Shown: piece by piece, positions 1 to 64,000 of the stretch
How the letters are laid out: each line of letters begins with the position of its first letter
Numbering within the stretch: the first letter of the stretch is position 1
Assembly (NCBI GenBank): GCA_031396725.1
Contig: JANNLH010000198.1
Location: 2,685-66,684, forward strand
From: Gemmatimonadaceae bacterium
Lineage (GTDB): Bacteria; Gemmatimonadota; Gemmatimonadetes; Gemmatimonadales; Gemmatimonadaceae
DNA length: 64,000 nucleotides
Direction: 5' to 3'
The notes under the pieces: generated by a model
The model's input: only the letters and a program-made list of their open reading frames with translations
Told to the model about the DNA's origin: nothing
Databases searched by the model: none
Made by a program: the position numbers and the translations under genes

Positions 1-1
1 G

Positions 2-346
2 GTGGACGACGTGACGGAGACTTGTGGTGAGATCGTCTCCGTCTTCGACGTGCTCGTGCCGTTCCAGTATTCGGAGCAGGATCGGCGCGCGGGTTATTAC
101 TTCGGCAAGGACCGCCGCGGCCAACTCCACAAGGTGCCGCTGATGACGGTCTCGATCGGCGTGGTGACGAACGAGCGCCGGTTGTTCACCCACGCCGGGC
201 AGGTGAGCGAGTTGGCGACAGAGATGAAGAGCTATGCGAAGACGCTCCACGGGTCGGTGTTCTCGGTGGATCGTCGTGGTGACGGACCCGCGGGTGACAC
301 GCCGGCGCCGCCGAGCATCCCCGCCAGCGCGTCGGAGGAGCGTTGA
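2..346 (+). CDS. GGDEF/diguanylate-cyclase-like protein, 3' part only (truncated by window edge)
   Basis: C-terminal GGDEF-type segment 'PLMTVSIGVV...SELATEMKSYAK...GSVF'; the GG(D/E)EF motif itself lies outside the window. Confidence 0.7.
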   Translation: MDDVTETCGEIVSVFDVLVPFQYSEQDRRAGYYFGKDRRGQLHKVPLMTVSIGVVTNERRLFTHAGQVSELATEMKSYAKTLHGSVFSVDRRGDGPAGDTPAPPSIPASASEER

Positions 347-1527
347 ACGTCTCGTGCGTGGAGTGCCAGTCGGTCTTCCGGGTGGATCCGGCGAAGGTGC
401 CCGCCGGCGGCGTGCGTGCGCGCTGCTCGGTCTGCGGCGCGGTGATCCCGATCGGCGCGGAGGCCCCCGTCGCAGCCGGCGCCGCTGGCGCCCAGGGCGC
501 CGCTGGCGCCCAGGGCGCCCAGGGCGCCTGGGAGATCACGCAGCGCGCGGTGTTCGAGTCCGACGCGGCCGCTGCCCCCGATCCGTTCGAGACGCCGACC
601 CCCCGCCGCACGCCGCGCGCTTCGACGCCGGTGCCTCCGCCGGCGCCGCCGGCGCCGCTGGCGCCCCAGGCGACTCGGCCCGTCCCACCGCCGGATGAGG
701 TGCGGCCTCCGCGCGCGACGCCCGCGACGGCATTCGTCATGGGGTCGCGCGCGCCGACCGGTACGCCCGCGCGGCCGTCCTTCCCGAAGCTGACGCCGCC
801 GATCCCCGGAGCCGCGATCCGGCCATCCACGCCGGGGATGTCGGCCGTGCCGACGCCGCCCGTGCCGACACCGCCCGCGCGGTCGGTCGTGCCGCCCGCG
901 ACCCCGCCGTCCGTCTCGCCCGCTCCACGGCCGACGCAATCGCGCCCGCCGCTCATGGTGCCGCCCGTGCGGCATTCCGGCGCGGTCTCCGCGGCCTCGG
1001 TCACGCCGCCGCGACCCCACGCGGCCGCGCCGTTGCCGCCCGCGCGTCCCGCGATGCCGACGCCGGCTCGCCCGCCCGTGCGTCCTCCGATGCCGTCCGC
1101 ACCCGCAGCGACAGCACCGGCGGCCGCACCGCCGGCCGCGCCGCCGGCACCGCCGATCCGCGCGGAGACGCCGAGCGCGGCCATCACGCCGTCGAGCGCG
1201 CCCTCGATGCGCCCGACGACCGCCACGCCGGTGGTGCCGAGCGCGCCGACCGAGGCGAAGCGCTCGATCAATCCCTTCCTCAACAACGACCCGAACCAGA
1301 AGGGACGCCGGCTGGCCCGAGCGCTGGTCTCGGACATGATCGCGTACCAGCCGGACAAGCGCGCCGAGGGACTGCGCGACGGGACGCTCAAGGCGATCTT
1401 CCGTGAGGAGATCAAGAAGAGCTACGAGGAGTACGTGGACCAGATCGGGAAGGAGTTCGCCGACAGCACCACGCACTTCCAGGACGCGCTGAACGAACTC
1501 CTCGCCGGCGGTCAGCGGATCTTCTGA
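343..1527 (+). CDS. MJ0042-type zinc-ribbon protein with long Pro/Ala-rich linker and small C-terminal helical domain
   Basis: TTG start overlapping upstream TGA with GGAGGAG at 334-340; CxxC..CxxC ('CVECQSVFRV...RCSVCG'); ~260 aa Pro-rich linker; C-terminal 'GRRLARALVSDMIAY...EEIKKSYEEY'. Confidence 0.8.
   Translation: MNVSCVECQSVFRVDPAKVPAGGVRARCSVCGAVIPIGAEAPVAAGAAGAQGAAGAQGAQGAWEITQRAVFESDAAAAPDPFETPTPRRTPRASTPVPPPAPPAPLAPQATRPVPPPDEVRPPRATPATAFVMGSRAPTGTPARPSFPKLTPPIPGAAIRPSTPGMSAVPTPPVPTPPARSVVPPATPPSVSPAPRPTQSRPPLMVPPVRHSGAVSAASVTPPRPHAAAPLPPARPAMPTPARPPVRPPMPSAPAATAPAAAPPAAPPAPPIRAETPSAAITPSSAPSMRPTTATPVVPSAPTEAKRSINPFLNNDPNQKGRRLARALVSDMIAYQPDKRAEGLRDGTLKAIFREEIKKSYEEYVDQIGKEFADSTTHFQDALNELLAGGQRIF
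478..528 (+). repeat. In-frame tandem repeat GGCGCCGCTGGCGCCCAG x2 + GGCGCCCAG + GGCGCC (GAAGAQ/GAQ)
   Basis: Read directly from the sequence. Confidence 0.85.
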
Positions 1528-1713
1528 TCGGGACCGCCGTCGTCCTGCGGCGGTACCGCTGGGGTCGCCCGACCCGCTATCTTTCGCGCAGCACGCGAGC
1601 CGTCTCCCTTGGCGTCAACCGGCGGAGCACGGCTCGGCTCGCATCCTGCCTCTGTTGCTTCTCCTGCCGCTTCGCGGCCCGCGCCCGGCGCGGCCGCCCT
1701 CATCCCCGGATCC

Positions 1714-2826
1714 ATGGACGAGTCCTCGCTCCTGAACTCCCTGCAGCTCGACGAGTCGCGGCTCGACGAGCTCCGGAGGTTCCTTTGACCTCGAGCGCAA
1801 GCGCGAGCGCCTGAGCGCGCTCGAGAACGACATGTCGGACGCCGGCTTCTGGAACGCGCAGGAGCGGGCGCGCGAGGTGGTGCAGGAGGTCAAGACACTC
1901 AAGAACTGGATCGATCCCTTCGACAAGCTGCTGGGCCGGATCCAGGGCGCGCACGAGCTGCTGCAGCTGCTCGAGGGGGAATCCGACGCCGGGATGGAGG
2001 CCGAGGTGGCCGCCGAGGTAGTGGCGATCCACGACGAGGTCCGGGCGTTCGAGCTCCGTTCGTTGCTGCAGGGGAGGGACGACTTCCGGGATGCGCAGGT
2101 CGAGATCAGCGCCGGCGCCGGCGGGACCGAGGCGCAGGATTGGGCGCAGATGCTGATGCGGCTCTACACGCGTTGGGCCGAACGGAAGGGCTTCGCGGTG
2201 GACATCATCGACCTCTCCGAGGGCGAGGAGGCGGGCATCAAGGGCGCGGTGCTCGAGATCCGCGGGCTCTATGCGTACGGGTTCCTGCGCCCCGAGACGG
2301 GGGTGCACCGACTCGTCCGCATCTCGCCCTTCGACTCGCAGGCGCGACGGCACACCAGCTTCGCCTCGGTGTTCGTGTATCCGGTCGTGAACGAGGAGAT
2401 CAACATCGAGATCCGCGAGGAGGACCTGCGGATCGACGTCTACCGCGCGTCGGGCGCCGGCGGACAGCACGTGAACAAGACGAGTTCGGCGGTGCGCATC
2501 ACGCACCTTCCGTCGGGCGTCGTGGTGGCCTCGCAGGCCGAGCGGTCGCAGTTCAAGAACAAGGCGACCGCGATGAAGCAGCTGAAGAACCGGCTCTACC
2601 AGATCGAGCTCGACAAGCAGACGGCGGCGAAGGACGCGCTCAACGCGACCAAGGCCGACGTCTCCTTCGGGAGCCAGATCCGCAGTTATGTGTTCCAGCC
2701 GTACACGATGGTCAACGATCACCGCACCGAGCTCAAGCTCACCGACGTGCAGAAGGTGATGGACGGGGCGATCGACCCGTTCATCGAGGCGTACCTCAAG
2801 CAGACCGGCGCCGCCGGGAGGACGTA

Positions 2827-2827
<1 letters not shown>
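1714..2827 (+). CDS. prfB: Peptide chain release factor 2 with programmed +1 frameshift (~370 aa)
   Basis: ATG 1714; 24 codons to CTT TGA C (1783-1789); internal SD CGGAGG 1774-1779; +1 frame from GAC 1787 is continuous with the ORF containing SPF ('RISPFDS') and GGQ ('[10 protein letters not shown]'). Confidence 0.95.
1774..1789 (+). promoter_or_regulatory. prfB +1 ribosomal frameshift cassette (CGGAGG TTC CTT TGA C)
   Basis: Same architecture and 3-nt SD spacing as the classical RF2 site AGGGGG TAT CTT TGA C. Confidence 0.93.
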
Positions 2828-4367
<1,540 letters not shown>

Positions 4368-4371
<4 letters not shown>

Positions 4372-5624
4372 CGACGAGCCGCCTCGAGCTCTCGATCGCC
4401 TGGCGGTACCTGCGCAGCCGGCGCGGCTCGCGGCTGCTCTCGTTCATCAGCGTGATCGCGGTGGCGGGCGTCGTCGTCGGGGTGAGCGCGCTGATCGTGA
4501 TCATCGGCGTGATGAACGGCCTGCAGACGGACCTGCGCGAGAAGATCCTGGTCGGCAGCCCCGACGTGCGGGTGCTGACCTACGGTGACGCGCTGCGCGT
4601 GGACGACTGGCGCACGACGCTGGCCAAGGTGCGCGCGGTGCCCGGGGTCGTGGACGCGGCGCCCTTCGTGATCTCGCAGGGACTCGCGACGGTCGGACGC
4701 GGCTATCACGAGGCGGTCTCGATCGCGGGGATCAGCCCCGGCGACTCCGGGAGCCCGCAGGTGACCAGCATCCGCGACCACGCCACGAGCGGGAACTTCT
4801 CGTTCCGCACCCCGGACGGAAAGCAGCGCGGCGCGGTCGTCGGCCGGCTGCTCGCCGAACGCCTCAACGCCTTCCCGGGCGCGAAGCTGACGGTCATCTC
4901 GGCGGCGGGGAGCGCGGTCAGTCCGCTCTTCGGCGGCGTGATCCCGCGCTTCCTCGAGTACGAGGTCACCGGCATCTTCGAGACCGGGATGTACGAGTAC
5001 GACAATGCGTACGTCTATCTCGACCTCGGCGCGGCGCAGGAGTTCGCCGGCCTCGACAGCGCGGTGACGGGGATCGAGGTGCGGACGACCGACCGCTGGG
5101 CGGCCCCCGACGTCGCGGTCCGCATCGACACGGCCCTCGGCTTCCCGTACCGCACGATGGACTGGCAGCAGCAGAACAGCTCGCTCTTCCGCGCGCTCAA
5201 GCTCGAGAAGCTCGGCATGGCGGTGATCCTGGCACTGATCATCATGGTCGCCGCGTTCAACATCGTGAGCACCCTGACGATGGTGGTGCGCGACAAGACG
5301 CGCGAGATCGGGATCCTCAAGGCGATGGGGATGCGCCCGGATTCGATCCGGCGGATCTTCCTCCTGCAGGGGGCGTTCATCGGCATCGTCGGGACGGGCA
5401 CCGGGCTCGCCCTGGGGTTGGCGACGGGGTACGCGCTGGAGCACTGGAAGCTGATCGCGCTCGACCCGTCGGTGTACTTCATCGACCACCTGCCCGTGCA
5501 GCTGCAGGTCTGGGACGTCGCGCTGATCGTGCTGCTGAGCATCGTGGTGGCGATCGTGGCGACGCTCCATCCGGCCGCGTCGGCCGCCCGCCTCTACCCG
5601 ATCGAGGCCATCCGGTCCGAATGA
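4368..5624 (+). CDS. lolC/E: LolC/LolE-family lipoprotein-releasing ABC transporter permease
   Basis: ATGA overlap; '[10 protein letters not shown]...[27 protein letters not shown]', '[26 protein letters not shown]'. Confidence 0.9.
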
Positions 5625-6340
5625 CGATGCCGATCGGCGGGGTCCCGGTGCTGGAGGCGACCGGCGTGGTGAAGGGGTACCGCGGCGGGGACGGCGGCGC
5701 GATCCGCGTGCTGGAGGGCGTCGACCTGACCGTCTCGCCCGGAGAGATGGTGGCGGTGATCGGCGCGAGCGGCGCCGGCAAGAGCACCTTCCTGCACGTG
5801 CTCGGCGCGCTCGAGCGGCCCGACGCGGGCACCGTCACGCTCGCCGGCGAGCCGACGGCCGGGGCGAGCGACGAGGCGCTGGCGGAACTCCGGAACCGGG
5901 CGGTGGGATTCGTCTTCCAGTTCCACCATCTCCTGAAGGAGTTCTCGGCGCTGGAGAACGTGATGATGCCGCTGCGGATCGCGAACATGCCGCTGCACGA
6001 TGCGCGGGCGAGGGCCGAGGCGCTGCTGGAGCGCGTCGGGCTCTCGTCGCGCCGCCATCACCGCCCCTCGGAGCTCTCGGGCGGCGAACAGCAGCGCGCG
6101 GCCGTCGCGCGGGCGCTCGCCGCGGCACCGCCGTTGCTGCTGGCGGACGAGCCGTCGGGGAACCTCGACCATCAGAACGCCGAGCGGCTGCACGACCTGT
6201 TCGCGGAACTCACCGGGGAGATGCGGGTGGGGCTGGTGGTGGTGACCCACAACCGGTCGCTCGCGGCGCGCGCGGCGCGCGTGCTCCATCTCGAGGACGG
6301 CCGGCTCCATCCGGCGGCGCCGTCGGACGGGGGCGTCTGA
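5621..6340 (+). CDS. lolD: Lipoprotein-releasing ABC transporter ATPase
   Basis: Walker A GASGAGKST, 'GFVFQFHHLL', 'ELSGGEQQR', 'LLADEPSGNLD'; follows lolC/E. Confidence 0.9.
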   Translation: MTMPIGGVPVLEATGVVKGYRGGDGGAIRVLEGVDLTVSPGEMVAVIGASGAGKSTFLHVLGALERPDAGTVTLAGEPTAGASDEALAELRNRAVGFVFQFHHLLKEFSALENVMMPLRIANMPLHDARARAEALLERVGLSSRRHHRPSELSGGEQQRAAVARALAAAPPLLLADEPSGNLDHQNAERLHDLFAELTGEMRVGLVVVTHNRSLAARAARVLHLEDGRLHPAAPSDGGV

Positions 6341-6825
6341 TGGTCTGCGACCAGTGCCGCGAGCGCGATGCGATCGTGCACCTCACGCAGATCATCGAGG
6401 GGGCCGTCTCGCAGGTGCACCTCTGCGAGAAGTGCGCGGCGGAGCGCGGCATCGAGACGACCGTCGCGGTGCCGAAGCATCCGCTCGGGGACTTCCTGCA
6501 GGCGGTGCAGCAGCAGGCGGCGCAGATGCCGGGCGACGCGGCCCGCTGCGCCTACTGCGGCACCTCGCTGCGCGACTTCCGCGCGAGCGGGCGGCTCGGG
6601 TGCGCGCACTGCTACGGCGCGTTCGAGCAGAGCCTGCGCGAGCTGCTGCGCCGCGTCCATGGCGGCACGCGGCACGAGGGATGGCGCTACGAGTCGGGCG
6701 ATCCCGAACTGCTGCAGCGCGACCTGCAGCTGCACGACCTGCGGCGGCGCCTGCAACAGGCGATCGACGACGAAGCGTTCGAGTCCGCGGCGACCCTGCG
6801 CGACCAGATCCGGGGGCTCGAGTGA
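6340..6825 (+). CDS. mcsA: McsA-like protein (CxxC motifs + UVR domain), arginine kinase activator
   Basis: CDQC, CEKC, CAYC, 'GRLGCAHCYGAF', C-terminal UVR 'FESAATLRDQI'. Confidence 0.9.
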   Translation: MVCDQCRERDAIVHLTQIIEGAVSQVHLCEKCAAERGIETTVAVPKHPLGDFLQAVQQQAAQMPGDAARCAYCGTSLRDFRASGRLGCAHCYGAFEQSLRELLRRVHGGTRHEGWRYESGDPELLQRDLQLHDLRRRLQQAIDDEAFESAATLRDQIRGLE

Positions 6826-7907
6826 CGCTGGACCTTTCGCTGCTGCCCGATGGCGGGCTCCACTGGCTGACCGCCTCGGGGGAGCACGCCGGGATCGTGC
6901 TCTCCTCGCGCATCCGCCTCGCGCGGAACCTCGCGGGCTACGCGTTCCCGACGCGGGCGCGCGAGGGCGAGCGCCTGCGGGTGCTGCACCAGCTGCGCGA
7001 CGTGTCGGCGCGGATCCCGACGCTCCGCGATGCTGCGTTCGTGCGCGTGGACGAGTGCTCGGCGCAGGAGCGGCTGTTGCTCCACGAACGCCACCTCGTC
7101 AGTCGTGAGTTGGCGGGGCTTGAGCAGCCGGTGGCCGGTCCGGGCGCGGGCGCCGTGTTCGTGACGGGCGACGCCGGCTTGATGGTGAACGAGGAGGATC
7201 ATCTCCGGCTGCAGGTCTTCCGGTCGGGCTTCGACGTGCCGGGCGCGTTGCGGCAGGCCGAGCAGATGGACCGGGAGCTGGGGCGCGAGCTGCCGTATGC
7301 GTGGCACCCCGAGTTCGGGTTCCTGACCGCCTGCCCGACGAACACGGGCACCGGGATGCGGGCCTCGGTCCTGATCCACCTGCCCGGGCTGGTGCTGACG
7401 CAGGAGATCGGCAAGGTGCTGCAGGGCCTGCAGCACATGGGGCTCACCTACCGCGGGCTGTACGGGGAGGGGAGCGATGTGCTCGGGAACTTCTTCCAGA
7501 TCTCGAACCAGACGACACTGGGGCGGTCGGAGGACGAACTGGCGGACCAGCTGGTGCGGGTCGTCCGGCGCGTGATCGAGCGGGAGGAGGAGGCGCGGCG
7601 TGTCCTGTTGCGCGACGCCGGTTATATTATCGAGGACAAGCTGTGGCGGGCATACGGCACCTTGCGGCACGCGCGCAACCTGCCGGCGGATGAAGCGATG
7701 AATCTGCTGAGTGGCGTCCGGTTGGCCGCGGGGCTGAACCTGTTCTCCGGGCTCAGTGTATACACGCTCAACAAGCTCCTGATATTCAGCCAGTCGGCGC
7801 ACCTGTCGCAGATGGAAGGACGGGTGCTGACCGATGGCGAGGCGAACCTGGTGCGGGCGCGCTACGTGCGCCAGGTACTCGCCCACGAGGCCAGCCTGCC
7901 CGGATGA
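6822..7907 (+). CDS. mcsB: Protein arginine kinase
   Basis: GTGA overlap; 'SSRIRLARN', 'MVNEEDHLR', 'GFLTACPTNTGTGMRAS', 'QISNQTTLG'. Confidence 0.92.
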   Translation: MTLDLSLLPDGGLHWLTASGEHAGIVLSSRIRLARNLAGYAFPTRAREGERLRVLHQLRDVSARIPTLRDAAFVRVDECSAQERLLLHERHLVSRELAGLEQPVAGPGAGAVFVTGDAGLMVNEEDHLRLQVFRSGFDVPGALRQAEQMDRELGRELPYAWHPEFGFLTACPTNTGTGMRASVLIHLPGLVLTQEIGKVLQGLQHMGLTYRGLYGEGSDVLGNFFQISNQTTLGRSEDELADQLVRVVRRVIEREEEARRVLLRDAGYIIEDKLWRAYGTLRHARNLPADEAMNLLSGVRLAAGLNLFSGLSVYTLNKLLIFSQSAHLSQMEGRVLTDGEANLVRARYVRQVLAHEASLPG

Positions 7908-7936
7908 CCCCCGGGGGGGCAGAGTCGAGGCGACGG

Positions 7937-10429
<2,493 letters not shown>

Positions 10430-10453
10430 CCGCCGCCAGCACCCCCTGAACCG

Positions 10454-10492
10454 GGGGCCGGACAGGATTCCTCGATGAACCTGTCCGGCCCC
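10454..10492 (+). terminator. Strong GC hairpin between clpC and bamA (13-bp perfect stem), no U-tract
   Basis: GGGGCCGGACAGG (10454-10466) pairs with CCTGTCCGGCCCC (10480-10492). Confidence 0.55.
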
Positions 10493-10512
10493 GGCCCGTG
10501 TATATTCTTCCC

Positions 10513-12930
10513 ATGCATCGTGTTCCAGTGGTCGCGCTCGCCATCTTCCTGGCGGTCGCACCCGCGCCAGCCCTGGCCCAAACGGCCGAAACGGGCCGCT
10601 GTCTCGCTCCGGACTCGCTCGACGTCCGGGGCGCGTCGCGCGTGTCCCGCGAGTCGGTGATCGCGACCTCGGGGTTCGTGCCGAAGGACACGCTCGACTT
10701 CCCGCGGATCCAGCGCGCCATCCGCGACCTCTTCGCGACCGGTGACTTCGACAGCGTCGAGATCACCTGCGGCGTGGAGACCGGCGGCCCACTCACGGTG
10801 CTCCAGATCGACGTCAAGGAGCGGACGCTGCTCGGCCAGGTCCGGGTCGTCGGTCCGCGTGAGATCCCGACGCGAACGGTCGAGGACAAGGTCGACCTGC
10901 TGATCGGGCGCCCGGTGGATCCCGCGGCCATCTCGCGGTCGATCCGCCGGATCGACTCCCTGTACCAGTCCAAGGGCTACTACCTGGCCCGGGTCCGCCC
11001 CGAGAGCGCCCTCGCCAACGACCGCCTCGACCTCACCTTCCGGGTGGACGAAGGGCGCCGGCTCGCGATCTCCGGCATCCGGGTGGACGGCAACACCGAG
11101 GTCTCGGACAAGGAGATCGTGGATGCGATGAAGGTGAAGCCGGAGGGATTCCTCTGGTTCCGGAAGGGCGCCTTCGACGAGGACAAGTACGCGACCGACC
11201 TCGGGGAGAACATCCCGAAACTCTTCGCGCAGCGCGGATTCGTGGACTTCCAGCTCGACCGCGACACCCTGCTGGTGGACCGGGAGAACGGCAAGGCGCT
11301 GATCCAGCTCGATGTCCGCGAGGGACCGCAGTACAGGGTCTCGGGCTTCGAGGTCGTGGGGAATCGCCGATTCTCGGCCGAGCAGCTCGCGGCCTACTAT
11401 CCGTTCACCGACCGCGCGCCCTCGCTGACCGAGCGCGTGCGCGGCATCGTGAAGCGCCGCGCGCCGGCGACGAACGTCTTCGACCGCACCCGCTGGGAGG
11501 AGGCGACCCAGCAGGTCGGGACGCTCTACAGCAACGAGGGCTACATCTACGCGCAGGTCCGGCCGGTGGTGGAACGCGACCCCGGCGATTCGGCGACCGT
11601 GCACCTCCGCTGGGACATCGTCGAGGACTTCCCGGCCATCATCAACCGGATCGACATCCTCGGCAACGACTATACGGTCGAGCAGTGCATCCGCGACCAG
11701 CTCGTCATCATCCCGGGGGACGTCTTCAACCAGGACCGGCTGATCCGCAGCTACCAGGGGATCGCGAATCTCGGCTTCTTCGAGACGCCGCTGCCGTTCC
11801 CCGACACGCGCCAGGCCAACGAGCAGAAGGACATCGACATCATCTTCCGCGTGAAGGAGAAGCGCACCGGGAACGTGAACTTCGGCGCGTCGATGGGGCA
11901 GGGCACCGGGCTCGGCGGCTTCATCGGCCTCGAGCAGCCGAATCTCTTCGGCAAGTGCAAGCGCGGCAACATCCAGTGGCAGTTCGGCCGCTACATCAAC
12001 GACTTCAACGCCTCGTACACGGACCCCGGCATCCGCGGGTCGCTCGTGTCGGGGACGATCACGGGGTACCGGTCGCAGGCGCGCTTCCGCATCGCGGACC
12101 TCGGCCGCACGACCCGCACCGGCGGCTCGCTGCGCGCGGGCTTCCCGTTCCCCGGCTCGCGCTTCACCCGCATCTTCGCCTCGTACGGGCTCGAGTCGGT
12201 GCGCTACGGCACCGACGGCCTGCTCGGCAACGTGACCACGAACCAGTGCCGCGGCTGTCTCCGCAGCACCTTCGGGGTCGACGTCACGCGCGACACGCGC
12301 GTGGACATGCCGTTCGCCACCGACGGCAAGCTCCAGACGATCAGCGCGCAGTTCAACGGCGGACCGCTCGGCGGCACGGCGACCTTCCAGCGCTACACGG
12401 CGGAGTACAAGAACTACACGCTGCTCGCGCGCCTCGGCGGCTCGAAGCCGGGCTCGCAGCCGCTGCGCCTGACCTTCGGCCTCACCGGCCGCACGGGCAT
12501 CGTCGCCGGCGACCCCGGTGACTTCTTCTGGTCGCAGCAGTTCTCGCTCGGCGGCGTGCAGTTCGGCGAGATGCTGCGCGGCTACCCCGAGTTCTCGATC
12601 ACGCCGCGCGGCTTCACGAGCAACACCGGCACGTACAACGCACAGCGCGAGTCCTTCGGCAGCGCCTTCTTCGCCTCGACGGCGGAGCTCGGCCTGCGGT
12701 TCAACCAGTCCGTCTACATCAGCATGTTCTACGATGCCGGCAACCTCTGGGCGCGCCCGCGGGACTTCGATCCCACGCGGCTCTTCCGCGGCGCCGGCCT
12801 CGGTGTCTCCACCATCACGCCGCTCGGTCCGCTCGGGATCGACTATGCGTATGGCTTCGATCGCCGCGATGCGCTCGGCCGCCCGGATCCCCGGTGGCAG
12901 CTGCACTTCCGGCTTGGCCAGATCTTCTAA
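10513..12930 (+). CDS. bamA: Outer membrane protein assembly factor BamA
   Basis: Signal peptide, POTRA-like repeats, barrel with 'ELGLRFN', 'GAGLGV...TPLGPLGIDYAYG', C-terminal 'LGQIF'; start may instead be GTG 10498. Confidence 0.92.
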   Translation: MHRVPVVALAIFLAVAPAPALAQTAETGRCLAPDSLDVRGASRVSRESVIATSGFVPKDTLDFPRIQRAIRDLFATGDFDSVEITCGVETGGPLTVLQIDVKERTLLGQVRVVGPREIPTRTVEDKVDLLIGRPVDPAAISRSIRRIDSLYQSKGYYLARVRPESALANDRLDLTFRVDEGRRLAISGIRVDGNTEVSDKEIVDAMKVKPEGFLWFRKGAFDEDKYATDLGENIPKLFAQRGFVDFQLDRDTLLVDRENGKALIQLDVREGPQYRVSGFEVVGNRRFSAEQLAAYYPFTDRAPSLTERVRGIVKRRAPATNVFDRTRWEEATQQVGTLYSNEGYIYAQVRPVVERDPGDSATVHLRWDIVEDFPAIINRIDILGNDYTVEQCIRDQLVIIPGDVFNQDRLIRSYQGIANLGFFETPLPFPDTRQANEQKDIDIIFRVKEKRTGNVNFGASMGQGTGLGGFIGLEQPNLFGKCKRGNIQWQFGRYINDFNASYTDPGIRGSLVSGTITGYRSQARFRIADLGRTTRTGGSLRAGFPFPGSRFTRIFASYGLESVRYGTDGLLGNVTTNQCRGCLRSTFGVDVTRDTRVDMPFATDGKLQTISAQFNGGPLGGTATFQRYTAEYKNYTLLARLGGSKPGSQPLRLTFGLTGRTGIVAGDPGDFFWSQQFSLGGVQFGEMLRGYPEFSITPRGFTSNTGTYNAQRESFGSAFFASTAELGLRFNQSVYISMFYDAGNLWARPRDFDPTRLFRGAGLGVSTITPLGPLGIDYAYGFDRRDALGRPDPRWQLHFRLGQIF

Positions 12931-12943
12931 ACCCGGAGTTTCG

Positions 12944-13558
12944 ATGCTCGTCCGTGCCCGCGGCCTCCTCGCCGCTCTCGTCCTCCTCGCCGTCGCCTCG
13001 CCGCTCGCGGCGCAGCAGAAGTTCGGATTCGTCGACAGCCGCAAGATCATGCAGGAGATCCCGGGGCGCCCGGCGGCCGAGGCGGCCCTGCGCACCGAGA
13101 TCGAGCGGCTCGGCGTGCGCGAGAAGCGGATGGTGGACTCGCTGAACGTGCTGATGAGCGCGTTCGAGCGCGACTCGTCCAAGCTCACGCAGCCGGAGCG
13201 CGTTGCGCGCTTCACCGCGATGCAGCAGTTCGACGCGCTCTACCGTGACACGCTCGAGGCGCTGCAGGCCGAGGCCCAGCAGAAGCAGGGCGAGGCGATG
13301 GCGCCGCTCTTCGACCAGATCCGGCTCGCGCTCGAGGACATCCGGCAGGCCGAGGGCTATGCGATGATCTTCGACGTCGGCGGCCAGGTGAACCCGATCG
13401 TCGCGATGGACAAGAACCTCGACCTCTCGGACCGTGTGATCGCCCGCATCCGGACGATGCCGCCTCCGCGTCCCGCGACCACGGCCCCGGCCGCTGCCGC
13501 ACCGCCGCGCCCCGCCGGCCCGGTCTCCGCACCGGCCGGCGTGACGCGCAAGCCGTAA
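12944..13558 (+). CDS. skp: OmpH/Skp periplasmic chaperone
   Basis: Signal peptide, 'KFGFVDSRKI', 'EGYAMIFD...DLSDRVIARI'; between bamA and lpxD; GGAG SD. Confidence 0.85.
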   Translation: MLVRARGLLAALVLLAVASPLAAQQKFGFVDSRKIMQEIPGRPAAEAALRTEIERLGVREKRMVDSLNVLMSAFERDSSKLTQPERVARFTAMQQFDALYRDTLEALQAEAQQKQGEAMAPLFDQIRLALEDIRQAEGYAMIFDVGGQVNPIVAMDKNLDLSDRVIARIRTMPPPRPATTAPAAAAPPRPAGPVSAPAGVTRKP

Positions 13559-13585
13559 GCGCCGGACATCGGTCTCCCACCCCCG

Positions 13586-14629
13586 ATGTCCGTCCAGGCT
13601 CCCACTGCGCTCCGGATCGCCGACGTCGCCGCCGCCATCGGCGGCACCGTCGTCGGTGATCCGGACGTCCGCGTTCAGGGGATCGCCTCGCTCGACCGCG
13701 CGACCGCGGACGAGCTGTCGTTCCTCTCGGGCGCGAAGTACGCGAAGCTCCTGATGGAGAGCGCCGCGGGCGCCGTGCTCGTCACGCCCGAGCTTGCCGA
13801 CACCCCCGGCCGCTGCCGGAACCGCATCGTCGTCGCCAAGCCGAACGAGGCGATGCTGCTGCTCCTCCCGCGTTTCTATCGCATGCCGGCGCGCCCCTTC
13901 GCCGGCGTGCATCCGACCGCCGTCGTCGCACCGGACGCCTCGGTCGATGCCGATGCCTGCGTCGAGGCCTTCTGCGTGATCGGCGCGGGGGCCTCGGTCG
14001 CGAAGGGCGCCTGGATCGGCCCGCATTGCGTGCTCTCCGACGGCGTCTCCGTCGGGGCGGACTCGCGCCTCGTCAGCCACGTGATGCTTTATCCGGGGTC
14101 CACGATCGGTGAGCGCACGACGCTGCACGCGGGCGTCCGGATCGGGAGCGACGGCTTCGGCTATGTCTTCGAGGGCGGCGTGCACCGGAAGGTGCCGCAC
14201 GTCGGGCGCTGCGTCATCGGCAACGACGTGGAGATCGGCGCGAACTCCACCATCGACCGCGGCAGCATCGACGCGACCGTGATCGGCGACGGCAGCAAGC
14301 TCGACAATCTCGTGCATGTCGCGCACAACGTGCGCGTCGGGCGGCTCTGCCTCTTCGCAGCCGGCGTCGCGATCGCGGGGAGCACGCGGATCGAGGACGG
14401 CGTGGTGCTTGCCGGGCAGGTCGGCGTCGCCGGTCATGTCACGCTGGGCAAGGGCGCGGTGGTGACGGCGCAGTCGGGCGTGATCAAGGACGTGCCGGCG
14501 GGCGAGACCTGGGGCGGATTCCCCTCGCGCCCGCACAAGGAAGCGATGCGGGGCTATGCCGCGGTGGCGAAGCTCCCCGAGCTGATCAAGCGGCTCGAGA
14601 AACTATTGCGGCGCGAGTCGGATCCGTGA
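13586..14629 (+). CDS. lpxD: UDP-3-O-acyl-glucosamine N-acyltransferase
   Basis: Hexapeptide repeats, 'IGSDGFGY', '[12 protein letters not shown]', '[12 protein letters not shown]'. Confidence 0.95.
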
Positions 14630-15912
14630 GCGCACGGCGCACGATCGCGGCGCCGGCGTCGCTGCAGGGGATCGGACTCCATCTCGGGCGCGCGTGCGCG
14701 CTCACGTTCCGGCCGGCGGCCCCGGGTGAGGGGATCCGCTTCCGGCGGATCGACCTGCCGGGCGCGCCGGAGACGCAGGCGCACGTCAGCGTCGCGATCG
14801 CGGCCGAGCGCCGGACGCAGCTGGGGGAAGGGGAGGCCGCGCTGCACACGGTCGAACATGTGCTCGCGGCGGTGGCGGGACTCGGGATCGACGACGTCCT
14901 GATCGAGATGGACGCCGCCGAGCCGCCGATCATGGACGGCTCGGCCGAGCCGTTCCGCGCCGCGCTGGCCGGGGCGGGGATCGTCGCGCACGGCGGGACG
15001 GCCGACGTCCTGCGGCTCCGCGAGTGCGTGCGCGTCGTGGACGGGGAGTCCGTCTACGTGGCGTACCCGCACGACACGCTCGAGCTCGACGTGCAGATCG
15101 ACTTCCCCCATCCGCGGATCGGGGCGCAGCGCGGCCAATACCGGGTGGGGCCGGAGAGCTTCTCGCGTGAGCTCGCGCCGGCGCGCACCTTCGGGATGCT
15201 CAGCTGGGTCGAGGAACTGCGCGGCAAGGGGCTGATCCAGGGCGCCTCGGCCGAGAACACGATCGTGCTCGACGCGACCGACGTGGTGGGGACGACCTTG
15301 CGGTGGCCGGACGAGTTCGTCCGGCACAAGGCGATGGACGTGGTGGGGGACCTCGCACTGGCCGGGATGCGCGTCGCGGCGCGGATCTCGGCCAGCAAGC
15401 CGAGCCATCGGGGGACCGTGACGCTCGTGCGCGAGATGCTCGCCCACGCGCTGCCAAAGGGGCTTCAATCGGAGGAGCAAGTGCTCGGAATCGAGGACAT
15501 CATGAAGATCCTGCCCCACCGGTATCCGTTCCTGCTGGTGGACCGGATCATCGAGATGGAGGCCAACAAGCGGATCGTCGGCATCAAGAACGTGACGATC
15601 AACGAGCCCTTCTTCCAGGGCCACTTCCCGGGCCACCCGATCATGCCGGGCGTGCTGATCGTCGAGGCGATGGCGCAGGTGGGAGGCGTGCTGCTGATGG
15701 GGACGGTCGACGACCCGGAGAGCAAGGTCGTGTACTTCATGTCGCTCGACAACATCAAGTTCCGCAAGCCCGTGAAGCCGGGCGACCAGCTGCGGTTCGA
15801 GATCGAGATCGTGCAGTTGCGCTCGAAGATCGCCCGCATCGCCGGCGTCGCGAAGGTGGACGGCGCGGTGGTCTGCGAGGCCGAGATGGCCGCCATGGTG
15901 CGCGACCGATGA
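14626..15912 (+). CDS. lpxC-fabZ: Bifunctional LpxC (UDP-3-O-acyl-GlcNAc deacetylase)-FabZ (3-hydroxyacyl-ACP dehydratase) fusion
   Basis: 'HTVEHVLAA', 'ARTFG', '[10 protein letters not shown]' then '[13 protein letters not shown]', '[22 protein letters not shown]'. Confidence 0.95.
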
Positions 15913-16685
15913 GCGCCCGCGTCCATCCGACGGCGCACGTCGATCCGCGCGCGGAGCTGGCCGACGACGTCGAGGTCGGCCCCTGGGCCTTCATCGGCCC
16001 CGACTGCCGCGTCGGCGCCGGGAGCGTCATCCACATGCGCGCCACGCTCGAGGAGCATGTGCACCTCGGCGCGAACGTGAGCGTCGGGATCGGGAGCGTG
16101 CTGGGCGGCAAGCCGCAGGACCTCAAGTTCAAGGGTGAGGTCACCACCGTCGAGATCGGCGACGACACGACCATCCGCGAGTACGCGACGATCAACCGCG
16201 GCACCTCCGAGTCGTTCAGGACGACGGTCGGCAAGGGCTGCTTCCTGATGTCGTACGTGCACCTGGCGCACGACTGCCACATCGGCGACGGCGTGATCAT
16301 CTCCAACGGCACGCAGCTCGCGGGCCACGTGAAGATCGACGACCGCGCGATCATCTCCGGGCTCTGCGCGGTCCACCAGTTCGGGAAGATCGGCCGCCAC
16401 GCGTTCGTCGGCGGGATGTCGCGCGTCGCCAAGGACGTGCCGCCCTTCGTCAAGGCGGTCGGCAACCCGGTGAAGCTCTACGGGCTGAACTCGGTCGGGC
16501 TGTCGCGCAGCGGATTCTCGGACGAAGTGGTCTCGGAGCTCAAGAAGGCCTACCGGCTCTTCTTCCGCTCCGACGTCAACATCTCGCAGGCGATGGCGCG
16601 CGCCGAGGGCGAGCTCAAGCCCTTCCCGGAGGTGCAGGCCTTCATCGCCTTCGTCGAGGAGAGCGGGCGGGGGATCGTCACGTGA
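15909..16685 (+). CDS. lpxA: Acyl-ACP--UDP-N-acetylglucosamine acyltransferase
   Basis: ATGA overlap; 'VHPTAHVDP', '[11 protein letters not shown]', 'HLAHDC', 'VHQF', 'LNSVGLSR'. Confidence 0.95.
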
Positions 16686-17707
16686 GCCTGCCCGCCAAGG
16701 GGAACCTGCGCGTCGGCGTGGTCGGCACCGGAAGTCTCGGCTACCATCATGCGCGCATCCTGAAGGACCTCCCCGGCGTGAACTTCCGCGGGTTCTTCGA
16801 GGCGAGCACCGACCGCGCCGGACAGGTCTCGCGCGAGCTGGGGATCCGCGCCTACCCGACGCTCGACGCGCTGCTCGACGACGTCGATGCGGTGTCGATC
16901 GTGGTGCCGACCTCGCGCCACCACGAGGTCGCGATGGCGGCGCTCGCGAAGGCGAAGCACCTGCTGATCGAGAAGCCGATCACGGTGACGCTCGCCGAGG
17001 CCGACGAACTGCTCGCGCTCGCCGAGCGGCAGGGGGTGCTGGTGCAGATCGGGCACATCGAGCGGTTCAACCGCGCGATCCGCGCCGCGCTGCCGCACGT
17101 GGACCGGCCGCTCTTCATCGACAGCGACCGGCTCGCGCCGTTCAACCCGCGCGGCTCCGACGTGGCCGTGGTGCTCGACCTGATGATCCACGACATCGAC
17201 CTCGTGCTGACGCTCACCGGCTCGCCGGTGAAGGACGTCTCGGCGGCGGGGCTGCCGGTGCTCACGCCGTCGATCGACATCGCGGACGCGCGCATCACCT
17301 TCGCGAGCGGCGCGGTGGCGACGATCACGTCGAGCCGCGTGTCGAAGGACCGGATGCGCAAGCTCCGGATCTTCCAGCGCAACGGCTACCTCTCGCTCGA
17401 CCTCGCGGCGGGCACCGGAGAGATGTACCGGCTCCGCGGCGACGTGGACCTCGCGACGCTGGCGCGGCAGGCGCAGCCGCTCGAGGCCTTCGTCGAGCGC
17501 GTGCCGATCGACGCGCCCGAGGGGGAGCCGCTCCGGCTCGAACTCGAGAGCTTCCTCGCGGCGCTGCGCGGCGAGGCCCCGGTCGCGGTGACCGGTCGCG
17601 CGGGCCGCGACGCACTGGCGGTCGCGCTGCGCATCGTCGGCGACATCGAACGGAGCCTGCCGGCGCTCGGCTCCCTCACGCCGGGCGGCACGCCCCCCGG
17701 TGCGTGA
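16682..17707 (+). CDS. Gfo/Idh/MocA NAD-dependent oxidoreductase, GnnA-like by position
   Basis: Rossmann '[10 protein letters not shown]', 'LIEKP', 'GHIERFN', 'DLMIHDIDL'; between lpxA and lpxB. Confidence 0.85.
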
Positions 17708-18809
17708 GATCCTGATCCTCGCCGGCGAGGCGTCGGGCGACCTGCACGGCGCGATCCTCGCCGAGCGACTGCAGGCGCTGCGCCCCGGCATCGCGCTCGC
17801 GGGGACCGGAGGCGCGCGGATGCGGGAGTCCGGCGTCGAGATGCTCGAGGAGCACGAAGGCGTCGTCGGGTTCGTCGAGGTGCTCCGGCACATCCCCGCG
17901 CACTGGCGGCTGCTGCAGCGGCTCAAGGCGCGACTCGCCTCGGGCCGCGTCGGGCTCGTGATCCTCATCGACTACCCGGGCTTCAACATGCGCGTCGCCG
18001 CTGCCGCCGCGGCGCGGCAGGTCCCGGTGCTCTACTACATCACGCCGCAGGTCTGGGCCTGGCGCGCGGGCCGCATGCGCACGATGGCGCAGGTGATCAC
18101 GAAGGCCGCGGTGATCCTGCCGTTCGAGGAGGAGATGCTGCGCGCAGCCGGTGTGGACGCGACCTTCGTCGGGCACCCGTTGCTCGACCGCGCGCTCGCG
18201 ATGCCCGATCGCGCGGCGGCCCGGGCGCGGCTCGGCCTCCCCGAGCGGGGGGAGGTGCTCGCCCTCTTTCCCGGCAGTCGCGCGCAGGAGATCCGCCGCC
18301 ACCTCGCCGATTTCGTGGCGGTCGCGCACGAACTCGAGCGGCGGCGCCCGGGCCTGCACGTCGTGCTCAGCGTCGCCCCGACGATCGACTTCCGGGCCGA
18401 CGAGGTCCCCTTCGCGATGGTGCGGTCCGCGAGCTTCGACGTGCTGCGCGCCGCCGACGTCGCGCTCTGCAAGAGCGGCACGACGACGCTCGAGGCGGCC
18501 GTCGCCGGCTGCCCCTGCGCCATCGTCTACCGCACGAGCCCCGTCTCATATGCGATCGCGCGGCGGCTCGTCCGCATCCCGCATATCGGGCTGCTGAACA
18601 TCGTCGCCGGGCGCAGCGTCGCACCTGAGTTCGTGCAGGATGCCTTCCAGCCGGTGCCGGTGGCCGACGCGCTCGATCCGCTCTTCGAGGCCGGGAGTCC
18701 GGCGCGTCGTGCGATGGAAGCCGGGCTCGCCGAGGTGAAGGCGCGCCTCGGTACGCCGGGCGCCTCGGCGCGCGTGGCCGAGATGGCCCTCGGGATGCTG
18801 CGTGACTAG
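17700..18809 (+). CDS. lpxB: Lipid-A-disaccharide synthase
   Basis: 'AGEASGDLHG', 'IDYPGFN', 'PQVWAWR', 'FPGSR..EI', 'KSGTTTLE'. Confidence 0.95.
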   Translation: MREILILAGEASGDLHGAILAERLQALRPGIALAGTGGARMRESGVEMLEEHEGVVGFVEVLRHIPAHWRLLQRLKARLASGRVGLVILIDYPGFNMRVAAAAAARQVPVLYYITPQVWAWRAGRMRTMAQVITKAAVILPFEEEMLRAAGVDATFVGHPLLDRALAMPDRAAARARLGLPERGEVLALFPGSRAQEIRRHLADFVAVAHELERRRPGLHVVLSVAPTIDFRADEVPFAMVRSASFDVLRAADVALCKSGTTTLEAAVAGCPCAIVYRTSPVSYAIARRLVRIPHIGLLNIVAGRSVAPEFVQDAFQPVPVADALDPLFEAGSPARRAMEAGLAEVKARLGTPGASARVAEMALGMLRD

Positions 18810-19497
18810 CGCGCCGGCCGGCACGCCGGCGGGACGGGCGCGGGCCGACGAGCGCCGGGTGCGCTGGATCGTGCGGCTCGGCGGACCGCTCATCCGGCTG
18901 CTCGCCGTGACCTGGCGGTTCGAGGAGGTCAATGCCGCCCCCTGGCGCGCGCTGCGGGCGACAGGCCGCCCGTTCATCTTCACGCTCTGGCACGGGCACC
19001 TGCTCGCGCAGACCTGGCTGCGCCGCGGCGAGGGGATCACGGTGATGATCAGCGAGCACCGCGACGGCGAGATCATCGCGCGGTTGGTGGAGTCGTGGGG
19101 CTATCGCACGGTGCGCGGCTCGACCTCACGGGGCGCCGGGCGCGCGCTCCTCGGAATGGTGCGCGAGCTCCAGTCCGGGAAGGAGTTCGCGATCACGCCT
19201 GATGGACCGCGCGGTCCGGCCGGAGAGGCACAGCCGGGCGTGCTCCTCGCCTCGGCTCGCGCGCAGGTGCCGGTCGTCACGATGCGCAGCGAGGTCTCGC
19301 GCGCCTGGCGGCTCCGGAGCTGGGACCGCTTCATGATCCCGAAGCCGTTCGCGCGTGTGCGGGTCACCTACGGCGACCCCTGGGTCGCGCCGGCCACCGA
19401 CGATGCCGCCGCGGAGGCGCTCGGCGTGCGCATGGGCCCGGCCCTCGATCCGCGATATCCCGCGCCGCCGAAGGCGCCGCAGAAGGCGCCGCGGTGA
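18802..19497 (+). CDS. DUF374 lysophospholipid-acyltransferase-family protein (possible LpxJ-like late acyltransferase)
   Basis: 'FTLWHG', 'SEHRDGEI', 'RGST', 'ITPDGPRGP', 'SWDRFMIPKPF'. Confidence 0.8.
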   Translation: MTSAPAGTPAGRARADERRVRWIVRLGGPLIRLLAVTWRFEEVNAAPWRALRATGRPFIFTLWHGHLLAQTWLRRGEGITVMISEHRDGEIIARLVESWGYRTVRGSTSRGAGRALLGMVRELQSGKEFAITPDGPRGPAGEAQPGVLLASARAQVPVVTMRSEVSRAWRLRSWDRFMIPKPFARVRVTYGDPWVAPATDDAAAEALGVRMGPALDPRYPAPPKAPQKAPR

Positions 19498-20528
19498 AGC
19501 GACGGGTCGAGGAGCTCTGGGCGCGCGGCGGGGCCGGCACGGCCGCCCTCGCACCCCTCTCCTGGCTCTTCGGGGCAGTCACCGGACTCCGCAATCTCGC
19601 ATTCGACACGGGCGTGCTCCCGAGCCGCCCGCTCGGCGCCCCGACCGTCAGCGTCGGCAACCTGAGCGTCGGCGGCACCGGGAAGACACCGGTCAGCGCC
19701 TGGGTCGCGCAGCAGCTGCTCGCACGCGGTCAGCGCCCCGCGATCCTGTTGCGCGGGTACGGGGACGACGAGCCGCTGGTGCATCGGCGGCTGACGCCGG
19801 ACGCGATCGTGGTCGCGGATCCTGACCGTGTCCGGGGCGCGCTGCAGGCGCTCGCGTCCGGGGCGACCGTGCTCGTGCTCGACGACGGGTTCCAGCATCG
19901 GCGGGCCCGGCGCGACGTGGATCTGGTGCTGGTCGCCGCGGAACAGGGGTCCCGCGGGCGACTCCTGCCGGCGGGGCCGTTCCGGGAACGCGGCCGCGCC
20001 CTGCGGCGGGCCCACGCGCTCATCGTCACGCGCAAGACCGCGTCGATGGCGGAGGCGGAGCAGGTGGCGCGAGAGTGGACCGCCGACACTCCAGCACTGC
20101 CCGTCGCCGTGCTCCACCTGCGCGCCGGACCGCTCCGCCCGGCGCTGGCGCCCTCGGACGGCGCGCGCGAAGCGTCACCGCCGCCGTCGCTCCGGGGCGC
20201 CCGCGTGTTGGCGATCTCGGCCATCGGCGCGCCGGCGGCCTTCGAGGGGCAGCTGCGCGACGCCGGGGCCGAGGTCGAGCGCGCGGCGTATCCGGACCAC
20301 CACTCGTTCAGCGATGCCGACGTCGCCGGCCTCGTGCGCCGGACGGGAGCCGTGGGCGTCGCCGTATGCACGCTCAAGGACGCCGTCAAGTTGGGTGACC
20401 GCTGGCCTCGCCAAGGCCCCCCCCTTTGGTATCTTTCACAGGCTGTGGTCGTCGAGCGTGGCGAGCGGGTCCTGACGGACCTGATCGGCCGCCTCGGCGG
20501 CCTCCGAACCTCCGACCATCGACCCTGA
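19494..20528 (+). CDS. lpxK: Tetraacyldisaccharide 4'-kinase
   Basis: 'SVGNLSVGGTGKTP', 'RGYG.DE', 'LDDGFQH', 'LLPAGPFRE', 'YPDHH', 'TLKDAVK'. Confidence 0.93.
   Translation: MKRRVEELWARGGAGTAALAPLSWLFGAVTGLRNLAFDTGVLPSRPLGAPTVSVGNLSVGGTGKTPVSAWVAQQLLARGQRPAILLRGYGDDEPLVHRRLTPDAIVVADPDRVRGALQALASGATVLVLDDGFQHRRARRDVDLVLVAAEQGSRGRLLPAGPFRERGRALRRAHALIVTRKTASMAEAEQVAREWTADTPALPVAVLHLRAGPLRPALAPSDGAREASPPPSLRGARVLAISAIGAPAAFEGQLRDAGAEVERAAYPDHHSFSDADVAGLVRRTGAVGVAVCTLKDAVKLGDRWPRQGPPLWYLSQAVVVERGERVLTDLIGRLGGLRTSDHRP
20407..20435 (+). promoter_or_regulatory. Candidate sigma70 promoter inside the lpxK 3' end, driving gdh
   Basis: -35-like TCGCCA (20407-20412), 17-bp spacer, extended -10 TG-G-TATCTT (20427-20435). 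Confidence 0.4.
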
Positions 20529-20567
20529 TCCGCCGGTCCCCGGACCGGTTCTGTCCCCGACGACACC

Positions 20568-21872
<1,305 letters not shown>

Positions 21873-21905
21873 GCGGGGCGCCGTCCCGCCTCGTGCGGGG
21901 CGGCG

Positions 21906-22370
21906 ATGAAGGTCCTGGTGGCCGCCGTCGGGAAGCCGCGCGATGCGGCGCTCGCGGCGGCCATCCGCGAGTATGAGATGCGGGCGGCGCGCTACTGGCC
22001 GCTCGAGGTGGTCGAGGTCCGCGAGGAGTCGGTGAAGGGCCTCGGCGCGGACCTGGTGATGCGGAAGGAAGGCGAACGGCTGCTGGAACGCGTCTCCGCG
22101 TCGGCACGGCTGGTGCTGTGCGATCCGGGGGGCGAGACGATGGATTCGACCGCGTTCGCGCGGTTCCTGCAGGACCAGCGCGAGCGCGCGCAGGACGTGG
22201 CGTTCGTGCTGGGCGGGGCGCACGGGATCGGCGACGTGGTGCGGCTGCGCGCGCACCGGCGCCTCGCCCTGGCACCCTGGACACTTCCGCACGAACTCGC
22301 GCGACTCGTGCTGGCCGAACAGCTCTACCGCGCCGGCACCATCGGTCGCGGCGAACCCTACCACAAGTAG
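21906..22370 (+). CDS. rlmH: 23S rRNA (pseudouridine1915-N3)-methyltransferase
   Basis: 'FVLGGAHG', 'LAPWTLPHELARLVLAEQLYRA...GEPYHK'. Confidence 0.93.
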   Translation: MKVLVAAVGKPRDAALAAAIREYEMRAARYWPLEVVEVREESVKGLGADLVMRKEGERLLERVSASARLVLCDPGGETMDSTAFARFLQDQRERAQDVAFVLGGAHGIGDVVRLRAHRRLALAPWTLPHELARLVLAEQLYRAGTIGRGEPYHK

Positions 22371-22441
22371 TCCCAGAGCGACGTGATCCTCTTCTCCAGC
22401 CCGGCCCGATGTTCCTGCTCCTCCCGCGCTGAGGGGACGCC

Positions 22442-23989
22442 GTGAGCGCCCCGCGCGTGGTGACCGAGAGCCTCGGCGGCGGTCCGCTCTCCCGCGCCGC
22501 GCAGGAGGGTCACGCACCGCCGGAGTGGTATCGCGCACGGCCGCAGGGCGCCGCGGCCTGGCGCGCGCATGGCGACGCGGTGCGGGCCGATTTCAGCGGT
22601 AGCCGCTGGCTCGCCGGGCTCCGGCCCGCCTTCGATGCCTCCGGAGCCGCCGCCGAGCGGCTCGAACGCGTGGCCGAGGCCAACGGGATCGTCGTGACCA
22701 CGGGGCAGCAGCCGGGCCTCTTCGGCGGCCCGCTCTACACGTTGCTCAAGGCGATGTCGGCGCTCACCCTGGCCGACCGCATCGAGCGTGAGACCGGGAT
22801 CCCCACCGTACCCGTCTTCTGGGCGGCCACCGACGACGCCGACTTCGCGGAGGCCTCCTGGACCGCCGTCGCCGAGGAGGGCACGGTCCGCCGCCTCCAG
22901 ATCCCGCGCAAGGGACAGGACGGACTCGTGATGGCGGAGATGCCGCTCGGCATCACCGACGAGCAGTACGAACTGCTGTCTGCCGCTGCCGGTTCGGCGC
23001 CGCACCCGATGGTGCTCGAGCATCTGCGCCTGGCCTACCAGCCCGATGCGACCGTCGGCGGTGCCTACGTGCGCTTCCTGCGCTCGCTGCTCGAACCGCA
23101 CGGCATCCCGGTGCTCGATGCGTGGCACCCGGCGACGCGCGCCGCCGCGCGTCCCACGCTCGTCGAGGCGCTGCGCCGGGCCCCCGTGATCGACGAGGCG
23201 CTCGCGCTCCGCATGGTGGCGATCGAGCGCGCCGGATTCCGCGCGCAGGTGGCGCGCGTGCCGAGGCTCTCGCTCGTGTTCCGCAGCACGGCGGGCATCA
23301 AGGAGCGTGTCCCGATCGCGCAGGCGGCCGACGTCGCCGATCGCGCCGACTCGGTGCTCTCGGCCAACGTGCTGCTCCGTCCGATCGTCGAGCGCCGAAT
23401 CCTCCCGACCGTCGCCTATCTCGGTGGTCCCGGGGAGATCGCGTACTTCGCCCAGGTCGGCGCGGTGGCCGAGGCCCTGGGCGTCCAGGTCCCGCTGGCG
23501 CTGCCGCGCTGGGCCGCGACGGTCGTCGAACCGGTGGTCGACCGGCGCCTCGGGCGCCTCGGCATGGTGTTCGACGACATCCGCGCACCGCACGAGGCCG
23601 AGAAGCGGCTCGGGGAGCGCTCGATGCCCGCGGTGTTGCGCGAGGGGCTGGAGGGGCTGCGCGAGGATCTCGCGCGGCGGCTGGCCGCGCTGGCGACGGC
23701 AGCTGCATCGCTCGATCATCTCGTGCCCGAGCGCGTGGTGGAAGGCGCCCGACACCAACTGCTCCATCGCGTGGACCGGCTCGAGCGGCGCCTGCGGGCG
23801 GCGGCGCGGGCGCGGAACACCGAGGCGGTGCAGGATCTCGCGGCGGTGCGCGCGGCGCTGATGCCCGAGGGACACCGGCAGGAGCGTCGCCTCAATGCGG
23901 TCCCGATGCTCGCGCGGCACGGCGACCTGCTGCTCGCGCAGCTGAAGGCCGGCGCGGCGATGCACGCGGGGACGCTGGTCGGCGGCTGA
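22442..23989 (+). CDS. bshC: Bacillithiol biosynthesis cysteine-adding enzyme BshC-like protein
   Basis: 'VVTTGQQPGLFGGPLYTLLK', 'PVFWAATDDADF', 'NVLLRP', 'YLGGPGEIAYFAQ', 'QERRLN'. Confidence 0.85.
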   Translation: MSAPRVVTESLGGGPLSRAAQEGHAPPEWYRARPQGAAAWRAHGDAVRADFSGSRWLAGLRPAFDASGAAAERLERVAEANGIVVTTGQQPGLFGGPLYTLLKAMSALTLADRIERETGIPTVPVFWAATDDADFAEASWTAVAEEGTVRRLQIPRKGQDGLVMAEMPLGITDEQYELLSAAAGSAPHPMVLEHLRLAYQPDATVGGAYVRFLRSLLEPHGIPVLDAWHPATRAAARPTLVEALRRAPVIDEALALRMVAIERAGFRAQVARVPRLSLVFRSTAGIKERVPIAQAADVADRADSVLSANVLLRPIVERRILPTVAYLGGPGEIAYFAQVGAVAEALGVQVPLALPRWAATVVEPVVDRRLGRLGMVFDDIRAPHEAEKRLGERSMPAVLREGLEGLREDLARRLAALATAAASLDHLVPERVVEGARHQLLHRVDRLERRLRAAARARNTEAVQDLAAVRAALMPEGHRQERRLNAVPMLARHGDLLLAQLKAGAAMHAGTLVGG

Positions 23990-23994
23990 ACGCC

Positions 23995-25539
23995 ATGCCG
24001 ACCGGGGCCACGGGCGCACGGCTCGTCGCGGCGGGGATCCTGCTCAGTCGCGTCTTCGGGCTGGTCCGGCAGAAGGTCTCGGCGCACTTCCTCGGCACGG
24101 AGCTCGCCGCCGACGCACTCGCCGCGGCGTTCCGCATCCCGAACGTCCTGCAGAACCTCTTCGGGGAGGGGGTGCTCTCCGCCTCCTTCATCCCGGTCTA
24201 CTCACGGCTGCTCGCCGAGGGAAAACGCGAGGAGGCGGGGCGCGTGGCGGGGGCGGTCCTCACGATCCTCGCACTCGCGACCGCGGTGGTCGTCCTGCTC
24301 GGGGTGCTCGCCGCGCCCTGGCTCGTCTGGCTGATCGCCGGCGGGTTCGACGCCGCGACGCAGGCGCTGACCGTGCGACTGGTGCGGATCATCTTCCCCG
24401 GCGTCGGCGTGCTGGTGCTCTCGGCCTGGTGCCTCGGGGTGCTCAACTCGCACCGGCGCTTCTTTCTCTCGTACGCGTCGCCGGTGCTCTGGAACCTGGC
24501 GATCATCGCGGCGCTGCTGCTGGCCGGGCCGTCGCAATCGGGGCAGGACCTCGTGGTCACGGTCGCGTGGGCGAGCGTCGCCGGGAGCGTGCTGCAGTTC
24601 GTCATCCAGCTGCCCGCGGTCTGGCGCCTCGAGCGCGACCTGCGGCTCTCCGACGGGCCGTCGCTCGGCCTCCCGGCCGTGCGCTCGGTGCTCGGCAACT
24701 TCGGCGCGGTGTTCACCGGCCGCGGCGTCGTGCAGATCAGCGGATTCGTGGACGCCTTCATCGCGTCGATGGTCGGTCCCGGAGCGCTCGCGACGCTCGC
24801 GTATTCCCAGGCCATCTCGATGCTGCCGGTCTCGCTCTTCGGCATGTCGGTCTCGGCCGCGGAGCTGCCGGCGATGGCGGGGGAGCGGGGGAGTGCGGCC
24901 GAGGTGGCCGCGGCCGTGCGCGCGCGGCTCGACCGCGGGCTCGGACGCATCGCGTACTTCGTGGTGCCGTCCGCGGCGGCGTTCCTGCTGATCGGCGGCG
25001 TGCTCGCGGCGGGGCTCTACGAGGGCGGACAGTTCACGCGCGAGGACGCGCAGTGGGTCTGGGGGGCGCTGGCCGGCGCCGCGGTCGGGCTCCTCGCGAG
25101 TACGATGGGGCGCCTCTACGCCTCGGCGTCGTATGCACTCGGCGACGCGCGCACGCCGCTCCGGTTCGCGATCGTCCGCGTCGCGCTCGGGGCGGTGCTC
25201 GGCTGGAGCGCTGCGCTCTGGCTCCCGGGTGCGCTCGCGATCGACGCGCGGTGGGGCGTGGCGTTCCTGACGGCGGCATCGGGCGTCGCGGCCTGGGTCG
25301 AGTACGTGCTGCTGCGGCGCGCGCTCTCGTCGCGCGTCGGGACCGGCGGCGTGCCGCCCCGCCGACTCGCGGCGCTCTGGGCGTGCGCGCTCGCCGCCGG
25401 CCTCGCGGGCGTGGCCGCGACGCGGGCGATGACGGGCCGTCCCGCGCTGCTCACGGCGCTGGTCGTCGTGCCCCTGTTCGGCGCGGTGTACCTCGGGGCG
25501 ACGCGGCTCGCGAAGGTGGACGATGCCCGACGCGCCTGA
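23995..25539 (+). CDS. murJ: Lipid II flippase MurJ (MviN)
   Basis: 'LLSRVFGLVR', 'AAFRIPNVLQNLFGEGVLSASFIPV', multiple TM helices, 'ALGDARTP'. Confidence 0.9.
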   Translation: MPTGATGARLVAAGILLSRVFGLVRQKVSAHFLGTELAADALAAAFRIPNVLQNLFGEGVLSASFIPVYSRLLAEGKREEAGRVAGAVLTILALATAVVVLLGVLAAPWLVWLIAGGFDAATQALTVRLVRIIFPGVGVLVLSAWCLGVLNSHRRFFLSYASPVLWNLAIIAALLLAGPSQSGQDLVVTVAWASVAGSVLQFVIQLPAVWRLERDLRLSDGPSLGLPAVRSVLGNFGAVFTGRGVVQISGFVDAFIASMVGPGALATLAYSQAISMLPVSLFGMSVSAAELPAMAGERGSAAEVAAAVRARLDRGLGRIAYFVVPSAAAFLLIGGVLAAGLYEGGQFTREDAQWVWGALAGAAVGLLASTMGRLYASASYALGDARTPLRFAIVRVALGAVLGWSAALWLPGALAIDARWGVAFLTAASGVAAWVEYVLLRRALSSRVGTGGVPPRRLAALWACALAAGLAGVAATRAMTGRPALLTALVVVPLFGAVYLGATRLAKVDDARRA

Positions 25540-27388
25540 TCTCGTCGCACAGAAGCTCGCGCACCTCCCCGACACGCCCGGCGTCTATCTCTGGAAGGCG
25601 GCCGACGGCACGGTGCTCTACGTCGGCAAGGCCAAGCGGCTCCGGCCGCGCGTGCGGAGCTACTTCGCGACGGATCACCCCGAGAGTCCCAAGACGCGCC
25701 TGATGGTCTCGCAGGTCGCGGACCTCGACACGATCGTGGTCCCCACCGAGACGCACGCGCTGATCCTCGAGTCGAACCTGATCAAGGAGCACCGCCCGCG
25801 CTTCAACGTGGTCCTGCGGGACGACAAGTCCTACCCGTACATCAAGGTCACGCTGCAGGAGCCGTTCCCGCGCGTCTTCGTCACGCGGCAGCTGCACGGG
25901 GACGGGGCCCGGTACTTCGGCCCGTACACCGACGTCGCGGCGATGCGACGCGCGCTCGACGTCGTGAAGCGGATCTTCACGGTGCGCTCCTGCCGGTACG
26001 ACATGCCGCGCGAGATGCCCGAGCGGCCCTGCCTCGACTACCACATCGGGCGCTGCAAGGCGCCCTGCGTCTTCCTCCAGACGCAGGCCGACTATCGGGC
26101 GATGATCGACGAGGTCGTCGCGTTCCTCGACGGCCGCACCGACGAGGTGGTGCGGCGCGTGCGCGAGCGGATGGAGCGCGCGTCGGCGGCGATGGAGTTC
26201 GAGCGCGCGGCCGAGCTGCGCGACGCGATCGCGCGGCTCCAGCGGATGGAGGAGCCGACGGTGGTGCTCGAGGTCGAGGGCGGCGACCGCGACGTGATCG
26301 GCTACGCGCGCGACGGTGAGGACGCGGCAGTCACCCTGCTGCGGATCCGCGGGGGCAAGCTGCTCGCGCGCGATCACCGGTTCCTCGACGGCGTCGAAGG
26401 GGAGCGCGATGGCGATGTGCTCTCGATGTACCTCGTGAGCTCGTACCTGAGCGCGCCGGCGCGGGCCCGTGAGCTCCTGCTGCCGTTCGACTTCGAGGAC
26501 CGCGCGCTCTTCGAGGAGGCGTTGGCGGGATCCGCCCAGGTGCGCATCCCGCAGCGCGGCCCCAAGCGCGAGCTGCTCGACCTCGCCGAGCAGAACGCGC
26601 GGCACCTGCTGGAGGAGTTCAAGCTCGCCGGGCAGGAGACCGACGAGCGCGCGGCCGATCCCGTCTACGAGCTGGGGCGCGAGCTGGGGCTCGAGAAGCT
26701 GCCGCGCTCGATCGTCTGCTTCGACAACTCCACCGCGCAGGGGAAGGACAGCGTCGGCTCGATCGTCTGGTTCGAGAATGGCCGTCCGCGGCGCGCCGAG
26801 TACCGGACGATGCGCGTGAAGAGCGTGGACGAGGCCGCGGGCCCGGACGACTTCCAGTCGATGCGCGAGGTGGTCGGGCGCTACTTCCGCCGCCGGCTCG
26901 ACGAGAAGAAGTCGCTGCCCGACCTCGTGGTCGTCGACGGCGGCAAGGGTCAGCTCAGTGCGGCCGGCGAGGCGCTCACCGCGCTCGGGCTGGACTCGCT
27001 GCCGCTCGTGAGTCTTGCCAAGCGGGAGGAGGAGGTCTTCATGCGCGGGCGCCGCGAGCCGCTGCGTCTCGCGCGCCGTTCCCCGGCGCTGCGGCTCCTC
27101 CAACAGGCGCGCGACGAGGCGCATCGCACCGCGGTGGGCTACAACCGCAAGCGCCGCACGATGCGCACCGTGACCAGCGAACTGCTCCGGATCCCCGGCA
27201 TCGGACCGGTGAAGCGCCGCGCGTTGCTCACGATCTTCGGTTCGCTGCAGGGCGTGCGCGAGGCGACGCTCGAACAGATCGCTGCGGTCGAAGGCTTCAG
27301 CCCCGTGAGTGCGCGCAAGGTGCTCGACGCGCTCGGCGTACCGGCGGAGGTCCCGCAGGACCCCTCCGCATCTTCTCCCAACCCCTGA
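25523..27388 (+). CDS. uvrC: Excinuclease ABC subunit C
   Basis: GIY-YIG 'PGVYLW...YVGKAK.LR.RVRSYF', UVR domain, 'DLVVVDGGKGQL', 'RDEAHR', HhH tail. Confidence 0.95.
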   Translation: MPDAPDLVAQKLAHLPDTPGVYLWKAADGTVLYVGKAKRLRPRVRSYFATDHPESPKTRLMVSQVADLDTIVVPTETHALILESNLIKEHRPRFNVVLRDDKSYPYIKVTLQEPFPRVFVTRQLHGDGARYFGPYTDVAAMRRALDVVKRIFTVRSCRYDMPREMPERPCLDYHIGRCKAPCVFLQTQADYRAMIDEVVAFLDGRTDEVVRRVRERMERASAAMEFERAAELRDAIARLQRMEEPTVVLEVEGGDRDVIGYARDGEDAAVTLLRIRGGKLLARDHRFLDGVEGERDGDVLSMYLVSSYLSAPARARELLLPFDFEDRALFEEALAGSAQVRIPQRGPKRELLDLAEQNARHLLEEFKLAGQETDERAADPVYELGRELGLEKLPRSIVCFDNSTAQGKDSVGSIVWFENGRPRRAEYRTMRVKSVDEAAGPDDFQSMREVVGRYFRRRLDEKKSLPDLVVVDGGKGQLSAAGEALTALGLDSLPLVSLAKREEEVFMRGRREPLRLARRSPALRLLQQARDEAHRTAVGYNRKRRTMRTVTSELLRIPGIGPVKRRALLTIFGSLQGVREATLEQIAAVEGFSPVSARKVLDALGVPAEVPQDPSASSPNP

Positions 27389-27399
27389 GATCCGCTCCC

Positions 27400-28539
27400 A
27401 TGTGGTCCCTCCACTGCTCCGTGTGTACGTACGCGCAGGCCGATGGCTCCAAGCTCGCTTCGCTCTGTCCCGATTGCGGCCAGCCGCTGATGGTGCGCTA
27501 CGCCGTGGCCGTGCCGCGAGACCGCGTCACGGCGGAACCAAGCCTCTGGCGCTACGCCGCCGCGCTGCCGCTGCGCCCAGGTGAGACTCGGGTGTCGCTC
27601 GGCGAGGGGATGACCCCGATGCTCGAGCTCCCGCATCTCGCGCGGGAGATCGGCGTGCGGCGCCTCTGGGTGAAGGACGAGGGGATCAACCCGACCGCGA
27701 GCTTCAAGGCGCGCGGCCTGATGATGGCCGTCACGCGCGCCAAGGCGCTCGGGCTGCCGGGAGTCTGCGTGCCGACGGCGGGGAACGCCGGCATCGCGCT
27801 CGCGGCGTACGCGGCCGCGGCCGCGATGCCGTGCCGCATCTACGCGCCGGCGACCACACCGCCACCGATCCTCGGCTCCATCCGGGCCTTCGGAGCAGGG
27901 CTCGAACTCGTCGAGGGGCACATCGGCGACGCGGGCAAGGCGACGATGGCCTTCGCGAAGGAGAGCGGGTTCTTCAACGTCGCCACCGTGCGAGAGCCGT
28001 ACCGCGTGGAGGGGATGAAGACGATGGGATACGAGGTCGCCGAGCAGCTCGGCTGGCGGCTTCCCGACGCGATCGTCTATCCGACAGGGGGCGGGGAAGG
28101 CACGATCGGCATCTGGAAGGCGATCGGCGAGATGCTCGCGTGGGGATGGTTGCCGGCCGCCACGAACCGTCCGCGCATGATCATCGCGCAGGCCGAAGGC
28201 TGCGCGCCGCTCGTGCGCGCCTTCCAGACGGGTGAGGAGAAGGCGACGCCCTGGGTGGACCCGGTGACGCACGCCAGCGGCCTCCGCGTGCCGGGGCCGC
28301 TCGGCGACCGCCTGACGTTGCGCACGCTCAAGGAGAGCGCCGGTGACGCGGAGGCGGTGAGCGAGGAGCGCATCCGTGCCGGGACCCTCCTGCTGGCATC
28401 GAAGAGCGGCATCGACGCCGCGCCCGAGGGGGGCGCCGCGCTCGAGGCCACGCGGCAGCTCGTCGCGACGGGCCGGCTCGCGAAGGGCTCCGAGGTGGTG
28501 GTGTTCAACACCGGCTCCGGCGCCAGCTACCGGTGGTAG
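27400..28539 (+). CDS. thrC: Threonine-synthase-like PLP enzyme with N-terminal zinc ribbon
   Basis: CxxC..CxxC N-terminus, 'SLGEGMTP', 'KDEGINPTASFKARG', 'PTGGGEG'; true substrate unproven. Confidence 0.7.
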   Translation: MWSLHCSVCTYAQADGSKLASLCPDCGQPLMVRYAVAVPRDRVTAEPSLWRYAAALPLRPGETRVSLGEGMTPMLELPHLAREIGVRRLWVKDEGINPTASFKARGLMMAVTRAKALGLPGVCVPTAGNAGIALAAYAAAAAMPCRIYAPATTPPPILGSIRAFGAGLELVEGHIGDAGKATMAFAKESGFFNVATVREPYRVEGMKTMGYEVAEQLGWRLPDAIVYPTGGGEGTIGIWKAIGEMLAWGWLPAATNRPRMIIAQAEGCAPLVRAFQTGEEKATPWVDPVTHASGLRVPGPLGDRLTLRTLKESAGDAEAVSEERIRAGTLLLASKSGIDAAPEGGAALEATRQLVATGRLAKGSEVVVFNTGSGASYRW

Positions 28540-28550
28540 ATTCGACGACG

Positions 28551-29756
28551 ATGCGCATCGCGATCCTCGATCCGTTCTCCGGCATCTCCGGCGACATGTT
28601 CCTCGGCGCGCTGCTCGACGCGGGGCTCGACGAGTCGTTCCTGACGTCGTTGCCGGCGACGCTCGGCATCGAGGGCGTCACGGTGCAGGTGTCGAAGGTC
28701 TCGCGCGGCCAGATCGCCTGCCGCAAGGTGGATTTCGCGATCCCGCCGCAGCCGCACGGCCGGCACTTGAAGCACATCAAGGCGATCGTCGAGGCGACGC
28801 CCGCCCCGGAGTCCGTGAAGGCGAAGGCGATGGCGGCGTTCACGCTGATCACCGAGTGCGAGGCCGCGATCCACGGCACGACGGTCGAACGCGTGCACCT
28901 GCACGAGGTCGGGAGCGTCGACGCGATCCTCGACATCGTCGGGTCGATCTGGGGGCTGGAGCGGCTCGGGGTCGAGCGCGTGTACTGCGGCACGCTGCCG
29001 CTCGGCGACGGGTACGTGGACACCGCGCACGGGCGGATGGCGGTGCCGACCGCGGCCACGCTGCGCCTGCTCGAGGGATTGCCGGTGCGCTCCGGGCCCG
29101 AGGACTCGGGAGAGCTCGTCACGCCGACGGGCGCCGCGCTCGTCCGCGTGCTGAGCGTCGGCTCGCCCCCGGCCGAGTTCGTGCCGCGCGCGAGCGGCTT
29201 CGGGGCGGGGACGAAGGACTTCCCGGACCGGGCGAACGCGCTGCGCATCATCCTGGCCGACGCGGACGAGGGCGCAGTCGCGGGGCCGTCGGCGATGGCG
29301 CACGGTGCGGACGCGGGGCGCGAGCGCCTCGTGCTGCTCGCTGCCGACATCGACGACGCGACCGGCGAGCAGATCGGGGCCGTGGCCGACGCCCTCCGTC
29401 TCTCCGGCGCGCGCGACGTCACGCTGCTCTCGACGATGATGAAGAAGGGACGCCCGGGCACGCGCCTCGAGGTACTCTGCCTCCCGGAGGATGCCGACCG
29501 CTTCGAGCGACTCCTGCTGATCGAGAGCACGACCATCGGCGTGCGTCGCACCGAGGTCACGCGGCGCGCCCTGGCGCGCGAACACCGCGAGGTCGAGATC
29601 TTCGGCCAGACCGTCGGCGTGAAGGTGGTGACGCTGCCGGACGGTTCGCAGCGCGCCAAGCCGGAGTTCGATGACGTGCGGCGGGTGTCATCGGCCACGG
29701 GACTCTCGCTCGCCGAGATCGCGACCGCGGCCTTGGAGCGGATCGGCCTCAAGTAA
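28551..29756 (+). CDS. larC: Nickel pincer cofactor biosynthesis protein LarC
   Basis: 'DPFSGISGDMFLGALLD', 'VHLHEVGSVDAILDI', 'ELVTPTGAAL', 'MKKGRPG', 'TTIGVR', 'KPEFDD'. Confidence 0.9.
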   Translation: MRIAILDPFSGISGDMFLGALLDAGLDESFLTSLPATLGIEGVTVQVSKVSRGQIACRKVDFAIPPQPHGRHLKHIKAIVEATPAPESVKAKAMAAFTLITECEAAIHGTTVERVHLHEVGSVDAILDIVGSIWGLERLGVERVYCGTLPLGDGYVDTAHGRMAVPTAATLRLLEGLPVRSGPEDSGELVTPTGAALVRVLSVGSPPAEFVPRASGFGAGTKDFPDRANALRIILADADEGAVAGPSAMAHGADAGRERLVLLAADIDDATGEQIGAVADALRLSGARDVTLLSTMMKKGRPGTRLEVLCLPEDADRFERLLLIESTTIGVRRTEVTRRALAREHREVEIFGQTVGVKVVTLPDGSQRAKPEFDDVRRVSSATGLSLAEIATAALERIGLK

Positions 29757-29775
29757 CGGAAGTCAATGTGAATCA

Positions 29776-29804
29776 TTGCTTTCCGCGCTCTCGCTTGATA
29801 CATT
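29776..29804 (+). promoter_or_regulatory. Candidate sigma70 promoter upstream of the DUF512-der-plsY-gpsA run
   Basis: TTGCTT (29776-29781), 17-bp spacer, TG-A-TACATT extended -10 (29796-29804) in an AT-rich intergenic patch. Confidence 0.55.
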
Positions 29805-29809
29805 GAGTG

Positions 29810-29833
29810 AGCCGCGGCCCCGCGGCTTTTTTT
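29810..29833 (+). terminator. Intrinsic terminator-like hairpin with T-tract
   Basis: AGCCGCG-GCCC-CGCGGCT followed by TTTTTT. Confidence 0.7.
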
Positions 29834-29870
29834 GCCTCTGTCGCTCAAAATCTCAGCCGCCCCGCAGCCG

Positions 29871-31184
29871 ATGGTCCGCGTCCTCAAAGTCCAGCCTGAC
29901 AGCATCGCCGCCGAGCTCGGGATCGTTCCGGGCACGGAGTTGCTGTCGGTCGACGGGCGAGCGTTGGAGGACTTCCTGGACTGGGAGTTCCTGACGGCGG
30001 ACGATGCCTTCGAACTCGAGGCCAAGCTCCCCGACGGTGAGCATCTCGTCTACGAGATCGAGCGTGACGGCGGCGACCCGATGGGGATCGAGCTCGAGCC
30101 GCCGAACGTGCGGCGCTGCGCCAACCGCTGCGAGTTCTGCTTCATCGAGGGCCTCCCCAAGGGACTCCGGAAGCCGCTCTACATCCGCGACGATGACTAC
30201 CGGCTCTCGTTCGCGTACGGGAACTTCGCGACGCTCTCCAATCTCAAGGAGCGGGACTTCGCGCGGATCCTCGAGTACCGGCTCTCGCCGCTCTACGTCT
30301 CGGTGCACGCGACGCCGTGGGAAGCGCGGAAGAAGCTGCTGAACAATCCGCGCGTGCCCGACATCCTCGCGCAGCTCACGCGGCTGGTCGCGGGCGGCAT
30401 CCAGTTCCACGGCCAGATGGTCGTGGTGCCCGGCCTCAACAGCGACGAGGTGCTGGAGCAGTCGCTGGCCGACCTCTACGCGTTCGGCGACGCCTGTCTC
30501 TCGGTGGCGCTCGTGCCGGTGGGCCTCACGCAGTTCTCGCACATCTACACCGGCCAGTCGATGGACGCGGCGAACGCCGGCCGCATCCTCGACGCGGCCG
30601 AACGCTGGGCCGCGCGGGCCGAACGGGAGCGCGGCGAGCCCTGGGTCTACGGTTCGGACGAGCTCTACCTGCTGGCCGGCCGAGCGCTCCCGGCGGCCGC
30701 GCACTACCGCGACTTCGCACAGATCGAGAACGGCGTCGGTGCCGTGACCTCGCTCCGCGACCGCGTCCGCGAAGGCGTCGCCCGCCTGCCGCGACTCGAC
30801 GGAAAGCGGATCGGTGTCGTCACCGGTTCTGCGATGGCGGCCCTCATGCCCGAACTCCTCGAGCGGCTCACGGCCGCGACGGGTGCCCACTTTGAACTGA
30901 TCCCGACGGTGAACTCCCTCTTCGGTCCCACCGTCACGACGGCGGGACTCCTCGTGGGCGCGGACATCTCGCGCGCACTCGACGGACGCTCCGACCTCGA
31001 TTTCGCGCTGATCCCGGCCGAGACGATCAACGAGGCCGGCATCTTCCTCGACGACTCCACCTTCGTGGCGGTCCGCGAGTCGCTGCCGATGCCCGTGTAT
31101 CCGTCCTACGACTTCATCGATGTGCTCGAGCACGAAGGCAGCGGCGCCGCCGGAGCGCTCGCCGGGAGCGTGGCCAATGGCTGA
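29871..31184 (+). CDS. DUF512 family PDZ + radical-SAM-like Fe-S protein
   Basis: N-terminal PDZ-like segment, CxxxCxxC 'CANRCEFCF', 'DDDYRLSF..GNF.TL.N', 'QIENGVG'. Confidence 0.85.
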   Translation: MVRVLKVQPDSIAAELGIVPGTELLSVDGRALEDFLDWEFLTADDAFELEAKLPDGEHLVYEIERDGGDPMGIELEPPNVRRCANRCEFCFIEGLPKGLRKPLYIRDDDYRLSFAYGNFATLSNLKERDFARILEYRLSPLYVSVHATPWEARKKLLNNPRVPDILAQLTRLVAGGIQFHGQMVVVPGLNSDEVLEQSLADLYAFGDACLSVALVPVGLTQFSHIYTGQSMDAANAGRILDAAERWAARAERERGEPWVYGSDELYLLAGRALPAAAHYRDFAQIENGVGAVTSLRDRVREGVARLPRLDGKRIGVVTGSAMAALMPELLERLTAATGAHFELIPTVNSLFGPTVTTAGLLVGADISRALDGRSDLDFALIPAETINEAGIFLDDSTFVAVRESLPMPVYPSYDFIDVLEHEGSGAAGALAGSVANG

Positions 31185-32499
31185 GATCCCCGTGGTCGCG
31201 ATCGTCGGCCGCCCGAATGTCGGCAAGTCGGCCCTGTTCAACCGGCTCGTCGGCGACGATGCCGCGATCGTCAGCGACGAGGCGGGCACGACGCGCGACC
31301 GCCACTTCTCGATGTGCACCTGGCAGGGACGCGCGTTCTGGCTCGTCGACACCGGCGGCATCATCGAGGACTCCGACCTGCCGATGGACGTCGCGATCCG
31401 GCGCCAGGTGAAGCAGGCGATCGCCGAGGCGGACCTGATGCTGCTCACCGTGGACGCCAAGGCGGGGCTGCATCCGAGCGACGCCAAGCTGGTCGACCTC
31501 GTGCGGCACTCCCGCAAGCCCTGGGTGCTCGTCGCGAACAAGGTGGACGATCCGAAGTCCACCGACTTCTACGAGTTCTTCAATCTCGGCGCCGGCGACC
31601 CGTTCCCCGTCTCCGCCACCAACGGCAAGAACTCGGGCGACCTGCTCGACCTCGTCGTCTCGCGGCTGCCGGACGTCGAGCAGGACGACTCCCCCGACGT
31701 GCTGCGGATCGCCGTCATCGGCCGCCCCAACGTCGGCAAGTCGTCGTTCATCAACCGGCTCCTCGGCGAGGACCGGCTGGTGGTCGACGATGTCGCCGGC
31801 ACGACCCGCGACTCGATCGACACGCCGTTCACCTTCCACGGGCGACCGTTCATCTTCGTGGACACGGCGGGGTTGCGGCGCCAGGCGCGGATCGACGACG
31901 GCGTCGAGTTCTACTCCTCGTTGCGCACGCGGCGCGCGATCGACCGCTCCGACATCTGCATCCTGATGATCGACGCGACCGAGGGCCTGCACAACCAGGA
32001 CCTGAAGATCGCGACGCTCGCCTGGGAGGCGGGGCGGGGGATGATCATCGTCGTCAACAAGTGGGACCTGAAGGAGAAGGACGACAAGACCTCCGCCAAG
32101 TTCGAGAAGGAGTGCATCGAGAAGGCGCCCTACCTGAAGTTCGTGCCCTTCATCTTCACGTCCGCGATCACGGGCCAGCGCGTCACCAAGGTGCTCGACG
32201 TGATCCTCGAGGTGGAGGCCGAGCGACGCAAGCGCATCCCGACCTCTGACGTGAACGAGGCGCTGAGTGAGCTGCTCGCGCGCCGCCAGCCGCCACAGGC
32301 CGCGGGGCGGGAGGTGAAGCTCAACTACGCGACGCAGGTCGAGACCGCCCCGCCGGCGATCGTCGTCTTCGGCAACCATCCGGAGCTCGTGCAGGAGCAC
32401 TACGTGCGCTATCTGCACAACGGCTTCCGCGAGAAATGGGGGTTCCACGGGAACCCGCTGCGCATCCTGATGCGACGCAAGGGCGGACGGAGCGAGTAG
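31177..32499 (+). CDS. der: Ribosome biogenesis GTPase Der (EngA)
   Basis: Two G-domains 'GRPNVGKS', 'DTGG'/'DTAG', 'NKVD'/'NKWD', C-terminal KH-like domain. Confidence 0.95.
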   Translation: MAEIPVVAIVGRPNVGKSALFNRLVGDDAAIVSDEAGTTRDRHFSMCTWQGRAFWLVDTGGIIEDSDLPMDVAIRRQVKQAIAEADLMLLTVDAKAGLHPSDAKLVDLVRHSRKPWVLVANKVDDPKSTDFYEFFNLGAGDPFPVSATNGKNSGDLLDLVVSRLPDVEQDDSPDVLRIAVIGRPNVGKSSFINRLLGEDRLVVDDVAGTTRDSIDTPFTFHGRPFIFVDTAGLRRQARIDDGVEFYSSLRTRRAIDRSDICILMIDATEGLHNQDLKIATLAWEAGRGMIIVVNKWDLKEKDDKTSAKFEKECIEKAPYLKFVPFIFTSAITGQRVTKVLDVILEVEAERRKRIPTSDVNEALSELLARRQPPQAAGREVKLNYATQVETAPPAIVVFGNHPELVQEHYVRYLHNGFREKWGFHGNPLRILMRRKGGRSE

Positions 32500-32500
32500 C

Positions 32501-33139
32501 GTGCATCCGGCCCTGGCCCTCGGCATCGCGTACGCGTCGGGTTCGTTCCCGTCGGCGTACCTGGCGGGTCGCCTGCTGAAGGGCGTGGACCTGCGCACCG
32601 TCGGGTCGGGGAACCTCGGGGCGACGAACGTCTACCGGAATCTCGGGGCACGGGCCGCGGTGGGCGTGCTGCTGCTCGACGCGGCCAAGGGTGCCCTGCC
32701 GGTGGCGCTGCTGCCGGCGCTCGTCTCGTCGCCGTCCGCAGGCGACGACACCACAGGGCTCTGGTGGGGACTCGCCTTCGGCGTGGCCGCCATCCTCGGG
32801 CACGCGAAGCCGATGTGGTTGCTCTGGAGGGGAGGCGGCAAGGGCGTGGCGACCGCCGCCGGAGTCTTCGGCGCGCTGGCGCCGGCCGCGTTCGGCGTTG
32901 CCTTCGCGGGATTCCTGCTGACCGCCTGGCGGACGGGGATCGTCTCGCTGGCGTCGCTGGTGGCGGCGCTGCTCCTGCCATCGGCGTTGGCCGTCACCGC
33001 CGGCGTCCGGTCGCCGCTCTTCGCGGTCGGGCTGGCCGTCGCGATCTTCGTCGTCTGGGCGCATCGCAGCAACATCGGGCGGCTCCGGCAGGGCACGGAG
33101 CCGCGGACCTTCGGGGACAAGGCGCGGGGGAGCGCATGA
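32501..33139 (+). CDS. plsY: Glycerol-3-phosphate acyltransferase
   Basis: 'GSGNLGATNVYR', 'DAAKG', 'GGKGVAT', 'HRSNIGRL..G.E'. Confidence 0.92.
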   Translation: MHPALALGIAYASGSFPSAYLAGRLLKGVDLRTVGSGNLGATNVYRNLGARAAVGVLLLDAAKGALPVALLPALVSSPSAGDDTTGLWWGLAFGVAAILGHAKPMWLLWRGGGKGVATAAGVFGALAPAAFGVAFAGFLLTAWRTGIVSLASLVAALLLPSALAVTAGVRSPLFAVGLAVAIFVVWAHRSNIGRLRQGTEPRTFGDKARGSA

Positions 33140-34128
33140 GAGCGACCGTGATCGGCGCTGGGGCGTGGGGCACCGCCCTCGCCAACCTGCTGGCGGAGAA
33201 CGAGCACGACGTCTCGCTCTGGGCCTACGAGGCCGACGTGGTCGAGTCGGTGAACACGTCGCTCGAGAACCGGCGCTTCCTCGCCGGGGTGCCGCTCCAT
33301 CGCGGGATCCGCGCGACGGCGGTGATGCAGGCCGCGTGCGCGAACACCGAGCTCGTGATCTACGCCTCGCCGTCGCACGTCCTGCGGCAGGTGGCGGCGC
33401 AGGCGGCGCGCTGGGTGCCCGCCGGCGTGCCGCTCGTCGTCGCCACCAAGGGGATCGAGCGCGAGCGCCTCGCCCTGATGACCGACGTCGTCGGCGAGGA
33501 GACGCCAGGTCGTCCGATCGTCGCGCTCTCGGGGCCGAGCTTCGCGCTGGAGGTCGCGCACCACCTGCCGACCGCCATCGTCGCGGCCTCCGCCGACGCC
33601 GACGCTGCGCGCTTCACCCAGCAGACGCTCAGCACCTCGGCCTTCCGCGTCTACACGCAGCGCGACGTCGTCGGCGTCGAACTCGGCGGCGCGCTCAAGA
33701 ACGTGATGGCGGTCGCCACCGGCATCTCCGACGGGCTGCAACTCGGCTTCAATGCCCGCGCCGCGCTGATCACGCGCGGGCTCGCCGAGATGACACGCCT
33801 CGGCGTGACGCTCGGGGCGGAGCCCGCGACCTTCGCGGGACTCGCCGGCATCGGCGACCTCGTGCTGACCTGCACCGGCTCGCTTTCGCGGAATCGGTCG
33901 GTCGGCATCGAGATCGGACGCGGCGCCACGCTGCACGAGGTGTTGCAGGCCCGCGAGACGGTCGCCGAGGGCGTCACCACGACCGAGAGCGCCCTCGCGC
34001 TGGCCCAGCGCAACGAGGTCGAGATGCCGATCGTCCAGGCGGTGCACCGGGTGCTCTTCGAGCGGCAGCCTGCGCGCTGGGCGCTCGTCGAGCTGATGAC
34101 GCGCGACCTCAAGGGAGAACACGACTGA
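33136..34128 (+). CDS. gpsA: NAD(P)H-dependent glycerol-3-phosphate dehydrogenase
   Basis: 'IGAGAWGTALA', 'ATKGIE', 'LSGPSFA', 'GGALKNV', 'GDLVLTC...SRNR'. Confidence 0.95.
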   Translation: MRATVIGAGAWGTALANLLAENEHDVSLWAYEADVVESVNTSLENRRFLAGVPLHRGIRATAVMQAACANTELVIYASPSHVLRQVAAQAARWVPAGVPLVVATKGIERERLALMTDVVGEETPGRPIVALSGPSFALEVAHHLPTAIVAASADADAARFTQQTLSTSAFRVYTQRDVVGVELGGALKNVMAVATGISDGLQLGFNARAALITRGLAEMTRLGVTLGAEPATFAGLAGIGDLVLTCTGSLSRNRSVGIEIGRGATLHEVLQARETVAEGVTTTESALALAQRNEVEMPIVQAVHRVLFERQPARWALVELMTRDLKGEHD

Positions 34129-34490
34129 TGGCGGCCGCCGGCGAGCCCGTCCGCGAGTTCTTCTCGATCGGCGACGTGTGCGAGCTCACCGAGCTCAAGC
34201 CGCACGTGCTGCGCTACTGGGAGAGCCAGTTCAAGTTCCTCAACCCGGCCAAGAACCGGTCGGGCAACCGCGTCTACTCGCGTCGCGAAGTCGAACTCGT
34301 GCTGCTCGTGAAGCACCTGCTCTACACCGAGAAGTACACGATCGAGGGGGCCCGCCAGAAGGTCGAGGAGCACCGGCGGAGCGGGGGCGTGAAGCCCGCC
34401 GCGCGGCGAGGCCTCGACGCCGAGACGGTGCAGCTGCTCGAGCACGACCTGCGGGCGATCCTCGACATCCTCGAATCCAGGGACGCGTAG
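34128..34490 (+). CDS. MerR-family HTH transcriptional regulator (no long effector domain)
   Basis: 'FSIGDVCELTELKPHVLRYWESQF', 'RSGNRVYS', 'YTIEGAR'. Confidence 0.85.
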   Translation: MAAAGEPVREFFSIGDVCELTELKPHVLRYWESQFKFLNPAKNRSGNRVYSRREVELVLLVKHLLYTEKYTIEGARQKVEEHRRSGGVKPAARRGLDAETVQLLEHDLRAILDILESRDA

Positions 34491-35252
34491 ATGAAGCTGT
34501 TGTGCTCCAACGACGATGGGATCCTCGCCCGGGGCCTCGACTGCCTCGAGCGCGCGGCGCGGCCACTCGGCGAGGTCTGGGTCGTCGCACCGGACCGCGA
34601 ACAGAGTGCCACCAGCCATTCGCTGACGCTGCACCACCCGCTGCGTCCGGTGCAGCTCGCGGAGCACCGCTGGCAGGTGGACGGTACGCCGACCGATTGC
34701 GTGATGCTCGCGATCGAGGCCCTGCTGCCGTCGCGCCCGGACTTCGTCCTGAGCGGCATCAACCACGGCCCCAACATGGGGGAGGACGTGCTCTATTCGG
34801 GCACCGTGGCCGCAGCGATGGAAGGACTGGCGCTCGGCATCCCGAGCATCGCGGTCTCGTTCGCCGGCCGTGTGCTGCGCTCCGACGACCAGCTGCTCGA
34901 CGACCAGGTCGAGACGCTCTCCGCGCTCCTCCGGCACCTCACGTCGCTCCCGGCCTTCCCGGCCGACACGCTCCTGAACGTCAACCTGCCGGCGGTGCCC
35001 GCCGCGGAGGTGAAGGGCGCGAAGCTGACGCGGCTGGGGCAGCGCGTCTTCTCCGGCTCGCTCCAGCCGATGAAGGATCCGTGGGGGCGCGAGATCTTCT
35101 GGATCGGTGGCGGCTCGGTGGCCTGGAGCGGCAGCGAGGACAGCGACTTCCGCGCCGTGCGCGACGGGTACATCTCGATCACGCCGCTGCACCTCGACCT
35201 CACCGCGCGCGACCGGCTCGACGACGCGGCCTCCTGGTGGCGCCCGTTGTGA
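34491..35252 (+). CDS. surE: 5'/3'-nucleotidase SurE
   Basis: 'SNDDG', 'APDREQSATSHSLT', 'GTPTDC', 'SGINHGPNMG..VLYSGTVAAA'. Confidence 0.95.
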   Translation: MKLLCSNDDGILARGLDCLERAARPLGEVWVVAPDREQSATSHSLTLHHPLRPVQLAEHRWQVDGTPTDCVMLAIEALLPSRPDFVLSGINHGPNMGEDVLYSGTVAAAMEGLALGIPSIAVSFAGRVLRSDDQLLDDQVETLSALLRHLTSLPAFPADTLLNVNLPAVPAAEVKGAKLTRLGQRVFSGSLQPMKDPWGREIFWIGGGSVAWSGSEDSDFRAVRDGYISITPLHLDLTARDRLDDAASWWRPL

Positions 35253-35896
35253 TCCGGCAGTTCGGCGGGGCGCGGCGCCGACTGATCGAGGAACTCCAGC
35301 GGAAGGGGATCCGCGACCTCTCGGTCCTCAAGGCGTTCGACGACGTGCCGCGCCACCGATTCGTGCCGACCGGCGTCCAGCACCGCGCCTACGAGGATAC
35401 GGCGCTCCCGATCGGCCACGGCCAGACCATCAGCCAGCCCTGGGTGCACGCGCGCTATCTCGAGATCCTCGCGCTCACCGGTCGCGAGCGCGTGCTCGAG
35501 ATCGGGACCGGCTCGGGCTTCGAGACCGCTCTCCTCGCGAAGCTCGGCGGCCCGGTCTTCACGATCGAACGCCTCGCGCCGCTCGCCGAGCAGGCGCGCG
35601 CCAACCTTCGGGATGGCGGGGTGGAGCACGTGACCCAGCGCGTCGGCGACGGCACGCTCGGCTGGCCCGAGCACGCGCCCTTCGACGCCATCCTCGTCGG
35701 CGCCGCGTCACCCGAGGTGCCGCAGCCCCTGCTCGACCAACTCGCGGTCGGCGGTCAGCTATTGATCCCGATCGGGGACCGCGAGGAGCAGAGCCTGCTG
35801 CGCATCCGCCGGACCAAGTCCGGGTTCGAGCGCACGCGCCTCGACGCGATGCGATTCGTCCCGCTCATCGGCGCGCACGGATTCGCGAATGACTGA
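35249..35896 (+). CDS. pcm: Protein-L-isoaspartate O-methyltransferase
   Basis: GTGA overlap; 'VPRHRF', 'GQTISQP', 'VLEIGTGSG', 'GDGTLGWPEHAPFDAI', 'FVPLI'. Confidence 0.93.
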   Translation: MIRQFGGARRRLIEELQRKGIRDLSVLKAFDDVPRHRFVPTGVQHRAYEDTALPIGHGQTISQPWVHARYLEILALTGRERVLEIGTGSGFETALLAKLGGPVFTIERLAPLAEQARANLRDGGVEHVTQRVGDGTLGWPEHAPFDAILVGAASPEVPQPLLDQLAVGGQLLIPIGDREEQSLLRIRRTKSGFERTRLDAMRFVPLIGAHGFAND

Positions 35897-36434
35897 CCGC
35901 GTCGAGGAGGGCGAAGTGCGCGCAGCCCTCCGGCGGCTGTTGCGCGACGTGCCGGACTTCCCGCGCCCCGGCATCGTCTTCAAGGACATCACGCCCGTGT
36001 TGCACGACGCGGCCGTCTTCGCGGCCGCCACGCGGGCCCTGGCGCGTCCCTTCGCGGCAGACGGCGTGACCCACGTGCTCGCGATCGAGAGCCGCGGATT
36101 CCTCTTCGGGGCCCCGGTCGCGCAGCACCTCGGCGCCGCGCTCGTGCCGGTCCGGAAGCCGGGAAAGCTGCCGCGGGAGACCCTTCGGGAGACCTATGCC
36201 CTGGAGTACGGATCCGACAGTCTCGAACTCCACGCGGATGCCCTCGGCGACGGCGCGCGGGTGCTGGTCGTCGATGATGTGCTGGCCACCGGCGGGACCG
36301 CCGCGGCGACCGTCCGGCTCGCGGAGCGCCTCGGCTCCACGGTGGTCGGGATCGCGGTCGTCCTGGAGCTTTCGTACCTCCCGTGGCGCTCGGCGCTCAC
36401 CGGTCGCCGGGTCGAAGCCCTGACCAGTTTCTAG
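35889..36434 (+). CDS. apt: Adenine phosphoribosyltransferase
   Basis: 'PDFPRPGIVFKDITP', 'ESRGF', 'RKPGKLP', 'VDDVLATGGT'. Confidence 0.95.
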   Translation: MTDRVEEGEVRAALRRLLRDVPDFPRPGIVFKDITPVLHDAAVFAAATRALARPFAADGVTHVLAIESRGFLFGAPVAQHLGAALVPVRKPGKLPRETLRETYALEYGSDSLELHADALGDGARVLVVDDVLATGGTAAATVRLAERLGSTVVGIAVVLELSYLPWRSALTGRRVEALTSF

Positions 36435-36501
36435 ACGGGGAACGCTTATCGGTACCCGCGAGTAGTATTGCGGCGACCCCCACTGGCCCGAGGAAACGCA
36501 G

Positions 36502-37242
36502 ATGCGTCACGCGCCCCTCCTGTTCGCGCTCGTCCCGCTGGCCTTCGCCGCGCCGTCCGCCGGAGCCCAGGGCTCTGGACGCGGGTTCTTCTTCGGCGAG
36601 CCCAAGGCCTCCTTCGCCGTGCACGGAGGGCTCAGCCTCCCCGGCGCGTCGAGCGATCTCTTCGACTTCACGACCTCGGAACTCACCCTCCGGAAGGGCG
36701 ACTTCGCGGGGTTCAACTACGGCGGCGACCTCGGCTTCCGCGTCTCGCCGCGGTTCGACTTCGTCATCGGCATCGCCAGCTCGGGTTCGACCACGCGCTC
36801 GGAGTTCCGCGACTGGGTGGACACCAACGACGAGCCGATCGAGCAGACGACGAGCTTCCGGCGCACGCCCTTCAGCGGCACGGTCCGCTACCATCTCAAG
36901 CCGCGCGGACGCACCATCGGTTCGTTCGCCTGGATCCCGGCGCAGTTCGTGCCCTGGGTCGGACTGGGCGGCGGCGCGATGAAGTACCAGTTCACGCAGG
37001 TCGGCGACTTCATCGACTACCAGACGCTCAACGTGTTCTCCGACCGCTTCATCTCGCGCGGCTGGGCGCCCTTCGCGCAGGCGTCGGTCGGCGGCGGCTG
37101 GAACATCTCGCCACATTGGCAGCTGACGGGCGAACTCCGGTACCTGCGGGGCAGTGCCCGGCTCGACGACGACTTCGTCGGATTCGATCGACTTGACCTC
37201 TCCGGCGTCGCAACGACGTTCGGCCTCGCGCTCCGCTTCTGA
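36502..37242 (+). CDS. Exported outer-membrane beta-barrel protein (OmpA/Ail-like beta strands), unknown function
   Basis: Signal peptide (…AGA|QG), alternating aromatic/hydrophobic strands, C-terminal 'FGLALRF'; GAGG SD. Confidence 0.75.
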   Translation: MRHAPLLFALVPLAFAAPSAGAQGSGRGFFFGEPKASFAVHGGLSLPGASSDLFDFTTSELTLRKGDFAGFNYGGDLGFRVSPRFDFVIGIASSGSTTRSEFRDWVDTNDEPIEQTTSFRRTPFSGTVRYHLKPRGRTIGSFAWIPAQFVPWVGLGGGAMKYQFTQVGDFIDYQTLNVFSDRFISRGWAPFAQASVGGGWNISPHWQLTGELRYLRGSARLDDDFVGFDRLDLSGVATTFGLALRF

Positions 37243-37256
37243 CCGGGACGGCACTG

Positions 37257-38537
37257 ATGCGCACTTCGATCCGCCTCCTGCTCCTCGGCGCCTTCGCGCC
37301 CCTCGCCGCCCTCGAGGCGCAGACGCCGGAGTCCCCTTGGACCCCCTGGTTCGGCTGCTGGGCGCCTGCCGCCGGCTCACCGGGACCCACCACCTGCATC
37401 GTGCCCGGCCAGGCTGCCGCGTCGGCAGACCTGCTGACGGTCGTCGATCGCGCCGTCACGCAGCGGACGACCGTCGTCGCGGACGGCACGGGACGTCCGG
37501 TGACCATTCCCGAGTGCACGGGATGGGAGGCTGCGCGCTTCTCCCTCGACGGTGACCGCGTGTATCTGAGCAGCGAGGTCAGCTGCGGCGGCGCACCCCG
37601 GTCGACCACCTCGGGCGTGTTCTCGATCTCCCGCTCGGGAGACTGGCTCGATGTGCACGGCGTGCGGGTCGCCGATCAGCGGAACGTCCGCGTGCGGCGC
37701 GCCAGCGCCCTCGAGGACCTCTCCCTGATGCCCGAGGAGGTCCGGGCCGCGCTCGCGCCGGTGACGCGCGTGGCGGGCACGTCGCGCATCGGCGCGAGCG
37801 TCCCGCTCAGCTTCGACCGCGTCGTCGATGTCGCGCAGTCGGTCGACGAGCGCGTGGCCGAGGCTTGGCTGGTGGAATCGAGCGTCGACGCCGACACGCG
37901 GCTGCAGGTGACGGCGGCAGGCCTCGTGGCACTCGAGGAGGCCAAGGTCCCGTCGCGCGTGATCGATGTCGTCGTCGCGCTCGGGTACCCACAGGCGTTC
38001 CAGATCGCGATGGGCCCGGGCGGGGTCGGCGAGGTGCGGGAAGCGCCGGCGGAGCAGCGCATCGGATCGCGACCCGTCGGCGGGACGGGAGGCGGTGCCT
38101 ATTTCGACCCCGCGTTTGGATACTACGGCAGCCGGTCCTGGGCCGGCGCCTGCGCGATGCCATTCAACGGCTACTGGGGGCTGTCCTGGTACCAGGCCCA
38201 GCGCATCGCCTGCTCGGGCTTCGACAACATGTACGGCTCGGCATGGTACGGCGGCGCCTGGTGGGGTTACCAGCGTCCGATCGTCGTCGTCGTGCGGCCG
38301 CAGCCGCCGACGAACGGCACCGGCGGCACTCCGCAGCCGAGGGGGCGTGTGGTGAACGGCGGCGGGTACACGCAGCAGACCGGGACGACGAGCGACAACC
38401 CCGCGCAGCCGCGTTTCGGCACCGGGTCGACCGGCAGCACCCCGGTCCAGTCGAGCGGAACGGCCGGGTCGACGAAGACCGGAGGCTCGAGTTCCGGCAC
38501 GACCACCACCCGCACCGCCAAGCCGCGCGATCCCTGA
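37257..38537 (+). CDS. Exported hypothetical protein with paired cysteines, aromatic-rich segment and G/S/T-rich tail
   Basis: Signal peptide (…LEA|QT), high GC3 coding bias, directly downstream of the beta-barrel gene. Confidence 0.7.
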   Translation: MRTSIRLLLLGAFAPLAALEAQTPESPWTPWFGCWAPAAGSPGPTTCIVPGQAAASADLLTVVDRAVTQRTTVVADGTGRPVTIPECTGWEAARFSLDGDRVYLSSEVSCGGAPRSTTSGVFSISRSGDWLDVHGVRVADQRNVRVRRASALEDLSLMPEEVRAALAPVTRVAGTSRIGASVPLSFDRVVDVAQSVDERVAEAWLVESSVDADTRLQVTAAGLVALEEAKVPSRVIDVVVALGYPQAFQIAMGPGGVGEVREAPAEQRIGSRPVGGTGGGAYFDPAFGYYGSRSWAGACAMPFNGYWGLSWYQAQRIACSGFDNMYGSAWYGGAWWGYQRPIVVVVRPQPPTNGTGGTPQPRGRVVNGGGYTQQTGTTSDNPAQPRFGTGSTGSTPVQSSGTAGSTKTGGSSSGTTTTRTAKPRDP

Positions 38538-38552
38538 TCTGTACGCCGCCCG

Positions 38553-41500
38553 TCAGCGGCCTTCGATCACCGGTGCGCTCGCGGCGGCCGGGGTGCGCTT
38601 GCCGTAGAGCGTGGCGCTGACCCGGTCGCCCAGGGCGTGGACGATCAGGTAGGTGCAGGGCACCACGAAGAGCGTGAGCAGCGTGGACATCGAGAGACCG
38701 CCGACGACGGCGATCGCCAGCGGCCGCATCAGCTCGCCGCCTTCGCCGAGGCCGAGCGCCAGCGGGAGCGTGCCGACGAGCGACGTGAAGGTCGTCATCA
38801 TGATCGGGCGCATGCGCGCCGCGCCGGCCTCGATCACCGCCTCCACGATCCCGTGCCCCTCGGCGCGGAAGCCTTCGGTGAACTCCACCAGCAGGATCGA
38901 GTTGTTCACCACGATCCCGGCGAGCAATATCATGCCGAGGATCACCGGGGCGCTGAAGGGTGTGCCGGTGAGCAGCAGGATGGTCACGACGCCCATCATC
39001 GCGAGCGGCACGGCGGTGAGGATCACGAGCGGATTGAGGATGCTCTCGTACTGCACCGCCAGCACCACGAACACGAGGAAGATCGCGAGCGCGATGACGA
39101 GCGTCAGTTGCTTGTTGCTCTCGGCGATCGCTTCCTGCTCGCCGCCGATGATGATGCCGTAGCCGTCGGGCAGCTCGAGGTCGGCCAGCCGCGCCCGGAT
39201 GGAGTCGGTCACCGCGCCCACGGTCGCCACGTCGGTGATCACGTCACCGTTCAGCTGGAGCTGCCGGTTCTGGTTCACCCGGTTGATGCCGGTGGGGCCG
39301 AGCGCCATCCGCACGTTCGCGACATCGCCCAGCCGCACGGGGCCGGTGCCGCGGTTGGCGAAGAGCGGGATGTCACTCATGTCGGCGACACTGTTGAAGC
39401 GGCCGCGCGGGAAGAACACGCGGACGTCGTACTCGAAGTTGCCCTCGGCGTACCGCGTCGCGATCGTGCCGTCGAGCGCGGTGCGCACCGTCTGGCCGAC
39501 CTGCTGCACGTTCAGGCCGCGCGCCCGCGCGCGGTCGCGGTCGAGCTCGATCGAGAGCAGAGGACTGCCCTCGTCCTGCGGGTTCTGGAAGTTCTCGAGG
39601 CCCGGCACACCCTGGAGCCGGCGGGAGATGGCCTGGCCGATCTCCTGCAGCGTCGCCAGCTCGTCGCCGACCACGGCGAGCGAGACGTCCTCCCCTGCGC
39701 TGTTGGTGCGGAGTCCGCGAATGCGCGGCGGCCGCACGCCGATGCGGGCGCCGGCGAAGCCGCGTGCGTTGACGCTGTCCTGCAGCGTGCGGACCCACTG
39801 GTCCGCGCCCATCGTGCGTTCGGAGACGGGCGTGAGCAGGATGTCGAGATTGCCGCGTCCCGCGTTCGCCGCCGAGGCGCCGCCGAACAGGAACCCGCCC
39901 GCGGTCGCGAAGGTCGTCTGGACGTGCGGCATCTTCCGCACCATGTCCTCGACCTCGAGGGTCAGGCGGTTGGTCTGCGCCGGCGTCGCGCCGGGCGGGA
40001 GCCGGATGAAGGCGCCCACGCTGCCGTCGTCCACCTGCGGCAGGAACTCCGTCGGGATGCGCGAGACCTGCGAGAAGAGTCCCGCGGCCAGGAGCAACAC
40101 GCTGCCGAACACGATCGCCTTGTGCTCGACGGACCACGCGGCGCCGCCGCGGTAGCGCAGGATGATGCGGTCGAACCAGTGGTCGAATCCGAGCAGCAGC
40201 CGGTTGTTCTCGAGCCCGCTCGAGAACTTCACCTTGCCCAGCTGCGCCGCCAGCATCGGCACGAGCGTGAGCGCGAGCGGCAGCGAGGCGAGGATCGCGA
40301 ACGAGATCGTGAGGATCAGCTCCCGGAAGATCAGCGCGGCGAGCCCGGTGATGAGCAGGAAGGGCGCGACCGACGCGAGATTCGTGGTGGTCGACGCGAC
40401 CACCGCGCTCGTCACCTCGGCGGCGCCGACGTGCGCCCCCTCGACGGAGTCGAGTCCATCGGTCTCACGCCGGCGATAGATGTTCTCGAGCATCACGATC
40501 GCGTTGTCGAGCAGCAACCCGGTGCCGAGCGCGAGCCCGCCGAGGGACATGATGTTCAGCGTGAGGTCGCTGAACCCCATCATCACGAAGGTCGCCAGGA
40601 TCGCCAGCGGGATCGAGACGGCGATGATGAACGTCTTGCGGATCGAGCGCAGGAAGAGGAGGACGACGAGCATCGCGAGGATCGCGCCGATCACCGCCGA
40701 GTCGCGCACCGACGCGAGCGCGTCACGGATGAAGCCCGACTGGTCGAAGGTGACGCGGTAGCGGATGTCGGCCGGGATGTAGTTCGAGCGCTCGAGGCGC
40801 GCGAGTGCCGCCTGCACGCGGTCCACGACCTCGACCGTGTTGGCCTCCGGCTGCTTCTGGATGCCGATCCGGACCGCCGGCGTGCCGTCGAGCCGTGCCC
40901 AGAAGCGCTGGTCCTGTGCGGTATCGCGGACGGTGGCGATGTCGCGCAGCGGCACGCGCGCACCGCCGCCGGCGGTCAGCAGCACGCCGCGGATGTCGTC
41001 CACGCGCGTGAATTTGCCGGTCGTGCGGCTCACGAGCTCACGATCCGGCGCGATCACGCGCCCACCCGCGAGGTTCTGGTTCTCGCCGCTGAGCGAGGTG
41101 AGCACGTCCTGCACCGTCAGGCCGAAGCCGCGCAGGCGCTCGGGGTCGAGCTCCACCTGGATCTCGCGCACGAGGCCGCCGGAGAGATCGACCGATCCCA
41201 CACCCTCGATCGAGAGGAGCTGCGGCCGGAGTCGCTGGTCCACCCACTGCCGGAGCGAGACCAGGTCGCGCGTGCTCGACGAGAACGCGACCTGGTAGAT
41301 CTGCATCTGCGACGGGTCGGACTTGGAGATGACGGGTGCGCTCGCCTCCTCGGGCAGGCGCGACCGCACGCGCTCGACGTTCGTCGCCGCGTCCTGCAGC
41401 GCGAAGTCCACGTTCGTCCCATAGGCGAAGTCGAGCGTGATGCTGACACTGCCCTCGTTCACGCTTGTCTGCAGCCGTTCCAGGTTCCGTACCGTGGAGA

Positions 41501-41729
41501 GTGCCGCCTCGAGCGGCTTGGCGACCGTCTCCTCGAGCACCACCGGCTCGACGCCGGGATTCCCGACGTTGACGCGCACTTGCGGATAGACGATCCGCGG
41601 CAGCAGGTCCACCGGCAGGCGGCCGACGTACACGATGCCCATCACGAGCAGCGTGCTCGTCAGCATGATCGTGCCGACGGGCCGGCTGATGGCCCAGCTG
41701 GCGATGCCGCGACGCTTCTCGCTGCTCAT
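38553..41729 (-). CDS. RND efflux permease (AcrB/MdtC-like)
   Basis: 1058 aa, 'RPVGT', 'GLLLDNAIVMLENI', 'ARMRPIMMT', two large periplasmic loops. Confidence 0.93.
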   Translation of the reverse strand: MSSEKRRGIASWAISRPVGTIMLTSTLLVMGIVYVGRLPVDLLPRIVYPQVRVNVGNPGVEPVVLEETVAKPLEAALSTVRNLERLQTSVNEGSVSITLDFAYGTNVDFALQDAATNVERVRSRLPEEASAPVISKSDPSQMQIYQVAFSSSTRDLVSLRQWVDQRLRPQLLSIEGVGSVDLSGGLVREIQVELDPERLRGFGLTVQDVLTSLSGENQNLAGGRVIAPDRELVSRTTGKFTRVDDIRGVLLTAGGGARVPLRDIATVRDTAQDQRFWARLDGTPAVRIGIQKQPEANTVEVVDRVQAALARLERSNYIPADIRYRVTFDQSGFIRDALASVRDSAVIGAILAMLVVLLFLRSIRKTFIIAVSIPLAILATFVMMGFSDLTLNIMSLGGLALGTGLLLDNAIVMLENIYRRRETDGLDSVEGAHVGAAEVTSAVVASTTTNLASVAPFLLITGLAALIFRELILTISFAILASLPLALTLVPMLAAQLGKVKFSSGLENNRLLLGFDHWFDRIILRYRGGAAWSVEHKAIVFGSVLLLAAGLFSQVSRIPTEFLPQVDDGSVGAFIRLPPGATPAQTNRLTLEVEDMVRKMPHVQTTFATAGGFLFGGASAANAGRGNLDILLTPVSERTMGADQWVRTLQDSVNARGFAGARIGVRPPRIRGLRTNSAGEDVSLAVVGDELATLQEIGQAISRRLQGVPGLENFQNPQDEGSPLLSIELDRDRARARGLNVQQVGQTVRTALDGTIATRYAEGNFEYDVRVFFPRGRFNSVADMSDIPLFANRGTGPVRLGDVANVRMALGPTGINRVNQNRQLQLNGDVITDVATVGAVTDSIRARLADLELPDGYGIIIGGEQEAIAESNKQLTLVIALAIFLVFVVLAVQYESILNPLVILTAVPLAMMGVVTILLLTGTPFSAPVILGMILLAGIVVNNSILLVEFTEGFRAEGHGIVEAVIEAGAARMRPIMMTTFTSLVGTLPLALGLGEGGELMRPLAIAVVGGLSMSTLLTLFVVPCTYLIVHALGDRVSATLYGKRTPAAASAPVIEGR

Positions 41730-42946
41730 GGACGGACTCCGGCGGGCGCCGTGGTCGCGGTCTTCGACGCGGCGCCCGGCGCTGCCGGGACCGCGGTCGG
41801 GAGGCGCGGCGCCTCGGGTGAGAGCGGCTGCACGATCCGCAGGACCGCGCCGTCACGCAGGAGGGCGTTGCCGGTGGTGACGATGGTATCGCCGAAGGCG
41901 AGTCCCTCGACGACCTCCATCCGCCCGTCGAGGTCCGCGCCGACGCGGACGCGCCTCCGCTCGGCGCGGCCATCCCGGACCAGGTACACGCTCTGCGCGC
42001 CGGCGGCGCCGACGACCGCGCGCGACGGTACGGTGAGCACGCCCTGCCGCTCGTCGAGCCGGAGTTCGGCGCGCACGGTGTAGCCCGGGCGGAGACCCGC
42101 GATCGCGTTGCCGGGGATCGCCACCTCGACCGGCACCAGCCGGTTCAGGCTGTCGGCCGCGGGGAAGATGCGGCGGATGCGACCGGTCACCGTACGGCCG
42201 AGGGCGTCCACGTGGACGGGGACCGAGGCGCCCGTACGCAACAGCGGGACCTCGAGCTCCGAGACCGGCAGCAGCGTCACGAGGAGCGAGACGTCCGCGA
42301 TCGTGAAGAGGCGCGTCTGGTTGCCCACGATGTCGCCCGCTTGGACGAAGCGCTGTGTGACCACGCCCGCCATCGGGGCGATGACTCTCGTGAAGCCGAG
42401 CCGCGTCTGCAACTGCGTCAGCGTGGCCTCCGCGGCCGCGAGTGCGGTCCGGTCGCGCTCGTACTCCGCCGTCGTCACGACCTTCGACCGATAGAGCGTC
42501 TCCGAGCGCTCCGCCGTGCTCTTGGCGAACGCGACCGACGCTTCGGCGGAGCGGACCTGCGCGGTGAGTTCCCGCGCGTCGAGCTCGGCGATGACCTGAC
42601 CCTGCGTGACGCGCGAGCCTTCCTCGACGTGCACCTCCAGCAGGGCACCGGCGACCTGCGACGTCACGCCGACGGCGCGCAGCGGCGAGAGTTGACCGGT
42701 CACGGAACTGGTGCGGGCGAGCGCCGTGCGTTCGACCGTCGCGATCTCGACCGCGGACGGGCCGGCGTTGCCGCCACCTCCGCCGCCACCGCCGGGGCCT
42801 CCCGGACCGCCGGGCCCGCCTGGCCCGCGCGGCGGCGTGTTCGCGGCCTCGCCATTGGTGCCGCAGGCGCCGCCCAGGAGGGCGACGAGCGCGACGAAGG
42901 CGAGGGATCGCGGAAGCCGCGAGGACGAGTTTGAAGGCGGGCGCAT
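41726..42946 (-). CDS. RND membrane-fusion (periplasmic adaptor) lipoprotein
   Basis: Lipobox-like 'LLGGAC', Gly/Pro linker, lipoyl-like 'VEEGSRV..GQ', 'IAPMAGVV', 'GLAFGD'; start uncertain (42946 or 43003). Confidence 0.88.
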   Translation of the reverse strand: MRPPSNSSSRLPRSLAFVALVALLGGACGTNGEAANTPPRGPGGPGGPGGPGGGGGGGGNAGPSAVEIATVERTALARTSSVTGQLSPLRAVGVTSQVAGALLEVHVEEGSRVTQGQVIAELDARELTAQVRSAEASVAFAKSTAERSETLYRSKVVTTAEYERDRTALAAAEATLTQLQTRLGFTRVIAPMAGVVTQRFVQAGDIVGNQTRLFTIADVSLLVTLLPVSELEVPLLRTGASVPVHVDALGRTVTGRIRRIFPAADSLNRLVPVEVAIPGNAIAGLRPGYTVRAELRLDERQGVLTVPSRAVVGAAGAQSVYLVRDGRAERRRVRVGADLDGRMEVVEGLAFGDTIVTTGNALLRDGAVLRIVQPLSPEAPRLPTAVPAAPGAASKTATTAPAGVRP

Positions 42947-43049
42947 CAGTGGGGGGGACAGGTCTGGGCGGAAAACAGCGTCGGTGGGGCGAGTCCCATA
43001 CATACGCGTGAGCGCAGGTGACCGTTCGCGCTATTATCTTGCGCCCTGC

Positions 43050-43123
43050 GCCCCCGTAGCTCAGGTGGATAGAGCGACGGTTTCCTAAACCGCAGGCCGG
43101 CGGTTCGAGTCCGCCCGGGGGCA
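43050..43123 (+). tRNA. tRNA-Arg(CCT), CCA not encoded
   Basis: Acceptor GCCCCCG/CGGGGGC, D-arm GCTC/GAGC with GGATA, anticodon loop TTCCTAA (CCT 43084-43086), T-loop TTCGAGT. Confidence 0.95.
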
Positions 43124-43256
43124 TCGGCGGCTGCACCGCGGCTACACTCCGGGGGTGGCTGCGGCTAGCTTTACCGACGAGTACCATCAGGCACCAACAA
43201 GCTGCGCCGCTCCGGTCCCCCCGGCGGCGCTCCACTCATCCAAACTGCGTTCCGAC

Positions 43257-43910
43257 ATGACCAAGACTGGAGAGGCCGCGCGTCCGAGCCTCACACTCGA
43301 ACCGGAGTCGCTCGGCGACACGCTCGTTCGATATCAGCGGCCGATCCTGATCGGCGCCATCGTGCTCGTCGCCGGCCTGGGTGGTGTCTGGATGTGGCGC
43401 CGCTCGGCCGAGGTCAAGGAGTCCCGCGGCGCGGAGGCCTACGCGAGCGCCGAGGCCGCGTTCGGGGCCGGGAATACCGTGCTGGCGCAGCCGGAGCTCG
43501 AGAAGGTCGCGACGCGGTACGTCGGGACGGCGGCCGGTACCCAGGCGGCCATGCTGCTTGCGCAGATCCTCTTCGACGAGGGCAAGCACGCTGACGGGAT
43601 CGCCGGTCTGGAGCGGGCGCTGGCGTCCGCGCCGGAGGCCCTGCGGGCGGGAACTCAGGCGCTGATCGCCGCCGGCCAAGAGGCCTCCGGCAAGCCAGCC
43701 GAGGCCGCATCGGCGTACGAGCGCGCGGCCACCGCCGCCTCTTTCATCGAGGATCGCGAGATGTACCGGATGGAGGCTGCCCGAAATCACCTTGCGGCAG
43801 GGAACGCAGCTGCCGCCAAGGCGATTTACGAACAGATCGTGACTCGCGAGGACTCACCGTACGTTGGCGAGGCGAAGGTAAGGCTTGGCGAGCTAACATC
43901 TAAGGTGTAA
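43257..43910 (+). CDS. YfgM-like single-TM tetratricopeptide-repeat protein
   Basis: One N-terminal TM helix followed by Ala-rich helical TPR-like repeats ('YVGTAAGTQAAMLLAQILFDEGK'). Confidence 0.75.
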   Translation: MTKTGEAARPSLTLEPESLGDTLVRYQRPILIGAIVLVAGLGGVWMWRRSAEVKESRGAEAYASAEAAFGAGNTVLAQPELEKVATRYVGTAAGTQAAMLLAQILFDEGKHADGIAGLERALASAPEALRAGTQALIAAGQEASGKPAEAASAYERAATAASFIEDREMYRMEAARNHLAAGNAAAAKAIYEQIVTREDSPYVGEAKVRLGELTSKV

Positions 43911-43933
43911 GCATCTCAAGCTCTGAATGAGGT

Positions 43934-43971
43934 GAACGGGCCCGCGCAGACCGCGCGGGCCCGTTCTATTT
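43934..43971 (+). terminator. Intrinsic terminator, 14-bp perfect stem
   Basis: GAACGGGCCCGCGC-AGACC-GCGCGGGCCCGTTC then TATTT; lies between convergent genes. Confidence 0.8.
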
Positions 43972-44050
43972 CACGCCACTGAAGGGAAGTAGATGTCGCC
44001 TTGGTGACGCGGAAGCCGGACGCCTCCTGACAACTTCATACTTCCAGCTT

Positions 44051-44078
44051 ACTACTTATAATATGTATTATGTAAAGT
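44051..44078 (+). other. dif: XerCD dif recombination site (chromosome dimer resolution)
   Basis: ACTACTTATAA-TATGTA-TTATGTAAAGT: 11-6-11 architecture; 23/28 identical to B. subtilis dif as recalled (ACTTCCTAGAATATATATTATGTAAACT); intergenic AT island at the point where gene orientation converges. Confidence 0.85.
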
Positions 44079-44104
44079 AAGGGATGGGGATAACTCAAAG
44101 ATCT

Positions 44105-44923
44105 CTACAACTCGCGCAGCAGCCCCTCGAACACGATCCGACCCTCCCCTGATAGCGAAGGCAGGAGCCTGTCACCGGCCTGCCGGGTCGTGACCGTGAG
44201 GATCCGGCCCGACCGCGTCCGGATGGCCGTCTGGGAGGCGGTCTCCCCCCAGGCCTGAAGCAGCACGGCACACGCCACGGCTCCCGTACCGCAAGCCAGC
44301 GTCTCGGCCTCGACCCCACGTTCGTACGTCCGCATCGCCCAGCCGCCGCCAGACGCGGGCGCGACCCAGTTCACGTTGGCCCCCGCCTTGAGGCTCGGGT
44401 GATGCCGGAGTTCAGGCCCTCTCGCCTGAAGCGGGATCGCGTCCAGATCCGTCGTCCGGATGACCAGGTGCGGGACGCCCGAGTCCACGAATCCGAGCCG
44501 CTCCTCGCCTGCCTGCCGAGGGATCGCTGTCGCTGGAATGAGGCCGGTCGGCGGCTGAAGGTCGATCTCAGGAGCGCCGTCCCGGATCCGCGCGATGATC
44601 ACGCCCGCGTCCGTCTGGAACGTCAGCCCCTCCGCGTTCGCCATGCCCAGTTCGACCGCAAGGCGGGTGGCGCAGAGCGAGGCGTTGCCGCAGAGCTCGC
44701 CGAGGCTCCCGTCACGGTTGAAGTATCGCAGCCTAAAGTCTTGTGTAGCATCTACTTCAAGGATTGCCACCCCGTCCGCACCGACGCCCGTGTGCGGGGT
44801 GCAGACCTCGCGAACGAACTCGGGCGAGCTCCACTTCACACCTGCCGATCGGTCCGCTCGGGCGTCCACGAAGACGAAGTCGTTCCCCGACCCCGACATC
44901 TTCCAGAACTTCATGGCCTTCAT
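44105..44923 (-). CDS. dapF: Diaminopimelate epimerase
   Basis: 'KMSGSGNDF', 'LCGNASLC', 'DSGVPH', 'NVNW', 'RTYERGVEAETLACGTGA'; ATGA overlap with upstream gene. Confidence 0.93.
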   Translation of the reverse strand: MKAMKFWKMSGSGNDFVFVDARADRSAGVKWSSPEFVREVCTPHTGVGADGVAILEVDATQDFRLRYFNRDGSLGELCGNASLCATRLAVELGMANAEGLTFQTDAGVIIARIRDGAPEIDLQPPTGLIPATAIPRQAGEERLGFVDSGVPHLVIRTTDLDAIPLQARGPELRHHPSLKAGANVNWVAPASGGGWAMRTYERGVEAETLACGTGAVACAVLLQAWGETASQTAIRTRSGRILTVTTRQAGDRLLPSLSGEGRIVFEGLLREL

Positions 44924-45642
44924 ACCCGCCCCGTCAGCGCCCACCAGCGCAGCCGCCAGACCATCAGCACAGCCTCGCGCACGATGTGTCCGCTCATCTT
45001 GCTCTCGCCCTCGGTCCGGTCGGCGAACACGATCGGGATCTCGATCGGCTTGAATCCCTTCCGCATCGCACGGAACGTCATCTCGATCTGGAAGGCGTAG
45101 CCGTTGGAGCGGACATCCTCGAGGTCGATCGCGGCCAGCACGCGCCTGTGAAAGCACTTGAACCCGCCCGTGGCGTCCCAGAGCTTCATCCCGGTCACGA
45201 TGCGCGCGTAGATGTTGGCCCCATAGCTCAGCATCAGTCGCGTCATCGGCCAGTTCACGACCGTGACCTTGCCGTTCAGGTAGCGCGAGCCGAGCACGAA
45301 GTCCGCCGTCTCCGCGGCCTTGAGGAACTCCGGCAGGTGCACGGGATCGTGGCTGAAATCGGCGTCCATCTCGAAGATCAGCTCGTAGTCCCGCTGGAGT
45401 GCCCAGCGGAAGCCGTCCCGGTAGGCGGTGCCGAGCCCGAGCTTCCCCGGACGCCGCAGCAGGTGGACCCTCGCGTTGGTCTTGGTCAGCGACTCGATGA
45501 GGTCGCCGGTCCCGTCGGGCGAGTTGTCGTCCACGAACAGCATCTCGATCCGCGGATCCTGGGCCAGCACCCGCTCCACGAGCGTCGGCACATTCGGTCG
45601 CTCGTTGTACGTGGGCGTGATGACGAGCGCGCGTTCAGCCAT
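44920..45642 (-). CDS. Polyprenol-phosphate glycosyltransferase (Ppm1/DPM1-like GT2)
   Basis: 'ITPTYNE', 'VDDNSPDGTG', 'KLGLGTAY', 'EMDADFSHDP', 'GSRY', 'DATGGFK', 'SNGYAFQIE'. Confidence 0.9.
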   Translation of the reverse strand: MAERALVITPTYNERPNVPTLVERVLAQDPRIEMLFVDDNSPDGTGDLIESLTKTNARVHLLRRPGKLGLGTAYRDGFRWALQRDYELIFEMDADFSHDPVHLPEFLKAAETADFVLGSRYLNGKVTVVNWPMTRLMLSYGANIYARIVTGMKLWDATGGFKCFHRRVLAAIDLEDVRSNGYAFQIEMTFRAMRKGFKPIEIPIVFADRTEGESKMSGHIVREAVLMVWRLRWWALTGRV

Positions 45643-48025
45643 TCGAATGGGCTCTTCCGCGGGAGCGACCGAAGGCCAGCCCCGCCCCGACCGCGAGCAG
45701 CGAGAGCGCCAGCGCCACGAGCGTGATGCGCTTGCCGGAGTGGTACGGCGCTGAATCGAAGGTGAACTCGACCTTCCGGGCGCCGGCCGGCAGCGCAACC
45801 GCCATCAGCGAGAGATTCGCGCGCTCGGCCTTGGCCGGTTGACCGTCAACCGTCGCCGTCCAGCCCGGATAGTAGTTCTCCGAGACAACGAGCGCCGAAC
45901 CGGCGGGTGCGGGCGAATCCAGGTCGAGCGAGAACCGTCCCGGCGCGTACGCCGAGGCGGTCACCTTGATGGTCAGCGGCGCGGGCATCCCGCTGATCGT
46001 GACGGCCGGCGTGGACGAGGCGGTGTCGATCAGCGCCACTGCGCGATACGGGAAGGTCGGGACCCGCGTCGCCTCGGTGACGGACGCATCCGGGTACTTC
46101 GCGATGACCGGCGCGACCCAGGCGAACGGATGCTCGCCGGGAAGTTCGAACAGCGAGACCATCGTGCCCGCCGCGTTGCGCACCGGGCCCGCGACCCGCT
46201 TGATGTCCGGTCCCGGGAGTGAGTCGACGTTCGTATAGAGGTACTTCACGTTCGCGAGACCCCAGAACGCCGGGTTCCCCATCTGCGCGTAGTTGCGCTC
46301 CTTGTCGCCAAGCAGCTGATAGCGGCCGAGCTCGTTGCCGTGGTAGCCGGTCGCGATGCGGATGCGATGCGTCATGAGTCCGTCGCCGAAGAGCGCGGGA
46401 TCGTGGTAGGCCGCGCCCTCGGCCAGCGCCGTCGTGATGACGCGGACCGGCTGCGGCTCCCGCTTGATGTGCTCAATGACCGCATCGCTCGCGTAGATCT
46501 CGGCGGCCGGCGCCGAGAAGCGGAAGTACTGCCGCTCGACGCTCCAGAGGTCGGCGACCGTGAGCGCCGCGAGCGCCCAGCCGGCAAGCGCGGGCGTGAG
46601 GCGCTTCACGCCGAGCATCCAGACGACGAGCACCGTGCCGGCGAGGAAGATGAAGGAGCGCCACGCCCCCGCCATCAGGTTCGCGTCGTTCAAGCTCACG
46701 CGATCCGCCTGCTGGGGTAGCGCGATCGTCAGCGCCATCGCCTGGAGCGCGCCCACGCTCGCGAGGAGCGCGATCGCGCCGCCCGCGCCGAGCGCCGCAA
46801 GGCACCAGCGGCGGGTCACCTGCCCCGCGAGCGCGCGCTCGGTGCCCATCGCGGCGAGCACGGCCACGGCGAAGGTCGCGATGAAGAAGATCGTGCTCGG
46901 CGCTCGGAAGAACTGCGAACCCGGCACGATCGCGTAGACGAGCCGATAGAACGGCGTGTTGCCGCCGAGCGCCCAGAGCAGCGAGATGACCAGCACGCCC
47001 GTCCAGAACCAGAGCATGCGGCGGCGCGCCGGGATCGCGAAGGCGCCGCCGAAGGCGAGCGCCGCGAGGAAGAGCACCCCCGCCCCGAGATACTCGGAGT
47101 GGAAGTGGATCACGTTCCGCCCCCAGTAGTTCTCGAGGACCCCGGTGAACTGCGGCAGGTAGGTGTTGAAGAGTTCCTCGATCGGCATCGAGAAGCTGGT
47201 GGCGTACGTGTAGTCGCGGCCGCCGGCCCGCGGCGACCACTCCACGTACTCGCGCACCGGCAGGTACTGGATCGCGCCGATGGTCATGCCGAGCAGCACC
47301 GCCCCGAACGCGAGCCCGAGCCGCGTGAGCGCGGTCCGCGTCGCGAGCTTCGACTCCCCCGCCCCGCCGAACGCCAGCATCAGCGCCCACGCGCCGCTCG
47401 CGAGCAGCAGGTACTGGAGCAGCTGCGGGTGCGGCGAGAGCACGCCGAGTCCCACGATCAGCGCGAGCACACCCCACGCCCATCGCTTCGCATCGCGGAT
47501 GCCCCAGGTGAGCACGAGCAGCGTGACCGGGAGGAGCGCCGAGACGAACAGCTTGCCGTCGTGCCCGGGCGAGACGAGCGAGGCCACCTGGCCGCTCATC
47601 ATGTACGCGATCCCGCCGACGAGCGCCGCGTGGAATCCGATCCCGATCGCGCGCAGGAACGCGTAGCCGGCGACGCCGGCGAGCATCAGGTGGAGGATCA
47701 TCCCCCAGGTCATCGCCACGTCGGTCGGCAGGACCATCCGCAGCAGGAACGTCGGATAGAAGATGTCGCCGTGCATCGCGGCGACGTACGGCATCCCGCC
47801 GAAGAGATACGGGTTCCAAAGCGGGAACGCGCCGGAATCCCGCAGGGTCGCCGCGGCGTACTCGCGGAACGCATAGCCGGCGATGTACTGGTCGCTGACC
47901 GGATTGACGAGGAATCCGCCGGAGAGCGCCGGGTAGGCGAGCGTCAGCGCGGCGACGACGCAGGCGAGCGTTGCCCAGCCGAACGCGAAACGGGGGGCCG
48001 GCGGCAAGGAGGACGTGGCGTTCAT
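45635..48025 (-). CDS. YfhO-family polytopic membrane protein (GT-C-like)
   Basis: 796 aa, ~12 TM, 'SDQY...PLWNPYLFGGMP', C-terminal 'SENYYPGWTATVDG'. Confidence 0.8.
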   Translation of the reverse strand: MNATSSLPPAPRFAFGWATLACVVAALTLAYPALSGGFLVNPVSDQYIAGYAFREYAAATLRDSGAFPLWNPYLFGGMPYVAAMHGDIFYPTFLLRMVLPTDVAMTWGMILHLMLAGVAGYAFLRAIGIGFHAALVGGIAYMMSGQVASLVSPGHDGKLFVSALLPVTLLVLTWGIRDAKRWAWGVLALIVGLGVLSPHPQLLQYLLLASGAWALMLAFGGAGESKLATRTALTRLGLAFGAVLLGMTIGAIQYLPVREYVEWSPRAGGRDYTYATSFSMPIEELFNTYLPQFTGVLENYWGRNVIHFHSEYLGAGVLFLAALAFGGAFAIPARRRMLWFWTGVLVISLLWALGGNTPFYRLVYAIVPGSQFFRAPSTIFFIATFAVAVLAAMGTERALAGQVTRRWCLAALGAGGAIALLASVGALQAMALTIALPQQADRVSLNDANLMAGAWRSFIFLAGTVLVVWMLGVKRLTPALAGWALAALTVADLWSVERQYFRFSAPAAEIYASDAVIEHIKREPQPVRVITTALAEGAAYHDPALFGDGLMTHRIRIATGYHGNELGRYQLLGDKERNYAQMGNPAFWGLANVKYLYTNVDSLPGPDIKRVAGPVRNAAGTMVSLFELPGEHPFAWVAPVIAKYPDASVTEATRVPTFPYRAVALIDTASSTPAVTISGMPAPLTIKVTASAYAPGRFSLDLDSPAPAGSALVVSENYYPGWTATVDGQPAKAERANLSLMAVALPAGARKVEFTFDSAPYHSGKRITLVALALSLLAVGAGLAFGRSRGRAHSNG

Positions 48026-49023
48026 CTCGAGGGAGTCGGGGCGTTGCGCACGATGCGGGGCCGGGCGAGGAAGAGCAGCCCGGGGACGATCTCCAGCACC
48101 GTCAGCCAGAGCCGGGAGGCGATCACGAGCACGGCCGCGGCCGGGGCGCCGGTCAGCCCGGCGCTCACCAGCAGCGCCGCCATCGACACGTCACGGACCC
48201 CGATCCCGCCGGGGGCGAACAGGGCGATGAAACCGAGCAGGTAGGACAGCGTGAAAACTGCCACGTACGAGGCCGCTTCTCCAGAGGATGGGCCGAGCAG
48301 CGCGATCGCGAGTTCGCGGAAGGCGAGCCCGTAGAGCGTCCACGCAACGGCGCACCCGGCGGCCGCGATCCAGATCGCGCTCGGCGGCAGGTGCGGGGCC
48401 GTCACCGGTCGGCCGGTCACGCGGCCGATCAGTATGATGAGCCGTGGCAGGATCCAGGGGAGCGCGAGCACCGCGAGTCCCAGCAACACGAGCACCGCGG
48501 GAAGCGCTCCCGCGTCGGGCAGGAGCCCCGCGAAGAGTTCGCGTCCGGTCAGCGCGACGACCCCGAACCCCACGAGCACGTTGACGAGCGAGATGACGAG
48601 CGCCGAGCCGACGGCGGCGACCGGGCTCACCCCAGCCTCCTGCGCCATCACGCCCATCGCGCCGATCTGCCAGACCTTCCCCGGGACATAGCGTCCGAGG
48701 TTCGAGACGAACCAGATCCGCGCCGCGGTCCGGGGATCGAGTCGCTCCCCCCACGCCGCCACCGTCGCGCGCCAGGTCGCGATCAGGACCGCGTAGCTCA
48801 CGAGCACGATCCCGGCGGAACCCGCGACGCGCGGCCAGGAGGGATCGAGCTGCGCACGAAGCGCCGCGATCCCGGACCACTGATCCGCGAGCAGCAGCGC
48901 GGCGAAGACGAGCACCGCGACCACGAAGAGGAGTTGCAGCGCTGGGCGCAGCGTCCCGCGGCGCGGCGCGCGGCGCGGCGCGGGACGCGGCGCGGGACGC
49001 GGCTCACTCACGCTATCGCGCAT
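48022..49023 (-). CDS. Lysylphosphatidylglycerol-synthase TM / flippase-like membrane protein (UPF0104)
   Basis: 'SNLGRYVPGKVW', 'FAPGGIGVRD', 'SRLW'; start ATG 49023 or GTG 49011. Confidence 0.75.
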   Translation of the reverse strand: MRDSVSEPRPAPRPAPRRAPRRGTLRPALQLLFVVAVLVFAALLLADQWSGIAALRAQLDPSWPRVAGSAGIVLVSYAVLIATWRATVAAWGERLDPRTAARIWFVSNLGRYVPGKVWQIGAMGVMAQEAGVSPVAAVGSALVISLVNVLVGFGVVALTGRELFAGLLPDAGALPAVLVLLGLAVLALPWILPRLIILIGRVTGRPVTAPHLPPSAIWIAAAGCAVAWTLYGLAFRELAIALLGPSSGEAASYVAVFTLSYLLGFIALFAPGGIGVRDVSMAALLVSAGLTGAPAAAVLVIASRLWLTVLEIVPGLLFLARPRIVRNAPTPSR

Positions 49024-50182
49024 GACCGAGCACCGAGCGGTAGACCTCGCGGTAGCCTGCGGCGACCGCGCTCGGCGAGAAGCGGTCCACCATCCGCGCG
49101 CGCGCCGCGGCGCCATGACCGACGACGGCGGCGGGGTCCGCATCGGTCGCCTGGATCGCGTTCGCGAGCGCGCGGATCTCCCCGGGCGTCACCAGCACCC
49201 CACCCCACTCGGGACTGACGACGTCCGGCAGTCCGCCGGAGCGATAGGCGATGACGGGCGTCCGGCAGAGCTGCGCCTCCACCGCGACGAGACCGAGCCC
49301 CTCGTTGCGGGACGGCACCACGAGCGCCTGCGCACGGCGGTAGAGCACCGGGAGCTCGGTGCGTGGCACGGCGCCGAGCCAGTGCACGCGGCCGCCGATG
49401 CCGAGGCGGTCGGCCTGCGCCCTGAACACGGCCGCGTCGTCGCCCGCGCCCACGACGTCGAGCGACAGGTGCGGCGGGGTCCACGCGAGCGCCTCGAGCA
49501 GGTCGCCCAGGCCCTTCTGTGCATTGAGCCGACCCACGAAGAGGAAGCGGCCGGGGACGCGGTCCGCGTTCCCCGCCGTGAAGAGCGCGACGTCGGCCGG
49601 CATCGGCGCGACCGAGATCCGCGCGTCCGGCGCCATCGCCCGCGCCTCTCCGGCGAGCCATGACGACACCGCCGTCGCGGCGTTGGAGCGCGCCATCACC
49701 TTGCGGAAGATCGGATGCACGATGCGGACGCGGCGCGCGAGGCGCACGTCGGATCCGTGCATCGTGGTCACGAGCGGCACCTTCCCCGCCCCGCCCAGCG
49801 CCAGCAGGCCCGCCGGGAACCACCATTGGGCGTGCACCACGTCGGGCGTGAAGTCGTCGAGCTGGCGATTGACCGCGACGCTGCCCGCGGTGAGCAGACC
49901 GGCCAGCGCGCCCTTCCCCTTCAGCGACCCGAGCACCTGCTCGGCCATCGTCCCGGTGTAGGCGAGCGACTCCATCCCGCGCGGCGCGTAGCGGAATCGG
50001 CGCACGGGGATCCCCTCGATCTCGCCTGCTGGGGCGAGCCCTTCGGCGGAGGGTGCCAGGACGCGCACGTTGCAGCCGCCGGCGCGCAGCGCGACCGCGA
50101 GCCGGTGAAGGAACGAGCCGGCCGCATCGTCCGCGAATCGTGGATACGCGTGGGTGACGAACAGGACGCGCGGGCCGGTCAT
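49013..50182 (-). CDS. GT4 family glycosyltransferase
   Basis: 'FVGRLNAQKG', 'PSRNEGLGLVAVEAQ', 'SGGLPDVV'. Confidence 0.88.
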   Translation of the reverse strand: MTGPRVLFVTHAYPRFADDAAGSFLHRLAVALRAGGCNVRVLAPSAEGLAPAGEIEGIPVRRFRYAPRGMESLAYTGTMAEQVLGSLKGKGALAGLLTAGSVAVNRQLDDFTPDVVHAQWWFPAGLLALGGAGKVPLVTTMHGSDVRLARRVRIVHPIFRKVMARSNAATAVSSWLAGEARAMAPDARISVAPMPADVALFTAGNADRVPGRFLFVGRLNAQKGLGDLLEALAWTPPHLSLDVVGAGDDAAVFRAQADRLGIGGRVHWLGAVPRTELPVLYRRAQALVVPSRNEGLGLVAVEAQLCRTPVIAYRSGGLPDVVSPEWGGVLVTPGEIRALANAIQATDADPAAVVGHGAAARARMVDRFSPSAVAAGYREVYRSVLGHAR

Positions 50183-50189
50183 GGACCGG

Positions 50190-51146
50190 TCATCGGCTGC
50201 GGTCGCCTTGCTTCACCTCGTCGAGGAGCCGCCGCAGTTCGCGCTGCTCGGCGCGCGTCACGGCGATCTGCTCGCCGAGGAGGCCGGTCGCGAAGAAGAT
50301 CGAGCCGAGCAGGAGGCAGGTCTGGATCAGCGTCCAGACCCAGCGCAGGCCGATGCCGTTCGTGAGCAGCAGCACCAGCGCCACCACGCCCGCGAGCACG
50401 CCGAGCGCGAAGAGCCCGGCGCCGAGCATCCCGAACGCGAGGAGCGGCTTCTGGCCGAACCGGAGCTCGAACCAGACCGCGAGCATGTCGAGCACGCCGA
50501 CCGGGATGCGGCCGATGCCGAACTTCGATCGCCCGGCGTGGCGGGGATAGAGCGGCACCGGGATCTCGGTGACCGTGTACCCCTTGGCGTGCGCGAGCAC
50601 GATCATGTACCGGTGCCAGTCGGGCCGGGCCGGCTGGTCGTCCATGATCTCGCGGCGGTACGCCTTCACGTTGTTGAGGTCGCGGACCGGCACGTCGAAG
50701 AGCGCCCGCGAGAGGCCGTTGTAGATCTTCGAGACGAAGGCCTTCTCGTACGCCCCCTGCTTGAAGCCCGTCACCATGTCGGACTCGCCGGCCAGGATCG
50801 GGCGCACGAGCCGCGGGATGTCCTCGGGCTTGAACTGCAGGTCGGCGGGATAGAACACCAGCACCTCGCCGCGCGCGGCGAGGTAGCCGGTGCGGAGCGC
50901 GTCGGCGATGCCGCGCTGCGCGCGGTGCCGCACGGTACGCAGGAACGGATAGCGCGCGGTGAGCGCCTCGAGCACCTGCGGGGTCCCGTCGTCCGATCCG
51001 TCGTCCACGACGATCACCTCGTAGCCGACCGGCTCGTCGGCGAACGCCTCCGCGCAGAGTTCGAGGAACAGGGGCAGGTTCTCGGCCTCGTCCTTCGCCG
51101 GGACCAGGACGGAGACGACGGGTCGCTCGGTGATCGCGAGGCTCAC
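50190..51146 (-). CDS. GT2 glycosyltransferase with two C-terminal TM helices (GtrB/ArnC-like)
   Basis: GTGA overlap with rpoN stop; 'LVPAKDEAENL', 'VDDGSDDGT', 'YPADLQ', 'GRSKFG', C-terminal TM pair. Confidence 0.85.
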   Translation of the reverse strand: MSLAITERPVVSVLVPAKDEAENLPLFLELCAEAFADEPVGYEVIVVDDGSDDGTPQVLEALTARYPFLRTVRHRAQRGIADALRTGYLAARGEVLVFYPADLQFKPEDIPRLVRPILAGESDMVTGFKQGAYEKAFVSKIYNGLSRALFDVPVRDLNNVKAYRREIMDDQPARPDWHRYMIVLAHAKGYTVTEIPVPLYPRHAGRSKFGIGRIPVGVLDMLAVWFELRFGQKPLLAFGMLGAGLFALGVLAGVVALVLLLTNGIGLRWVWTLIQTCLLLGSIFFATGLLGEQIAVTRAEQRELRRLLDEVKQGDRSR

Positions 51147-52626
51147 AGTCGCTTGCGCATGCGCGCGGGGAGGACGCCGAGCTGGTCGCGGTACTTGGCG
51201 ACGGTGCGGCGCGCGATCCGCACGCCGTCCCGCTCGAGGATCTCCACGAGCGCCTGGTCGGTCAGCGGACTCTTCGGGTTCTCCTCGCCCACGAGCTTCT
51301 CGATCGTCGCGCGGATGCCGCGCGCCGAGACGTCCTCGCCGTCGCTGCTCTTGATGCCCGACGAGAAGAAGAACTTGAGCGGGAGCACTCCCCGCGGCGT
51401 CTGCGCGAACTTCTCGTTGGTCACGCGCGAGACGGTGGACTCGTGCATCCCGATCGCCTCGGCGACCTCGCGCAGCGTCAGCGGCCGCAGGCCTTGGACG
51501 CCCTTCTCGAAGAACTCGCGCTGCCGGTCGACGATGAAGTGCATCACCTTGAGCATCGTCTGGCGGCGCTGCTCGATCGCCTGGATCAGCCACTGCGCCG
51601 AGTTGAGCCGGCTGGTGATGAACTCCTTGTTCTCCCCCTCGAACTTCTTCTTGTCGCGCGCGATCTCCTGGTAGGCGCGGCTCAGCTTCAGCCGCGGGAG
51701 GTTCGCGTCGTTGATGAACACGAGGTACTCGCCCTCGATCTTCTCGACGATCAGGTCGGGCACGACGTAGTTGTCCCCGCCCTCCGAGTAGGCGCGCCCG
51801 GGCTTGGGGTTGAGTCGTGCGACCTCGTCGGCCGCCTGCTGCACCTGCGCCGGCGTCGCGCCGACCTTCCGCGCGATGTCCACCCACTTGTGCGCGATCA
51901 GCTCGTCGAAGTGTTCGCGCACGAGGCGCTCGGAGAGCGTGCCGAGGAGCCCCGAGTCCTTGAGCTGGAGGCAGAGGCACTCGTGCAGCGTCCGCGCGGC
52001 GATCCCGGGCGGGTCGAGCGCCTGGATGACCGCCAGCATCCGCTCGGCCTCGGCCATCGCGTAGAGGGGCAGCTCCCGCTCGTCCTCGGCCTCCTCGGCG
52101 GCCTTCGAGATCATGTCGTTGATGCCGGCGACGATCTCCTCGAGCGACGCGGAGAGATACCCCTCCTCATTGACGTTGCCGATGAACTCCTCGGCGAGGA
52201 GCTCGTCGCGCTCGTCCAGGTCGAGCAGCCGCATCTGGTCGCGCAGGTGGTCGTCCAGCCCGCGGGTGGCGACGGTCGTCGGCTCATAGTGCTCGCGGTC
52301 GTCCCGCTCCTCGCGCACGCCGCCGACGTCGAAGCCGTTGAGGAGGATCTCCTCCCACTGCGATTCGTCGTCGCTGTCCGCGGCCGCTGGCGTCTCGCCC
52401 GCCTCGGCTTCCTGCTCGGCGTCGGCCTCGGCCGCCGTCTCCTCTCCCTCCTCGGCCTCGTCGTCCTCCTCCTCGACGAGATCCAGGAACGGGTTGACGA
52501 GCAGTTCCTGCTTGAGGTGCTGCTGCAGGTCGAGGAGCGGCATGTACAGCATGTCCATCGCCTGGTACAGGCGCGGATTGACCTTGAGCTCCTGGCCCAT
52601 CCGCATCGACTGATGGAGGCCTGCCT

Positions 52627-52630
<4 letters not shown>
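51143..52630 (-). CDS. rpoN: RNA polymerase sigma-54 factor
   Basis: Gln/Leu region I, 'IEQRRQT', 'PLTLREVAEAIGMHESTVSRV', RpoN box 'ARRTVAKYR'. Confidence 0.97.
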
Positions 52631-53831
<1,201 letters not shown>

Positions 53832-53835
<4 letters not shown>

Positions 53836-55250
53836 GGGCGCCTCGCTGCCGGGGGGCGCGCCGGGGCCTTGCTGCTGTCGGGGCGGACATCCGTGCGCAC
53901 CGGTTCGAGGAAGACCCCCGACGTCTTGCCGAGGACCTCGACCTGTTGCATCTCGCCTGCCTCGAATGCGACCGTGATCACGCGTCCCTTGTTGTAGCTG
54001 ATGTTCGGCGGCCCTTTCCGGCCACCGTCGGTCGCCATCTGATAGAACGAACGCGCACTGCCGGTCGCAACCACGTCCCGCATGCGTGGCTGCGCGGTGC
54101 TGTCGGCGACCGCCACGCTGTCGAAGTGCGCGACGATCGTGTCCCCCGCGATCCAGTCCGGTTCGTCGGTGACGATCCGCGCCGTGTCCGACCGCGAGGT
54201 GGCCATCGCGTCGCCGACCGCATGGATCTCGCGCAGCCGCTGGCCGGGCATCCGGATGTCGAGCGAGTCGGCGTCGATGCGCTGGGCGGGCGCGTCGGCA
54301 CGCGAGCGCCCGCCCCAGGTGAAGACCCGCTCCATGCGCTGCGCCGCGAGCCGCATGTCGATCGTGTCGGCGGTGAGCGTCAGCGAGTCGCTGACCACGC
54401 GCCCCGCGCCCGACGCCAGCACGCGCTCGAGCTGCCGGTCCTTCGACCAGAGGTCGATCAGCGTGCCGTCGAGCGTGAACGACCGTTGGCCGCGCCCCAC
54501 GATCCGCGGCGTGCGCATCAGCCGCGAGTGCTCGGTGCCCTGGTCGAGCGTGGCGGAGTCGCCCGTGGCCCGCATGTCCCAGCGCTCGATGATCACGTTG
54601 CCGGACGCCCAGACCAGCGAGTCGTTCTCCGAGAGCACCGTATTGGCGGTGAGGTCCACCGAGTCGGACACGGCGGCACCCGCCGAATCGCGGCGCACCG
54701 TCGGCGCCGACCCGTCGGCGGTCGGGCTCATCCGCACGAAGGGCCGGCCGGTCGCGACCCAGCGCGACGCGGTGCGGAGGCCGGGCTTGTCGCGGAAGTA
54801 CTCCATCCGCGGGCCCTCGAACCTCGTGCCCGAGGCGGTGGTGCCCCGCACGTTGCCCTCGGCGAGCAGCCGCTCGTCGGCGACGAAGTAGCGCATCGAG
54901 TCCGACCGGATGCGCACGCGGGCCTCGGTGTACCGCACGTTCCGGTAGAGGATGAGGAGCCCCTGGTCCTCGTGATGTTCGGCGCTGTCGGCGTAGAGCC
55001 GGTTCCCCTGCCCCAGGCAGGTCGCGGTGACGCCGCCGCCGATGTACGTGACGCGGCCGCCGGTGCCGGTGGTGTAGAAGCGCGCGAAGGTCGAGTCGTT
55101 GGCGCGCTCGATGCCCCGGACCTCCATGTCGCACGGCTTGCGGTCCCCGCCGCCCGCCGGCCGCTGGGCGGCGAGGCGGCCGGGCACGAGCGAGAGCGCG
55201 GCCAGGAGTGCGGCCGCGGCGCAGGCGAGGGGGGCGAGAGGACGGGGCAC
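53832..55250 (-). CDS. lptA: Long LptA/OstA-like beta-jellyroll periplasmic protein
   Basis: Signal peptide; repeated beta-rich OstA-like segments ('LYADSA', 'LLAEGNV', 'ATGDSA', 'LTADTI'); position between lptC and lptB. Confidence 0.7.
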
Positions 55251-55254
55251 GCGG

Positions 55255-55818
55255 TCAGTTGCCCGGCAGGTCGACGGTGCCGGCGCGCCCGCTCTGGAGC
55301 TTGAACACGTCCACGAAGGTCAGATTGGGATCCGCCCGGAATCCGACGCCGCGGAGCTCCTTGCGGCCCGGCTCGGTGAGCACGAACGCCGAGTCCGACG
55401 TGACCTGGTTCAGGTTCTGGTTGAACCGGATCTGCGAGGTCTTCAGCACCCGGCCGTCCACCGACGTGATCACGACGTCGCCGAACGCTTCCAGCTGCTG
55501 ATTGCGCGTGTCGAAGTTCGCGATGCGGCCGACCATCGTGGCCTCCTTCGCGCCGGTGGCCCCGTAGAAGTCCGCGTTGACCTTGCGCAGCGAGGCCCGG
55601 GTGTTCTGGTCGAGGAAGAGCGCGGTGTCCGCGAAGACCTCGGCGCGCATCACGCCCTTGTCGGTGATGGTCGTGCGGAATCCGAACGCGACCTGCTCCG
55701 CCGAATCGAGGAGCGTGCCGGTGGCGGTCGCGCCGCCGGGCGCGGAGCCGACCTGGGAGCAGGCCCCGACGCCCGCGGCAAGGGCGAGCAGGAGGATCCG
55801 CGCGCTGCGCCGGTTCAT
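55255..55818 (-). CDS. lptC: LPS export periplasmic protein LptC-like
   Basis: Position kdsD-lptC-lptA; 'LEAFGDVVITS.DG..LKT..I.FN......TSD..F'; lipobox-like 'GVGAC'. Confidence 0.75.
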   Translation of the reverse strand: MNRRSARILLLALAAGVGACSQVGSAPGGATATGTLLDSAEQVAFGFRTTITDKGVMRAEVFADTALFLDQNTRASLRKVNADFYGATGAKEATMVGRIANFDTRNQQLEAFGDVVITSVDGRVLKTSQIRFNQNLNQVTSDSAFVLTEPGRKELRGVGFRADPNLTFVDVFKLQSGRAGTVDLPGN

Positions 55819-56801
55819 ACCGCCCCCGCCCGCATCAGGTCGTGCAAGTGCACGACGCCGGCCACGAGCCCGTCGGCCTCGAGCACCGGGAGGGCGACGA
55901 TGCCGTGCGTCTCCATCGTGTGGACGGCGGCGCTGGCCAGTTCCTCGGCGAGCGCGGTCTTGGGGGCGCGCGTCATCACGCGCTCGACGGCGATGGGGAA
56001 GATGTCCGACTCCTGTTCCATCAGCCGTGAGAGGTCCCCGGTCGTGATCACGCCCTGCAACCGTCCCTGCGCCGCGACGATGCAGAGGCCGCGCTTCGCG
56101 GCCAGCTGCACGATCGCCTGCCGCATCGTGGCGCCCGGCGGCAGCACGGGCAGGTCGTCGGCGACCATCACGTCGCGCACGCGGAGCAGGAGCCGTCGCC
56201 CGAGCGCACCGCCGGGATGGAACTTCGCGAAATCCTCGCGCCGGAACCCCTTCTCCTCGAGCAGCGCGACCGCGAGCGCGTCCCCGATGGCGAGGGCGAG
56301 GGTGGTGCTGGTCGTCGGCGCGAGGTCGTGCGGACACGCCTCCTCGCGCACCCATCCGTCGAGTGCGACCGTGCTGTGCTTCGCGAGGGTGGAGGTCCCA
56401 TCCCCCGTGATGGCGATGCACGGTACCCCCAGCCTGGTGAGCTGTTCCAGCAGCGGCAACAGCTCCTGCGTCTCACCGCTCTTCGAGAGGAGCACGGCCA
56501 CATCGTGCGGCGTCACGATGCCGAGGTCGCCATGCACGCTCTCGGTCGGATGCAGGAACATCGCCGGCGTGCCGGTGCTCGTCATCGTCGCCGCGATCTT
56601 CCGCGCGATCAGCCCCGACTTGCCGATCCCGGCCACGATCACCCGTCCGGTGGACTGCTTGATCAGCGCCACCGCGCGCGCGAATTCCTCGCCGAGCCGC
56701 ACGCCCGCTTCGGCCAGCGCTTCGTGCTCGAGGCGGAGCACGCGACGTCCGCGCTCGACGATCCGCTGGGTCACGGCGGCATCCATCCCGTCGGGGCTCA
56801 C
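55815..56801 (-). CDS. kdsD: Arabinose-5-phosphate isomerase (KpsF/GutQ, SIS + CBS domains)
   Basis: 'GIGKSGLIARKIAAT', 'HGDLG', 'SKSGET', 'LAPTTST', 'FHPGGALG'; GTGA overlap. Confidence 0.92.
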   Translation of the reverse strand: MSPDGMDAAVTQRIVERGRRVLRLEHEALAEAGVRLGEEFARAVALIKQSTGRVIVAGIGKSGLIARKIAATMTSTGTPAMFLHPTESVHGDLGIVTPHDVAVLLSKSGETQELLPLLEQLTRLGVPCIAITGDGTSTLAKHSTVALDGWVREEACPHDLAPTTSTTLALAIGDALAVALLEEKGFRREDFAKFHPGGALGRRLLLRVRDVMVADDLPVLPPGATMRQAIVQLAAKRGLCIVAAQGRLQGVITTGDLSRLMEQESDIFPIAVERVMTRAPKTALAEELASAAVHTMETHGIVALPVLEADGLVAGVVHLHDLMRAGAV

Positions 56802-57370
56802 GCCTCCTCCGCACGGCTGGTCACGTACGCCTCGACCTGCGCGTCCCACGCGCCGCGCGCGCGGAGCAGCAGTTCGCAGAACTCGCGCACCGCCCCCGCC
56901 CCGCCCGAGCGCGTGAGGTGCACCGTCGCGGCGCGGCGCGCCTCGGGCGACCCGTTGGCCACGCAGACCGGCAGGCCCACGAGGCGCATCACGCCCAGGT
57001 CCGGCAGATCGTCACCGACGAACGCCACCTCCGACCAGTCGAGCCCTCGCGCCTGGAGCAGCCGTCGCAGGGCCGGCACCTTCCGCGCGTGCCGGTCCTG
57101 CACGAGGTCGTCCACGCGCAGCTCGGCGGCGCGCAGCGCGACGCTCTCCGACTCCCGGCCGGTGATGATCGCCGTCAGCAGTCCCGCCTGCTTCAGCATC
57201 AAGATCCCGAGCCCGTCCTGGATGTCGTAGCGCTTGAGCTCGATGCGCGCGCCCGCACTGTCGCCGAGCACGATGCCGCCGTCGGTCAGTACGCCGTCCA
57301 CGTCGAAGCAGACGAGCTTGATGCGCGCGGCCGTGGCGGCGTCGAGCTGCGGCGGGGCCCCGAGGATCAT
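56798..57370 (-). CDS. kdsC: KDO-8-phosphate phosphatase (HAD)
   Basis: 'FDVDGVLTDG', 'DGLGI', 'ITGR', 'FVGDDLPD', 'GGAGAVRE'. Confidence 0.93.
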   Translation of the reverse strand: MILGAPPQLDAATAARIKLVCFDVDGVLTDGGIVLGDSAGARIELKRYDIQDGLGILMLKQAGLLTAIITGRESESVALRAAELRVDDLVQDRHARKVPALRRLLQARGLDWSEVAFVGDDLPDLGVMRLVGLPVCVANGSPEARRAATVHLTRSGGAGAVREFCELLLRARGAWDAQVEAYVTSRAEEA

Positions 57371-58197
57371 CGGCGGGCCAGCTCCCAGATCGCGATGCAG
57401 CGATCGATGATCGCGTCGAGCTGGTCGAGCGGGATCATGTTGGGGCCGTCGCTCGGCGCGCGGGCGGGATCCGGATGCGTCTCCATGAAGAGCCCGTCCG
57501 CGCCCGCGGCGCAGGCCGCGTACGAGAGTGCCGGGATGTGCTCGCGCGCGCCGCCCGAGGTGCCGCCCTCCCCTCTCCCGGGCTGCTGCACCGAGTGCGT
57601 CGCATCGAAGATCACCGGTGCGTCGCACGCGGCGCGCATCCGCGAGAAGCTGCGCATGTCCACGACCAGGTCCCCGTACCCGAAGAAGGTGCCGCGCTCG
57701 GTCACGGCGACATCGCAGCCGCCTTCCGAGCGGATGAGGGGCGCCGGATACGCGCCGCGGACCTTGCGCACCGCGCCAGCCAGTCCCTCGGGGTGCATCC
57801 ACTGCCCCTTCTTGACGTTCACCGGCTTGCCGGTCGCGCCGGCCGCCTCGAGCAGGTCCGTCTGGCGGCAGAGGAACGCGGGGATCTGGAGCACGTCGGC
57901 GACGAGGGCGGCCTCGGCGCACTGCGACGGGAGGTGCACGTCGGTCAGCACCGGCAGTCCGGTACGTTCCCGCACGCGCATCAGGGCGGCAAGCCCCTCC
58001 TCGAGCCCCGGTCCACGGTGCGCGCCATGGTTCGACCGATTGGCCTTGTCGAAGCTCGCCTTGAAGATGATCCCGCCGGGGACGCGATCGGCGAGGCGCG
58101 CCAGGTGATCCGCCACCCGGAACATCAGGTCGTCATCCTCGACCACGCAGGGGCCTGCGATCAGGAAGAGGCGGTCCCTCGGGAACGTCGCCGGCAT
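57367..58197 (-). CDS. kdsA: KDO-8-phosphate synthase
   Basis: 'IAGPCVVE', 'KASFDKANRS', 'QIPAFLCRQTDL', 'KKGQW', 'ERGTFFGY', 'DATHSVQ'. Confidence 0.96.
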   Translation of the reverse strand: MPATFPRDRLFLIAGPCVVEDDDLMFRVADHLARLADRVPGGIIFKASFDKANRSNHGAHRGPGLEEGLAALMRVRERTGLPVLTDVHLPSQCAEAALVADVLQIPAFLCRQTDLLEAAGATGKPVNVKKGQWMHPEGLAGAVRKVRGAYPAPLIRSEGGCDVAVTERGTFFGYGDLVVDMRSFSRMRAACDAPVIFDATHSVQQPGRGEGGTSGGAREHIPALSYAACAAGADGLFMETHPDPARAPSDGPNMIPLDQLDAIIDRCIAIWELARR

Positions 58198-58198
58198 C

Positions 58199-60639
<2,441 letters not shown>

Positions 60640-60666
60640 TTGCTCACCGTTGGCGGGGGCGCGCGC

Positions 60667-60684
60667 ATGCAAAATCCACGCCAA
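60667..60684 (-). promoter_or_regulatory. Candidate sigma54 (-24/-12) promoter for the kdsB...rpoN operon
   Basis: Minus strand TTGGCGTGGATTTTGCAT: GG-N10-GC spacing with TGGC and TTGCA; about 18-nt leader to the kdsB ATG. Confidence 0.55.
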
Positions 60685-60772
60685 GGGAATCTACGGGGTG
60701 CGCGAGGACCTACAAGAGGGGGTCACAAATCTTTCGGCCGTCGAAGCCGCGCACGGGGCGGATCGGGGCTCT

Positions 60773-60900
60773 ACCGCCAAGACACGAAGGGTTGAAGCAC
60801 TGCAGAAGGGGGCCTGGGGGAACCGCATGCAGCCACGCAGTTTGTGTCGTCACTCCCCCGCCCCCCTCGGCCCCTCTTCTTCCCCTCGTGCCTTCGTGGT
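60773..60900. repeat. ~128-bp long imperfect inverted repeat (REP/MITE-like hairpin)
   Basis: Outer arms 60773-60790 and 60883-60900 pair at 15/18 positions; inner arms GAAGGGGGCC/GGCCCCTCTTC and G6/C6. Confidence 0.6.
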
Positions 60901-60912
60901 GAACGGCCGGAT

Positions 60913-61509
<597 letters not shown>

Positions 61510-61529
61510 CGGCCGGAATCTAGCGGCGA

Positions 61530-62453
61530 TCAGCCGCGCGGATGGAACTGCTTGTGCACCTGGCGCAGGTGCTCGCGGTCGATGTGCGTGTAGATCTGCG
61601 TCGTCGAGATGTCGGCGTGCCCGAGCATCTCCTGCACGGCGCGCAGGTCCGCGCCTCCCTCGAGCAGGTGCGTTGCGAAGGAGTGCCGCAGCGTGTGCGG
61701 CGTCACCAGCTTCCCGATCCCCGCGCGCTCCACGTACTTCCGCAGGATCGTCCAGGCCCCCATTCGCGAGAGGGGTTTGCCGCGCGCGTTCAGGAAGAGC
61801 CGCCCCTCCCCCGCACCCTTCTCCAGCTTCGGCCTGAGCTCGCGGAGGTAGATCCCGACCGCGCCCGCTGCTTGCCGCCCGATCGGCACCAGCCGCTCCT
61901 TCCCGCCCTTGCCGAGCACGCGCACCACCAGTTCGTCGAGCAGGACATCCTTCGTGAACACCCCGATCCACTCGCTCACGCGCAGTCCGGCCCCATAGGC
62001 CAGTTCGAGCATCGCGCGATCGCGGAACGCCAGCGGATTGTCTTCGTCGAGGGTCACTGCGCCGATCAGCCGCCCGACCTCGTCGGCGGTCAGCACCTCC
62101 GGCAGCACGCGCCACTTCTTCGGCGTCTCGAGCCGCTCGCTGGGATCCTTGGTCAGCACCCCATCGGACATCAGGAAGCGGTACCAGGTGCGGATCGCCG
62201 AGACGCCACGGCGGATGCTCGAGGGCGCGAGCCCGAGGTCCTTCAGGTGATAGACGAACTCGCGGAGATGCGCGGCGGAGAGCCCGGCGGGCTCCCCGAC
62301 CCCCTTCGACGTCGCCCACGCGGCGAGCCGGGCGAGGTCGCGTCCGTAGGCCTCGTTGGTGCGCGCACTCGTGCCCTGCTCGAGCGTGAGGTATTCATCG
62401 AATCGCTCGAGCAGGAACCGGCGCGCGACGCCGTCAGGGGTGTTGTCCGGCAT
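61530..62453 (-). CDS. xerD: Tyrosine recombinase XerD-like
   Basis: 'RDRAMLELAYGAGLRVSE', 'GKGGKERLVP', 'PHTLRHSFATHLLEGGADLRAVQEMLGHADISTTQIYTH'; XerC vs XerD by similarity only. Confidence 0.85.
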   Translation of the reverse strand: MPDNTPDGVARRFLLERFDEYLTLEQGTSARTNEAYGRDLARLAAWATSKGVGEPAGLSAAHLREFVYHLKDLGLAPSSIRRGVSAIRTWYRFLMSDGVLTKDPSERLETPKKWRVLPEVLTADEVGRLIGAVTLDEDNPLAFRDRAMLELAYGAGLRVSEWIGVFTKDVLLDELVVRVLGKGGKERLVPIGRQAAGAVGIYLRELRPKLEKGAGEGRLFLNARGKPLSRMGAWTILRKYVERAGIGKLVTPHTLRHSFATHLLEGGADLRAVQEMLGHADISTTQIYTHIDREHLRQVHKQFHPRG

Positions 62454-63114
62454 CGTCGTCGGTGGGCGCCGCCGCGGCCGCACGCTTCGCCTTGCGTTGC
62501 TTCCACCAGCGCCAGGCGACGAACGCGAGCACCGCCGCCACCGCGACCGCGCCGAGGCCGACGTCGCGCGCGACCCGCTCGAGGGTCGCCTTCACCGACG
62601 CCCAGTCGCTGCCGACGTGGAACGCGATCCAAGTGATGCCGCCATACCAGATCGTGGACGCGACCGCGAAGATCGCCATCGTCTCCCAGAGCGGGATGCG
62701 CAGCGCGCCCGCCGCGGCCGGCACCACCGCACGCACGCCGGGCAGGAACCGGCTCACGAAGAGCGCGATCCACCCGTAGCGCTTGTACGCGTCCTCCACC
62801 TTCTGCTCGGCCTCCTCGATCCGGTGCTCGACCTTCGTGAGCCCCATCCGGCCGAGGCGATGGGCGAGCCACTCCGCGCCGTAGCGGCGTCCCACCCACC
62901 ACATCACGAGGGCGCCCAGCAGGCTGCCCGTGGTCACCGCGGCGACCGTGGCCGGGAGTGCGCCACCGGCGCGTGCCGCGAGGAATGCCAATCCGGCCGC
63001 CGCGATGTCGCCCGGCATCAGCGGGAGCACGCCCTCGACGAACGCGGCGCCGAAGATGAGCGCATAAAGGGCGCCCACCGGGACGCCCTGGAGCCAGCCG
63101 AGGATTCCGTCCAC
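62434..63114 (-). CDS. DedA family membrane protein
   Basis: 'FVEG..PLMPGD', 'MWWVGRRYG', 'YGWIALFVSRFLPGVR'. Confidence 0.85.
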   Translation of the reverse strand: MDGILGWLQGVPVGALYALIFGAAFVEGVLPLMPGDIAAAGLAFLAARAGGALPATVAAVTTGSLLGALVMWWVGRRYGAEWLAHRLGRMGLTKVEHRIEEAEQKVEDAYKRYGWIALFVSRFLPGVRAVVPAAAGALRIPLWETMAIFAVASTIWYGGITWIAFHVGSDWASVKATLERVARDVGLGAVAVAAVLAFVAWRWWKQRKAKRAAAAAPTDDDAGQHP

Positions 63115-63119
63115 GGCGA

Positions 63120-63626
63120 CTACCCCTTGGGGGAACGGACGAGGGTGGCCACGGCGATGACGGCGATCCCTTCGCCGCGCCCGATCCACCCCATGCCTTC
63201 GTTGGTCTTCCCCTTCACCATCACCTCGTCCGCCGTGAGCCCGAGCGCCGCGGCCAGGTTCTCGCGCATCGCGGGCCGGTGCGGGCCGATCTTCGGCGTC
63301 TCGGCGATCACCGTGAGGTCGGCCTGCGCCGGTGCCCAGCCCGAGCGCCGCACGCGCGCCACCGCGAGCCGCAGCATCTCGATGCTGTCGCGCCCCGCGT
63401 TCTCCGCGCTCGTATCGGGGAACATCTCGCCGATGTCGCCGAGTCCGGCGCCGCCGAGGAGGGCGTCGGTGAGCGCGTGGCAGACCGCGTCGGCATCGCT
63501 GTGCCCGGTGCAGCGCACAGGCGCGGGGATCAGCACGCCGCCGAGCAGCACGCCGTGGCCCTCGGCGAACCGATGCGAATCGTACCCGATGCCGACGCGG
63601 ATGGCGCTCCCGGACTCGCTGCTCAC
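63120..63626 (-). CDS. ispF: 2-C-methyl-D-erythritol 2,4-cyclodiphosphate synthase
   Basis: 'RVGIGYDSH', 'GHSDADAVCHALTDALLG', 'GDIGEMFP', 'KGKTNEGMG'. Confidence 0.95.
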   Translation of the reverse strand: MSSESGSAIRVGIGYDSHRFAEGHGVLLGGVLIPAPVRCTGHSDADAVCHALTDALLGGAGLGDIGEMFPDTSAENAGRDSIEMLRLAVARVRRSGWAPAQADLTVIAETPKIGPHRPAMRENLAAALGLTADEVMVKGKTNEGMGWIGRGEGIAVIAVATLVRSPKG

Positions 63627-63651
63627 GACCGCTGCTTCCCTGTGCCGCGCG

Positions 63652-64000
63652 TCAGGCGGCGACCGTGGTGGGGGTGGACTCGATCAGCGAGTAGTCCTGG
63701 CGCCGGCGATGCGGCGTGAAGCCCGCCTCGCGGATCAGCTGCTCCATCTCCTCGATGCTCGTGCGATGCGTCGTGTTGGCCGCCGAGACGACGTTCTCCT
63801 CGAGCATCAGCGACCCGAAGTCGTTGCACCCGTAGTGGAGCGCGGTCTGGCCGACCTTCATCCCCATCGTCACCCAGCTCGCCTGGATGTTCGGGATGTT
63901 CTCGAGCACCGTGCGCGCGAAGGCCGTCGTGCGGAGGTACTCCACCGCGTCGGTCTTCTGCATGTGGCTCATCGTCGGCGTGTTCTCGGGCTGGAGCGGC
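63652..64000 (-). CDS. mqnC: Cyclic dehypoxanthine futalosine synthase MqnC-like radical SAM protein, 3' part only
   Basis: 'NIQASWVT', 'GCNDFGSLMLEENVVSAA', C-terminal 'R.QDY'; 5' end outside window, MqnC vs MqnE/CofH paralogue not certain. Confidence 0.75.
   Translation of the reverse strand, partial: PLQPENTPTMSHMQKTDAVEYLRTTAFARTVLENIPNIQASWVTMGMKVGQTALHYGCNDFGSLMLEENVVSAANTTHRTSIEEMEQLIREAGFTPHRRRQDYSLIESTPTTVAA

Follow-up and report, generated by a model that had tools for sequence, protein, structure and literature searches.

The probable chromosomal dif site of an uncultured Gemmatimonadaceae bacterium and the conserved DnaA-box-like words beside it

Recombination at dif has been described for E. 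coli, in which XerC and XerD act together with FtsK, and for B. subtilis, in which dif is served by CodV/RipX and SpoIIIE/SftA. Integrative elements and plasmids make use of Xer sites of the same form as well. Among the Gemmatimonadota, a dif site was predicted for G. aurantiaca T-27 (Kono et al. 2011, PMC3025954, additional file 2); the predicted site coincides with the shift point of the GC skew to within 0.011% of the genome. In the T-27 genome (G056), AATGCGTATAATACATGTTATGTAAACT starts at 1930284, which is the same sequence and the same coordinate as in that list; the list gives the T-27 28-mer only, and the flanking boxes that are described below are not mentioned there (Kono et al. 2011, PMC3025954). 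In this work, a candidate dif site was analysed in a 64,000-nucleotide stretch of DNA (hereafter the window, C123:2685-66684) from another member of the same family. The genome to which the window belongs (G000) is a 3.92-Mb draft of 214 contigs with 70% G+C, and contig C123 is 108 kb long.

The site is the 28-mer ACTACTTATAATATGTATTATGTAAAGT, which was found on the + strand at window positions 44051-44078, exactly where the initial annotation had placed it, and which can be divided into ACTACTTATAA-TATGTA-TTATGTAAAGT. It has an 11-6-11 layout, i.e., two partly palindromic 11-bp arms around a 6-bp centre, and the arms are self-complementary at 7/11 positions. The AT island and the inner palindrome that had drawn attention to the site are both real: the 28-mer contains 18% G+C in a genome of 70% G+C, and ATAATA-TG-TATTAT (44058-44071) is an exact palindrome. 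Only 114 of the approx. 3.9 million 40-bp windows in the G000 genome are equally AT-rich, and none of 100 dinucleotide-preserving shuffles matched the dif 28-mer. By alignment with dif of E. coli and of B. subtilis, the left arm ACTACTTATAA (44051..44061, + strand) is the putative XerC-binding arm and the right arm TTATGTAAAGT (44068..44078, + strand) the putative XerD-binding arm, while strand exchange would be expected in the centre TATGTA (44062..44067, + strand). The right arm agrees with that of B. subtilis at 10/11 positions and with that of E. coli at 9/11; the latter figure and the 23/28 agreement of the whole site with B. subtilis dif, both given in the initial annotation, match the published strings (Kono et al. 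2011, PMC3025954).

Comparison with relatives indicates which parts of the site are held constant. In the left arm, the outer 7 positions are variable and ATAA is invariant, and variable outer positions are the usual pattern in XerC arms. TTATGTA of the right arm is invariant in every family member found. The centre TATGTA is invariant within the genus but differs between genera of the family (TATGGA, TACATG, GATGTA, and others), which fits a region that needs only to match its sister copy. Arms that are kept across genera around a centre that changes, GATATG being a further variant, represent the behaviour expected of a Xer site. In 25 syntenic loci, the dif site has an information content of 1.6 bits per position vs. 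0.16-0.37 in its flanks, and the proteins encoded on either side of dif in relatives are only 40-70% identical.

The site is present once in G000, as the initial annotation anticipated for a chromosomal dif. It had also been claimed that neither cargo nor a second site is visible, and this remained true at the level of the genome: the next-best 28-mer has 9 mismatches, neither dif half-site recurs in G000, and the flanking genes are the same in relatives. The 17-bp dif core occurs once per genome in 22 of the 24 same-genus genomes, and the two genomes that lack it are 71% and 76% complete. At the family level, the pattern ATAA-N6-TTATGTAAA is single-copy in 22/25 sampled genomes (G000 included), and the reversed control pattern gave no matches in the 25 family genomes. 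In two sister families, the arm form TTATGTTAA is present in 34/36 genomes; it is single in 33 of these 36, and one more genome has two copies on separate contigs.

The dif site sits in a 194-bp spacer between two convergent genes, both of which point at it. On the left lies a gene for a TPR_21-domain protein (43155..43910, + strand; Pfam PF09976, E = 1.4e-10), which is also the left neighbour of dif in most relatives. On the right lies dapF, encoding diaminopimelate epimerase (44105..45157, - strand; TIGR00652, 189 bits with a cut-off of 115), which closes a long run of minus-strand genes. Almost all Gemmatimonadales loci that were examined have dapF to the right of dif, with protein identity down to approx. 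40%. In three families, dif adjoins the 3' end of dapF. The E. coli xerC gene is cotranscribed with dapF, and the dapF-dif adjacency may reflect either chance or an ancient association of dapF with the Xer system. Other features of the region were also noted. A G+C-rich hairpin with a 12-bp stem, ACGGGCCCGCGC / GCGCGGGCCCGT, can be read from the sequence at 43936..43964 (+ strand) and is probably the terminator of the TPR gene; relatives have a hairpin of different sequence at the same place, and a simple terminator scan did not flag the one in the window, where a T run is absent. Closer to dif on the XerC side, a block of the form TGTCGC-N5/6-TGwCGC ... AAnnCGGAC (43992..44022, + strand) is conserved within the genus (MAFFT, 23 same-genus spacers). 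A tRNA gene (43050-43123, 64 bits) directly precedes the TPR gene at a distance of 930 bp from dif, and a search against Rfam returned nothing at the dif site itself.

The position of the site with respect to replication was assessed from GC skew and gene strands. On contig C123, the maximum of the cumulative GC skew is found at 46699, which is 36 bp before the start of dif (46735); the chance of a peak this close is approx. 7e-4 if its position is free along the contig. GC skew is weak in this clade (about 0.01-0.02), and a contig-level peak alone is unconvincing; hence, the same-genus genome G017 was tested, so that the skew analysis covered the 108-kb contig and a 1.2-Mb sample of G017. The latter genome is nearly closed, with a main contig of 3,136,119 bp, and was sampled in sixty 20-kb pieces, 400 kb being contiguous around dif. 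Over these 400 kb, the cumulative skew reaches its maximum at 1479010, and dif starts 26 bp away at 1479036. The stretch from position 1 to dif has a mean skew of +0.019, as against -0.016 for the stretch between dif and dnaA (Mann-Whitney p = 1e-4); of the 20-kb bins, nearly all of the ten before dif have positive values and the three that follow it strongly negative ones, and the sign reverses again at dnaA. The distance between dif and dnaA is 1,500,862 bp, which divides the main contig into 47.9% and 52.1%, a geometry opposite dnaA that rests on the same-genus relative since G000 is a 214-contig draft. Gene strands on C123 also change at dif: crude GC3-based gene calls give 17+/3- on its left side and 4+/35- on its right, where 33 consecutive minus-strand genes are found. 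The initial annotation had proposed that the skew should invert at this site and that the window probably contains the terminus. Both expectations are supported, as the skew maximum (36 bp from dif on C123 and 26 bp in G017) coincides with a flip of gene strands and a flip of polar octamers.

These octamers were derived from the skew of G017 and then tested on G000. In G017, the leading:lagging strand counts of GGGCGGGG are 62:13 and 26:5 for genes on the leading and the lagging strand, respectively, and those of GGGNAGGG are 56:18 and 51:8. Because both words keep to the leading strand in lagging-strand genes, they follow the direction of replication and not the coding strand; a leading-strand preference irrespective of gene strand is the behaviour of FtsK-orienting sequences, and the strand ratios far exceed the expectation from a 2% G excess. 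The polar-word signal is nevertheless partly confounded with gene orientation, many of the skewed words being coding-strand words; CGGCAAGA, GAGAAGG, and GCTGCTG were rejected as KOPS on this ground, since their preference reverses in lagging-strand genes of G017. In G000, GGGCGGGG is distributed 8:0 to the left of dif and 2:15 to the right (Fisher p = 4e-5) and GGGNAGGG 6:2 and 1:12. The copies of GGGCGGGG nearest to dif are the last + copy at C123:40702 and the first - copy at 48364. Within the window, the KOPS-like words occupy 14972-38018 (+ strand) and 45680-60856 (- strand) and converge on dif. The inversion of KOPS polarity foreseen for a terminus was thus seen for both words in G000, and GGGCGGGG and GGGNAGGG are candidate FtsK-orienting sequences for Gemmatimonadota.

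The proteins needed to act on such a site appear to be encoded in the genome. The xerD gene lies in the window (61530..62483, - strand; TIGR02225, 345.8 bits with a cut-off of 329.6), 17.5 kb from dif, and the RHRH-Y motifs can be read in its translation; in G017, xerD is 21 kb from dif. A XerC candidate on contig C108 scores 325 bits, which is 10 bits under the cut-off of 335.15, with XerC as its best match, and it passes NF001399. An FtsK gamma domain is encoded on contig C115 (PF09397, 92 bits).

Conservation does not stop at the 28-mer. A motif search in 25 syntenic loci anchored on the invariant dif core gave 0.16 bits per position in the left flank and revealed a second motif on the right. 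In 85/85 Gemmatimonadales loci, words of the TGTGGAnAA type start +6/+7 and/or +16/+17 past the XerD arm, always on the same strand. Each of the 57 distinct family loci has a + strand word with no more than 2 mismatches to TGTGGATAA at +6, +7, +16 or +17, and a few carry a further word at +26; the left-flank control (60 nt, either strand) yielded such words in 3/57. The two sister families behave similarly (28/28 loci), with the +16 word universal and the +6 word present in 17. In G000, such words have a background rate of 2.8e-4 per base and strand. The conserved element reaches approx. 25 bp past the 28-bp dif on the XerD side in three families, and within Gemmatimonadales the words are conserved as strongly as the dif arms. 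The boxes are not a general companion of this dif core, as no enrichment was found in Longimicrobiales or in other phyla that share the 17-bp core.

In the window, the word TGGGGATAA (44085..44093, + strand) starts 7 nt after the XerD arm and agrees with TGTGGATAA at 8/9 positions. This variant occurs only once in the G000 genome, and its mismatch hits the CACA part of the DnaA box consensus (TTATCCACA / TGTGGATAA). The words of relatives match the consensus at 7-9/9 positions, and many fit TGTGNAWAA exactly; variants found beside dif include TGGGGATAA, GGTGGATAA, TGTGGAGAA, TGTGGAAAA, and one perfect TGTGGATAA. The typical layout, dif-N5/6-GGTGGATAA-c-TGTGGAAAA, consists of direct repeats with a 10-bp period. 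The genus to which the window belongs has instead an inverted pair, TGGGGATAAC-N5-GATTTCCAC. Most genus relatives carry GATTTCCAC where the window has the weak GATCTCTAC (44100..44108, - strand), a degenerate and only possible inverted partner that overlaps the dapF stop codon. The inverted boxes could form a hairpin in this genus, which is impossible in the direct-repeat lineages. No papers describing DnaA boxes beside dif were found in a literature search of incomplete coverage, which is weak evidence of absence.

The phased words beside dif most likely bind a protein, and DnaA is the leading candidate for it. The same words occur in the dnaA promoter/origin region of this organism. Perfect TGTGGATAA words are rare in G000 (only 8 in 3.9 Mb), and one of them lies in the rpmH-dnaA spacer next to a one-mismatch box. 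In the 1.2-Mb sample of G017, the single perfect box is upstream of dnaA. Moreover, the DnaA protein of G000 has a normal DNA-binding domain IV. On the other hand, the departure of the word in the window from the CACA part of the consensus counts against its being a DnaA box. The tandem form of the words was also searched for in 12 family genomes: the dif-adjacent pair is the best match in G066, G043, G047, G050, and G046 and the second best in T-27, while in the same-genus G000 and G017 the best match is a tandem upstream of recA.

Several observations on these words concern other parts of the genome. Two perfect boxes are located in an AT-rich spacer (G000 C181:3310-3500) approx. 1 kb past the end of parB, with one ORF between; this spacer, 18 kb from dnaA, is a candidate oriC. 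Two further perfect boxes of G000 lie in an AT-rich spacer upstream of recA-recX (C115:1676-1787), where a third, imperfect box makes the same 10-bp tandem; in G017, tandem DnaA-type boxes are found at C1:1143891-1143909. In T-27, a similar box pair is found upstream of a gene whose product starts with MPELPEVE and looks like mutM/fpg.

Two other candidates for the box-binding protein were considered and rejected. The recA tandem raised the possibility that the words are LexA operators; this was dismissed because, in three genomes, the promoter of lexA itself has none of the boxes and contains different repeats, of the TTCGG type, whereas perfect boxes do occur in the rpmH-dnaA spacer and next to parB. 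These repeats, cttgtgcttcgggcaatgttcggataccgttacttcgg, are shared by the lexA promoters of G000 (C91:~101280-101340), G017, and T-27; they do not resemble classical SOS boxes and may be the operator that LexA uses in this lineage. A DnaA paralogue of approx. 630-670 aa, with two tandem Bac_DnaA ATPase domains (340 bits), is also encoded (G000 C155:25037-27055; G017 C1:1683587-1685128). It has neither the N-terminal domain nor domain IV of DnaA, and the absence of the latter speaks against it as the binder of the boxes.

Taken together, it is reasonable to conclude that this uncultured member of Gemmatimonadaceae has its chromosomal dif at window positions 44051-44078 and that the site lies at the replication terminus; the probability of this reading can be put at roughly 0.93. 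It is drawn directly from the sequence, copy number, and position of the site, from the polarity signals around it, from the presence of the proteins, and from conservation. The initial annotation had preferred a chromosomal dif over a pdif module or an integrated element, and this preference is supported by a site that is single-copy, lacks cargo, and lies at the skew maximum of its contig, in a genome that encodes XerC, XerD, and FtsK. Binding and cleavage by the Xer proteins and dependence on FtsK would be expected by analogy. If the system works as its E. coli and B. subtilis homologues do, an odd number of crossovers would leave a chromosome dimer after replication, and septal FtsK would read the G-rich polar octamers GGGCGGGG and GGGNAGGG, which are aimed at dif from both sides, and would pump DNA until the two dif copies meet. 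XerC would then occupy the left arm and XerD the right arm; the FtsK gamma domain would activate XerD, and a crossover across the TATGTA centre would restore monomers.

It could be argued that the site binds Xer proteins and nevertheless has another main role, such as XerD-dependent unloading of SMC, as at XDS, or active termination by a box-binding protein. The switch of skew within approx. 30 bp of dif in two genomes and the conserved array abutting dif, which resembles a set of protein-binding sites, would both suit such a role. However, B. subtilis XDS sites are not known to have a XerC arm, whereas the site in the window has both arms and a conserved centre, and either role would add to dimer resolution and not replace it. 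Also, it is common for the skew to switch at dif in bacteria that have no known trap there, and for T-27 the difference is given as 0.011% (Kono et al. 2011, PMC3025954). A main role of this kind is thus very improbable. Slightly less credit still can be given to a Xer site that belongs to a mobile element or plasmid, i.e., an IMEX attachment junction or a pdif/xrs module. Such elements do use similar Xer sites, and a tRNA gene is present 930 bp to the left; nonetheless, the G000 genome contains no second full or half Xer site that could bracket an insertion, and the TPR-dif-dapF order is syntenic in three families, which implies that nothing has been inserted at dif. Furthermore, the contig carries housekeeping genes, and the G017 counterpart lies in a 3.1-Mb contig. 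An AT-rich promoter or palindromic operator that merely resembles dif merits just as little, for although a sigma-70-like TTCATA-16-TATAAT can be read at 44035-44062, with TATAAT inside the left arm, and the inner palindrome would suit a dimeric repressor, the neighbouring genes converge and both end at dif, which leaves such an element with no target downstream to drive, the -35 region is unconserved (0.16 bits per position in the left flank), many relatives have CAATAA, CGATAA or GAATAA instead of TATAAT in the left arm, and such an element would not account for a site that is single in each genome and located at the skew maximum.

With a chromosomal dif as the preferred reading, the question arises as to what the adjacent words might do there. 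A protein on the boxes would stand where FtsK docks in E. coli. In the latter species, the nucleotides next to the XerD arm are needed for activation of recombination by FtsK (Bonne et al. 2009, PMC2673442); given this requirement and a box 6 nt from the arm, it is proposed that the boxes might affect the contact between FtsK and XerD. More specifically, the locus may be a composite dif, in which DnaA or a dedicated factor of the same specificity, bound to the boxes, gates or assists the access of FtsK to XerD. This model was built from the arrangement of sequences, and it should be regarded as tentative and, on balance, rather doubtful. If it were true, the end of the chromosome cycle would be coupled to the state of the replication initiator; if the boxes do bind DnaA, the initiator would be physically connected with the resolution of chromosome dimers.

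The core of the site is ordinary, given that the T-27 dif was already predicted in 2011. The flanking boxes, which were found in no paper, are not. In practical terms, dif provides a reliable terminus marker for the genome of an uncultured Gemmatimonadaceae member and helps to orient its contigs, and the analysis yields candidate KOPS words for the phylum. Of greater use is the composite dif-box architecture, particularly as the cultured G. aurantiaca T-27 has the same arrangement at 1930284-1930337, which makes it testable.

In comparison with known systems, the locus shares with E. coli dif/XerC-XerD/FtsK a 28-bp 11-6-11 site that has a right arm identical at 9/11 positions and is present once, where the GC skew switches, as well as a pair of paralogous recombinases, an FtsK gamma domain, and converging G-rich polar octamers, which include the E. 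coli KOPS consensus GGGNAGGG. It differs from E. coli dif in the left arm and centre (19/28 overall) and in the phased word array 6 nt from the XerD arm; to our knowledge, and in the literature searched, E. coli dif has no reported counterpart of this array. In addition, xerD lies within approx. 20 kb of dif in the window lineage, unlike in E. coli. The closest validated sequence is B. subtilis dif (23/28 overall, right arm 10/11, centre 5/6), although that species belongs to a different phylum and the window lineage has an outer membrane. Furthermore, the polar words in the window resemble KOPS and not the SRS word GAGAAGGG, and GAGAAGG follows the coding strand in G017. The predicted dif of T-27 comes from the same family and agrees at 21/28 positions overall (arms 8/11 and 10/11); it has the same TPR-dif-dapF context and the same box pair, GGTGGATAAcTGTGGGAAA, and differs in its centre, which is TACATG vs. 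TATGTA in the window.

Two further groups of sites resemble the flanking element more than the core. In ColE1 cer and pSC101 psi, a Xer core is joined to conserved flanking DNA, as it is here, and these flanks bind other proteins that control the reaction. The accessory DNA of cer and psi is approx. 180 bp long, lies on the XerC side, and binds PepA together with ArgR or ArcA, whereas the words conserved order-wide in the window lineage are 9 nt long and lie within 25 bp on the XerD side, the XerC-side block having been examined within the genus; moreover, the site is on a chromosome, and the genome encodes an FtsK gamma domain. E. coli datA and DARS1/2 and the B. subtilis DBCs likewise contain DnaA-box-like words outside oriC. 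We know of none reported next to dif or at the terminus, and, unlike them, the words in the window lineage hold a fixed register to the XerD arm.
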